A DNA stretch of 64,000 bases from Cladosporium halotolerans. Its lineage: Eukaryota. Location: assembly GCF_011745625.1 (NCBI RefSeq), contig NW_027191452.1, positions 558,001 to 622,000 of the forward strand. The letters run 5' to 3'. The notes beneath the pieces were generated by a model. It made no database searches. It was not told the DNA's origin and saw nothing but the letters and a program-made list of their open reading frames with translations. Shown here piece by piece: positions 1 to 64,000 of this stretch (positions within the stretch are counted from its first letter, which is position 1; every line of letters begins with the position of its first letter). The position numbers were made by a program, and so were the translations under genes.

Positions 1-1636
1 CGTCTTACTACCTCTCACACCAGACGTACCGGGAGTGGTCGAAAAGGCTGGCTGCGGGATTAAAAGCGCGTGGATTCAAAGATGGCGACCGATTGCTGTT
101 ATACTCCGGCAACACAATTTTCTTCCCGACCGTCCTGATGGGCACTGTTATGGCAGGCGGCATCTTCAGCGGCGCAAACCCAACCTACGTAGCGAGAGAG
201 CTGGCCTACCAGCTGCAAGATACCGAGGCCAAATTCCTCATCACATCCGAAGGCAGCCTCCAAACCGCCCTCGAAGCCGCCCAAAGCATCGGCTACCCCC
301 GCGACCGCATCTTCACCTTCGACGGCGGCTACGCCACCTTCGACGGCAAAGGCCAGCCCTCGCAGGGAATCCAGCACTGGACCTCGCTCCTCGCCCCCCC
401 CTCCTCCGCCTCCTCCTACCGCTGGAAGGAATTCTCCTCGCCCGCCGAAGCGCACCAAACCGTCGTCCTCAACTACTCCAGCGGCACGACGGGCGTGCCC
501 AAGGGCGTCGAGATCACCCACCTCAACTACGTCGCCAACTGCACGCAGACCGACCACGTCGCCTCCCTCGACCCGGACCACGCCGCCGCCGACGCCCGCG
601 CCCGCGGCCTCTCCATGCTGCCCATGTACCACGCCTACGGCCAGACCGTCCACTGCGTCTCCGCGCCCCGCCGCGCCATCCCCGTCTACGTCATGCAGAA
701 GTTCGACTTCGCCCGCATGCTCGCCCACATCCAGACGTACCGCATCACGGCGCTGACGCTCGTGCCGCCCATCGTCGTCGCGCTCGCGAAGCGGCCCGAA
801 GCGCGGCTCTTCGACTTATCCTCCGTGGAAAGCGCAGGCTGCGGCGCGGCGCCGCTGGGCCGCGAGCCGCAGGTCGAGTTCGAGAGCCTGTGGCCGCAGG
901 GCCAGGTCAATCTCAAGCAGGGCTGGGGCATGACGGAGATCACGTGCAGCGCGTGCGGGATGGAGCCGACTGCTGTCGCGGCGGATGCGACGGTGGGGGA
1001 GCTGAATCCGAACATCGAGGCGAGGATTGTGGGCGAGGAGGGCGAGGAGGTCGGGGTCGGCGCGAGGGGGGAGTTCTGGGTCAGGGGCCCGAATGTCATG
1101 AAGGGGTATTGGCGGAAGCCGGAGGCGACGGCGGAGACGTTGACGGCGGATGGATGGTTGAAGACGGGGGACGTGGCGTATAGGGATGAGAGGGGGTTTG
1201 TGTATATTGTTGATCGGAAGAAGGTGAGTGGGCTGGGCCGGTGGAAGAGAATGTCTTGTGAGAAGGGTGGTTGGCTGACCGTTGATCGCGACAGGAACTC
1301 ATCAAAGTCAAAGGCAACCAAGTCGCGCCCGCCGAGCTCGAAGCCCTGCTGCTCGACCACCCGGCCGTGCAAGACGCCGCCGTCGTCGGCGTCACGATCA
1401 ACGGCGAGGAGCTCCCGCGCGCGTACGTCGCGCTGCAAGCGGATCAGACCGCCACGCCGCGCGAGATCGCGGACTGGCTGGCGCAGAAAGTCGCGAGGCA
1501 CAAGCGGCTGGCGGGCGGGGTGAAGTTCGTCGATGCGATACCGAAGAACCCCTCGGGCAAGATTTTGCGCAAGGCGTTAAGGGATTTGGCGAAGACGGAG
1601 GTTGGCGATGGGCCGGTTAGGGAGAGTAGGCTGTAA
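1..1636 (+). CDS. 4-coumarate-CoA ligase-like / phenylacetyl-CoA ligase-like AMP-dependent acyl-CoA ligase, 5'-truncated by the window, peroxisomal (PTS1 -SRL)
   Basis: Open frame from nt 3 with ANL motifs YSSGTTGVPKG, QGWGMTE and GWLKTGD. Intron 1224-1294 (GTGAGT...CTGAC...CAG) joins VDRKK|ELIKVKGNQVAPAELE. IPKNPSGKILR motif; ends ...RESRL TAA. Confidence 0.93.
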
Positions 1637-1987
1637 GTGGGAATGGAGGGGTTGATTGGATACATCGTTACACGGTTGGATGTTCGAGCGCGGTGTTGAT
1701 GCGTCTTGCGTTCTCGGCATGTTTTGATAGAGCTATCCTGGCCATGAACCTGCGTACAAGAGCACTTACTGTCGAAAAACTTCGACTGTCCCCATCAACC
1801 GCAAGCCGAAAACCAATATCCCATCATTCCCTTTCCAATCGTATTACCAAAAGCCAATCTCGCATCGCATCATCGAATATCATGCCCAAACCGAGAGGTA
1901 TCAAGTTGAAAGAAAAAAACGCCGTCGCTGCTTCAAACCCCAAGTCTCATCGTCATCAACCTCGTTCGCCTGTGCAGTAGAAGGCCT

Positions 1988-2173
1988 TCAGCGGAAGCAG
2001 TTCAAGCGACCGAGGCTGAAGCGGAAAGGAGCGCGGCGCACGCCGTGCTTGTCGACGACAACTCCGCCGCCTGTGAAGTGATGGTTAGTGATGCTGTGCG
2101 TGCGGTGGAGCCGAGTGAGGGTGTGCTTACCGGCGTGCTTGCCGCCCCAGTGCTTAGTCCACATGAGACCCAT
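1988..2173 (-). CDS. Putative 41-aa basic microprotein, spliced: MGLMWTKHWGGKHAGGGVVVDKHGVRRAPFRFSLGRLNCFR
   Basis: Strong start context ACAATGG after a CA-rich leader. Consensus 60-nt intron 2071-2130 (GTAAGC...CTAAC...CAG). Exon codons are C/G-ending like neighbouring genes. Confidence 0.65.
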   Translation of the reverse strand: MGLMWTKHWGGKHAGKHTLTRLHRTHSITNHHFTGGGVVVDKHGVRRAPFRFSLGRLNCFR

Positions 2174-2272
2174 TGTCGGTTGTGTGTTGTGTTTGAAGTG
2201 GAGGGAGTAGTTGTGGTCGTGGTTGACTGCGCGTGTTTGGCGACTTTCCCGAGTTCAGCAGTTGCTGATATT

Positions 2273-2305
2273 TGTGGTGGTGTGTTGTGGTGTGGTGTGG
2301 TGTGG
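2273..2305. repeat. (TGTGG)n imperfect pentanucleotide microsatellite
   Basis: Read directly: tgtggtggtgtgttgtggtgtggtgtggtgtgg. Confidence 0.85.
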
Positions 2306-3083
2306 AAGTTGTTCGCGCGCTGTTGTTTGTTGATCTGCTGCGCCAAGTGACGTCGCTCGCACGTGTTTCCAAGCTTGGTCGTCGGTCGATGGTAGGTACC
2401 TGAGGTAAGGTAGGCAAAAGCGTGGACTGTCAAGCAGAAACAACCCGAAGGATTCTCCCCAGTATATATGACCTTCCACAACGTGTAAGACACAGCATGC
2501 AATAAATACCCAAGCAACCTTAACACGCCCCCCCAAGCAGGTTTGCCCACCTCTTGGCTCCTCTCACTCTGCTCTCCGATGACGTCTGGGCGCAGCGCGA
2601 GTGGCTGTGGGGGCAGCGCGATCTTCACGTCTCACGTTGATCGCACGCGCTGCGCCACGCTGGGGACTGCGCTCCGCTGCTCGAAGCGGTGAGAGAGATC
2701 GCCGCGAGTCGACGAGACGGGCGAAGGGGCGCTTGCGTCGTGTTGTGAGACCTGCGTGTGATGGGTTTGAGCTGCGAGGCCGGTGCGTCGAGACTGCATC
2801 ATTCTGGGCTGGGCGTCGTCGTTGTTTGCACCTGCGCCACATGTACCTTACGTCCTCTTGGATGATGATCGTGCTGTGGCTCCGCGATCGTCTCGAACGA
2901 TGAGATTGAATGGGCCACAGCCTCAGAGTCTTCTGGGGATGATTGCAGCACCTTCTACAATGGCGAATGCCCGCACCGCCACAGCACTCGCACTATGGAC
3001 GATGAGGCGCAGACATACCTTGCCCAGCTACCAGGAATATCAGAACGACACCGAAGAGCTGGAGAAGACTTGGTGTGCGACTT

Positions 3084-3157
3084 GTGAATTCGAGAGGATC
3101 GCAGAAGTACATCAAAGATCGTGAATTCGAGAGGATCGCAGAAGTACATCAAAGATC
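3084..3157. repeat. Perfect 37-bp direct tandem duplication (2 copies)
   Basis: GTGAATTCGAGAGGATCGCAGAAGTACATCAAAGATC at 3084-3120 and 3121-3157. Confidence 0.95.
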
Positions 3158-3467
3158 GAAGTAAATTCGTATGCCACATGAAAGCTCGTCCAGTATATAC
3201 ACAGAAACCCAAAAAGCAGTCCATTCCCGCAGCCAGCAGACGCCGTGCTCCCTCGAGCCATTTCTCTCCTGTTCCCGTCCATGTCCCATGCCATTTGCCA
3301 TTAGAGGTGATTGATCCCCCTCCCTGCACCCCTTCGCTATGCAAAAAGTTTCCCATACCCATAAACAATTTTCTCAACATCCAGCTCAAGCGGAAAGCGA
3401 TTCGACAGCAACAACTTTCCCCCCGTCAGCCAGCCAGAAAAGCGGAAGACTCTCGAAGAGAAGGCCT

Positions 3468-5309
3468 CTACAAAAACACAACAACGCCCACCGCGCCGCC
3501 CACAAGCGCCGCAGCGGCGCCCACAAACCCGCCCAGACCCTTCCCCGCCCCGCCCTCCTGCAGCGTCGGGTCGCCGCGGCCGTCGCCCGTCTCCGCCGCG
3601 CCGTCCGAGCTCTGCGTCGCGGCCGCCACGTTGCCGGCGCCGACGACCTCGAAGCTCGTGATGGTCGCGCGGCCGCCGTTGGGCAGCGTGCTGGTCTGGA
3701 AGACGAGCTCGGAGACGTGGCCGCCGGAGGGCGTGATGGTGGTGACGAAGGGGCTGCCGCGGGCGTTGCGGGTGGTGATGGTGGCGCCGGCGGAGGCGTC
3801 GGAGAGCGTGATGGGGCTGCCGGTGTCGTCGGTTGTGGTTAGGTTGTCGGAGTCGTCGGAGTCGTCGGAGTTGTTGGAGTTGTTGGAGTTGTTGTCGTCA
3901 TTGTTGTCGTTGTCATCGTTGTTGTTGCCTGAGTTCGTGGCGCCGGGGACAGGGGCGGAGGTGATGATGTTGCCGCCGGAGTTGACTTGGACGCTGGCTA
4001 CGGGGGAGGTGGTGGTCACTTCGTCGCCGTTGTCGTTGGTTGAGACCACAACTGCGGCAGGAACGCGAGTCGAAGTCGTGAACGTGTTGCCGTCGTCATC
4101 GGTGGAAGTGACGGGCACGTCGACATTCTCAGTGGCGGAGGTGATGAAAGCAGAGGTCGTCACCGGCACGACGCTACCACCCTCCTGGGTAGAAGAAATG
4201 ACGATAGGAACGATGACACCGCTCTGATCGCCATCATCCGAGGAATCGTCATCGTTGTCGTTATCGTTGTCATCATCGTTGTCACCGCTGCCAGTCTGGA
4301 CAGCGCTGGTGATGGCAGGCGGGGTGCTGACGACCGTGCTGCCCGAATCCTCCGTAGTCGTGACAGGGGGCGGCTGAGAAGCCTCCGTAGTCGAAGAAGC
4401 CACTAGAGACGATGTCAGGGTGCTCCCAGAGTCATCAGTAGTCGTGACGGGCACGGTGGTGCCGCCGCCGGTTTCACTCGACCCTATTGAAGATGTCAAC
4501 TCCTGATCATCGCTCGAAGACTCTGCGCTCGACGTCGTCGCGGAAGCGCCAGATGACTCGGCGGCCGAGGAGTCTGCGGTCGAAGTCGCCGTGCTGCTAC
4601 CGCCGGAGGACGCTTCTGTCGTGGCCTCGGCAGAAGTTTCAGCGGCGGTCTCAGAGGCAGAGTTCGATCCGGAAGTTTCCTCGTCGCTGTCGGAGGCAGA
4701 TGCACTCGTGGGTGAGGTCTGACCTGTAGTGGTTTCGGAATCGTCGGTGGAAGTCGGCTCGGCGGTGGTTTCATCGCGAGAGCTGGTTTCCTCGGCGGTC
4801 GTGGTCGGAGCCGTCGTCGAAGGCGCGGACGTCTCGGAGGCGGGAGGAGTAGGAGACGAGCTCTCACCTTGTGTAGTCGTTCCATCGTCCTCTGATGTGG
4901 TGGGAGAGGCAGTAGAAGACGACTGACCTTGCGTGGTGCTCTCCTCCGTCTGGGTCGTGATGCTCACGGCGGTGGTGCTGGAGTCAGTCACAATGATCGC
5001 GCTGGTTGTCGTGGTGCTGTTTGAGTTGTCGTCCTGTCGTTTGCGCAGTTCGGCATTGACGAGGGAGTCCTGCCTCGCCATCTCGGCCAGCTTCTCGGCC
5101 AGCGCCGGGTTGTCCTGGTACACTGCATGCATGGCATTGTGGTGGTCCTCGAAGACGCCTTCGCGGTACTTGGGCCGGAGCTTTTCAAGCGCAGCACGCA
5201 AGGAATCGTTGGGCACTTCGTTGACCAGGTCCTGGAAGTCCGATGCATGTGCCAGGCCAGCCGACGCCAATGGCAGGCCAAGAAGGAAAAGAGATCGGAA
5301 AGAAGGCAT
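3468..5309 (-). CDS. Secreted Ser/Thr-rich, probably GPI-anchored cell-wall protein (613 aa)
   Basis: ATG at 5309 gives signal peptide MPSFRSLFLLGLPLASAG. Kex2-like LRKR site, long S/T-rich and N/D low-complexity tracts, and C-terminal hydrophobic GPI-signal-like tail (GLGGFVGAAAALVGGAVGVVVFL). Probable 5'UTR intron at ~5432-5525. Confidence 0.85.
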   Translation of the reverse strand: MPSFRSLFLLGLPLASAGLAHASDFQDLVNEVPNDSLRAALEKLRPKYREGVFEDHHNAMHAVYQDNPALAEKLAEMARQDSLVNAELRKRQDDNSNSTTTTSAIIVTDSSTTAVSITTQTEESTTQGQSSSTASPTTSEDDGTTTQGESSSPTPPASETSAPSTTAPTTTAEETSSRDETTAEPTSTDDSETTTGQTSPTSASASDSDEETSGSNSASETAAETSAEATTEASSGGSSTATSTADSSAAESSGASATTSSAESSSDDQELTSSIGSSETGGGTTVPVTTTDDSGSTLTSSLVASSTTEASQPPPVTTTEDSGSTVVSTPPAITSAVQTGSGDNDDDNDNDNDDDSSDDGDQSGVIVPIVISSTQEGGSVVPVTTSAFITSATENVDVPVTSTDDDGNTFTTSTRVPAAVVVSTNDNGDEVTTTSPVASVQVNSGGNIITSAPVPGATNSGNNNDDNDNNDDNNSNNSNNSDDSDDSDNLTTTDDTGSPITLSDASAGATITTRNARGSPFVTTITPSGGHVSELVFQTSTLPNGGRATITSFEVVGAGNVAAATQSSDGAAETGDGRGDPTLQEGGAGKGLGGFVGAAAALVGGAVGVVVFL

Positions 5310-7976
5310 CGTGCTCGCGAGCCGGGCTGCGTCCGGGCAGCAGAAGGGAAGCAAAAAGATAAGAATGTGAAGTCCTAACGAAGCGAAGGTCGCTCGCAAG
5401 CGTACTGCAGACAGCCGGCCGAGCGGGCAGCCTGTTGCATGCCGGTGTCAGCTACGAGGAAGATGGAAAGGCGTCGTAAGACAACTCCACGAAAAGAAAC
5501 ACATCCGGCGGCGAATGCTACTCACAGCAGTGTCTAGTCAGCACGGCGCAGGCGGGTGGCTGGCCTTAACGAGTAGGCGAGGGCGTCGTGGCTGAATCCG
5601 GCGCTCGCCAACCAGAATGCCGGTAGTTCGCGAGTGGGCGTCGTCCCAAAACCTGCAGTGCCCTTGTCTCACGCGGTGGCGGCGGGCAGGCTGAATGTGC
5701 GGTGCGGCGGAGGAGCGAGAGCCAGCGGAAGGGAAGCAAAGAAGCAACGCTGCAAACCCCACAAAGACGTTGCGATGATATAAGATAGAGCAGGCGAAGA
5801 GCAGAATCGAAGGAACAGGCGGCCACGGGCACAGTGCACAGTAATGGCATGGCGGTGGTGCAGGCAGGGCCGGACTCGAGGCGGGCGGCGGGTGGGACCA
5901 GGCCGAGCAAGCTTCGGAACACGAGCAGATCGTGCGCTAGACGGCCGGCCTGGCGCAGCCAAGCTGCGAGTGGCCTGAAGATCCCGCGCCCAACGGGCAG
6001 CATGGGCGGTATAGCCTTTGCGGGCGCCGTCGAGGCACGCCAGGTGGCAGACGTCCGCCAGGCCGCGTCCCGTCTGGACGCCTGCACGCGGTGTGGTTAT
6101 CTCCCAGAGGCTGCGAGTCTACCACGGCGCTCAGCTCGTGGTATAGCAGCGAGAGCAGACCTCGTGGGAGCCACGAACACTGGTCAAGGCCCAGGCATGA
6201 CGTTCCCATCGCCCAGACTGCGCCCGAGCGCGCGGGACGGCAGGCCGTGGCCACCCATCCATCCACCCATCCATGCCACGATATCCTCCTCGGAGCGTGC
6301 CCAGGCGTGCACTGGTGCTGTCTAGCACGAGACGCAGTTCCCGCGGCGAGCCCATGCCATGCAATTTTCTCCACCAAGCGCGCAACCCGGAGCACCACCA
6401 CACTGGCGTCATCCGGCCAGCGGCGCCGCGAGTGAGACTGACGGGAAATCCTACGGATGCCGTGTCGGATGGAGCGAGCTCGAGCTCGCAGCTATAGGCG
6501 GCGGAGAGAGGGTTTGGCGAATTTGTATTTCAGTACCCGTGTACCTACCTGACCCTGCCGCGGACCGCACAGCTCTTGGGATCCGAAACGCTCGAGATCC
6601 TCTGGCCGCGGCAGGGCACGCGTGACCGTCGATCGTCGGCAGGATGAATGCACCGCACCGCACCGCACCACTGCCACAATGCGACCTTCCCTTATCAGCA
6701 GTGATGCGTCCCTCCAGCATACACACGGCGCTCGACAAGGACTGTCCGCCACCGACAAGCGAAGCGTGCGAGCGAGAAGGAGCACGCACCGCCCGTCCGT
6801 CCCGACGCAGCGTTCCCGCGCAAAACAAGCTTAGGAGCGCGGGCTCCCGACCGCTCACCCAATCAAGTGGTGTACATGGCTCTCTGCCTATTTCGAGCAA
6901 GCCGGCTACTGCAGGACGAGAGCCTCTTGTCTGCCGTTTCAGCCGGGATAGCTCTGCGACAGCTATAGCTGAGCACGTGAAATGGCAGTCTCGATTCTTG
7001 GTAAGCTTCGTGGACTTGAGTATCGCGACCTTTTGTGTTATCAGATATCATGCCACCGATAGCTTCAACAATCACAACTGTGTGCGCATACAAACCCGTT
7101 TCGGCACATCCGTGCACTCGCATCTCTACAGTTATCACGCTCGCGAAACAGCTTTGACGTCAGCTTCTCCCGCAAAAAGCCTACATAGCTATCTACATGT
7201 AGGTTATCCGGCCCAGGAACCCGGCATGTCGCAAATCCTCAATATTTCCAACAACACGCCCATTGCCTACCCGACTCACCTCGAACTCCCAAAAACGCAC
7301 GTTCCCCCGTCGTGGCGTGCCCAAAATTCTGGGACAAGACCCCAAGGCACGTGGGAAGGCACCGCAAGCCGGCGCCAATCCAACGGCCGCCTAATTGCAA
7401 GCCACAAAGGACAACGGTCTTGCTTGTGGCTTGAATGATGACGATGGCGGAATAGTGTCAATGCCAGTGCCGCTTGTTTTGATGTGATATGTCACTGCTG
7501 TTGGGGAGTGGAGATGAAGCAGTTGTAACTTTTGGCTGAGTGAGTGAGCATCGGAGCAAGCGTCGGTCTCACCGTACCGTGCGGAGAGGGCATGGAGATC
7601 AATGTCAACGCCAGATCGGATCTCACGATTGTGAAAAGTATCGCCGCCGTGTGTTTGCGCGTACCGTGCCGGGAGGCGATGATCGAGAGGAACGCGATGT
7701 CACCGAGGACCACCTGTGGCCGCGCGCGCGCGCGTTTGAAAAGAAATAGCGTTCTTTTGTCTCTCCTGTCTCGCCGTCTCAACCTATTTATACTGGCTCG
7801 GAAGGAGAAAAAAACAAGGTAAAAGTCAAAAAGGAAAAGAGGAAATATTAATAGCAGAAAGAGCCGTTGCTCAAAGTGTCCAGTTCCGTTCCTTCCTTGC
7901 TTTTGTCGTTCTGATTGCCCCTCATTCCCCCAAAAAGAGACATCATTCCCCCGCGATCGCGGCTCATGCGCTCAGT

Positions 7977-10861
7977 CTACTTCCCGCCCATCACGACGTC
8001 CACTCTGTCTTGCACCGCCGGGTCCGCGGGCGCGTTGGCAGGCTGGCTTTCTCCGACGGCGACGGGCTGTTGCTCAGGCGCGGCCGGGGCTGCCTCGCTC
8101 GGTGGCTGCGTTGGAGCCGGGGCTGCAGACGGCTGGACGGCGGCCGGCGGATAAGTTGTCGATGCTGCAGGTTGCTGAGCTGTATTGGCCGGTACAACCG
8201 TAGGCGCTGGTCCCGCTCCTCCGAGAACGGTTGAAGACTGCACAGTCGCATCTCTGCCACCGACGCTTGAGCCGCTAAAATCCCTAGTCTGCGACGACAG
8301 AGAATCCGTGTGCGCGGGCGTGCCGAACTCCTGCCGTCCGTTGGCGGACGATTGATTCCGTTCCGGAGTCTGGGCCCTCTTCTCGGCGTCTCTGTCTCGT
8401 CGTTCTTGGATCTTGCCCCGGATCCAGCCCATCGGTCCCTTTCGTTCTCTCTCGCTGTCCGAGAAGACTCCGGAGTCATTCGTCGAACCGGAGGGTCCGG
8501 GAGTCTGCGTGGGAGTCTGGTTTGGGTCGACAGCTGCGCTTCCGAGAGGAGTTGGCTCTTGGAAGCTTCGTCGTGGCTGAGAGGCAGAGGCGGTGCTGCT
8601 TCCGATTGTAGACCGCGACATGGTCTGTTCCCTGGGACTCATCGTGCCGAGAGGTCCACCTGGAGGAGGTGGCGAGGTAGGCTGATCCAGTTTGTTCTGG
8701 GTGCGTGAGAATCGCCAGCGGTGCCTCCGTCGCTCTCTTCTCTCCGGCTCAGCACCTGTCGCGGGCATGTCGTCTCCGACCATGTCAGCGTCGCTCTGGT
8801 CAGTGGCGTCCGTGTGGCTGTTGAAGGAATGGCTCGGCGAGATCGTGGGCTTGAGTGTGGCATCAGTAGGCATGCGCTGAGGTGTCGCATGAACGGGCGT
8901 CGTGCGGGCGGTAACGTATTGGGACTGCTCGCCAACCGCTACAGGTTCAGTCTGCGCGCCTACGTTCATGGGGAGACCAGGCAGGGCCGCAGGCCTATCC
9001 GTCCCCTCGTCACCCAGGTCATTCGTTGAGCTTTGTGCACTCGACAGAGCGGATCCAGGAATGCGCTTTTTCTGCAACTTGTTCGGTTTCCTACCCTCGT
9101 TGTCGGAAGATGGGGACTGTTTGAAGATGCCAAGGAATCCATGCGTAGAGCTCCCCGTAGGCGTACCACTGTTCTGACGCTCCCCATGAGACTCCGGAGT
9201 GGCGTGCGACGGCGCGAGCAGAGGCGTAGTGTCTTTCTTTGGAGTCTGAAATTCGCGAGCAGTGGCAGATGATCCATCGCTGGCAATAGTGGCCAAAGGG
9301 GTAGTAGCTTCACTTGACGAGGCAGAGATAATCGAGGGTGCTGCCAGCGGAAGCGCAGGTGACGGCGAGGCGACGGGCGTGTTTTGTACAGAAGACTCTG
9401 GCTTCGCAGTGTCGGTTGGGAGAACAACAGGAGACTGTCTGTTTGGGGTCGTAGGGTCGGATGTCTTCTCTCGCGGGAATCGAGGGGAGGGAGCAGCGGC
9501 GCCAGGTCGGCGCGACGGTACGGTGTTGCTCCGCTGTACATTTCCGCCCGGCGACGTTGGGGTTCCTACCAGAGGGGTCACAGGCGTGGGCCCATTCTCA
9601 GACCGTTTGCTGTGCTTGCTTGAAACAGACACGTTGCGTCGAAGGCTGTTCCACCGTCCTTCAATATTGGTGCTGGCACCTGAAGTAGAGCGGTGTACAA
9701 CGGTCCGTGACCTGCTCGGGGTGACAGGAGAGCCCGGAACCTTGCCGGGACTTGGTGCGCCAGACTGGACTTCTTTGACTGTTTCGTGATCTGCAGCTGT
9801 GCCAGGCATGCCTATGAGGAAACTGTCCTGGTTTTCGATTAAGAATATGAGGACATCCTGAGAGAGACGGTATTCTTGCGGGGCCATGTCATGCTGCGGG
9901 TGCGAGAGTAGGCCAGGTTGGAAGATGGCAGCCAGGTTTGGCGTAGTCATCTTGTTCAGGTCAGACTTGCTTGCAAATACAGCCAGAAGATCCAAAATGT
10001 ACAACAGTAGCTGGCGATTGAGAGGAGGGAGCTCGGTGATCAGGGCCTGGAAAATGCGAATAGCGCCTTCCTGGTCGAATTCGCCGATTGTTGGGCTTTG
10101 GGCATCCATTGCACCCACGGCTTGAGCCTGATGGTTTCGAAGAGGCTCACGGAAGCGCTCGTAGAACTCGAGAGGAATGATCGGTTCGGGTAACTGGTTG
10201 AAATATCTTCGTAGAATGTTGGCGGCATCGTGAACGGTGTATCCAGTCCAGTCAAGGCCTTTTCCGTATCGATCCGGGGAGTCAAAAGCTATCTTCAATT
10301 CCTTGATGCGTTTCTCGCTGCCGGCGAGACGGAATATACCCTCCACATCGGTTGCTGCGCAGGAAATCAGCACTTATGTTATCGACGGTCAATAAGATGT
10401 CTGAGTACTCACCCTTCTCTTTGAGAAATACACCGCACTTGGCTACCACTATGGGAACGTAGCCGTAAATGTAACTTTGACCCTCATCGTTGAAGAGGGA
10501 GATTGCAACATTGGCGTAGCGGATCGAGGTGTGTAGCGGGATGCCGAATATACCGGGTGCAGGTGCTGAGGCTTGATTAGCTACTACGGTCTGACGTCTG
10601 CGACAATGCAGAAACAATGCGCAATGGATTTCGGCACCGCTTTATGCGACAGGACAGGCCTGTGCCGTACGCAGCGGTGATGTGCAGGTATGACTGTGCA
10701 CGCGTACCTGATTGCTCTTGAGGCTTCTTGTCGCTTCTCTTGAACTGTTTCCACCAGCTAGCCAGGTCCCTCTTCGACTGGACAGCTTCGCTCTGGCTGG
10801 ACGGTGCAGCCTTGGGCCCGCCAGCGACGGCCTGCGCAGTCGACGGACTGCCGGTCGCCAT
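7977..10861 (-). CDS. Rho GTPase-activating protein (Sac7/Bag7-like)
   Basis: Exons 10861-10708, 10565-10413 and 10354-7977 splice in frame: GIFGIPL..SI.YANVAISL...YGYVPIVVAKCGVFLKEK|ATDVEGIFRLAGS (arginine finger)...NKMTTPNLAAIFQP, then a long disordered tail. Confidence 0.92.
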
Positions 10862-11220
10862 AGCTGAGGGCGTAGCTGGGCTGAGGTGCGCGTATAGTTC
10901 GCCGGCTACAGCATGAGGTGTTGCGACGTCCGGACGTCAGTGTGTGCGCGGGCCTGGGGCGGCGGTGCAGGGCGCGGCGGAGGTCGTGTGCGACGGGGCT
11001 GTCCTAAGCGTGTGAACGCAGCGGTGCGTCGTCGCAGCTGCAGGCCTTTCGTAGCGCGTGGAGGACGTGCAAGAGCACGTACCACAACAACGGTTGGTGA
11101 GAGCGCACAGGCGCGGCGGATGAGCGAGACAGTGGCAGAGCGGGTGGCTTGGGTCGGCAGAACGCGCGCCGATCACGAGGGGAGCGGCGAGCGTGCGCTG
11201 GAGATCGGGCGCGGAGGCTC

Positions 11221-11241
11221 GTGGTGGTGGTGGTGGTGGTG
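11221..11241. repeat. (GGT)n microsatellite in the RhoGAP upstream/5'UTR region
   Basis: gtggtggtggtggtggtggtg read directly. Confidence 0.8.
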
Positions 11242-13250
11242 TGGCCGTGGCCGTGGCTGTCTCGGGCGGGCAGCGCAAGCAGGAGGCCTCAGGGCAGGGC
11301 GGCGGATGCGGCGGTCGACTGGTCTGGACTTGCACGCCTGGCGACGGCGGCGGTGCGGTGTGGTGAAGCGCAACGGCTCTTCGTGCAGCTGCCAGCACCG
11401 GCGGCGGTTGGGCTGGTGGTGCGGCTCGCGGCGACGGGGCGAGCGACGAGGTGTCGCGTTGCTTGGCGTGCCAGCCCTGGCGGCGCGAGGGCTGAGGCAG
11501 GCGAGGCAGGCTCTCTTAGATTGCCCGGCCGGCGTTGGGGAGGAACTGATTTCGCTTGCGGGCGTGGGCGTGGGCTAGGCGTCGGCGCAACAACTGCGGC
11601 GGCTGCGGTGACAAGCAGGCAGGTGGGCAGTCGAGACGCAAGCTCCTGAAAAACAATACAGCCAGCAGGCTGAGACGGCGGTAGCTACGCGGGCAAAGTT
11701 TGAGTGGAGGAGCTGCATGCGAGTGCGTGACCTGGCAGAGGCTCGCTGGATGATGTAACGGCCGGGCTGCCGGCTCATGCTGCAGGTTGGCTTAGATGGC
11801 CTCATACGTTCCTCGCCTGCTGTGGGATGAGGTGGGAGGTGGAGAATCGACGGCCACAGGCGTTGTTCTGGAGCGCGCGGCAGGGCAGGCAGGCGGCAGG
11901 GCAGGGAGGACGTGGGTTTGCTCGGCTCGCTGGTGCCCTTGGTGGGTGTCCAATACCGCAATCATCCTGGCCATTCGCCGGGGATCTCATCGGGTGTGAC
12001 ATCACACGCTGTTGCTGGTGCTATCTTGGGAAGGGGAAATCATGCATGGCAGCGAGCCGTGCGCCTGTCGTGCCAGCCTTCCATGCCTTAACCCGCTCGT
12101 CTCGTCTGGTCCCGAGTGTCAATAATGGACGCACGCCTTGCCAAAAATAGGACCCCCGCCGATCCAACAGCATGCTGACGGTGTTGGAACGCGATGATAG
12201 GCAATCGCAGGTTTTGAAACAGCACCAGCTGTCACCACCGCCAGTCACACCCAACAGCGCTAACCTCACACCTGCGGCGTCTGCGAAGGTCTATGCTTGT
12301 CACGGTGTTTCACGTGCTTGCCGAGCGGATTTCGGACAGAGCATACACCGACGTGTTTATCCGCACCCTATTGATCTTGAGAGTTCTGAATCATGCTGTT
12401 CAAGGTTGGATTCGGTCTTGAAAATTCTACGTAGAAGGTGGAAGTCGTACATATGAATGGCGGGAACGAAGTAAGATATACATGGTCGCTGCGGCGTGTC
12501 CCATTCAATTCCAATTTTCAACTTCATCGAAAGACGCCAGAACTGCGTACGCTGTGCGACACAATTTCATGAGTCTTGAGATGTTTCCATAACTCTCTTA
12601 AAAGTTGATTTCTGATTTTGTTTGTGGGTGCAGGTGGGCGGGCCGGAATTGAAGAAATTGCCCGTATTTAATAGGCTCCTCAGCTGGGAATGTTGTAGAT
12701 TTTGATTGATTTTCCGATATATAGTTTGCAGGTCGAGAGTCGCGCAAGGCTGCAAACGTAAATACAATGCACCCACTCACTGCTTTCTTGGTGAGACTAA
12801 CGTCGCAAACCATATCAAGCCAATGCAGGAATATAATTCGACTGCTGAGGTACCGCGACGCTGCGTAAAGGCGATCTTGGAGGAACGCTAACAGTAAGAC
12901 CAACAAAATACACACCAAGTCATATGAATGGTGATCGTAAGCACACAAGCCTTGCGTTACGAATGTGTATTGTCTTGTTGTCATTCGCTCACGCAGAAGG
13001 GTGTCTTGATTGAACGTCACTTTACCGACGGGCCGGCCCCCTCCGTCCCCCGACGCTAAGCCAGAAAAGATTCGACTTGGGAGCGCTCCAGCGGATGCCG
13101 ATGGTGAGCTTGGAGACAAGAGCAACACTACTGGAACGACCTGACATCACAAGGCATACCTGCAAAACAGCCTTCAAACACCATCATCTCGAGACACAAC
13201 CTAAAGTCGCACCCCTCCACCAGCCTACTTTCACACACCTCTAGACCAAC

Positions 13251-13728
13251 ATGAGCGGAATGGACATGTACGTCACACGAGTAACGGGATCGGAGTGAAC
13301 ACCAGTCTACTGGTCGTTTGCTCCAGCATCAATCGGCGCACTCGGCGCAATGACAGGAAGAGCAGCAAACTGACGAGACCTGACACGCAGGCTGAACGCC
13401 GCCGAGCAGCGCGAGCTGCAGGGCCGCATGGAGCGCAAGCAGATGAAGGACTTCATGAACGTACGTCCATTCCCATCCGACACTCAGTGAATTGGAGCTC
13501 TGAAAATAGCTAACCCACCTTGCGCCGATGTAGATGTACTCAAACCTTGTCCAGCGCTGCTTCACCGACTGCGTCAATGACTTCAGCTCCAAGTCCCTTC
13601 TCTCCAAGGAGGAGGGCTGCGTCATGCGCTGCGTCGACAAGTTCCTCAAGAGCTCCGAGAGGCTCGGTGAGAGATTCCAGGAGCAGAACGCCGCGATGGC
13701 GCAGCAGGGTGGCCTGCCTGGAAGGTAA
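13251..13728 (+). CDS. TIM9: Mitochondrial intermembrane-space small Tim chaperone Tim9
   Basis: Two GTACGT introns join [42 protein letters not shown]...[14 protein letters not shown] (twin CX3C motif). Confidence 0.93.
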
Positions 13729-14106
13729 GCGCGGACGACCGCGCGTGAAAGCAAGATGCAATGAATGGGGAAGTGAGCGGGGAAGCGAACGGTCCGAGGG
13801 AAAAGCATTCGGATATTGTATTATTGGAAGACCTGGCATTGCATGGAGTTTGGGCCTTCTCAGGATTGTGATGAGAGGAGGCAGACTCGACTCTCGGGGC
13901 TAGGTCCTGGTTTGCGGATCGGGCTCGCTGCCGAATTATTCTGTGTTATAATCGAGCCCTGCACATGTTTTGTACAAGTTGCGAAAGCGTACCATGCGCC
14001 GTTAAAGTTTCATTGAATCTACTGGAGCCCCTCAAGCGAAGCGTAGTCTCGTATCGCACCCATGAATCCTATCTCATGCCGAGCCATTTCATCGTCAAAA
14101 CAACAT

Positions 14107-14991
14107 TTATTCCTTCGGCAGCAAACCTCTAAGACTGAGATCGTAGACAACGTCCTCCACTTCCTTGACCTTGTACTTGACACCATCGCTGCGCTTGCGG
14201 AGCGAGTCGTTCTTGAGGTTCAGAATTTGGAACCCGGCATGAACATCCTTGATGAACCGAGCGATCTCCATCGGCCGCTTGTAATCACCCAGAGTCACCG
14301 AGTTTCTTGCCAAGCGCGCCAATTCGTCGAGCAGCGAGATCAGGCTCTGCAAGTACTCCTCGATGGTGAGGTGGAAGGCGTCGCGGTCCTTGAGGTTCGT
14401 CGGCACGTCCAAAATACGGCCCACGTCTTCGAGAGTGAGGAGCTGGCCGGGCGCGGTGTCCATGCCACCCAAATAACCGCAGAGCAGGATGCCGAAGACG
14501 GCGCCTTGCATCTCGCGCGTCCATGAGTAGCTGTATTTGTAGTAAGGGTACTGCGAGGCGGTCTTGGACAGAGTTTGGATGGAGGCGATCTCCTTGTTGA
14601 TGCTCTCACGCGCGGCAGTCAAGACATTCGGGACTGAGTTTGAGTCAGCGCTTCCTCTTCAAGGAGATTTCCCTGGGTTGAAAGGGTGCGGCGTACGTTC
14701 TGCCGATGGCGTCGAGTGCGCTTTCGAAAGGACTGCTTGGGTGGCGCGGTCTGCCAGTCTACGTTAGAGGCCATCTTTGATCCGACTACTTCGCAAAAAT
14801 TCGCCTTACTTTGCTTCTCAAGGGTCTGGACGATCTCGCGAATGGCCTAAATGGGCGGTCAGTAGGCGCGTTGCCAATGGCTCGTGTGCTAAATCTTGCT
14901 CGCCACTTACGTCCTTCACCGCGGTGTCCTCATCAATCTTGCGCTGCAGGTCCTCGAAGATACCCTGACCAAAGAGAGCGCTTGCCGCCAT
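14107..14991 (-). CDS. TSN1: Translin family protein
   Basis: Three introns. MAASALFGQGIFEDLQRKIDED...; conserved FHLTIEEYLQSLISLLDELARLARNSVTLGDY and LNLKNDSLRKRSDGVKYKVKEVEDVVYDLSLRGL. Confidence 0.9.
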
Positions 14992-16022
14992 GATGATTCT
15001 GTCTGATGTGTGATGTGTTTTGATTCTTTTTGTTCAATGGAACGCTGACGCGCTGGACTTCAAAAAGTTCGACCTCCCATGCTCCAAATTTGCGGGCGAA
15101 CGTCAAAGACGAACACTGATTCAATCAGCGCAGTACGATAACATATCATCACCGCACTTTTGGGTGAGGCACCCATCGCGATGGATGACGAAGCAATTTG
15201 CCTTGTACTCACCGCCCCGTAATCCTGACGCACTCGGTATTTGCAGGTGAAGTGACATGTACAATAGAAACATTACAGCTCGCCAGGTGTCCCTCACTTG
15301 TGTGAACTTGAAGCCGGTGGTAGCAGCTTGAAGACTGTCTTATGAAATAAATTGAGTTCGATATACGCGAAAGACTATCATTTGTCCGGTGCCGTATTAT
15401 ATTGGCGATTTCTCCACGCCATCTTATATGAGACTGGTGTTGGGCATGATGGCAGTAGCTTAGACAGGGAAGAGCAGCTTCGATAGATCGTAATTGACAG
15501 TTTAACCTTTACCTCGGAGGATCTCACAAGATTCTCGGTGGCTTGAGATGATTCGCTCTATTTGAAATTTATGGCAGTAGCTCAAACGGCATCCCACCGT
15601 TGATCATGACATTCCAAAAACAGGAAGCCTAGGGTTCAAGGTCTCTCACAAGTGCATATTAATGGCTTGACGTTGTATCGTCTGGTAGGAGCTCATTTCT
15701 CATTGCCACTGTCGACACGAGTCGATCGAAGCCACTGGGCCCCAAGGCACATCACGATAATCTATAGTTCAGTTCTCAATGGCAAATGCAACGAGCCTCG
15801 TCACAAAGTGAATGATAGCAGCCTACATATTGCTATCGCCGCAGAGGTTAGAAGTCCGGGGTCAAACACGTCCCTCTTGCAATGTCAGGCTCATTCCGCA
15901 CACCTTGTGGAAGAAGCTCATAATGTCGTTATCCTGTGCTGCATTCTTGACTCTCATCTTGTATGTACCATCATCTCGATGCAGTTACAGTCGTTCGACT
16001 GGTTCCGCTCTTCCGAGACTAC

Positions 16023-17671
16023 TCAGATGTCCTGCTTTGCTTGGTCTTTCGGGGAGAGAGACATCGGACCTTCTTTGACCATCAGAGTCATGACTTCGTA
16101 TAGGACATCGGCAGCAGCCTATAAATGTGCATCAGTGTTATTCAGTGAAACGCTTTGTAACTTTGGGACTGACCATGGTAGTAAGCTCGGCGTTCGTGTC
16201 GTAAGCGGGAGCTACTTCAACAATGTCGGCAGCAGCGAGATTGATGCCTTCCAATCCACGAATGATCGTCCTGATCTCACGGGTGCTAGCACAAAAGTCA
16301 GCTCCTGTAAGTATCTGGTGCGATGATCGGTTTACTCACGACCATCCGCCAGTCTCGGGAGTGCCTGTGCCCTGCATTTGATCAATGTTAGAAGAGTCCT
16401 ACTACAAGTTTCGAGCCAACTGACCGGAGCAAAAGCTGGATCAATCGAATCGATGTCGATCGAAAGGTAGACAGGAGAGTTCTTGCCTGTGTTGGTGTGT
16501 CAGAAAATCTCCGGCGCTCGCAATCCGAAATTCCGGTCAACTCACCAACGCGGTTGTGGATTTTCTTGATAATGCCATCAATGCCGATCGTATCGATCTC
16601 TCTAGCTTCAACGATCTCGAACCCGACGTAGCCATCGTTGTCGTAGTCAGAAAGTCCACTGAGAGTCGTGCGGATACCCGCGTGGATGTTGGTATCGTTC
16701 TTCAGCAGACCCTCCATTGCGGCGTGGTAAAAGTAAGTACCATGGTTGATACTGGCCACCTTACTAGGTGCACCGCCGAAGACATGCGGACGCCAGGTAT
16801 CTAAATGTGAATCAAAGTGTATAACAGTGATTGGGCCGTAGGCTTTGTTCATACTGCGAAGCAGAGGCAGCGTGATCGAGTGGTCACCCCCCATGGTGAT
16901 CACCCGGGGGAAAGTCTTGCCTTGCTTCGACAGACCAGGAACACCTGCATTTGTAGCGGGCTCACGCATGAGAACACTGTTGTGTCCTTCTTCAATCTGT
17001 TGAATAGCCCAGGCGGGATCGTACGAGGTGACTGGGACATCGCCACAGTCGAGAACCTTGGCCCAGCTGTTGAACGGGTTGGCGGCGAGCGGGACGTTGT
17101 AACCTCCGCTGCAAAGCACGGTTCAATCAGCAAAAGCATAATACATAGTTTTTCGGGGCAGGAGACATACTATAAGTTCAGGCGACGGCTGCCCTGTCGG
17201 ATACCTTGGGGCCCCTGAAAGACGAGCTTGGTTAGCAATTTCATGGAGCCTGCAACAACCCAATGATCGTATTCAATCGATCATACTCACTGCGAGAATG
17301 TTAGTCAGAGTTGAATGATTGCAAGATGCCAGAGAGTCAAATGATTACCAAAGCGTGCACCTGGACGATAGGAAGTCGAAGTGTCGTGCGGAGCTCCGAG
17401 GAAAGCGATGTCGTACTTGACATTCTCAGTCGCAAGGCAAGGTGCATATTGCAACCGACCGAATGTGCTGATTCCAGAAAAGACAGAATCCGCCTAGATT
17501 CGTTAGCAGTGTTCAAGCAAGTCGAAGATTTATACCAACCTGGGTGCCGCCATCACCAGGTAAGGTGTTGTACCAAAGACCCTGGTGTGGTCCTTGAACA
17601 GGAGTTTGATCGTGATCGGCGTGGCAGTACGCCGAAGTTGCGAGTATGGCAGTAGCAGCAAGGTACTTCAT
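16023..17671 (-). CDS. Agmatinase/guanidinobutyrase-family ureohydrolase with an N-terminal signal peptide
   Basis: MKYLAATAILATSAYCHA signal-like start. Motifs GAPHDTSTSYRPGARFGP, GGDHS, HFDSHLD, SIDIDSIDP, GTGTPETGG and ADIVEVAP. Several introns, including a complex (twin) intron at 17215-17349. Confidence 0.92.
17215..17349 (-). other. Spliceosomal twin intron (stwintron), [D1,2] type with a possible [A2,3] alternative route
   Basis: Minus strand: TTT|G[GTAATC...CTAAC...GCAG]TGAGTA...GCTAAC...TTTCAG|GGG CCC. The internal intron 17348-17290 interrupts the GTGAGT donor of the external intron. Confidence 0.85.
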
Positions 17672-18237
17672 TTTGAATGAAAGACAAGTGATCCTGATAC
17701 CTTGATGAGATGCTAGGGTGAGCAACTCAAGATATAAAGCTCAAGTGGGCGGGTACCTCTACTGCTTCACTAGTCCCTTCAATGGAGCTCCGGCATGACA
17801 ACCAATGTTTACTAAAGATTGGCGTACTGTGTCGTCATGTCCTTACCAGAAGAACCAGATCGTCTAGCACTTGCCGATAGGCGAGGAGATGCACGTTTGG
17901 CCGTCGGCGCACACGTGGAGTCATGCAGCTAGAACATGCAGCTGCATCTACCTTCTGCATAGGTTCTAGATTGACAGATGCGCCACAGCCCGGGTGCTCG
18001 CAATCTATAGATTTTGTTGGTCATCACCACATTGAAGATGAAGATAAGAGCCCCGGCCGACCAGACCAGGGTAGCTTCTCAAAGCTACGTGTAGTTCCGG
18101 AGTTGGTGTCTCAGCATCTATCCATGCCTTCTTGGCCAGATGCGACCATGAAAGGGAAAAGGTTACTGTAATCAAAACTTCAAACGTAGGAAAGACGTGA
18201 AGTGTTGTCACTGCGTAGCTCCTCACGATATTTGCAT

Positions 18238-19788
18238 TCAGGCGTCACCAATCTCCGCCCCTTGTCCAGAGTCCATTCTCTTGAACGCATTTTGGACCTG
18301 ACGATCCCAATCACTCCAATAGACAATCGCCCATTCTGCGAAGCCCACCAGATACAGAGCAATACATTGCCCAACCCATAGACCCGCTAGCCCCCATCCG
18401 TTGAATGCAAGCCATACACCCAATGGCAAGGCACCGCAGTAGTAGCTTACAAGATTGACCGCCGCACCAACGTGCTGTCTGCCCATCCCTCGCAAGGACC
18501 CACCGCAACTACCATTGAGACCGTCTGCAATCTGAAACAACGCTACGTAAGGTAGTACCTCAGCGGTCAGTCGAATGACCCGATCATCGTCATTGAAGAT
18601 GCGCGCAAAGTCGTTGCGCGTGCCCATCAGAACGGCGAGGACGAGCGTACCCAACAGCATAGAGAGCCAGGCCGCGGTGTTGGCGGCTCGTTTGGCGCCT
18701 TTCGGGTCGCGCGCGCCAAGTAGGTTTCCGACTCTGGCACTCGCTGAAACTCCTAATCCGAAAGGTATCGTGTTGAGCACTTGATCTGCCGTCATAATGC
18801 AAGACTGTGCTGCTAGCGAAATCGATCCTAAGTTACCAGCGGCGATGGCAACAATCTCGAATGCCCACCACTCGGTGCCAACGTGTACCACACCAAGTGC
18901 CGCAATGCGGGCAAATGTGGTGACATTCTCCATCGATTTTCGACTCCATCCGCCCCAACACTCCCATCCGCTGACAAAGCGCGTATATGCCAGCAGAAGC
19001 AGGAAGCTGAGCCAATACGAGATGCCAGTGGCCAAAGGCGCCCCGAGGAGACCCATGGAGAATGTATGGATGAACAAGAAATTGAGGCCGGCATTGATCG
19101 GAGACGTGATGCACAAAACGTATGTGCCAGGTCGCATAATTTCTTGTGCTTGGAGGTATTTCTTCAAGCATTCGAAGTAAATGTACCCAAGCCCGCCGGG
19201 TAACAGAACTTGTAGAAACTTGGCTCCATCGCGGGCAATGAACTCCTCCTGGCCCAATGCGCGAAAGATCGGGCCAGCGCAAAGCCATAATATAGCCACA
19301 GGCACATAGAACAAGGTTAAGACCAAGAACGCTCGTTGAAGAATGATGCCTAGATCATGCATGCTCTTGCCTCCAGTAAAAGATGCGCTGGCGAGAGTGT
19401 CGATAGCCGTTGTGCCGCCCATGCCGATCAACCAGGCAGTACACATTGCCCACATGTAGCAAAAGGCAGAAACAGCCAAAGCCTCGGGCCCTAGACGACC
19501 AACGATGAGGACTGATACTGTCTGCAGAGAATTTTGCAGTGTGTAGGCAAGAATGACCGGTATCGATCCCTTGAACAGGATCCAAAACTCCTGGACAACG
19601 TTTTTGAGGTATGTCTCAGCGTCGATCCCATTTTCATCCGTTTCGCTGATCCTAGATCCAGAAATGATTTCCGGGCGTAATAGTGATGTTTGCTCGTCGG
19701 GCGTATCGTAAGAAACCGATGGGTTTTTGCGGAACATCTCGGGCAGCCATGAACGCCCATCTCGGCTGTCGTTTCGTCTGTCATCCAT
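18238..19788 (-). CDS. MATE family efflux transporter (Erc1-like)
   Basis: Intronless ~516-aa ORF with about 12 hydrophobic segments. MATE motifs GGTTAIDTL, KKYLQAQ, EWWAFEI, RVGNLLGA and GSLRGMGRQ. Confidence 0.92.
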   Translation of the reverse strand: MDDRRNDSRDGRSWLPEMFRKNPSVSYDTPDEQTSLLRPEIISGSRISETDENGIDAETYLKNVVQEFWILFKGSIPVILAYTLQNSLQTVSVLIVGRLGPEALAVSAFCYMWAMCTAWLIGMGGTTAIDTLASASFTGGKSMHDLGIILQRAFLVLTLFYVPVAILWLCAGPIFRALGQEEFIARDGAKFLQVLLPGGLGYIYFECLKKYLQAQEIMRPGTYVLCITSPINAGLNFLFIHTFSMGLLGAPLATGISYWLSFLLLLAYTRFVSGWECWGGWSRKSMENVTTFARIAALGVVHVGTEWWAFEIVAIAAGNLGSISLAAQSCIMTADQVLNTIPFGLGVSASARVGNLLGARDPKGAKRAANTAAWLSMLLGTLVLAVLMGTRNDFARIFNDDDRVIRLTAEVLPYVALFQIADGLNGSCGGSLRGMGRQHVGAAVNLVSYYCGALPLGVWLAFNGWGLAGLWVGQCIALYLVGFAEWAIVYWSDWDRQVQNAFKRMDSGQGAEIGDA

Positions 19789-20036
19789 AGTCAAGGTGTA
19801 CTGAGCTTAATTGCAGTGAAGTGCAGAGAACAAGACCGTATTCGAAGGGGTAGACTGCGCTCTTCAACAACGCTCGCAAGACCCACTGAATCGACTTTGC
19901 ATCTCCCTTCCGACATGCTTATAGATGTTAGCAAGAAAATGTTACGTACCACCTACCAGCTCTGCGAGTACTCGGAAGCCTATCGTTCATGACATGATTC
20001 TCAGAGATGGCGAAAGCCTGAGTTAGAGTATGCATG

Positions 20037-20928
20037 CTTATCTGCCCGTCGGCCAGCTGAAGTGGAGGAGACTGATGCAGGTCGGCGCCGATTCGTGCGC
20101 GTTGGCTCCAGTCGCGAGCGACCGGGGCGCTTCTGCAGGCCGATAAGCACGACGCGCGCATTTTGTATCTACTGTGGCCGAGATGTCCACAGCCACGCGG
20201 CTTGGAGTCATGAAGAACGAGATGCGGAGGTTGAATTGAATCAAGCCTCTGAATGACGTTTCATGCATTGGTGTCTGGTGACTGGTCCATGCGTCTGGCC
20301 GAAGAAGTTCCCTTCATGCATCGACACAGCACTTTGCAGTATCCAGGAAGAGATAAGGTGATCGATGAATACTTGACGAATACCTACTGTACTGCAGATT
20401 GCCGGCCTACCCAATCGCCTCCGTAGCCTGGTTTTGCGAAAGCACTTCAATCCAGCATGAACCGCGTGCGATTGAGTTGCACTCAAGTCTCATGATAAGA
20501 TACACATCTGCCTCTTGTCTATCGGCACGATTTGGTCACGACACTCAAGAAAGTGCCATTCAAAATCTCGGCTACAATTGCCTACAACTTCCAAGCCTTG
20601 TGCCTTAATACAACTAGCGACGTTCATTGGCCTGAATGAACCAATCGAATCGGCATAGGTCGGGTTCCCTTATCAGCGCCAGTGGCGCAACATCCATGCT
20701 TGTGCTGATTGAAGAACGCTTCTCGACTGGCGCCGCTGCCAAAATCCAGCTTTCATGCAGCTCTAGGGCTGCAAGAGCGATCTGGCCATGTTGTCGTACA
20801 GTCCCCGGAGAACTAAAGTTTTGTTAGTCACTATCTGTCCGTTTCATTCGATGGTGTCCGTACCTGAGGTAAATTCCGCGCCGTCGTAGCAGTTCTGTAA
20901 GATGCATATACGATGTCAAGCTCTTATC
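20037..20928. promoter_or_regulatory. Cluster of six GATAAG sites (AreA/Gat1-type) in the divergent MATE/permease promoter
   Basis: GATAAG at 20142, 20352 and 20494; CTTATC at 20037, 20669 and 20923. Confidence 0.55.
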
Positions 20929-20995
20929 CTTGATTCAATGCTTCAATCTAAGATATTCTCGATCATCTCAAAGGGCAGGCCTTTAACCAATCAGA

Positions 20996-22748
20996 ATGAA
21001 TACGCTCATGCTGTCACAAGAGAAAAAGGTGTCTTTTGAAGCGCCTCAACGAAGTCCTACGCCCACTTCAGGTGTCGTGCAAGAGCTAGCGGATCGTCGA
21101 ACTTCTATCGTCAGCAAAGAGGGGGAAATAATCAACGCTTCCGGCCACCGAGACCAGCTTCAGCGACAATACGGGCTCCTTTCAATATGCGGCTTGGCTC
21201 TGAACATCAACTCGGCATGGATCGTGTTCGGGGGGTCTCTGACGATCTCTGTGCTGAACGGCGGACCACCCGGCATCATATACGAATTCATCGTGGCTGT
21301 CGTCTTTTACAGCTTCATCGCCGCATCCATCGCGGAACTAGCGAGTAGTATGCCATCATCTGGTGGCGTCTACCACTGGGCTTCGGTTACCGCAGGCGTC
21401 AAATGGGGCCGTAGCATTGGCTTTTTCTGCGGCGCCCTCAACTTCTTCGGATGGATCTTCGATGTCGCCTCGGTTGTTTCCATTCCGGCGAACGTTACAG
21501 TCCAAATGTATGCCATCTACAACAAGGACTTTGTCGTCGAGCCTTGGCATTCATACGTCGCTTTTGTCTTGATCACCTGGCTGTGTACCGCTTTCGTGAT
21601 CTTCTGCAACAGGCTTATCTCACATCTGCAGTATGTCGGCATGTCTCTGATCATTTTCGGCGGTCTGATCACCATCATCGTTGTTGCTGCCATGCCAGAG
21701 AGACACGCAAGCAACGCCTTCGTTTGGAGTGATTTTCAGAATAGTACCGGCTGGAACAACGGCGTGTGCTTCCTTGCAGGTGTGCTGAACGGCGCTTTCG
21801 CCATAGGTGCGTCTAACGATCCGTTGAGACCGTGTTAACATGTGAAATTGACTGCGCTCTCAGGCACACCAGATGCGGTTACGCACATGGCTGAAGGTAG
21901 GTCCAGACACATACTCAATGTTTTCGAGATAGTAGGAGCTTGCGCTTACCCTGCTGGTCCTAGAATTGCCCAACCCGAAGGTCGACCTCCCAAAAGCGGT
22001 CTTCGCGCAAGTTGGTCTCGGTTTCTTGACTGCACTTTGTTACGCTATTACCATCCTCTATGGGATTAACGATCTGGATGCAGTGGTCAACAGCAGCGGT
22101 TCCTTCCCCCTTGCGGAAGTGTACAGGCAAGCAACTGGCAGTGACGGCGCGACTTTCGGTCTGCTCTTCATCGTCTTGCTGAACATGCTTGTGTGCAACA
22201 TAACCACGATCACCATGGTCGGCCGGCTTTTCTGGGTGCTCGCGCGTGACAACGCTACCCCATTCTCCGGATTTTTCTCTCAGGTCAACGAAAGGCTTTC
22301 TTGCCCGATCCCTTCTACTATCCTCTGCGCAGTGCTTTGCACGGCCGTAGGTGCGATTCAGCTTGGCTCCAAGACAGCTTTCAACAGTCTCGTCGGGTCT
22401 TTCATCATCCTGACAACGGCAAGCTATCTCCTGGCCATCTTGCCACACCTGCTCACGAAGCGAGCAAACATTCCGAAAGGACCCTTTTGGATGGGCGATC
22501 TCGGATTCGTGGTCAATGGTATAGCTTGCGTTTTGATCGTGTTCTTCAACATCTTCTTCTGCTTTCCCTATGCGTACCCTGTCGAGCCTATCTCGACGAT
22601 GAACTGTAAGTTTCACCTGCGTCTTGCTGTGAAGCGGAGCTGACACGTCTCAGGGAATTCGGTTATCTTAGTGGGAGTTTGCGTGATCACATCTACTGGC
22701 TGGCTATATTCGAGAAAGAGATATGAAGGTCCAAAGCTATACCATTAG
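20996..22748 (+). CDS. APC-superfamily amino acid/choline/GABA permease (Hnm1/Uga4-like)
   Basis: INASGHRDQLQRQYGLLSICGLAL and IAELASSMPSSGGVYHWAS motifs. Three introns join AIG|TPDAVTHMAE|ELPNP...ARDNATPFS...MN|WNSVIL...YEGPKLYH*. Confidence 0.9.
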
Positions 22749-23305
22749 ATACTTGGTCCAGGGTGACATCAACGTACGAGACGGAGATGGCGCACTGACC
22801 GCGACAGCAACGGGAATTTGCGGGCGTATCGGGGAATCTCGGACAGCAATTCTTACCACAGCAAGCGGCCTCTTGGCCTCTCTGCACTCTCCTGTGAACA
22901 TCCTCACGTTGCGTGACATCGAATGCCGCTCTCAGTAATGAAAGACCTCCATTGCAGCCATCAAGCATTCTCAGTAAGGTGTCATACCAGACGCAAGTAT
23001 ACAGCCGCAGAAATGACGTTCCAATTGGCGGAGTAGGAGTCTTGCTGATGGATCGCATTGCTACAATTGTCCGTAAGCCTGTACTTTGAAGTGTATGGGA
23101 GATGTGACAGCTCTCAACTGCCGCCCTACTCATGGGGCGTCAAATCGTTCCGTACGGTGGGGCTTGGCTGCGCAGTGGTATAGCGACCGACAGCGCAACT
23201 GGTGCGGCTGATCAACGCCTCAAAACGCGCTCATGGGCAGAGCCGTGCGGAAGCGATCAATCACAGCACGAGCAGTTAATTCCATCAATCAATCATGCAA
23301 CCCTT

Positions 23306-23324
23306 GCGGGGCCCCAGACTGGGG
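23306..23324. promoter_or_regulatory. Three adjacent CreA/Mig1 consensus sites (SYGGRG) upstream of the sugar porter
   Basis: GCGGGG 23306-11, CCCCAG 23312-17 and CTGGGG 23319-24. TATAAA at ~23522; ATG at 23625. Confidence 0.5.
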
Positions 23325-23624
23325 ATCGTCAAGTGGATTTAGCCGCCCCCCACACCACCAGCCAAACCCGACAGCATCTCAAGCACATTACCCGCCTTGG
23401 TATACTACAATAACGATACCAAGCAAAGTCTGCACACCTACCCCGCTGAGGCCAAGCGAACGTTTCAGTCGGTCGTACATCGCACGAACGGTCGTCGGAA
23501 CGAAACCCCGGCATCGGTCGATATAAAGTTGAGGGCTTTGCCCACAAGCCATGTTTCACAACAAAGCCTCTGCGTCCTCGCCTCCTAATCGATTCAAACA
23601 AACACTCAGCATCTCTACTTCAGC

Positions 23625-25428
23625 ATGGCGGTCGGAGCGGGTGCCAAAAACGCGGCCGGGGCTGCTGATCCGGTCCTCACCCAGGCTGTCGAGAACGACC
23701 CTGTGCCATGGTACAAGAAACCAAACCTACGACGCCTCTATTTCATGATGTTCCCAACTTTGATCTTCGTCGAGGTAACCTCAGGCTTCGACAGTCAGCT
23801 AATTAATAGCGCTCAACTTGTGCCATCGTGGAAGGTCTATTTCAACAATCCAGCTGGGGCTCTGCAAGGCATCATCGCAAGCATGTACTCTCTTGGCGCG
23901 ATCTGCTCCCTCCCCTTCGTGCCTTTGATCAACGATCGCCTTGGACGAAGATGGGCAATCATGATCGGGAGCTCTAGTGAGTTATGTTTCTTCCAGAATT
24001 AAGACGTGATCTGACGAATATTCAAGTCATGATCATCGGTGCCGTCATCCAAGGTGCCGCAAACGGCATAGCGATGTACCTGATAGCTCGGTGGCTTTTA
24101 GGCTTTGGCATCCCAATGTGCATTGTTGCCGCATCCTCCCTGCTCGGTGAACTGGGATATCCGAAAGAACGGCCTATCTTGACCTCATTGTTCAACGCTT
24201 CTTACATGATTGGATCAATCTTGGCAGCCGGCATCTCCTTTGGAACGCAGCAAATGTCTGGCAATTGGTATTTGACACAGTATACCAGCCATTTACTACT
24301 TGGCGGCTGATCAAATTTTGTAGGGGCTGGCGCATTCCCTCCCTCTTGCAAGCCGCACCTTCACTTGTTCAGGTCATTTTCATTTTGTAAGCACCCCCGA
24401 GCTCCGCCCACGTTCGAATCCAAACTGACAAGGGCACAGCTTCATTCCGGAGAGTCCGCGATTTCTCATCAGCAAAGACCGCCACGATGAGGCAAGAGCA
24501 ATCCTGCTCAAGTACCACGCCGAAGGTCGGACTGAAGACGTTCTTGTCAACGCTGAGATGGCACAAATCGAAGAGACTATCAGACTTGAGCTCGAAGCGT
24601 CGAAACAGTCTTGGTCAGATATGATCCGCTCCGCCGGAATGCGACGTCGCCTTCTCATCGGCTCTCTCCTTGGACTTTTCACGCAATGGTCTGGTAACAC
24701 CCTGATTTCATACTACCTGGACAAAATCCTGACTCAAGTTGGTTTCACCGACCCTCAGGTGAAGGGTAAACTGAATGTAGGGCTGAATGCTTGGCAACTG
24801 GTGAATGGAGTGATCATAGCATTGATCGTCAAGAAGTTTAAGCGCAGGACCATGTACCTGGTTTGCACCTGCAGCTTGTTAGTCGTATACGCGTCGTGGA
24901 CAGTGACCCAAGAACGCTATCTCTCGACTGGAAGCCTGGCCGCTGGTAATCTTGTGATATTCTGGATGTTTGCTTACTCACCATGCTACAATCTGGGCTA
25001 CAATGCGTTGACCTACACCTTCCTGGTTGAACTATACCCTTTCGCAACGCGCTCTCGTGGTATATCACTGTTCCAGCTTTTTGGCCGTTGCGCTGGCTTC
25101 TTCAACACATTCGTCAATCCGATTGGAATGGAAAACGCAAAATGGAAATACCTGCTATCGTGAGTTTCAGTCAGAGCCCCGCTGTTCCTCGCATACTGAC
25201 ATGGTTAGCTACGTTTGTTTTATCGCATTCGAGATTGTCTGCATCTACTTCTTGTGGCCAGAAACCTCTGGCCGAACCCTTGAGGAGCTTGCATTCTTGT
25301 TTGAAGACAAAGACCTTGCAGAGCAAGCGGCACGGGTAACGGAGAAGCAGCTACATGGTGAGGGAAGCGTATCAGAGCTCAAGGGCGAGACAGGAACTGT
25401 CAGGATTGAGGATAAGTCGGCGGTTTAA
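23625..25428 (+). CDS. MFS sugar porter, lactose permease/cellodextrin transporter-like
   Basis: Four introns. Motifs GFDSQLIN, DRLGRR, ELGYPKERP, W.WRIP, PESPRFL, QWSGN, ELYPFATRSRG and PETSGRTLEEL. Confidence 0.92.
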
Positions 25429-26614
25429 GGTTGTGTCTATGTGGTTGAGTCCGGGCGTGCCTCTCACGATATTAGTATCTTGTTTCCAGATGGTTGAAGG
25501 CCTTACCAATGGCATATCCCCATGTCATCAATACTGCGCCAAGGTTGGAAATTCCAGGGATGGCTTAGACTGCGTACGCTGGGAGATACGAATATGCCAG
25601 GCACTACATGTTGGCAAAGATCATGTCACGAGCTGCTCAATGGGGCGCGAGCTGCACACGGCTGTCTCTGAGTGGGTTAGAAATTGGATGGTTGTACCGA
25701 TGTGGCAAGCGATCCTTCGCGCCCACCACTACTTGACAATATCTGCAACTCAATGATACATGAGAGCCTGGATGATCTACGCCTAATGGTAGGAGTATCA
25801 CGAGACGCAGAGACGCGGATTGCAAGCAACCTAAGAATTGAAGAAATGCACTCTCACCATAGTTGCTTATCAGATCATCCGAGGCCTCCATCAATCGCCC
25901 GCGAGAGCCATGGGCAAGATGGCCTTGTCCGTCACAGCATGCCATCAGGCTTATGGAATCTTCGGGACAACTGAAGCCAGAGTCGCGTACTTTCTTCATG
26001 CGATCCGACCCAGATCGCAGTCTATCAAAAATGTATGTCCGGGTCATACGTTTCGCTGAGAAAATACCTCGTGCACTTGAGACACGCTCATCAAGCATTG
26101 CTTCTTGGAATCCGCGAGGCAGTGCGTCTCGACCAGTCTATACTTCTCGCGCAAGGTGTTGCAAGGGTTAGGGTTGGGGCAGACTGAGAGTATTGGAGCG
26201 CAGCGCTGGTTGGCTCGCCCCAGCAGGCGCTAGTGGTCGTCGCCTCCCGAAGCCCCCCCGCGGAAATTCTATGGGTACCTATAGGTAGGATCATGAGCTT
26301 CCTTGGGGTTATGCCAGGCGTAAGAGATCCCAGACACAACACCGTACCATCACCATATTCGTGATTACCGATGGGGCTGACACCAGCGTAGTAGCCTTTG
26401 TGATAGACGGAGAGTAAAACATGACGCTGGTGTCATGCGTGTAGCGTCGATCTTACCAGCATCGTTGGACGGTTGCTCAGTTTGTTACTGACCGCTGGGA
26501 ATATTCAGATCGAACAGACTATGTGATGAGTGAGGATATTTTGCTTTAACCGAAGTGCGACTCTTACACTGTATACATATTATGCATCGATCCAGCGAAC
26601 GAAGCTACAGTACT

Positions 26615-28929
26615 TCAGTGAGAAGGTGGCTCCAACAGATCCGCAAACTCGCCCCGACCAATGGCGCCCTCTTGCCAATCGCGCACGAACGCCTCAACCT
26701 TCTTCGTCATACCCTCAACGTTGAAACCAAAGTAGTCGTAGATATACTTGCCCGGCAAGCTGTGGCCGAAGCTGCGCATGTTCAAGCCCGCATCCGCATA
26801 CCTCTCCCACCCCAAGCTCACGTACGGCTCGATGACGACGGCGGGGATATTCTCGTTCCGGCGCAGCACCTCACGCTGATACTGCTTGCTCTGCAGCTGG
26901 AACAGGGCGTGCGAGGGGAAGCTGACAACGCGGGCCTTGATGGGCAGAGCCTCGGCAACCTTGACGGCGAAGTGCAGTTCGGCGCCAACCGAGATGAGCG
27001 TGACGGCCGCGTCCTTCTCCTCCCTGACAACGTACGCGCCCTTCTTCACGCCCTCGCGCTTCGTCACGCCCGTCTGCGGCAGCGCGTGCCGGCTGACGGA
27101 GATCATGCTCGGGCCCTGCTTGTAGTTCACCGCGGCCTCCCACGCGCCGGCAACTTCCTCACTGTCGGCGGGGCGGATGTAGTGCATGTTGGGCATTGCG
27201 CGGTAGAGAGCGGCGAGCTCTACGGGCTGGTGCGTGGGGCCGTCTTCGCCGGCGCCGATGGAGTCGTGGGTTGCGACGTGGATAACGGGGATCTTTTGGA
27301 GAGCTCCCATGCGGACGGCGGGGGCGGCGTAGAGGTAGAACATGAAGAATGAAGAGGTGATTGGGATGATGGTACCTGGGTTGTAGGCTGCAAGGCCGTT
27401 CGCGATGGCTGCCATGACGTGCTCGCGGATGCCGTAGTGGATGTATCGGCCCTTGTAGCTGCCAACTGAACCGCCTGGAATGACGTTAACCCTGATATTA
27501 ACATAAAAAGAGCAGGAAGCCTTTACTCACTGATTGGCTTGAGGTCCGGTGGGTTGAAGATCTCGTAGTTCTTGTAAGTGAGGTTGACTGAAGGAGTGAG
27601 GTCGGCGGTTCCAACCATGAAGGTGTTGATTTGCTCGACAATATCCTTCATCACATAGTTGTTGCTCTTTCTGGTGGGTGTGTTCTCAGTCGGGAAGCTT
27701 GAAGGAATGAGCTTGTTCCAGTCGGCAGGGAGTCTGCCTTCGACACGGGCCTGGAACTCTGCGCCGAGTTCAGGATGGGCCTGCTGGTACTTCTCCACTA
27801 GCTGATTCCATTCCGACACCCAACGATCGCCACGAGCGGGAATATCTGCGTAGAACTCCTTGACCTTTTCAGGGATGTAATATTTCTTGGAGGGGTCCCA
27901 TCCGTACGCCTTCTTCATGTCGGCGACGTTGTCGGTTCCCAGCGGCGCACCGTGAGAAGCTGCCTGACCGGCCTTTGCACTGCCGACGCCAATAATGCTG
28001 CGGACGTTGATGAACAGCGGCTTGGTACGGTTGGGGTCGCGACCCTTCTCCATGGCGGCGACGATGCCATCTACATCGTTGATACCGTCCTCAACGTCAA
28101 TAATCTCCCATCCGCATGCCTCCATCTTTTTGTTGACATCCTCAGTATTGGTCAAGTCGACGCTACCGTCGCAGGTGATTTGGTTGTTGTCGTAGATGCA
28201 CTGTAAATGTCAGTAGGGTCACTCTACTCACTCGCATGGTTTGAAGCTTACAGTAAGGTTCGTCAACTTGAGATGACCAGCATACGAGAAGGCCTCGCAT
28301 CCAACGCCCTCTTGCATGCAAGCATCACCAACTGTGACCCAGATGTGGTTGTTGACCACGTCGTAGCCAGGGCGGTTGTATGTCGCGGCCAAGTGCTTGG
28401 AAGCCATTGCCAATCCAACAGCGTTTGCTATTCCTTGACCAAGGGGACCGGTGGTGAGCTCAATGCCCTCATGTTCGATCTCAGGGTGGCCTGGGCACAG
28501 GGAATCAGGCCTTTCTGAGTGATATGACAAAAGCTGCTCCCAGGTCATTGCCTTATAGCCAGAAAGATAGTGGTTGCAATACTGGAAAAGACAAGCGTGA
28601 CCGTTCGATAGCACGAAACGGTCTCGGTTAAACCAATTCGGCTGATGAGGCGCGTACTTCATTGTGTACTTCCAGAGAGCCACACCCATGGCTGCCATGC
28701 CGATTGCTGATCCTGGGTGACCCATGTTGAACTGCTCGCAAAGATCCGCAATCAAAATGCGGAAGTTCTGAAGCACCAACTGGATCTCATCTTGACTCGT
28801 GCCTTTGCCGGAGGGCGCACTTGGCTTGTGTTCGCTCTTGAGAATGCCGTTTGTCATGTTCTCACCATACTTGGTGGATTGCACAGGTCTCTGGACCTCT
28901 GCTGCAGCCATTTTGCGTTTGGTGGGCAT
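26615..28929 (-). CDS. Transketolase family, dihydroxyacetone-synthase-like paralog
   Basis: GHPGSAIG, NRDRFVLSNGH, TGPLGQG and TPP motif GDACMQEG...YDNN (across an intron at ~28201-28251). YGIREH and THDSIGAGEDGPTHQP; second intron at ~27475-27530. The exact start Met is uncertain. Confidence 0.92.
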
Positions 28930-30115
28930 TCGAGTGATATGTGAAGAAAGAAGCCAGCCGCTACTAGAAAGGAAAGTTGCAGTGAAAAGTGTCTAGGCAA
29001 GTAAATAGTAATGAAGAGGAGCGAAAGGCGTGTACTTGACCCCCCCAATCTTTATGATGCCTCGTAATGAGGACATTGAGCCTCCGGTCCCGCAGAAATA
29101 TGTTGACATGACGCTTATTACCGAAAAGTGGCTGCCATTTTGGCGCATGGGGGGGTACCTCTTTGCTGCCGAAGCAGAGCTTCGATTTACCTGTTGGAGG
29201 TCTGTAAGTGCAGAAGGCGGGGCGCGCCCAAACGCGTGCATGCATGGCTCGGGGCGTTGTTCCGGGCGGATGATGTAGTTCGAAGGGAGTTTGAGGCTCC
29301 GGTTGCTCTCTAGGGTCGAAAGTCAGTGGTTCGACCTTCCTTTCCCCGCTTTCGCCACGGGTCCCTCGCTGAAGTGTCCGCTGTACAACCAGGCCCGCCA
29401 GAACACTTTGTTCGATCGAAACAGTTGTAAATGCTAAAATATACATTACTCACACGATCGTGAGCCTCCACATGAACGTTGTTTCCCAACATGCTGAAAC
29501 CGATATCGCAGCGGTGGTTGTTCATATGAGTGACATTTCGTCAGACGCAAATAGGCCCCACGGTCAGAATACCAAACCGGTTTCGCGACTTGAAGTATGC
29601 AATGCCAGTGCATGTAGATGTCAGAGTCGCCGTAGGATTCTGAACTTTCGTGATACAATGAAGAACTCTTGATATCCTCGACACAGCGCGAATTGAGATG
29701 CCATCTCACGAATCCATGTTGCTGCAAATGGCTTGCGGAGGTCACGAGACGGGGGCATCTCTGAAGAGCTCATTTACATGGGAGGCAATCATAAAACACC
29801 TGAAAAAGTCAGGAGGCAGCATTGCAGACCCATCACACTGCCTATCGTCCGTGATGTGAGTCTGGTGGAGTTGTACAGTTCGACAGCCATGAGGCAGCCC
29901 GTGGAAGCCTGAGGAATCAGGCTGACAAAACGCGGGCCGAGTCTCCCGCAACGCCGACGGCTCGAAGTCCAACATCCGCGTCGCGACTGCCTCGCTTGAT
30001 GGTGATCAAGCCACCACACCAACCTTTGCCCGCTCCAACAACATCGGCGTGAGGCGCATTCCTCTCCTCCACTCGACAAAAGTCATCGCCCCCTAGCAAA
30101 CCTCTTCACGACATC

Positions 30116-30736
30116 ATGGCCAACTATCTCGCCTCCATCTTCGGTACCGAGCAGGACAAGGTCAACTGCTCCTTCTACTACAAAATCGGCGCGTGCCGCC
30201 ACGGCGACCGCTGCTCGCGCAAGCACGTCAAGCCTTCCTACAGCCAGACCATCCTCCTTCCGAATCTCTACCAGAACCCCGCCTACGATGGCAAGTCGCG
30301 CATGACGCCCGCGCAGCTCCAGAACAACTTCGACGCTTTCTACGAGGACTTTTGGTGTGAGATGTGCAAGTTCGGCGAGCTCGAAGAGGTGGTAGTGTGC
30401 GACAACAACAACGATCACTTGATCGGAAACGTGTACGCGCGCTTCAAGTATGAGGATTCCGCCCAGGCCGCGAGCGAGAGCTTGAACAGCAGGTGGTACG
30501 CAGGAAGGCCCGTCTACGCCGAGCTCAGTCCTGTCACCGACTTCCGCGAGGCTTGCTGCAGGCTCAACAGTGGCGAAGGATGCGTGCGCGGCGGATTCTG
30601 CAACTTCATCCATCGCAAGGAGCCGTCCCCCGAGCTTGAGAGAGAACTGGAGCTTTCGACGAAGAAGTGGCTGCGCGAGCGCGGTAGGGACCCGCGCAGT
30701 GTCAGCAGGAGCCCGACTCCGGAGAGACCAAGGTAG
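30116..30736 (+). CDS. U2AF1: Splicing factor U2AF small subunit (U2AF23/U2AF35)
   Basis: MANYLASIFGTEQDKVNCSFYYKIGACRHGDRCSRKH: ZnF-UHM-ZnF architecture with a short RS-like tail. Possible spliced extension to 30884 (see findings). Confidence 0.96.
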   Translation: MANYLASIFGTEQDKVNCSFYYKIGACRHGDRCSRKHVKPSYSQTILLPNLYQNPAYDGKSRMTPAQLQNNFDAFYEDFWCEMCKFGELEEVVVCDNNNDHLIGNVYARFKYEDSAQAASESLNSRWYAGRPVYAELSPVTDFREACCRLNSGEGCVRGGFCNFIHRKEPSPELERELELSTKKWLRERGRDPRSVSRSPTPERPR

Positions 30737-31564
30737 TAGGCTCGCCTATAATGACTATCCTGCCCTTCCTCAAGCTACATCTCTTCACAATCCACCAAAC
30801 CGCTTCACCGGACTATTGACATCTATTATCAGTGTTGTCGTCAATCCTGACGAGATCATTCTTGATCTTTCTGAGATCGAGTGAGTGCGGATTCCTCTTC
30901 CGGACACTAAAGCCACGGACGGCTAGAGGGACTTCTGGGGGGAGGGACATGATGGGCAGCGGCCGACCACGACAAAGAAGCACATGCATCACCCCATCGA
31001 GCCAGTGAATGAGTCATGGGAATGAGCTGCAAGAAATGTCCTCAGGAATCGCATCGCATCGAAGCGAATGATACCCAACACAAAACAGGATTCAAGCGAG
31101 GCGTAACGGTTAGGAATTACTGGGAATCCATGGGAATTACGTGTACATTAGCAAGTTGAAATCCCAGCCGGAAAGGTTTTCAAATTCATGATCTCCCATA
31201 CTTAAATGCAATTGTGACACCCGCTTCTTCAAAGTTGTATTATGTTATCTACATCGAGCGTGGGACTCCAATTGGATTGGTAGAACGGCTTTACAATCCT
31301 TTCTGATATAAGTCAGTACTTCGAGCAAGATTGCATACATCCCCAAAACTCATGTTTTGCCCAACGCGACTGTCATGCCACTGACATTCAGATAAATGAT
31401 GTTGCTTCAAATACTAGCTATGCAAGGCCCTTTGCTTGCGCCAAATCATGGTATCGTAGAATCTATACAAAAAGCATCACCCCATAGCGCCCGTCTAGTC
31501 TCGAACCGGCCTGTAATGGAGCCGGCTCCTCGAGAAATGCAACCAAGGACAAAGCAGACTCCAA

Positions 31565-31918
31565 TCACGAGGACGACGCATCCGCCATCTTATCGCCGCC
31601 GCTGTGCCCGATATTACTCAACACGCCGCTCTCAACCAGCCAGATGATGACGGCGACGACGGCCGCAACGAACAGCAGAAAGACGATCCAGAAGCCCCAG
31701 CAGACGCGCGCGCGGTTCTTCTTTTTGCTCTGTTGGCGCGCGAGCCAGGAATCACTGCGGCTTTGTTAGCAACAACGTTTTGAAGGGAGCTGGCCCTCGC
31801 GGAGGATATTGGTCACGTACGAGTCATGCTGCGGTCCAAGTTTCTCGCCCTTCTCTTCGTCGAGGTGGACGGCGTACGAGAAGCGCTTCCAGAAAGCCGG
31901 GTCACGAACGCCGGCCAT
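31565..31918 (-). CDS. 95-aa single-pass (tail-anchored-like) membrane microprotein, absent from the ORF track
   Basis: AAAATGG start at 31918; intron 31820-31755 (GTACGT...GCTAAC...CAG). Product MAGVRDPAFWKRFSYAVHLDEEKGEKLGPQHDS|DSWLARQQSKKKNRARVCWGFWIVFLLFVAAVVAVIIWLVESG...SSS*. Confidence 0.8.
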
Positions 31919-32876
31919 TTTGTTGTGAAGTGCTGGTAGATTTGTTCAAAGACCAGTGTGATAGGATGTGGTTTCGCGCCGGTTGATAGCACCAGGATGT
32001 GAAGCCTTGAGTGGTGAGATGGACCGATGTTGATCGCGTATGACCTGATTGGTAGGTGGTGGTATCCCAAGGCGGGCGCTGGAATGCGGGCTGGAAGGTA
32101 GGGCTGACGGACGCTGGACTCGTGACTGAACGTTGTATTGAAGGAATGTGATTTGTTTGAACGAGCGACAGATCTGCTTTGAAGGAGTGACAGCGCCAAC
32201 GATCTAGGCGAGAAAGGAGCAGTGTACGCCAGGTGCAGCGGAGTCGAATGAAGTCAAGGCGAAGTCGAGGCCGAGACTGGAAGACAAGAAACACAACCTA
32301 CATGGACAAGCCTCGACCAGACCGGAGGCTCAACGGGTGGGATGCGGGCATGAATAGTACGCCACACAACGGCTAGGATCATGGCTGATTCGCCGTCGCC
32401 AAAAGAGAGCTCGCCGGGTCTCCAGTCTGGTAATTTAATGTACATGAATAGTTCGTTGCGCTAAGGGGGCGATGGGATCCGCTCATTGGCCCGCGACGTT
32501 GGCAGCTGTGAAGACGGAGATTGGCTTGACTCGGCCTTGGACTTGGCCTTGACGCGGCTTGGCCTAGCTTGAAGAAGGCCGGTTTGAAGATGCGCGCCTT
32601 AAGGGGTTTGGTATCAGGACTGCCGCTCTTGGAGATGGCACATCACGAGTCAGAGGTTTGCGCATCACTCGGGTCGATTTCTCTTCAGCAGGCTGATCGT
32701 GGAAACATGACACGCTAGTGGAGTAAAATACATAAACGACGATTGATGCTTCTCGCGCATCCAAATTCCTTACCAACGCCTTCGCTAAACTGTCAAATTT
32801 GTACCGCTGCACCGACGTTATTACTCCGACGTTGCACCTTCGAAACGTCGCGAACGTCAAACAACCGTGGCAATCC

Positions 32877-33971
32877 TCATGCCTTGAGCCACTGTTCGAA
32901 GTAGACACAATTCCCCGCGTTGATCGGGCCGCCGGGAGCACAGAGGTCGAAGACGGGACACCTTCCGCATGGTGCTTCGGTAAGGCCATTGCCGACAATC
33001 TCTTCGATACCGTCGGCGTCGTAGGACCCAGGAGGCCTGAACTTGACGCCCATGACCGTGCGATAGCCATTGCCAACCTTTTCGAGTTTCTCGTCCCAGA
33101 CCAGCACATTGAGTATTTCCTGAACCTCTCGAATAGTGATTGAAGCAGCTTTCGACTCTCGGATCGCGTTGGAGTTGGTAATGAAACTGTGAATGCTGTC
33201 TGCAGTTGGATAGCCGCGGCTGCCGGCTGGGAAAGCCACTTGAGTGATGACAGGCTCGGGTTGTCTGCGCTTGTTTGGAGCCGCCGCGTCGTCGCCTGTA
33301 GTCGAATCGCGCTTGCGCTTTGTCCCAGCTTTTCCTCCGTCCTCCGCGTCCACATCCACGGGCGAGGTATTGCGATCGTGTCTAGACCGTGTAGGCTTGA
33401 CTTCTACCCAGCTCTGGCTGCGCACGTGGAAAACGATCAAATTGCCCAGCTCTTCCACAAGTCCCTCGTCAAGGTCGCCTGAGTCGAAGAAACTACCTCC
33501 AGTGACATCCTCGGCGGGCGCGAGATGAAAGAGCATGTAGATCCGCTGCGCAGGCGACTTGACGCTCTTTATGCTCTTGATCAATTGGCTCGACTCCAGC
33601 TTCTTGATGATCTTGTTCACATTTCCTGGCGCAACACCTGTATTCTGCTTCAACCTTTTCAACCATATTCCCGTAGTCTCAGAGTTCTCAATCGCCTCGT
33701 AGATGAGCCTTTCGTCATTGTCGAGGTTTGAAAGCGAGGCCGCGACCTCTTTTGATCTCGGAGCCCAGTAAAGCGTGCGCTCGGCTTTGAGGGTGCGGAA
33801 AAGCTGATGTTGCACAAGCTCTTGCACGATTCGGATGAGTTCACCAGGCTCCTGGATGCCGCTGAGCTTCATAAGCTCCTGCTGGGCATATGACTTGACG
33901 CCCTCCGAGCCTTTCGCATTTGCGAAGGTCGCTTCGTGGAGGCTGCTCGCCTCGGGGGAGAGCTTCGACAT
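32877..33971 (-). CDS. RPC34: RNA polymerase III subunit C34 (RPC6)
   Basis: Winged-helix region GIWLKRLK...KKLESSQLIKSIKSVK, DVTGGSFFDSGDLD, and C-terminal Fe-S motif APCGRCPVFDLC...NCVYFEQWL. Confidence 0.93.
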   Translation of the reverse strand: MSKLSPEASSLHEATFANAKGSEGVKSYAQQELMKLSGIQEPGELIRIVQELVQHQLFRTLKAERTLYWAPRSKEVAASLSNLDNDERLIYEAIENSETTGIWLKRLKQNTGVAPGNVNKIIKKLESSQLIKSIKSVKSPAQRIYMLFHLAPAEDVTGGSFFDSGDLDEGLVEELGNLIVFHVRSQSWVEVKPTRSRHDRNTSPVDVDAEDGGKAGTKRKRDSTTGDDAAAPNKRRQPEPVITQVAFPAGSRGYPTADSIHSFITNSNAIRESKAASITIREVQEILNVLVWDEKLEKVGNGYRTVMGVKFRPPGSYDADGIEEIVGNGLTEAPCGRCPVFDLCAPGGPINAGNCVYFEQWLKA

Positions 33972-34439
33972 GGCGGCGATGTGGTGTGCAATGTCGGCCG
34001 TGCAATTGTGACTATCCGCTCATATTTCTCTGTCCACAACAGTCGCGCAAGTTTGTCCGAGCTAGCGAAAGTCGCCGCGACTGTGTGTGTCACTGGTGTG
34101 GTTTGTCGCGCATCTTCTCAAAAAGTTACCAACCCCGCCGCATGACTTCGAGGCTTGCCGACGGTGCCAAGCATTTTGCCGCCTGAGGCTAACATCTTGG
34201 GAGGCGATATCTCAGGTTCACGCCACTACATATAACGATACATCCGCGTAACGATAGTTTGCGCTGAGGCGGCAGCTTGAACATGATCAACGAGACTATC
34301 GATGATCATAAACGTACCCATTAGGTGCTCAATTGCAGGTGGTATCTTGGAACGCCGCGCTAATCCTCATGATCTATATCTCGTCAACTTTCATTTCCCA
34401 ACTCGAGTCTGGGAGACAAAGCAAATTTCTCCAAACTTT

Positions 34440-37400
34440 TCAAGTGGCAAACATCTTCCTCACTCTTTCAAGCTCCGGCAATAGCTCCAGCATCCGGAAA
34501 GGTTTCGTGACAACGCTATCCATGCCAGCCTCCAAAGCAGCAGCCTGCTGCTCAGCTCTTGCGTTCGCCGTCACGGCAACTATCGGGATATGGCCCTGCA
34601 GAGAGCCCTGAGCTTCCATCTCGCGGATCTGACGCGCACACGCAAGACCATCCATGATCGGCATTTCAACGTCCATTAAGACCAGGTGCAGCGGAATGCC
34701 GCTGTGGCGATTGGCGTGTGAGGTCTTCCTGATATGGGCCAAAGCTTCATGGCCGTGGTTTGCGACTGCAACTGTGTAGCCTGCGCGCACTAGCTGCTTC
34801 GCCACCACCTTCTGGTTGACGAGGTTGTCTTCGACGACGAGCAAATGGAGCTCAGTGCTGGCTAGGTCATCCAGTTCGCTGACCTTTTGTGTGGCAAACT
34901 CGTGAGTGACATGGCTCTGCGTTTGTTCTTCTGTCGTTGCAGCAGCGGTGAAAATGCTGGCTTTCGAACGCCTGCGAACGTTCGAGCCCGAGCCTGTTGA
35001 AAAGGTCTGGCGCGCAGTCTTCGGCTGAGGCGGGCCGCATCGCTGTGCCTGGACGTAGAAAGCAAAAGTTGATCCCACGCCTGACTCAGATGTGAAGCCA
35101 ATTTGGCCACCCTGTCTGCTAGCGAGCTCCCTGCTGATGAAGAGGCCAAGGCCACTTCCTCCGTATTTGATGGAAGTCCTGGGGCTCGCCTGTCCCCATC
35201 GTTGGAACAAACGTGTCATCTCTTCGGGGGAGATACCACGTCCGGTGTCTTTGATCTCGATCGATAGGTATATATCTTCGTCAGCGCGTGGAGATAGCGG
35301 ACTCCTCACATTGGGATCAGCGAGATATTTCATTCCCTCACAGAAGTTCTCTGGACACTGAACGCTAGCGCCAACTGATACTGTGATCTTCCTCAAGTTG
35401 CAATTCGCAGTGAACTTGATGGCGTTGGTAAGTAGGTTGATCAAGATCTGCAACAAACGGCTCGGGTCAAGTCGAAGCCAGTCCAGGTTCAGTGCATAAT
35501 ACGATGGTAAGAAATGGTATTCCAGTGTAATGTCCGATTTGAGCAACTCGCTGTCAAACATTCTGAGCGCCTGCTTGATGGTTTCAACAGGCTGGACTTC
35601 CACCGGACAGATGACAAGCAAGCCCGAATCAAGCTTACTGAGAGTGAGCACGTCGTCAATGATCCTCTTTTGATGTTGGGCACACGCCACGATGATTTCG
35701 GCGCCCTCCAGATGTGTCTCCAGGGCGTCTCGATCCAACGTAATCGTGCCACGATTGTTGTCGAGAAGTTCTTTCAAAGCTGTTGTGATGCTTTCAGCGC
35801 ACAAGGTAATCGCAGATAGCGGATTGCGTGCTTCGTGCGATGTCATGTCCATAAAGTTCTCCTGCTGACGCTTGAGTTCCATGGCCTCTTCGGTCCGACG
35901 AGCTTGGAAGCCTTCCGCCCATTTTTGTCGGCTGATATCGGTAAGACAACCCAAAACACCTGCGACGGTCGCGTCTTCTCTCTTATCAGCGTATGCTGCT
36001 GCCAGAATCCATGTATCTCCCTCAATTTGCTCCCCACTGAGAGTCTCATCTGTCGTGAACGGTCGCTTCAGTCTCAGCTCGAAGTGCACTGGTTCGCCTG
36101 AGGTGAGCTTGGCCCATTCGCGGTCCATGAGTTCATGGTCATCTTCGTGAATCACACTATACCAAGACAGTGGGTAGAACGCGTTGCGTGGATGTTGAGT
36201 AAGCTCAAACCATTCTTCGTTCGCATAGAGCACGTTGCCCAGCTCATCAAAATGAAACATTGCCATGGGAGAAAGCTCAGTCATACGGCGGAACCGAACC
36301 TCAGTCTCTTTCGCCTCTTGCTTGGTTACCGCTAGTTGTTCTGACATTCGAATGCGGTCTTGCGTAGCCAGCTCTGCTGCATCTCGTGATCGCTTCAGCT
36401 CCTCCTCTGCAAGCACGACTGAAGCGATAGATGTCGCCATCTGCCTTGAGAGGATGCTTATGAACGTCTTGTAGTCGCTGTCGTATGCACAACGAGGGTT
36501 GATGCCAATGAGCATAAAGCCCAGCGGGTTTTCACGGTTCGTTGGGCCAACTGGACACAACACAGCGGCCATGCACTCATCTTCGAAAGCACGGGACCTA
36601 GCCACTCCCCGAAGTCCTTGTGGGAAAGTATCGTCCTCATAAGTGAGTAGCATGATCTTCCCGGTGGAAAGGGCTTGCCGGAGTAGGGGGCTAAGTGATT
36701 CAGCCGCCGCGTCAGAGTCTATGCGTGACGGCAAGCCTTTACAGCTTGGAGGCAAGCCTAACATGCCTTCCAGAGTCCATTGACGGCTGCTGAAGCTCGA
36801 TGAGGGGTCGGAGGATGTCTTCGACGTCTGTGAGGTTGCCTCCCATTGCTCGCTGAGGACGTTTGGACGGTGCATTGCGGTGTCAGGGCTTGCAGCGGCA
36901 TATAGCGCAGCAAACGGCACATCATAGTGGTTAGGGTCAAGCCCTTTCACAGCCTGCTTCCAAAAGTCTTGCGTGCCTTTCGCGGCAGTTGTGCATCGCC
37001 CGAGGAGCATCAACGTGGACATCCTTCGCTCGGTCATGACTTGTTTGGTGGTCTCGAAAACTGCATTGTAGAAGCCGGTTCCTCCGTTCTCTGCTGGGAC
37101 GGGCATGATCGCCCAAGAAGCCCATAGCTCCTCACAGAAGCCGTTGCGCTCTGTTATATAGAAGGCGTTATCCCCACTAGCCGACTGTCCCAATTCTTCC
37201 GCATTGTTGAAGTGTTGATCGAAGCTACCGACTAACTCGGGCCATGCCGCTGCTAGAGACATTCCAAGCGCTCCAGGGTGTCGTTTCCCTAATATCAAAG
37301 CATATCCCTCATTGTAAATCATGATCCTGCTCTTCAACCACCAAACCGCCGCGGGCCTCGGATCTAGAAGGCAGGTATTGACCAGACGTCTCAGCTCATC

Positions 37401-37781
37401 GGACCATGAGGACATTGGCCCTAACTCAGTTGAGGACCAGTCATGATTCCGGATGAGAGCGACGTGATCTGGCACGGTGCGGCCCTGGGGAAGCTTCGAA
37501 GCCGTTACATCAAAGGTCCAGATAGGTTTCACAAGAGCTTCGATGGAGTGCTGGCTCCTTCGCTTTAAGCGATTCAGCAATGGTCTTCGCGGTGAAGCTG
37601 TGGCATCACTCGACTCGTGAATGTGGAAATCGGACCCACGTTCTGATATTTGATTCCAGCGCTCGCTCAATGTCGATGAGAGCCATTCTGGGTCGTGCTG
37701 TTTCAGCTTTTCGAACAGATCATCGACATTGACATGCGCCGCTGAGGGGACCGATCTGCGGCGGGCGAAGAGGTTGGACAT
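34440..37781 (-). CDS. Hybrid sensor histidine kinase (PAS-like/PAS, HisKA, HATPase, receiver)
   Basis: H-box [14 protein letters not shown]-box [15 protein letters not shown]-boxes DTGRGI and GGSGLGL, receiver [10 protein letters not shown]...[11 protein letters not shown]...KP. Confidence 0.94.
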
Positions 37782-38811
37782 GCTGCTACCCAGCGCAGGG
37801 CATTGTAGTGTACTGTCACTGGCAGGACAGGCTGCTTAGCGGTATTCCATGAGTTAGGAGGAGTAGACTGACAGACTCAGAGTCACGGTGAAGAGCCGCA
37901 ATGGAGTATAGAGATGGAGACAGGATTGCGACCAGCGATACTATAGCTGGGATGGCGGCGGCGGGACAATGCCGGGCCAGCCTTCGGTGGGGATCTGCGG
38001 AGCGTCTCCCAGATCTCGCATTCTCGGGCCGGACCCAGCCCCAGAGTCTCCGAGCTCTTGACTTCCGAAATCAAACTGCGCCCCTGGCCAGCACAAGTCA
38101 CGTGCTTGTCAACCGGAGGGCGCCACATGCATGTCATGGTTCCGAAAGTGGATCAAAGTAGCATCTGTTAGATTTCAGTGAAGAGTCAGCCATCTAAGTG
38201 GTGGCCCATTTGTTACATTCTTACGAAGGCGACTGCTTGCACGGAAATCTTCATCACATGAGAAACAAAAGGAATCGCGTACCCACGTCAAGTTCGCTTA
38301 TCTCGGTGGCAGAATGTGAGTTGGAGCTCTGGGAGTCGACGATACTCGCACCAAAATCGATCCGGCGAGTCAAAGCAAGATTGTGATATGGCAGGTCGCT
38401 CATCTTAATCGTACGCGTTCGACGAATCATACGTTTCAACTCTCACACTTGTGACAAAGGTGTGAATCGTTGCATTCAAGAGCCCGAAACCATATACATG
38501 AAAAGCAAAAGTATCACTCGAGGCAACGCGCGAAATGTGAGTATATCCATGCGGGTTTCTCGCTGTAACCATGAAACGCTGACGACACCGGAACGGAACC
38601 TTCGAGGATCCTCGAACGCATGTCTCTCATCTCCAGGGGTAGCATTGTGTTCTTCGATTTAGAGACAAGTTCTCATCATGCAAACATTAGGCGTCGATTC
38701 ATGCGACGTAACGAAAACCTCAACGCAACCAAGCCCGAAGTATGCAAGGCCCATTCTCCGCATCTCTTCCGCACAACAATGCATGCGACCAAGCGCGAAA
38801 CCACGATAAGC

Positions 38812-40796
38812 TCACGCAATCCAGAACCACACTCTCTCGAGCCAATTCTTCGGCACAACCTCCGGCCATTCCTCAGCGTCGAGCGCGGCTTTGCCGGTCC
38901 AAATGTCAGCCTCGGCGGGTTTGACGAACTTGGTGCGCTTGAAGAGCTTCCAGAAAACGAAGAGGCCGATGTAGACGGGGACAACGATGTACCTGGATCA
39001 AGAAGTCAGTAATGCTTAGGGCAATTTGTGGCAAGAAGAAGAATTACGCTGTGATGAAGTCCTCTATGGCCCAGTTCGATTCGCCGGTGATGGCGTCGTG
39101 GGTGAAGACCTTCCAGCCATTGAAGACGACAATGATGACGAAGAAGACAAGCGCGAAGTACGCGTTGTACGGCTGGAACTTTGAGGCCCAAGGCTTGTCC
39201 TTGTCGGTTACACCCTGCGCCTTGCAGGCCTTGCGGAATTGGAGGAAAGCGATGAGAATGCTGATCCAAGTGAACAATGAGGTAATAGTGGTGAGCTGGT
39301 AGCTTGTCAGCTTATTGTCAACACAATTGCTTCGATCTGAATAACTTACCGTCTGGAACCAATTGAAGACATTGTTGGACCCCTCAGAAACGGTCTAAGA
39401 GAGTCAAGTCAGCGTTTGACGTCTCACCGGATCATGTCTTTTCGGCTTACCATATAGGTCAAAAGACCAACAGATGCGGTCGCGAGGACGCAGTACACAG
39501 GCACGCCCTTCTTCGTACAAGTGAGCAAGAAGCGGGGCGCCTGGCCATTCTGAGCCAAAGCAAAGAGGTAACGAGAACCGCTGAAAAGGAAAGCGTTTCC
39601 AGAAGAAGAGGCCGAGGTGAGAATGACGGCATTAATGATGTGTGGCAAGACGGGGATACCGGCGCGGACGATGGCAATGACCCAGGGAGAAGATGCAGCA
39701 CCGGCACCACCGTTGAGCAGGCGGTCGTCATCAGCGGGGACGATGACACCGATTGCGAGCGATCCCAACACGTAGAAGAACATGATGCGCCAGAAGACGC
39801 GGCGGCAGGCCTTCGGAATGTTGCGACGAGGGTTCTCAGCCTCTCCAGCGGCGACGGCAACCATTTCCACACCGCCGTAACTAAATGCAGCATTCACGAG
39901 TGTGGAGAAGAGACCTGCGAAACGGCCAACATATCCGACGCCGACGTATTGTTTCATTGCGGCCCATGGAGCTGTCCAGTACCGGAATCCCAGTCTTCCC
40001 TGGTCGGGGGAGCCGCCGAGATCAATGATGAAGGCCAGGAGCAGCAAGCCAACAATCGTAATGATCTTGATCGAGGCAAAGATGAATTCGGCCTCACCGT
40101 AGATTGATACGGCGAAGATGTTCAGACATATGATCAGCGCGAGAATCAAGGTGATCCACGCAGCCTGGTTGATTTCATCGTTCCAAAAGCCAATGACAAT
40201 CGCAGCGGCGGAGATTTCAGCACAGAGAGTGAGGGAGCTGGATAGCCAATTGTTCCATCCGACGGCAAAACCCATGGCCGGATCGACGTACCGAGCGCAG
40301 TATTGAGGGACAGCACCAGGAAGCGGAAGCCATGTGGCCATCTCACCCAGGCATTGCATCATACCGAAGATGGCGAGACCAGTGAACGAGTAACCGAGAA
40401 GGACAGAGAGAGGGCCAGCCTTGACGAAAGCACTGCCGATACCCTAGGCAATCGAGGTCAGCACCATTCTCCTGCCAAATGGAGAGGTCAGCCTGCTATA
40501 CTCACCAAGAACAAACCAGTGCCAATGGTACCACCAAGGGCAATGAATTGGATGTGGCGTGATTTGAGGCCACGAGCGACGTATCCATACTCTTTGGTAT
40601 CGTCAGTGTTGTCCTGTCACTTGGTTTCTGGGGTATACCGACTCTCAGCAGTTTCAACATCACCGTACAGGGCTGCCGCTTCTCCTACGGCGACCGAGCC
40701 TCTGCGAAACTCAGTGATGCCGTTCTCATGGTCGGAGCTGGCAATGTTCTTGTCATCGACAATGTACTGGCGCTTCTCCTCGTCGGAATCTGCCAT
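38812..40796 (-). CDS. Amino acid permease (YAT family, proline permease Put4/PrnB-like)
   Basis: Multi-intron gene. YGYVARGLKSRHIQFIALGGTIGTGLFL|GIG, LGEMATWLP, YGEAEF, AAGEAENPRRNIPKA; ends WLERVWFWIA*. Confidence 0.92.
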
Positions 40797-42330
40797 GATG
40801 AGGGGGTTCGCGAGAAGGTTTTGAGTGGGATCCAGCAGTTGGTGTTCAAGAAAGTGAGCTGGGTGGTGTCGACTACCAAGCCCGCACAGTAGTGACCAGG
40901 TGAAGGGATCGCTGCAGTGAAGAGTACCTTGCTTGTCCCGAACAAAAGGACGCTGCGTGCGATGTCAGGCCACGGAGGTTGAATGTTGCGGAGGGCGTGC
41001 GAGCGGCGCGAAGGCGCGCTGCTTTTAAAGCAGTGCTCTTGCGCGAATCGCGCCTTCCCTGCGATTAGGCCCGGACGAGAGCAATGGCGATCCGCTGCTA
41101 GGTGCCGCTGTGACCCTGCCTAGTCCCATACCACGCCGCTCTAAGCAAGACCTCGATTGTCAATGGCCTACCGGCGCCGAAGCCTGCAGATGAACGCCAC
41201 ACAGGCTAGGGGCCTGGACACGACAGGAACGAGCATGTCGTCGCGACACGCCGCAGGTGACATGCGACCAGGGCAATGGCACTGCACCCAAAGTTGGCGC
41301 TAAGCAGCACAACTCAGCCCGGCACACACGCTTGAGCAAAAGCAGCATTGTCGTGAAAGACTGACACGCGATAAGCATGGCGAGCCCGGCTCCGCACGTA
41401 ATGGCGCCGTCCACGGCAGAGATGCGGCAGAGATGAGGTTGGTCCTCCGTGGCGATGCCCGCTCCTTACCCCAACGCTAGCGGAGTCGTGTCCAGACCGT
41501 CGAGGTTTGCCCCAGGCCCATCCTTTCCACGTCCACACGATCAAGTGGCGCCGCACATGCTATTGCCATGGTGGATGCAGACACGACGGATTTCTCCGAC
41601 CTGTGGCGCACAACAAGGAACGCTCACAGGCGCGAGTCCCTTTGTCAACACACCCACCACGCATGCTGTGACACGCGACACGCACTCTTCCTGACGACGA
41701 CGATAACTAGCGAGAAAATAGCGCCCGGGTGCCGCCGCCGCAAGGCCTGAAGGAAGCAAGATTCCAGAAGCGCCGAGGGCTGGGCTGCAGAGATAAGGCG
41801 AGCGGTAGGGGCCCTGGTGGCTGCTTGTCTGCCACGCTTGATTCGAAGCTTGGCACTTTCGCAACAGCGCCTGGCCACGTCCTTCTTTGCGCCGCACGAT
41901 AGCACGCCAACCCGTCTGTCGCCGGGCAGGGGTAGGTTTTGTCAATACAACTTACCCTGACGGGTGTGGCCCGCCTGAGGCTGATACTGCTTATCGTGGC
42001 CATGATACACCAAGACGTGTCGGCCTGAACTGTCATTGCGCGATAAATGCAGGTATCGAACGCCAACATTCGCGTCCAAGCGACCGGATACCCTCGCCGC
42101 TACCCGGAGAGGTGCCTATCCGGCGGACGTTCATTGTACGTGTGCGAGAGTGACCCTTGATCTTGGAAAAGATTGGCGGACAGGCCGCAATTCTCCCGCG
42201 TACTCTACTGTCTATCAAAACAACAACACCGCGGAATCCCACTCCCAGACGCCATGCTGAAAATGCTCAATGCTCGATTTTGAGCCCCAGTTCCCACTAT
42301 GCGACCTCCATGCCTAGTAAGCGCGTGCTT

Positions 42331-45300
42331 TCAACCCAATTGACCAATACTCGTCAACACCCTCACGACCGCCGCCTGCAATCCATCGTCGTGCCCGCCC
42401 ACCGCCGTCTTAACATTCTGCAACGCCAGCTCGCGCTCGGTCCCAGGGAAGATCCTGTCCCTCAGACTCCGCTCGTGCTTCGTCAAGCTCTCGACATCGT
42501 CCCTGAGCGTCTGCACATTCATCTGCAAGTCCTGCACGTCCGCGCCAGCGATCCCCTCCGCGGCGCCGATGGCCTTCGCGGCGCGGAGGATGAGCGAGAT
42601 GAGGATCAGACTGCGGGCCTCGGAGACGGTTCCCAGCGTGACGGCGCCCGCGCGCGGGTTGCGAGCGGAGGGCTTCGCGTTCATGAGCGCGCGCTCGGCG
42701 CGCTCGAGCTGCGCGGGGAACGAGTTGAGGAAGGCCGAGACCTCTGCTGCGATGGCGGGGCCGACGGCGTCGAGGAGGTTGAGGCAGAGTGGGAGGAAGC
42801 CGTCGGACCAGATGGCGAACATGCGGTGGGGCTCGTCGAAGGGGCCTTTGCCGCCGTCCTTGCGGAAGTAGTTGCTCAGGTTGGCGCCGCTGAGCTGGGA
42901 CAGGACACCGCTTGCCGCCATGCGCTCGGCGATTTGGGGAACGGAAGACAGCGTCACGATGAAATTGGCGGCGATGAAGCCGTAGATGGGGTCTTGGTTG
43001 GTATGTTCGGCCAGCTGGTCGGACCATGAGAAGAGGCTGAGGCCACCGCGGATGATGTTAGAGCTGTCGACCATGTTCGCGATCTGGGAGTGAATTTGGT
43101 GCACTCCGCGTACGGAGAGAATGGCTCGCAGCAGTGCTGAGAGCAGCTGGAAATCGCTGGGCTCTGCCAACTCCATGCTTGTGTGAAGGTTCCCGCAGAG
43201 AGCACGGAAGCCCGACGCGATCGTCTGTCCAACGATCTCGATGAGTATCGTGCCGGTTGACGGCTGCAATATGACCTTCGTGCCCGTGTTCATGCCAGGG
43301 GCCACTGGCCTCGGATTCAGATACGTGTGAGGCTGCAGAGACAGGTATAGTATTTGTAGAAGCGTGGTGTAGTACTTCAGGTCCTGCGGCACTTGCGCCA
43401 CGTCATAGTTCACTGGGCTCGTCTTCACCAGATGCCAAGCGACAGGCAGAAGATCCCTCACCTGGTCGATTCCAGACTTGACAGCGACCAGTCGAGAAAT
43501 CAAAACGAAAGCAAGGTCTGCTCTTGTTTGAAGCAATTCGGGGGCACATGGCATGTCCAGATTGATGCTGCTGTTTGCGTTGAGCGCGTTCTGTGCCGTA
43601 GTCGCAAGGATTTGCTGTAGTGCCGGGTCCTCATCCGTGCATTCCGATAGGGTGGTCGCCAGTGTTTTCCACGAAGTAAGAAGGCGGGTTTGCGCCTCCA
43701 CTAAGCTCAAATTGATGTTCGCACGACAGAACTCCTCCCTAAGACCTTGTTTGCCAAGCCAGTGGACGTCGAAGCCCAGCATTTCGTTGGCCAGCTGAAC
43801 ATCGTAGAAGTAGTTGTCGCCTAGGGGTGCGGGATTGGCCAGGGTACGCTTGAAGTCAGCCGGCACACAAGGCAGGTTTCTCGGCATGTTCTTCGCAAAG
43901 TTGGAGTGCAGTGAGTTGTTGTACCCGTCCACCTTCACCGCTTCTTCACTGACGAAGTGCAAGCTTGAAACAACAGACTTGAGCTGAGACTTGTCGCCAA
44001 TCTCGAGACTAGCGTGAAGATTGACTGCCACGATATCGCAAACGAGTGCTGCCATCTGAATCTCAGGAATGGCACTGGTGACCTCCGTCACATTGCCAGA
44101 CCTTGACAAAGGCTTCAATTCGTTCAGCCATGCAAGCGCATTTTTCAGAAAGTCCGACTTCGTTCGAACCTCGTTCGTTGCCCAAATCCAGACCTGCTGT
44201 GCTTTGGCAACGAATTGCAACATTGCGATGGCGCGTCCGGGCTTCAGGCTACGCATGTCCGTCAGCTGCTCAAGCGCATAGCCTAAAAGTGTCCTACGAG
44301 TTGCTTTGTTGTCTTCAGACTTGTATCTGTCTTTAGGGAGTGCTCCTGTCAGAAGATACACTGAGAAGTATTGCTGGTTGCTTTCCAATACCGAGGTGAG
44401 GAAACGCCATATCGTGCATTCGTCGTTCTGGTTCTTTAAAGGTTGATCAAGTTGGGACAGCAGAGCGAGGAAGTCTTTGGACTGGTCGTAGCTCAATTGA
44501 CCCAGAATGGAAGGCAGCTCGGTATTGTCGGCCGGTGATGATACGAGAACCTCTGTGAACAGCTCGGCAATCGGCGCTCTGTAGGCTTGGTTCGCGGCAA
44601 ACAGCTCCGCAAATAGGGAAGACAGCTTGACCAGCTGCGTTGGAAGCGATCCTGCAGTTCCGTTCCGGAGCCGGAGTGTCCTGACAACCGTGATCAAGTA
44701 TTTGCATACAGAGACAGTTTGGTCTTTGATCAGAATTTGCTGAGACGGAACCAGCGATGTTTCGTTGACATGAGTGCCTTGCGATAAGACAGCGGCCAAA
44801 GGCGCGAGGACAAAATCAGAGATGGTCTGCGTAGTCGCCGCAACAGACAATACCTCTGTCACGTTCCTGCCGTCAGCTGTTTCCAATCCTATGCCGTACG
44901 CGGTGGTAAGCAGGCGGTTGAATGAGTCGCATAGCTTCGTGACCACGGTAGCCTTCTCTTCAAGGATACCAAATCCCCAATCGTTCAGATTCATGAGCGC
45001 ATCTTGCGCGACCCGCGTGTATGCTGTGAGAACAAGGGATATCGTCCGTTCGGGTGTCTGCTCCGGAGTTTCCATTGGCGAGTCAAACCGACGCCTGGGC
45101 TGCGCTCCTTCGGCCTTCGGTTTGCGCTGGATGACATTGAAGCTTGCATCTTCAAGCAAAGTCTCGTAGAGTCTGATGCACGATTTCAAGAAGCCGTAAT
45201 TGCCAGAACGGACCTCTACGCCAGAGACTACCGCAACGAGCGCGCTGACTCCGCCGTTCATCCCAAGAAGGCTGCTTCTGGAAAGCCATGACCAGGTACG

Positions 45301-47775
45301 CTCAGGGTTGCGCTTCACCAGAGCGTCAAAAAAGTCAGTGCAAGCCACGAGAAGCGCGAGCGAGCCCTCTTGTGCGTTCTGGTCGACGAAGGCCAGCAGC
45401 TCGAGCTCCGCGATCTCGGCCAAAACAGATACGATGTCTCGTTCTTCTCCGAGTGAGGAGCCAAATCGGGCGAGGGTGTCGTCGCACTCTTCTCTATCGG
45501 CAGATCCTTTTACCAAAGTGGCCATAAGAGCCACGATTTCTGAAGCGGCATGCCTGTCGATGCCTTCAGTTGACGCAGGAACAATGAGTTCAGAATTCGG
45601 AAGCAAGGTTGACAACAAAACGCCAAGATAGGCAAGGCCAGAGTGCTTGTAAGATAACATCAGGACAAAGGGTCTGGTGTCTTTCACAATGATGCCTGTA
45701 GTTCCCCTAGGTATCTCTGAGATCTGACTTGGATTGCGGCCGTCCGCAAGTACCATCGAACGCGAGTTCTCTTGGCTCTGATAGAAGCTCAGCGATGGTC
45801 TTGGTTCAAAAATGGCAAGGTCCTTGGTAAGATGCATGCTGTTCGTGCCCTCGTTCTCGTCATCGAGTTCATACGATCCAAATCTCTCGTGTACTAGGAC
45901 AGTGAAACTCTTCAAGTGGTCCATCATATGAACGACCTTTGCCGTGTCCTCAGAGCGTACAGAGGCAAGGCATGTGAGGATTCTCAGCAGAGGTGAAAGC
46001 TCGTAGGGGTAGCGTACAAGTGCTTGATCCAGAATGTACGGTCTGAAACGTTGGGCGTCGGACAAGGCGCGCTCAAAAAGTGCACTCGACACATCCGACG
46101 AGCCACTTGTAGGCGTGTCTGGAGCGAAAAGCGCTAGAATCGCTTCCAAAACTTCTTCATCGTATTCCACCATCGGCAAGCTAGCCCTCGCAAGCTCAAA
46201 AAGAACCAGACGGCCGATGACAGCGGTCGACATGTCAGAATTTGCGGAAAAGGCAGCTGCAACGCTGTTGCTGAGGTTGGCGATTATGGCATAAACTTGC
46301 ATGAAGTGCGTTGCAACGCTTGCGAAGAACTGTGCAGGATCGTCTCGATGTTCGCCAAACTCAATGTCCTGGAGGGAGTCCCACGTTTTCTCCAAGGCCG
46401 TGTGGGCCCCACTGGACGGACGTATAGACGAGGTACGTCTCGCAAGTTCGCGATCGCTGCCTTCTTCGTCGTGTTGCGCCTGATCGGCCGCCACAAGGTC
46501 GCGGATCATCGTGGTAATCACGCTCCATGCGTAAATAGCAGGACAAGCAACCTTGTTTCCGCAATCCGCTGCCTGGAACAGGATGAGGTTGATTTCCTTG
46601 ACGCATGCGTCATCTGCAATAAACGGAGCAGGGCCAAGGTCAGGGTAGCTGGGACCATTGTTCTTTTGGGCCGTCCTTCTGTCCTCGATAGCCTTCGTCG
46701 TTTCGGGCAATTTCAGTATCGCTACGCTCGTGATCGAAACCAGGCATTGAAGAATTGGAATATAGACCCCTTGCGGATCGCTCATGGGAGACAAATCGCC
46801 AAAGAATCCGATAGATCTCATGAGCTTAAACCACTCGAGTGCGTCAGTGGGCGTGACGGCATGGCTGAGTGCGAAAGCCTGCGCCAAAGCGACCCGCATT
46901 GTGTTAACAAGGTCTTGAATGACTGAATCGTAAAAGGCAATGGTGAGCTCCGGGCGCTCTTTGAAGGCAGTCGGCCAATGAGCAGGGCCTTCGAGGGTCT
47001 TAGCGATACGACTGATTGCTGTAATGCAATCCGACAATTTGATTTGCTCGCCACCTTCTTTTTCGTATACGCAGCGAGCCTGTGCCATTGTCCAAGCTTG
47101 ATCTCCTTCAGAGGGAGAGGCGTTGGACATGACCGCCAGCTCTGTACCATCTTCAACTGCGCTCGCAGCCAGCGAAATCAGGATTGCGCTACACGCAGTC
47201 GCAGCGCTTCGCTCTTCCAGACAGATCTGAAGCAGTCTCTTCCGTCGAAGCTCAGTATCCGAGAAGTCAGGTCCTGACTTCGTCTCAGCATCGACGGGAG
47301 CTCCTGAAGTCGCCTTGCTCTTGCCGAAGTATGACTGCGTGAGAGCCAGATCCTGGTTGTCACTCTGGACTTTACCAAGCAACAGATCTGCTGGTCTTTT
47401 TTGCCATTCCACAATGGCACATCTCAATGCTGAAAGCTCGTCAATCCCAAGCTCTTTTGAAACCCACAGAGCATCGTCCTTGAATTGCTGTAAATCGTAG
47501 TCGTTGTTTGTCGGCTGCGACACATTGATCGGCGCAGTCTTGTTGTCGAATTGCGATTTGGACTGAGGGGATGCTTGCTGAAAGGGAGCAAAAGGCCTAG
47601 CCAAAATGCTTCGAGTCTCCTCGTCCGAGACGAAGCTCTCCAGGGCGCTATTCGCATCGGCATTTCGTAGATCGCTGAGAGATGTGTACACCGATCTCCA
47701 GGGGATTAGAGCTTCCGCACCAGACAAGCATTTGTCCAGCGCAGGGAAGTATGTGGCCTCTGGCTTTGCGGCCAT
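42331..47775 (-). CDS. NUP188: Nuclear pore scaffold nucleoporin Nup188 (Nup184-like)
   Basis: Intronless 1814-aa helical-solenoid-like ORF. N-terminus YFPALDKCL...FDNKTAPINV...KDDALWVSKELGIDELSALR..IVEWQ and C-terminal IWSDGFLPLCLNLL are typical of fungal Nup188. Confidence 0.85.
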   Translation of the reverse strand: MAAKPEATYFPALDKCLSGAEALIPWRSVYTSLSDLRNADANSALESFVSDEETRSILARPFAPFQQASPQSKSQFDNKTAPINVSQPTNNDYDLQQFKDDALWVSKELGIDELSALRCAIVEWQKRPADLLLGKVQSDNQDLALTQSYFGKSKATSGAPVDAETKSGPDFSDTELRRKRLLQICLEERSAATACSAILISLAASAVEDGTELAVMSNASPSEGDQAWTMAQARCVYEKEGGEQIKLSDCITAISRIAKTLEGPAHWPTAFKERPELTIAFYDSVIQDLVNTMRVALAQAFALSHAVTPTDALEWFKLMRSIGFFGDLSPMSDPQGVYIPILQCLVSITSVAILKLPETTKAIEDRRTAQKNNGPSYPDLGPAPFIADDACVKEINLILFQAADCGNKVACPAIYAWSVITTMIRDLVAADQAQHDEEGSDRELARRTSSIRPSSGAHTALEKTWDSLQDIEFGEHRDDPAQFFASVATHFMQVYAIIANLSNSVAAAFSANSDMSTAVIGRLVLFELARASLPMVEYDEEVLEAILALFAPDTPTSGSSDVSSALFERALSDAQRFRPYILDQALVRYPYELSPLLRILTCLASVRSEDTAKVVHMMDHLKSFTVLVHERFGSYELDDENEGTNSMHLTKDLAIFEPRPSLSFYQSQENSRSMVLADGRNPSQISEIPRGTTGIIVKDTRPFVLMLSYKHSGLAYLGVLLSTLLPNSELIVPASTEGIDRHAASEIVALMATLVKGSADREECDDTLARFGSSLGEERDIVSVLAEIAELELLAFVDQNAQEGSLALLVACTDFFDALVKRNPERTWSWLSRSSLLGMNGGVSALVAVVSGVEVRSGNYGFLKSCIRLYETLLEDASFNVIQRKPKAEGAQPRRRFDSPMETPEQTPERTISLVLTAYTRVAQDALMNLNDWGFGILEEKATVVTKLCDSFNRLLTTAYGIGLETADGRNVTEVLSVAATTQTISDFVLAPLAAVLSQGTHVNETSLVPSQQILIKDQTVSVCKYLITVVRTLRLRNGTAGSLPTQLVKLSSLFAELFAANQAYRAPIAELFTEVLVSSPADNTELPSILGQLSYDQSKDFLALLSQLDQPLKNQNDECTIWRFLTSVLESNQQYFSVYLLTGALPKDRYKSEDNKATRRTLLGYALEQLTDMRSLKPGRAIAMLQFVAKAQQVWIWATNEVRTKSDFLKNALAWLNELKPLSRSGNVTEVTSAIPEIQMAALVCDIVAVNLHASLEIGDKSQLKSVVSSLHFVSEEAVKVDGYNNSLHSNFAKNMPRNLPCVPADFKRTLANPAPLGDNYFYDVQLANEMLGFDVHWLGKQGLREEFCRANINLSLVEAQTRLLTSWKTLATTLSECTDEDPALQQILATTAQNALNANSSINLDMPCAPELLQTRADLAFVLISRLVAVKSGIDQVRDLLPVAWHLVKTSPVNYDVAQVPQDLKYYTTLLQILYLSLQPHTYLNPRPVAPGMNTGTKVILQPSTGTILIEIVGQTIASGFRALCGNLHTSMELAEPSDFQLLSALLRAILSVRGVHQIHSQIANMVDSSNIIRGGLSLFSWSDQLAEHTNQDPIYGFIAANFIVTLSSVPQIAERMAASGVLSQLSGANLSNYFRKDGGKGPFDEPHRMFAIWSDGFLPLCLNLLDAVGPAIAAEVSAFLNSFPAQLERAERALMNAKPSARNPRAGAVTLGTVSEARSLILISLILRAAKAIGAAEGIAGADVQDLQMNVQTLRDDVESLTKHERSLRDRIFPGTERELALQNVKTAVGGHDDGLQAAVVRVLTSIGQLG

Positions 47776-48139
47776 ATCTCCAGTCGGCTCCGGCAGGTGT
47801 ATCAAAAAGTTCAGTTCAATATTGCTCGAATCGATCGGTCGGCGCTAGTCGAAAGGCCGAATCGCATTAAGAGAAAAGTTGTAAGGCGTAGAAGACTTCA
47901 AAAGCTCCATGCATGCTGAGTGGTGAGGTTGGCGCGCGACATGTTCCTCCACCTATATTCACAGCGCTGGCGGTGTTTCGGTCGCGCATCGACGCGCTTC
48001 AAAGCTCATGGCTGGAGAGGGAGCGCGCGCGCTCGGACCAAGCGGCGGAAGCGTTCCTGCTTGGCCGACATCCAATGCTTCGCGACTTCACGGTAGCAAG
48101 GCGGACAGCACCTCGCCGGTATCTCACACACAGCACAAG

Positions 48140-48625
48140 ATGACCGTCACCGAAACCCTCAAAGATGCAGTCGGCCTCGGCCATGGCGGCCCCAGCACCC
48201 GTATGTGCCAGATCCACCTCTATCTTTCGCTAAGGCGCCGAGCGCATACACGGACGACTCTTCTTGCACCTCGGCGGCGACCTCAAGGCCGTATTCGGGG
48301 CGTATGCTAATCTATTTGCAGCCGCAACAAGGCAGGAGATGTCCGACGCCAAGCTGCCTCTTGCATACCGCGACTCCTGCGCCCACCTCCTCATTCCTCT
48401 GAACAAATGCCGCCCCGCGAACTGGTACCTGCCCTGGAAGTGCGAGGTACGATGATTCACGACCGCAGAACGGCGTTACGATGCCCGCGGAGTTCGAAGT
48501 GGTGCTAATGTCGCGGGCAGGACGAGAGGCATTCATACGAGAAGTGCCAATACGAGGAGTTCAAGCTGAGAGTGAAGAAGATGGAGGAGCTGAAGGCACA
48601 GAACCCCGGCCAGAGGAGTAACTGA
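48140..48625 (+). CDS. NDUFB7: Complex I accessory subunit B18 (NDUFB7/NB8M)
   Basis: Two introns. ATRQEMSDAKLPLAYRDSCAHLLIPLNKCR...YLPWKCE|DERHSYEKCQYEEFKLRV (twin CX9C motif). Confidence 0.93.
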
Positions 48626-48780
48626 GAAATAGATGGAGGGCAAGGAGCAAGAGGCAAGCAAAGCCAGAAACTACAGAATTTCATGATGTGGCTGTTGTAC
48701 ATACTACCAAGAAGGGTCCGGGAAATGATTATACCATGTTTGTGCCACCTTCATCCGAGCATCAAAGCTTCCGGGTTGTC

Positions 48781-50561
48781 TCACGCCTCAGATGGAGCAG
48801 AGCTCTCGCTCTCGAATCGCTTCGCCGGCTCGCTCGAGTCACCAGCATCGCCCTCGTCGCGCTTACGCTTCCCGAGCAGATCCTCACCAATTCTGGTGGC
48901 AAGCTGAGTCTGGCCATCTCCAAGCGTCCCCGGCTCCAAAATTTCAGCATCAGCTGCTACCGCCGGCACCGATCCACTGTCACCTGGGGCAGTCCACTGA
49001 GAGGCGTCATAACCCGGCATTTCAAAATCGCCCGCGCCAAGCTCAGATCTAGCTTCGTCCTGGCCAAAATCGAAGTTCTGCTGTTCCTGAGTGAGCTCGC
49101 CAGCGTCAAAATTGAGGTCCTGGCTGGCGTAGTCTTGCAGCCCAGCCATGAGATCGTTCAACTCAGGCTGCTGCGCGGCGACATTGTCAGGTTCGGCGGT
49201 GGTTTCGACGGTCTGATGTTCTGTGAGATCGGCTTGATGATTCTGCTTCTTCTCGGCCGGCTGGGCAGTCGAATCGCTGGTCCTGAACAGTCTGCGTCTG
49301 CCTTGGAATGTACGCCTGACACTCTGAGGAGCCTCGTCCCTCCCGTCCGGCAGCAAGCCTCTCGCGGAGTACATCGGCGGCATGTACTCGAACTTGCGCT
49401 GCTCGAACGGGATCGCCTCCTCTTCCAGCCTGGTGCGGCTCTTGTAGTGCTCGTTGATCCTGCCGTTGGGCAAGGTCGCTTCCTCCCTCTCGCGCTCTCT
49501 GGTGCGGATGCGTTCGTTGTGTGCCTTGATGCGGTCGTCCCAGTTGACGCCGGTCTTTTCCTGGAAAGCCTTGCGGAAGAGGCGGAAGGCCGTCTCAAGG
49601 TTGGTCTGAGGCGGTTCGAGGACATTGTTGCGGGGCTGCTTGCCTGTGCCGGCGAAGTGGAAGTTGCAGGCGTAGTGCTTGTTCTGGTCGTCGTTGGACT
49701 CGAAGATCTGGCATTCTCAGGTCAGTGCTATGCTCAAGCGCAAGTTATGGACGCCCCTAAGGTGGCTCACCGTCAGGATGACACGCTCGTTGGTGTTGGA
49801 GTAGATGTTCACCTTCGTGAGGATGACATCGTACTCGAACCCAGTCGAGTCCTTATAGACATGGTGAGATTCTGTGGGACACCGTCAGCTCTGCTCGTCC
49901 ATCAATCACCATCCAGCCGCCGCCCAAACTCACCAGTAAACTCCAGGCCCCTGCCCATCTTCGCCGTCTTCCGCATCGCAGCCGCATGCTCCTTACGCTT
50001 CTGCTCCTGCACCTTCTTCTCCGCCTCCCTGCGGACAGCCTCCGCCCTCTCCACCTCCCTCCTCACCCTCTCCTCGCCCTCAATCCTCGCCTCGAGCGCC
50101 CTCCTCGCCCGCTCGTCGACAAACTGCTCCGTCGACTCCTGGAACACCTCGCCCATCATAGACCCAAACCCCCTGCCCTCCTCGCGCCCCTCCTCTCCAT
50201 CCCCGCCCTCGGCATCCCCACGCTTCTTCTTCCCTCTCCCCTCCGCCCTCTCCCACAAAAACTCCTTGACGGGGAACTTCTTCTGCGCCTCCAGACACTC
50301 CTCCAACCACTCCGGCATGACGACCAGCACCTTCCCGCCGCGGCCGTTGGCCTCGAGCGCCCTCTCGACGGCGCGCACGCGGCTCCTCCAGGCCTTCTCG
50401 TCGACGACCAGGTGCGTCGTGGCCTCGTCCAGGTCCTTCTGCAGCACGGCGCCGGCGCTGGTCACCCAGCCGGCGATCTTGTCGCGGGTCCAGGAGGGCT
50501 TGGAGGCCCAGGATTGGATGGGGAAGAGGATGTGGATGTGGGTTTTGGCGAGGGGCTTCAT
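48781..50561 (-). CDS. BRCT + WGR-like domain protein (551 aa), no PARP catalytic domain
   Basis: Exons 50561-49934, 49871-49771 and 49707-48781 are in frame. BRCT-like (TTHLVV...VVMPEWLEECL) and WGR-like (HVYKDSTGFEYDVILTKVNI...FRKAFQEKTGVNWDDR) regions, then an acidic tail. Confidence 0.8.
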
Positions 50562-50650
50562 GGTTGCTGTTGTGTGTGAGGGGGTTGAGGTGGTGGTTGT
50601 GGTGGGAGTGGGGAGAGAAGGAGAGGGAGGAAGGGGGGTGGGGGAAGGGG

Positions 50651-50658
50651 TTTATATA
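50651..50658 (-). promoter_or_regulatory. TATA box of the BRCT-WGR gene
   Basis: TATATAAA on the minus strand ~90 bp upstream of the ATG, followed by a CT-rich leader. Confidence 0.55.
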
Positions 50659-50739
50659 GGCGGCGGGTGCTGGGGGAGCATGTGATGGTGTCCTGGTTGG
50701 TGGCATGTGAGATGAGCTTCAGTCGCTCGAGTGAAGCGA

Positions 50740-51455
50740 ATCCACGTCGCTGAGTGAGCTTGTCGGCAGCAGGCATGTAACTCGGGCTAAGCCAGGTTCT
50801 CAGCGAGAAGATCACCTTTAGGTAGTCTAGGGGGGATAGTAGTACCGTAACATATTTTATTTAATCGGGGATAGCTACTATAATCGATTCTAAAGAAGCC
50901 TCTCCCTAACCGAAATCGACCTTGGCGGTACTACTATCCCCCATAAGATTTGGAAATGTGATATCCACCAGAGAGAGGAGGCGATAGATTCACTTCGCTG
51001 AGTGAGCTTGTCGCCAGCAGGCATGTGACTCGAGCTGAAGGACGTTCTCCGTGGGAAGATCACCTTTGGGCAGTCTATAGGCGATAGTAGTACGGTATCA
51101 AATTTATCTATGTCAGGGATGGCAAATTTAACAGCCTCTCTCTGGACGAAATCGACCTAAGAGGTGCTACCACCTCCCATAAGATTTGGAAATGTAATAT
51201 TTACCAGAGAGAGGGAGAGATAGATTCACGTCGCTAAGTGAGCTTGTCGCTAGCACGTATGTGACTCGAGTTAAAGTACGTCCTCCGTGGGAAGGTCACC
51301 GTTGGGAGGTCTAGGGGTGATGGTAGTACGGTAAAATGTTTATATCAGGGATGGATATAAGAAGCCTCTCTCCTAATCGAAATCGAGCTTGAAGGTGCTA
51401 CCATCTCCCATAGAGATTGGGAATGTGATATTCACCATGCAGAAAGGGAGAGGGA
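50740..51455. repeat. Three diverged ~235-250 bp tandem units, each with an internal inverted repeat; RIP-like divergence
   Basis: Units start at ~50740, 50988 and 51224. Shared blocks CGCTRAGTGAGCTTGTCG, GAAGRTCACC, CGAAATCGA and GATT(T)GG(G/A)AATGTRATAT. Perfect 17-bp IR in unit 1 (50831-50847 / 50926-50942). Confidence 0.92.
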
Positions 51456-51783
51456 GGACCATGCGACAGACTGCATCACAAGACAGCGTGCTCCCGTGCT
51501 CAATTGCTCTATTATCTGGTACTACCTCGTGATTCTGAAACCTTGCCAGCGTTTGCCGCGCCGTGCCGTTCAATCTCCTCCTGTCCTCCGTATCGCATCT
51601 GCGACGTCCATTGACGTTCGTGGCGCTCAGTGAGGGCCTTACGAGGTCTATGGGTTGTATGCGGCAGGTGTTTTGCCATGCGAGTCAAGCTGCAGAGATG
51701 CTGCAGCCATCATGCTTAGTGTATTCGATGCTTTATGCATATGAGTGAGTTTTTTACATGATTAAACTTCTTCACTCTCGTCA

Positions 51784-53259
51784 TCAGCCAAAGCCATTTT
51801 GCACATGCGTGTGGCTGGGCCGATCCAGCTCGGACAGCAAAAAGTCGCTGTAAGCCACCGGGTCCGTCGTGTCGGGCATGTCAAAGTTGTGATCGAAGCC
51901 GTTCATCGAATGATGCTGAGGAGGTGAAGACATCATGTGCATGCCCATCGGTTGTTGCTGTGGGTGCTGTGCCGGGAAGCCGAAGTCGACCGACTGCTGA
52001 TGTGCGATGCCTTGGCTGTGGCCGTTCGTCGGGAATTGTGCCATTGGAGCTTGTGGTTGCATGATGGGCGGAGGCTGAGGTCCCTGCCGCGCGTGTTTCC
52101 GTCCACAACATTGGGCCCAGCTGGTTGTGCCGAAGTTCTGCATAACGGGAGGGCAGTTACGGCAGGTACAGCCGTTCAGACCGCACTTCTGACAAATGGC
52201 GCCCGGGTATTGATATGCCTGGTATTCTTGTGTCCAACGTTCGAAATTGAACGTTGGCTGTACATAGGGTTGCTCGAAAGATGGTTGGGTGAGAGCGGGC
52301 TCAAACGGGTTGACGTGTGTGTTTTGCATGAATGGGTCTCCAAGAGAAAAGTCTTGCGGTCCATCAAGCGGTGCTTCAGACGACTGGCAACATGAATTCT
52401 CCTCGATTTCCATTTCAGGCTCCTGATAGTGAGGTAATTGTGTAGCAGGTCCGCCACCACAGCAAGAGGACTTCTCCGCTTGTTGGTATGAAGTCGGTGT
52501 GCCGTAGTCCGTGGGCGCTGCCGATGTCGTGGCGCTCCAATTGAGGGTCTCCGGTGCAGCACTATAGTCCCTAGGCGGAGCAGGCGCATTGCTGTTCCAG
52601 GACAGAGCATCGGGATGAGGGCTTTCCACAGGCCCCATTGGTCCTCCAATGCCCATGTATCCGAAGCGGGCGGTGACACCAGACGACTTCGGCGACATCA
52701 TGTCGCTGTACGGCGTGGGAGGGAACGACATCTGCTGCTGTGGTTGCGGCTGCTGAGCCTGAGGGCCAGGTGTACCGCAACAGCTAGACACTCGTTGCGG
52801 CATGCTTTCGGGGAAATAGGCCGGCGTGCTGGGCATAGTCATAGGCGTCGGCGCAGTCTGTCCGCCCTCGAGCACTTCTCGCGAAGGGAAGAAGTTGATG
52901 GTCGGCTTCTGCAGCTGGAACAGCGAGTCCCAGTGCTCCGGCTCGAGCAAGCAGCAGAACCTGCCCTGCTCATCGCAGCGACAATCGCTCGAGCGCTTCT
53001 CGCCTTTCTTCGACTTGTGCGGGCACTTGGGGATGGCGGTCACGCATTTGCAGCCGCCAGTCGCTCCGTAGCGGCACGTGCACGAATTCGACGGTCGACC
53101 AGGCCGCTTCACGGTCCAGAAGATTTTCTGCCGGCACACCGGGATGCCGCAGGACGTCGTGCGATGGCCGCGGATGCAGGACATGCAGGCGATTTTGCAG
53201 ACCTGGTTTGTGCGGGCGTCGATGACCTCGATGGTCTTGAACGGCTTGTCCTGGTCCAT
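51784..53259 (-). CDS. Copper-fist (Ace1/Mac1/Haa1-type DNA-binding domain) Cys-rich transcription factor
   Basis: KIACMSCIRGHRTTSC...KRPGRPSNSC, multiple CXC/CC motifs, C-terminal CQKCGLNGCTCRNC and a Q/P-rich activation-like region. Confidence 0.8.
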   Translation of the reverse strand: MDQDKPFKTIEVIDARTNQVCKIACMSCIRGHRTTSCGIPVCRQKIFWTVKRPGRPSNSCTCRYGATGGCKCVTAIPKCPHKSKKGEKRSSDCRCDEQGRFCCLLEPEHWDSLFQLQKPTINFFPSREVLEGGQTAPTPMTMPSTPAYFPESMPQRVSSCCGTPGPQAQQPQPQQQMSFPPTPYSDMMSPKSSGVTARFGYMGIGGPMGPVESPHPDALSWNSNAPAPPRDYSAAPETLNWSATTSAAPTDYGTPTSYQQAEKSSCCGGGPATQLPHYQEPEMEIEENSCCQSSEAPLDGPQDFSLGDPFMQNTHVNPFEPALTQPSFEQPYVQPTFNFERWTQEYQAYQYPGAICQKCGLNGCTCRNCPPVMQNFGTTSWAQCCGRKHARQGPQPPPIMQPQAPMAQFPTNGHSQGIAHQQSVDFGFPAQHPQQQPMGMHMMSSPPQHHSMNGFDHNFDMPDTTDPVAYSDFLLSELDRPSHTHVQNGFG

Positions 53260-54134
53260 GGCGCCGGGGTGGTGCTGAGGAGTGCTTGCAGTGCCGAGCC
53301 GTGTGTAGCCTGCTCTTCATCAGCCATCGTGTTCCCACGCGGGCCGGTAGTCGGAAAGGGCGAAGGTGAGGCAGGACGAGGCGCAAATCACATGACAAGG
53401 GACGAGGTGGCGAGCAGCGTCCGGTGAGCAGCACGCGATTGCGAGTGAGAAAACGTGGAAGTGAAGGTTTCGCAAAAGGCAGAGGTCGAGAGAGACGGCA
53501 TGACGTATCGGGAGAAAGAGACGCACCTTCGCCTGTGTTCGCTTGGGCAGTCAGCTCTTGCCAGTGAGCAAGTTTCCATGCACCAAGCCGCTCGGGCCAG
53601 GCAGGGCGGAGAGGGCGGCGGGCGGCGGGCGGAGGGGCGCAATGGCGGCGGCGGCGGAGGAGGAAGGGGAGGGCGCGCGCGAAGGCATCCGGTGCAGTCG
53701 CGCCACCGAGGTCGACGGAGGGCAGAGGCGCAGAGGGGCAGAGGGGCGGAGGGAGCAGGTGGCCGCCCTCGACCGGCCGAATGGTGTGAAGTTGCAGTCA
53801 GCACCGCGACGCCAGCAGCCTCAGGGCCGGGTGGAGCCCTGCATGCGAGCTAGACATTCTCCCGCACGCCAGCCCAGAACCTTGTTTCGCGAGCAGATCA
53901 AGCGTTTTTGATAACACCCGCCCATCAATCGCACTGATCTGGCCGCCTCCCTGAGACGCCGGCGATCCCTCCTGTCCCTGGCCCGCCTTGGTACTGTCCT
54001 GTGCTACACGGCCTTACCCCTCATACCTCGGCTTACAGACATCGCCACGCACGTGGGCGGCAGCACCCTCGCAAAACCCTTTCCGCCGCAGGGTTCCGTT
54101 CGTACCGAGCGCCTGGACTCCGCCGAAAATACTC

Positions 54135-55074
54135 ATGTCGGACACGCACAGCGACGACGAGGGCGAGCTGGGCATCTTCGCCGAGCCCGCCGCCTACTAC
54201 CAGCCCGAGAAGCAGCCCACCTTCGCCAGCCATGAAATGCAGGACGGCAAGGAGCTGAGGCTGCGCATGGTCGGGCACAATCCGTTGTGGGTGAGTGCTT
54301 CGACCGTCTGATGAATTCCTCGTCTATTGGCTGGCTGTGCGCCATCAAGGTGTCTATAGTGTGACTCGTCTAACTTGCTCTTATGTCCCAACAGGGCCAT
54401 CTGCTATGGAACGCCGGTCGCACCCTTGCGACCTATCTTGAAGACAACGCAAGCTCTCTCATTCGTGGCAAAACAGTCCTGGAGCTCGGCGCGGGCGCAG
54501 GCCTTCCAAGCCTGGTCAGTGCGATAAGCGGAGCAGGCCATGTTGTCGTTACAGACTACCCCGACGCCGAACTCGTCGAGAACCTCCAATGGAACGTCGA
54601 TCATTGCGAGCTCCTTCCTCAGCCGCGGAACATAGAGGCCAAGGGCTATCTCTGGGGCGCAGAGACTGAGAATTTGACATCAGGTCTGCCTAACGGGCAG
54701 TCTGCTTTCGACGTGCTCATCCTCGCGGACTTGTTGTTCAACCACTCTGAGCACCAAAAACTGGTAGCGACCGTGCAGAAGATGTTGAGGCGCACCTCCG
54801 ACGCGCAGGCGCTGGTGTTCTTCACACCGTACAGGCCGTGGCTTTACCAGAACGACCTCGCCTTTTTCGACCTGGCCAAAGAAGCGGGCTTTGAGGTTGA
54901 GAAATTCTTCGAGCACGTCATGGAGAAAGTGATGTTTGAGGAAGATCCGGGTGTGAGTTGACTGCCGTGCATTTGGTACCTGACTTCAGATGCTGATCTT
55001 TTGACCAGGATGAGCTGCTTCGTCGGACGGTGTTTGGATACCGCGTCACATGGGCAAAAGACCAACTGCCGTAA
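54135..55074 (+). CDS. NNT1: Protein N-terminal/lysine methyltransferase Nnt1/Efm7
   Basis: LRMVGHNPLW|GHLLWNAG, SAM motif VLELGAGAGLPS, TDYPD, LILADLLFNH and FFTPYRP; MFEEDPG|DELLRRTVFGY. Two introns. Confidence 0.92.
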
Positions 55075-55320
55075 TTTGGCAGATTTTGTTGACGACTCAA
55101 AATCCAGACCTCAATCTTCTTCGTAACAAGGCTCATCTGAAAATTCTCGGTGTGGCGATATGAGCCCGACGGACTCTGATATGGAGGCACAGACTATGTG
55201 TGTGCACTTCATTTGACGATACTCTCTGGCGAGCGGCCTAGCCAGCCGTCGTGGCACCATCAGTTCGTCATCCGCGGATGGGTCCTGGATGATGACCACA
55301 GAGGTAGGGGCGCAGCTCCG

Positions 55321-56789
55321 TCACCTACGCTCAAACGCGCCCGGCGCCACGGTCAACACCACCACCAGACTCGCCACGATCAGCGCAAAGGTCAGCAGCG
55401 ACACCAAGAATATGCTGCCTCTCGACGCAGGAAATTTGCCGCGGATCACATAGTGCTGGCTTTCGAAGTATCTGTGGAAACCGAGCAGGAGAATCAGGAT
55501 AGCTGGAAGATCTATTAGCACGTTTTGAAAAATACATCAAGCATGGGTCCACGGGGAATCGGCCTGAGCATAGTGAACTTACATATCCCGAGAAACGTCG
55601 CGCCGAGCGGTTTACCCACGTGCCTGAGCTTCTGCTGCGGCTCGGCGTTCGAAAGTAGCAGCTCGAACATTGAAAGTGAAGAAGTGTCCACCTCCTTCTC
55701 TGCGTTCTGCAAAGAAGTGTTGAGTCTGAACAGTTGCGTGACCGCCACGCCGATGCTCGCAAAAGCGAGCGAGGTGCGCAGCCATGCGAGGAAAGTACGT
55801 TCTGCATTCAGATTAGCTTCTCCTCGCATTCGTTGGCCACATTGTAAACTTCACATACCTAAAGCGAGGTGATCGCGAGCGACACTCCCCTTGTTCTCCA
55901 GCTCCACACTGCCATACTTTTCGGCCATACGCTTCCACCACGCCTCGTGCTCCTCGCTCGCGTCACGTCCCGGAGCGCCGTCGGCCTGGTCTGCATTGGC
56001 GGAAGTTCCATTGCCTGGTCGAACCTTGACGCCCGCCGTCTTCCTCCGTCTGGGGCCGTCCTCCTCAGCCGCGCCCTCGTAGCCCGCGGCAGCCACGTCG
56101 TCCGCTCCGTTCGATTGTCTCACGTCGCCACCAGTCGCTCCGTAGTCGCGCGGCGAGACCCGCTTGAAGATCGCCGTGCCCTCGTCGGCGCTGCTCTCGA
56201 GGTCGTCGTACGGTCTCCGGGTGGCCGCGTGCGGGCTCTCGCTGGGCGTGAGACGGGACATGGCGGGGTTGTTGTAGGACCCTTGCCGTTTGGCCCGAGG
56301 GTGGCTGGTCAGAGCAGTGAACGAGACGGTGCTGCCGCGCTCGAAGGGTTGTGGTTTCTCGGTGCCGAAAGCCGGTGCTGGTTTGCGAGGCGACGAGCCG
56401 GAGGCATAGGGCTCGCTGGGGTGGCCTTCCGTCTGCGTCTCGAAGGGCGTGTCTCTCTTCTCGGTGGTGCTTGACCTCGTGGCCGGGGGACTGGTGGACC
56501 TTGCAGGGCTGGCGGTGCCTAGGCCGAGACACTCGACTCGCCGGCCGCTGCTGCCACTGCTCCTGCGGCTTGCCTTACCAGCTTGCGGAAGTTCACGAAC
56601 GCTCTCCGGCGAGCCGCTTACTGGGGGAGGCAACGAAGGCCTGCTTAGATTTGCGTGAGTGCGTTGTGCCGGGTCGGCAGGACCAGCTCTCGGTGTGGTG
56701 AGGGAGTCGTCGGAGTCCTCAGAATGTGGGACGGACGACTGTGTCTCGGACGGAGCCGAATGGGAGACGGGAGAGCATGGCAGCGGCAT
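55321..56789 (-). CDS. DUF202 (YidH/Vtc1-like) membrane protein with a long disordered N-terminus
   Basis: [46 protein letters not shown]...[11 protein letters not shown]|...[23 protein letters not shown]. Two introns. Confidence 0.9.
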
Positions 56790-57648
56790 GGTGGCTGACT
56801 ACGCCGCTAATCTATAACTTCTGATGCGCCTAGAGTCCGGCGACCTGGTAGTGGCGTGTTTGAGGGGCTGCCGTGTATCTGAGAGCTAAAGAAAGCTTAA
56901 CGGTCGGGATGGCGGCTCTGCTGGTATCGACTGATGGTGTGATTCGATGCCGAGCAGGGGGGCTTGCCGCTCAAAGTGCAGGTCGACGAGGTGCGGTACA
57001 GGAACCAAGAAGGTTTCGAGCTTCGGTCCCAGGGATGGAAATCACGGCGATTCCTGTGCGTAAGGCGAACACACACGTGTCGAGGCACGGACGCGTCGTC
57101 GCTCAGCGGCCGGAGCGTCGTTCGGTGAAGAAGCGGTACCAGGAGGATTCGAGCAGTCCCACCACCGCAGCCGATGACATCTTCGGCAAGGGCAGGCCTC
57201 ACAAGAGCAGATCGAGGGGCGCAGGTACGCGAGAGGTGAGAGATGGCGAAGGCGGTGGAGGTGATTGCGTGCTTGTCGACTGCTTTGGCTTTAGCTTTAG
57301 AACCGAAGGCCTTGTGATCAAAGCGCCAGCTCCGGTGGGGGCAGATCTCGGCGTGGGGTAGAAGATAGCCGCGTGTAATCTCTTATACAAGCGATCGCCT
57401 TTCGAGGTAATGTACCAAGTACTTGGCCTTTCTCATAGCAGCGGATGAACGGCAGAAATAGTCGCTGAAGTTGACAATGACAGCAGAAACGTGAGATCAA
57501 TAAGCGCGAACATGAAAATAACATTGTGGTATCATAACTATGTGAACCAAGTCCACGTCAACTCTGCTGAGCAAAGCAAAAACATTCACGCATTTGTACG
57601 GCATATCCATGAGCCGACGAGACGATGCCTGGTAGGCGCTTGTCGTGT

Positions 57649-59845
57649 TTACACGCCAATGCCTTCCAGGCCACGACCCATCTCGAGCTCCTCAACGATT
57701 TCAGGCAGGAGACCCTCAAGCTCCTCCTCTCTCACCCCGAGAGCGCCAGTAATGAGCTTCTTATACTGCAACTGCTTGCCCTCACCAAGTCCAGCGCGTG
57801 CGAGATGACCGGTGACTTCCTGCACCAGCTCGCGTCGCTGTTCCTGTAGCTGAATGATTTGGCGCGCGTACTTGAGCTGTAAGCGGAGCAAAGATTCTTC
57901 GTCGAGAGATGCGTCCTCAGGACCGGTGGGGACTTCGGAGACCGGTGAACGGTACAAAGTGTCGAGGTTACGCTTCTGCTCGGCTTCGAGCAACGAGATA
58001 CATTCAGCCTCGACTTCTTGGAGTTGCGCATCAAGAGCCTCATCCAGTTCCGCAACGCTAGCAGGATCTTCTGGCTCTTTGGCGCGTAATTCTTCGGCTT
58101 GTCTCTTGAGTTGTTCTATCTCAGCTTGACGCATGTTGACAACGCGTTGCGCCTCGGCGAGCTCCGCGTCCTTTTCAGCGATCTCGGCATCAATAGCCGT
58201 AGCCAGCTGTTTGACTTTAGAGGTAAAGGCAGGTGTGATGAGAGAGGTCAGTTTCAGGGCGGGTTCCGATCTGTATACGTTGTCCTCCGGTTCAAGAGAG
58301 GCTTCCAGGGATGTGTGAGGGATCAATGGGTCGAAAGGTATGGCATTCGGCGGCTGCACGGCCCCACCAATGGTACTGGCGAGGTCGGCAGCTTGAAAGG
58401 GCGACGAGCTGAGCTGCCTGGCGCGCTCCTGCCGACGGTTGTTGAGCTGAACGATGAGCTGGTCTGCGGTAATATTCGCCAGATTTGGGATGTCCACGGC
58501 AGCATTGCGGCCAATGAGGCTGCGAACACATTTCCGAGCACCATTGCGAGCTGCGATGGTGATTGCCGTGTCGCCTTGGTTATCCTGTTCGTTCAGGATT
58601 CGCTCGATCTGATCGGGAGAGAGAACCTCCGCCATCTTGTTCAAGATACAGTCCATGTAGTACCTAGCGCACTGGTACTTCTTCTTGCTGATGGTGGTGT
58701 TCGAGATGTGGTGGAAAACAGTGGACCCAACCCAATCCTGCATGTTGACAGTGCGGACCAATAGTGAGGCGATGCGCTCCATGTTCTGCTTTTCGTGAAT
58801 GTTGGTAAATAAGACGGCACGCATCAGAGGCGTTTCGCCGCTCTTGGATTGCACATCGATGCTGGCTCCCCTGTTCAGCAATTGCTTGACGATCTCAAGG
58901 TCACCCATTGCGACTGCCCAGTGGAGAGCAGTATGGCCTTTGTCGTCGATTGAACGGTCAAGATTCGCGCCTTCCGGAGGCATAGAGATGGTTGAGGGCG
59001 CGTCTGGGTCACCCTGCAGTACGAAATAGTCGAGAAGCTCCTCCGCCCACATCTGATGCATGTTGTCCGCTTGAACTTGCGGGTCTTCCATGAGACGCCT
59101 GCGCTTGCGAGAAGATCCAAACGGGTGGGTGTCATATCCTTCGAAGACTGATTCGGTAGCTACACTTCCTTCAGGAGTTACTGCGCGCGGGTCATGCATT
59201 TGAACATCGAGTTGGTCATAATCAGGCGGTGGCATGTATGACGCTTTGTTGAAGTCAGTACAAGATCTCAGGGATTCACAGTGGGTGAAGGTCACATACG
59301 GATTGCCCGTGGAGCCGGACGTCTTTGTTGCATCGAACCACGCGGCACTCGCGGTTTGCCCGATGCAGCTGTCGCATGCTTAGGCGCAGGAGGCGGTGTC
59401 TTGTCACCCGGTACGAAATCAAAGATGGGTAGCATCTTTTCCAAGACATTGTTGCGTTCGGCGAGTAGCCTGCCATCGGCTAGAGGTATCCATGTTCCTA
59501 ATGCACATCAGTCATGGTCTCGAGTCCAGTGCCCCGCGATGGCACTCGCGCTCCATCCTCGTACCTTGGTATTTGCCATAACCTCCTTGAACCTTTTCGT
59601 GCACACCCTTTTGCACCTCGCGCTCGAGGATGCGGGTTCTGCTGGGCTTGTCATAGTCCGCGACCTTCAAGATGTGTGTAGCATTGATCCAGTCGTCGGC
59701 TCGGCGGCGCATGCAGTGATTGCCCTCGCAGTTGTACTCGTAGACCGGGACCTGTCCGCATCGATGATTAGTCGCGTGTAATTCAATATGCAGGTGTGGC
59801 ACAGCTTACATTGCTGTATGTCGCGCTGTACACCTTGTCCGTCAT
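57649..59845 (-). CDS. MBP1: APSES/KilA-N plus ankyrin cell-cycle transcription factor (Mbp1/Res1-like)
   Basis: [17 protein letters not shown]...[18 protein letters not shown]...[17 protein letters not shown]. Ankyrin repeats [16 protein letters not shown] and [12 protein letters not shown]; coiled-coil tail; three introns. Confidence 0.9.
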
Positions 59846-60270
59846 GACGAGCGATCGCGGTTCGGCGGAGGTGATGAACCTGCCACCCGAGTCTTTTAGC
59901 TCGTAGAGCAGTCGCAATGGCGCCCAACGCCTGTTCGGATGTGGAGCAAGTAGCTATTTGACGAGGTACTCGGGTAATGGCTCGTGCCAAATCGATCGTT
60001 ATCGGGTAGTCGTCGCCGCGGCGGTATCGGCGTGCGCGGTAGTGGAAAGCGTGACAGCGTGTCGCGTCGTGGCGCGTCTCTCGGACGTGGACCCTGCGAA
60101 ATGGAGACCCTGGCAGCATTGCACGCCTGGCGCGGCTCAATTGAGCTAGCGCCAAGGAAACAGCCGGCTGTCGAGTGACTGCAAATCCATGAGATCGATG
60201 AGTCCGAGGCACACGCAGGTTGAGCCGACGATTGCATACAGCTGCGATTGACGATTAACGACACGCGAAT

Positions 60271-62589
60271 ATGGCAGACGACTTACAGGATCACTCGCCC
60301 CATCAGCCGGTGCCTGCGGCCCCCATACCCACCGCCTCCAACCTCATTCTCATTGACAACTATGATTCCTTCACTTGGAACGTATATCAGTACCTTGTGC
60401 TGGAGGGAGCGACTGTGACAGTTTACCGCAATGATGAGATCACTCTAGATCAACTCGTTGCAAAGAACCCGACCCAACTGGTAGTATCCCCTGGTCCGGG
60501 TCATCCGATCAGTGACTCTGGAATTTCCAAGGATGCAATCAAGCACTTCGCGGGCAAAATCCCCATTTTGGGCGTATGCATGGGAGAGCAATGTATCTTT
60601 TCTGTCTTTGGAGGAACTGTCTCTCAGACTGGTGAGATTCTTCACGGCAAGACATCGCCACTCCGTCACGACGGTAAGGGCATGTACGCCGGGCTTTCGC
60701 AGGACCTCCCCGTGACAAGATATCACTCACTCGCTGGAACGCACCCGACTCTTCCAGACAGCCTTGAAGTCACTTCTTGGATTGCTGCTGGCCCGGACGG
60801 TGGCAAGGGCATCATCATGGGCGTGCGACACAAGGAGTACGTCATTGAAGGTGTTCAGTTTCACCCAGAGAGCATTCTCACTGCGGAAGGCAGAGTCATG
60901 ATCAAGAACTTCATGCTTATGCAGGGCGGTACTTGGGCAGAGAACGAGAGATTGCAGAAGCAGACGAAGTCTATGTCGAACGGTGCCCCCCAGGCCAACA
61001 CAGCTGCCGCTGGCAGCACCGACAAGAAGACCTCGATTCTTGACCGTATCTACGCCCAAAGGAAGATCTCTGTCGAGGCCCAGAAGTTGATCCCTTCTCA
61101 ACGCCCAGAGGACCTGCAGGCTGCCTACGACCTTGACCTTGCGCCACCGCTCATCTCATTCCCGGATCGTCTCAAGCAGTCGCCTTTCAAGCTGTCTCTG
61201 ATGGCTGAAATCAAGCGCGCCTCTCCCAGCAAAGGCATCATCTCGCTATCTACTTGCGCTCCTGCACAAGCACGGACATACGCCTTGGCTGGAGCCAGTG
61301 TGATCAGCGTACTTACAGAGCCCGACTGGTTCAAGGGTTCTATCGACGACATGAGAGCGGTCAGGCAAGCTCTTGCCGGTATGCCCAACCGCCCGGCTGT
61401 TCTGCGTAAAGAATTCATTTTCGACGAGTACCAGATCCTTGAGGCGCGACTCGCCGGTGCAGACACATTTCTCCTGATTGTAAAGATGCTCGACACGCCA
61501 CTTCTTGAGAGGCTCTACAAGTACGGCCAGAGCCTTGGTGTGGAGGCTGTGGTTGAGGTCAACACCACCGACGAAATGGAAATTGCGGTGAAGCTTGGCT
61601 CTAAGGTCATTGGCGTCAATAACCGCAACCTCACAACCTTCGACGTTGACATGGACACGACGAACCGATTGATGGAGATGGTCCCCAAGGAGACTACCCT
61701 CTGCGCTCTTTCAGGCATCACAGGACCGCAAGACGTAGAGCCTTACCTCAAGACCGGCGTCGGCGCAGTTCTTGTCGGCGAGGCCCTCATGCGCGCAAAA
61801 GACACCACCAAATTCATCTCAGAGCTCCTCGGCGGCAACACAGAGCAGATCAAGAAGCGGACATCGAAAAACATTGCCGTCAAGATCTGCGGCACCAGAA
61901 GCGCCGAGGCAGCGAAGACCGCCATTGAAGCCGGCGCAGACCTCATTGGCATGATCTTGGTCACTGGCCGAAAGCGATGCGTGAGCACAGAGACCGCGCT
62001 CGCTATCTCACAAACCGTCCACAACACCCCCAAGCCTGCGTCGTCGCAACCATCCGCTTCACCCGCAGGCGTGGAGAAAGCGCAGTCTTTCTTCGAACAC
62101 AAGGGCGCGAACGCCGTGCAGCAATCTTCACGCGCGCTCATCGTCGGCGTGTTCCAGAACCAGCCCCTGGACTACATCCTGGAGCAGCAGAAGCTTCTGA
62201 ACCTCGACATCGTCCAGCTGCACGGCCAGGAGCCCCTTGAATGGGCCTCGATCATTCCTGTCCCTGTGATCAGGTCCTTCAAGCCCGGCGATGCCGGTCT
62301 CGCGACACGCGGGTTCCACTCGCTGCCGCTTCTCGATTCGGGCGCCGGAGGGACCGGCGAGCAGCTGGACATGAGCAAGGTTATCGAGCTGCTGAAGAAG
62401 GACGATGGCCTGCACGTGCTTTTTGCTGGCGGTCTGAACCCGGACAACGTCGCAAAGGCAGTACAGAGCTTGGGCGACCAGGCCGAGAAGGTGGTGGGTG
62501 TTGATGTGAGCAGCGGCGTTGAGACGGATGGCGAGCAGGATCTGGAAAAGATTAAGGCTTTCATCAAGGCGGCGAAGGCTCTGAGATAG
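60271..62589 (+). CDS. trpC: Trifunctional tryptophan biosynthesis protein (anthranilate synthase component II / IGP synthase / PRA isomerase)
   Basis: [18 protein letters not shown] and QFHPES (GATase); [17 protein letters not shown] and GVNNRNL (IGPS); VKICG, QLHG, LDSG, AGGL and DVSSGVE (PRAI). Confidence 0.97.
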
Positions 62590-62938
62590 ATGGCAGATAC
62601 ATCGCATTTGTAAATGGCATAGATGTGAGTTGAAAGTGCATCCAAACCTCAAAATCCTTGGCATGATTCGGTCTTTGGTCATATGAGAATCATCTCGTCG
62701 GTCATTTGGAATCCTTGAATTGAAGTCTGTACACACAACTGGGGATATAGAAAAGGACTAACTACGAAGTACACCACGCCATGCCGGCGCCTTTCTTGCG
62801 CGCGCTTGCATATCCAAAGCTTTTTCTTTTATCTGTCTTATATGGCAGTCAGAGGCCAAGAGCAATCGCCTCCAGGCCTCCAACCAGTCCAGTGCTTTGG
62901 AGTGGCCAGAGAAGAAGAATTATAATAGTAAGCCCATA

Positions 62939-64000
62939 CTAATTAGTATTCGCGCCACCCGTACCCGCCACGCCGAGACCGAACACGAGACCCAGCACGA
63001 GCGCCAGGATACAGATGATGATGACGACGATCCAGAAGCACCACCACTTGAGCTTGCGGGCGCGGCGGGCGTGCTCGATGCCCTTGTCGAGCTGCACGTT
63101 GCCGGCCTCGGTGTCGTGCTTGACGCGCTCCGTGTGCTGCTCCGTCTCCTGGATCGGCGCGTCCTGCAGCATGATCGTCGTCGCCAGGTCCTCCATCAGC
63201 GACTGCAGCTCGAGCATCGTGCGCTCGATCTTCTGGATGTCGTTGTGGCGCGCGCGCACGTTGCCCAGGACGGTGTTGGCGGCGGCGGTGCGGTTGGTTT
63301 TGAGCTGCGACCGGATGTTAGTATACCGCACATAATGTCAAGGATCAATATTCTATATGGACATACCGCTGTCTGGAAAACGCCCTCATTGCCCCAGTCT
63401 GCCTGCACGGCCTCCTGCACCTCCGAGTCTGTGGCCTCGGGGTTCACGATCCGGTACTGGCGGGCAATCTGCTCGCGATACCGCCTCTCGTAGTTCGCCT
63501 CCTCCTGCCTGTACTCCTGCAACTGCTTCGTAAAGCTGGTCTTGAGCTGCCTGATCTGCGTGTCCTTGACGGAGTTGCCCTGGCTCCGCACGGCGTCGGT
63601 CTCGAGCGCCTTGATCTGGTCCTTGATGCTGGTGTTCAGCACCTGCGTCTGCGTCACCATGTTCTCCAGCGCATTGGAGGAGCCCGCATTGTCGGCGCTC
63701 GATATCGACTGCTGGTGCAGCGTCGCGATCTGGCCCACGTGAGTCGTGAGCGTGCGAATGTCCGCCTTGACCGCCTCCACGCGCGACAGGAAGTCCGGGT
63801 TCGAGAGCGTGCTGCGCGCCGGCTGGACGTACTCGACGTGGCCTTGAGGCACAAACGGAACGGCCGGAGCATCGGCGCTCGCGGCAACAGGCCCGCCGCC
63901 GCCTTGTTGTGAGTACGACGAATCCTGGGTCTGCTGGCTGTAGGTCGACTGGTTGTGGGCGAGCGGCGGCGCACCGAGGCGAGAAGAAGGCTGCTGCGCG
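62939..64000 (-). CDS. SSO1: Plasma-membrane syntaxin (Sso1/Sso2-like), 5' end outside the window
   Basis: Habc region REQIARQYRIVNPEATDSEV; intron ~63306-63366; SNARE motif VRARHNDIQKIERTMLEL...QD; ARRARKLKWWC followed by a C-terminal TM helix. Confidence 0.9.

Follow-up and report, generated by a model that had tools for sequence, protein, structure and literature searches.

A probable [D1,2] spliceosomal twin intron in an agmatinase-like gene of Cladosporium halotolerans, with the layout for an alternative [A2,3] excision route

An agmatinase-like gene on the minus strand of a 64,000-nt stretch of Cladosporium halotolerans DNA (hereafter, the window) is interrupted, between codons of a strongly conserved motif, by 135 nt that begin with GG and end with AG. 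This interval is very probably a spliceosomal twin intron (stwintron): two complete U2-type introns that overlap by a single G and are removed in two consecutive reactions. The sequence reads as a real [D1,2] stwintron that also has the layout for the alternative [A2,3] route. Its layout is evident at every base, the mature junction occurs in the RNA of a close relative, the additional G at the upstream border is real, and the same layout is conserved in orthologs; these observations strongly suggest two-step excision, and the arrangement of the splice signals would allow both routes to be used.

The coding region extends from an ATG at 17671 to a stop codon at 16025-16023 (Table 1), and opens with a predicted N-terminal signal-like segment. 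Exon 4 matches the Pfam Arginase family (PF00491) at 119.9 bits (cut-off 22, E=1.9e-34), and the closest named database proteins are agmatinases and arginase-family proteins of Dothideomycetes, the best being that of Cladosporium fusiforme (90% over exon 4). The product is thus predicted to be an agmatinase-like, secreted-type member of the arginase family. The six other introns of the gene are 46-62 nt long, each with a GT donor carrying a G at position 5 and a YAG acceptor; the 5' donor of the stwintron, GTAATC, has no G at that position. Directly upstream, in the same orientation, lies a MATE-type transporter reading frame of 522 codons (18238-19806, minus strand). Among 120 database homologs of the agmatinase-like protein, all 98 that contain the motif RPGxRF continue with GP. 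Many of the other 22 contain stretches like DKVLAVSISS...FSGGYNVPL, suggestive of a short exon read out of frame and of read-through of the next intron, and the region around the short exon seems to be mis-modelled in many fungi.

Table 1. Coordinates of the twin intron, its elements and its host gene in the window.
Feature	Position	Strand	Description and basis
Coding region, ATG to stop, arginase-family agmatinase-like gene	16023..17671	-	8 exons, 394 aa; exon model
Exon 2	17350..17493	-	ends ...YRPGARF (TTT at 17352-17350); sequence, exon model, RNA contigs
Complete intervening sequence (stwintron)	17215..17349	-	135 nt, GG...AG; sequence and RNA contig joint
5' constituent intron (internal intron of the [D1,2] route)	17290..17348	-	59 nt, GTAATC...CGCAG
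Branch-point element ACTAAC, 5' intron	17300..17305	-	branch A 11 nt before the acceptor G at 17290
3' constituent intron (internal intron of the [A2,3] route)	17215..17290	-	76 nt, GTGAGT...TTTCAG
76-nt intron on the [D1,2] route	G17349 + 17289-17215	-	sequence
ATG within the 3' intron	17242..17244	-	start codon of the public C. halotolerans protein model
Branch-point element GCTAAC, 3' intron	17231..17236	-	branch A 17 nt before the acceptor G at 17215
Exon 3	17171..17214	-	44 nt, GPQGIRQGSRRLNL(Y); sequence, exon model, RNA contigs

Read on the minus strand, the upstream part of the region runs TAT CGT CCA GGT GCA CGC TTT G(17349) | GTAATC...CTGACTAAC...CGCAG(17290), and the downstream part TGAGTA...TGCTAAC...TTTCAG(17215), followed by the exon 3 codons GGG CCC CAA GGT ATC. 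Assuming that the spliceosome pairs sites by intron definition, two introns placed head to tail in this manner would be removed one after the other. On the [D1,2] route the 59-nt intron would be excised first, so that G17349 joins TGAGT to create GTGAGT, the donor of a 76-nt intron lying in phase 0 between F92 and G93. The same GTGAGT can be read from 17290, and the two introns therefore overlap by one G; with exon 3 beginning GGG, the gene shows both features of the [A2,3] arrangement (a G at the start of the downstream exon and a G shared by acceptor and donor). On that route the 76-nt intron would leave first, joining CGCA to G17214 and so forming the CAG acceptor of the 59-nt intron, which would then occupy phase 1 within the G93 codon. 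Either order would end in the same mRNA, ...CGC TTT GGG CCC.... A first-pass annotation of the window had proposed this structure, and a re-reading of the sequence upheld each of its coordinates and lengths (17349-17215; 17348-17290; 59 + 76 nt), as well as, to the base, its statements that the interval starts with GG rather than GT and that inner excision yields the GTGAGT donor of the 76-nt intron. Its further point, that the reverse order gives an identical mRNA because the next exon starts with G, is borne out by the layout.

The 135 nt can be divided into two valid introns in one way only, as 59 and 76 nt, each constituent having its own donor, branch-point element and acceptor (GTAATC, CTAAC, CAG and GTGAGT, CTAAC, CAG, respectively) at a normal fungal intron length. 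When the interior was shuffled 20000 times per sequence, with the first 7 and last 30 nt kept fixed, a valid two-intron split arose in 357 trials with the window copy (∼1.8%), and none of the six ordinary introns of the same gene could be so divided.

RNA and DNA evidence came from a search that listed 24 public runs in 14 studies, four of those runs being compared with the window (X13 and X17, RNA; X19 and X20, DNA); runs X1-X12 and others with shares of 0.3-0.5 were left out of the evidence, and bins without RNA-contig cover were counted only if bridged by a contig. The metatranscriptomic libraries X13 and X17 belong to separate studies, and each provides one contig (1439 and 1355 nt) that spans the entire coding region and is spliced at all seven sites, with skips of 46, 135, 65, 59, 53, 54 and 55 nt. 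Three letters are replaced between the sides of the 65-nt joint, and the intron there is therefore the 62-nt intron of the model. At the stwintron site the contigs jump from 17212 to 17348, skipping exactly 135 nt with a placement ambiguity of 2 nt; the possible placements are GG..AG, GT..GG or TA..GG, none of them GT-AG. The mature junction reads TTT GGG CCC (protein ...RF|GPQ...), as the conserved motif demands and as had been anticipated from the sequence. With 35 differences over ∼1305 aligned nt in X13, the RNA source is a strain ∼97% identical to that of the window and distinct from it, so that the junction is known from a close relative, in which loss of the intron would give the same mRNA. 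The X20 DNA contig, from another strain with 46 differences in 1901 nt, agrees with the RNA contigs at at least 12 of the differences listed and retains the full-length stwintron.

No single canonical splice joins these exons correctly. The skip observed in RNA is 135 nt; cutting from GT(17348) to AG(17215) takes out 134 nt and causes a frameshift immediately past ...GARF (...GARFGAPRYPTGQ...), a consequence foreseen by the first-pass annotation and reproduced by an exon model with this cut; and a 144-nt cut loses codons that are present in the RNA.

Orthologous loci were collected by an exon-4 scan of metagenome contigs, which yielded 80 loci among 420 confirmed relatives, 4 of them ending short of the stwintron site and 76 covering it. 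The reading frame runs straight through RPGARF-GP in 73 of the 76. In 48 of these the next intron is kept, and they are thus certainly unspliced DNA with no intron at the site; the 25 without the next intron may represent transcripts or genes with few introns. An interruption is seen in just three loci, L031, L035 and L037, each with 148 nt at the same codon boundary as in the window, GG...AG followed by GG. Each of the three can be divided in one way only, into 56 and 92 nt, and exon 3 starts GGC. In L031, GTACGA is paired with a CTAAC 10 nt before CAG, then GTATGC with a CTGAC 17 nt before CAG; in L035 and L037, GTATGA is paired with a CTGAC 10 nt before CAG, then GTAAGA with a CTGAC 17 nt before TAG. 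Branch-to-acceptor distances accordingly match between the window and these loci, at 10-11 nt for the first intron and 17 nt for the second, and shuffling of the interiors across carriers gave any valid split in 351-367 of 20000 trials.

The stwintrons of L031 and L035/L037 are 74-75% identical to each other, and in a MAFFT alignment of all four copies that of the window could not be aligned to L031 or to L035/L037. Since the window and L035 also look unalike by eye in their ordinary orthologous introns 1 and 3, the unalignable stwintron says nothing on homology. The layout is kept while the intron sequence has turned over, as would be expected under selection on the internal splice signals. 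The first-pass annotation had suggested comparing orthologs for a single intron at phase 0 versus phase 1, such twin introns being proposed intermediates of 1-nt intron sliding; a single canonical intron in either phase was found at this site in none of the 76 covering loci, which here offer no evidence for such sliding.

Several further features of the orthologs were recorded. Intron positions differ widely: the window has no counterpart of an intron at codon 134.67 that is common to most loci, and its introns at codons 315.0 and 325.67 stand in place of one at 312.33 in many other loci; L024 and L032 contain a single intron in the whole gene. Near the 5' end of the internal intron of L031, positions 1069-1085 match about 2666-2682 of many loci (about 16996-16980 of the window) at 16 of 17 nt. 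The target is an exon of the same gene, ∼270 nt downstream, coding for IEEGHN, and with E=0.38 per hit the match is probably due to chance in purine-rich sequence. Eight junctions flagged by the splice-site search as having no canonical solution were script artefacts; three were inspected, two proving to be ordinary GT-AG introns and one beginning with GTACGT.

Three other accounts of the 135 nt deserve consideration. They could be removed in one splicing step between non-canonical ends (GG-AG, or GT-GG if the acceptor slips a single base), leaving the internal signals idle; the RNA contigs, as assemblies that drop rare forms, display the end product only and do not exclude this directly. However, GG at one or other end of a U2 intron is in general extremely rare, a complete internal acceptor and donor junction with its branch point has been kept in three lineages despite a diverged interior, and such a junction arises by chance in only ∼1.8% of shuffles per sequence, all of which makes one-step removal very unlikely. 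We consider it highly improbable, too, that the main product of the window strain uses ordinary sites, through either the frameshifting 134-nt missplice or an in-frame canonical intron of 144 nt (17205-17348, minus strand; GT(17348)...AAG(17205)), which would produce RF-GIRQ with three conserved residues deleted. An equivalent in-frame GT..AAG solution of 157 nt was returned for L031, L035 and L037, the same reading is possible in the window, and missplicing of [D1,2] stwintrons via distal sites has been documented in Xylariales (PMC12403724). Against it, the RNA contigs contain 17174-17212 and hence the GPQ codons, and GP follows the motif in every one of the motif-bearing database homologs.

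The remaining account, in which the additional G is a sequencing or assembly error and a conventional phase-1 intron of 134 nt is really present, draws on the position of that base in a GGGG/CCCC homopolymer run. It is scarcely credible: the X19 contig, which is identical to the window over 1901 nt and may be its own source, and the X20 contig are both free of indels at the site, the only indel of X20 lying at 17136 in the next intron. As X20 represents another strain, the base is not an assembly error, which disposes of an objection that the first-pass annotation had itself raised about the G at 17349; moreover, L031 and L035/L037, with different sequences, present the same GG...AG|GG problem. 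A twin intron of 59 and 76 nt is accordingly the reading that we retain.

The public annotation illustrates the effect of such a structure on gene prediction. The NCBI model for this gene in C. halotolerans, WHR41_00225 (294 aa), starts MKLLTKLVFQ|GPQGIR..., its first ten residues being the translation of 17244-17215, within the 3' intron. Residues 11-294 correspond to residues 93-394 of the 394-aa model apart from a single mismatch and a gap of 18 residues in exon 4; the first 92 residues, including the signal-like segment, are missing because of the stwintron structure. That standard predictors would mis-model the gene had been expected by the first-pass annotation, and the stwintron thus explains a faulty C. 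halotolerans gene model. The gap in exon 4, located around SMNKAYGPITVIHFDSHLD, apparently stems from a spurious predicted intron. A database search returned no full-length protein with >90% identity to the 394-aa model. The 144-nt GT...AAG alternative could be another choice of a gene predictor, and this conserved enzyme will be truncated, frameshifted or trimmed by programs that accept nothing but single GT-AG introns.

The upstream MATE gene allowed the loci to be compared as genomic positions. A MATE match was found in 31 of the 80 loci, upstream and in the same orientation as in the window in 27 of them and on the opposite strand in L032-L034 and L039; identity is 88-91% to L001, L003, L029, L035, L037 and L068, with short matches in L005 and L031. 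Given this common neighbor, carriers and intron-free loci represent the same locus in different genomes. In a protein tree of 81 rows, the window, L001/2/29/68, L003/4/5, L031 and L035/37 form one group (SH-aLRT 99). A codon tree built from the agmatinase and MATE sequences of the window plus 17 of the 80 loci (18 rows), with its root on L009/L017/L044/L045, resolves them as (window,((L003-5),((L031,(L035,L037)),(L001,(L029,(L002,L068)))))), and a tree with the four carriers together is rejected (AU p=2.65e-05), for a carrier group that was named after the first tree was seen and in alignments anchored on the window's protein.

Parsimony on the codon tree permits either two gains at the same base or one gain and two precise losses. 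L003-5 and L001/2/29/68 read straight through the site while keeping neighboring introns, those at codons 44 and 106.67 being still present in L001 and L003. We favor one gain and two losses, because the layout and branch-to-acceptor distances agree between the window and L031/L035, because the orthologs differ widely in where this gene has introns, and because clean loss of a whole stwintron has been documented for lipS (PMC5639578). The 48 clearly genomic orthologs outside the small Cladosporium-like group have no intron here. That the stwintron arose whole at such an intron-free site instead, through separate insertions that gave the copies of the window and of L031/L035 an identical position and layout, seems unlikely; if it did, twin introns could be targeted to specific sites as preformed units outside Xylariales. 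RNA support together with presence and absence among syntenic orthologs of close species makes this locus a useful set for studying stwintron origin and loss.

In the publications reached by a literature search, none paired stwintrons with agmatinase, and stwintrons were linked with Cladosporium only in a general review. The claim of a new instance holds to this extent: a stwintron at F92|G93 was not encountered in the literature found, and one known from a Xylariales agmatinase sits elsewhere. The kind itself has been described (PMC5587772), and the present case adds a dual-route-capable twin intron in a new gene and in a new order, Cladosporiales; knowledge of the mechanism is unchanged by it.

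Comparison with the sister stwintrons of Xylariales is the most direct, as it involves the same gene family. A set of 288 sequence-similar [D1,2] stwintrons occupies new intron positions there; near-terminal inverted repeats of 10 nt are present in some, and missplicing that leaves one intronic G is also described (PMC12403724). Supplementary tables (PMC12403724 Table S1, rows 55 and 75; PMC8469720 Table S1) place one in the orthologous agmatinase gene of some Hypoxylaceae/Xylariales; the PMC9024468 supplement holds no arginase-family entry. Like the stwintron in C. halotolerans, the Xylariales agmatinase stwintron is of the [D1,2] type, at a position absent from most orthologs, in a gene for a pfam00491 protein of about 395 aa. 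Unlike it, the Xylariales stwintron lies at ...DTNPF|NGWAK, in phase two, measures 179-184 nt, and is scored NO for [A2,3] in the Daldinia entry of the PMC8469720 table. Twin introns thus occur at two different sites of one gene in two fungal classes. Neither the 64-kb window nor the 284,096 bases of related loci contain a sequence-similar copy of the 135 nt, all matches there being ≤17 nt. Near-terminal inverted repeats are likewise absent from the 135 nt, and its minimum free energy fold is no better than that of shuffled sequences (z=+0.71; 149 of 200 shuffles fold at least as well). In its lack of such repeats and of a significant fold the present stwintron differs from the Xylariales sister type. 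Its sole inverted repeat is internal, a perfect 7-bp hairpin at 17263-17284 (ATGATCG / CGATCAT, 8-nt loop) directly past the 3'-intron donor GTGAGT, which is absent from L031 and L035.

Other stwintrons of Pezizomycotina provide two further points of reference. Where the lipS stwintron has been lost, no intronic sequence is reported to remain (PMC5639578), and the uninterrupted frame of L003-5 and L001/2/29/68 is comparable. Early-diverging fungi have standard introns at the sites of the lipS and bioDA stwintrons (PMC5639578), but a standard intron at the present site was found in none of the 76 covering loci. The closest precedents are alternatively spliced. [D1,2] and [A2,3] stwintrons have been defined such that a [D1,2] stwintron is also [A2,3] when both flanking exonic positions are G, and RT-PCR has revealed both intermediates for dhaoS of Trichoderma reesei, a DHA1 antiporter gene with constituents of 66+88 nt (PMC5587772). 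The statement in the first-pass annotation that dual-route twin introns are known in Pezizomycotina is therefore well founded, with two-step excision and both routes seen by RT-PCR in other genes (PMC5587772). Among 73 dhaoS orthologs, 28 alternatively spliceable and 36 strictly [D1,2] cases were counted, 11 genes of the family have single introns one base apart, and an earlier case is cited from the alternative oxidase of Helminthosporium solani (PMC5587772).

As in T. reesei dhaoS and the H. solani alternative oxidase, the U2 introns of the C. halotolerans gene share a single G, a G immediately precedes the first donor and another follows the last acceptor, two excision orders are possible for one mRNA, and automatic pipelines mis-annotate the gene; in size, too, the 59+76 nt found here are similar to T. 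reesei dhaoS. The present case differs in its arginase-family host and its position at F92|G93, and its two routes are predicted from the layout of the sequence, whereas the dhaoS family, with its single introns one base apart, has no parallel among the 76 orthologous loci. In animals, recursive splicing at zero-length exons (ratchet points) also removes an intron stepwise and regenerates a splice site, with both sites intact (AG|GT). The twin intron would resemble ratchet points in that its removal is stepwise and the first step regenerates a site. Stwintrons have nonetheless been distinguished from recursive splicing (PMC5587772), and in the gene described here, unlike at ratchet points, the second donor or acceptor would come into existence only once the first intron is gone.
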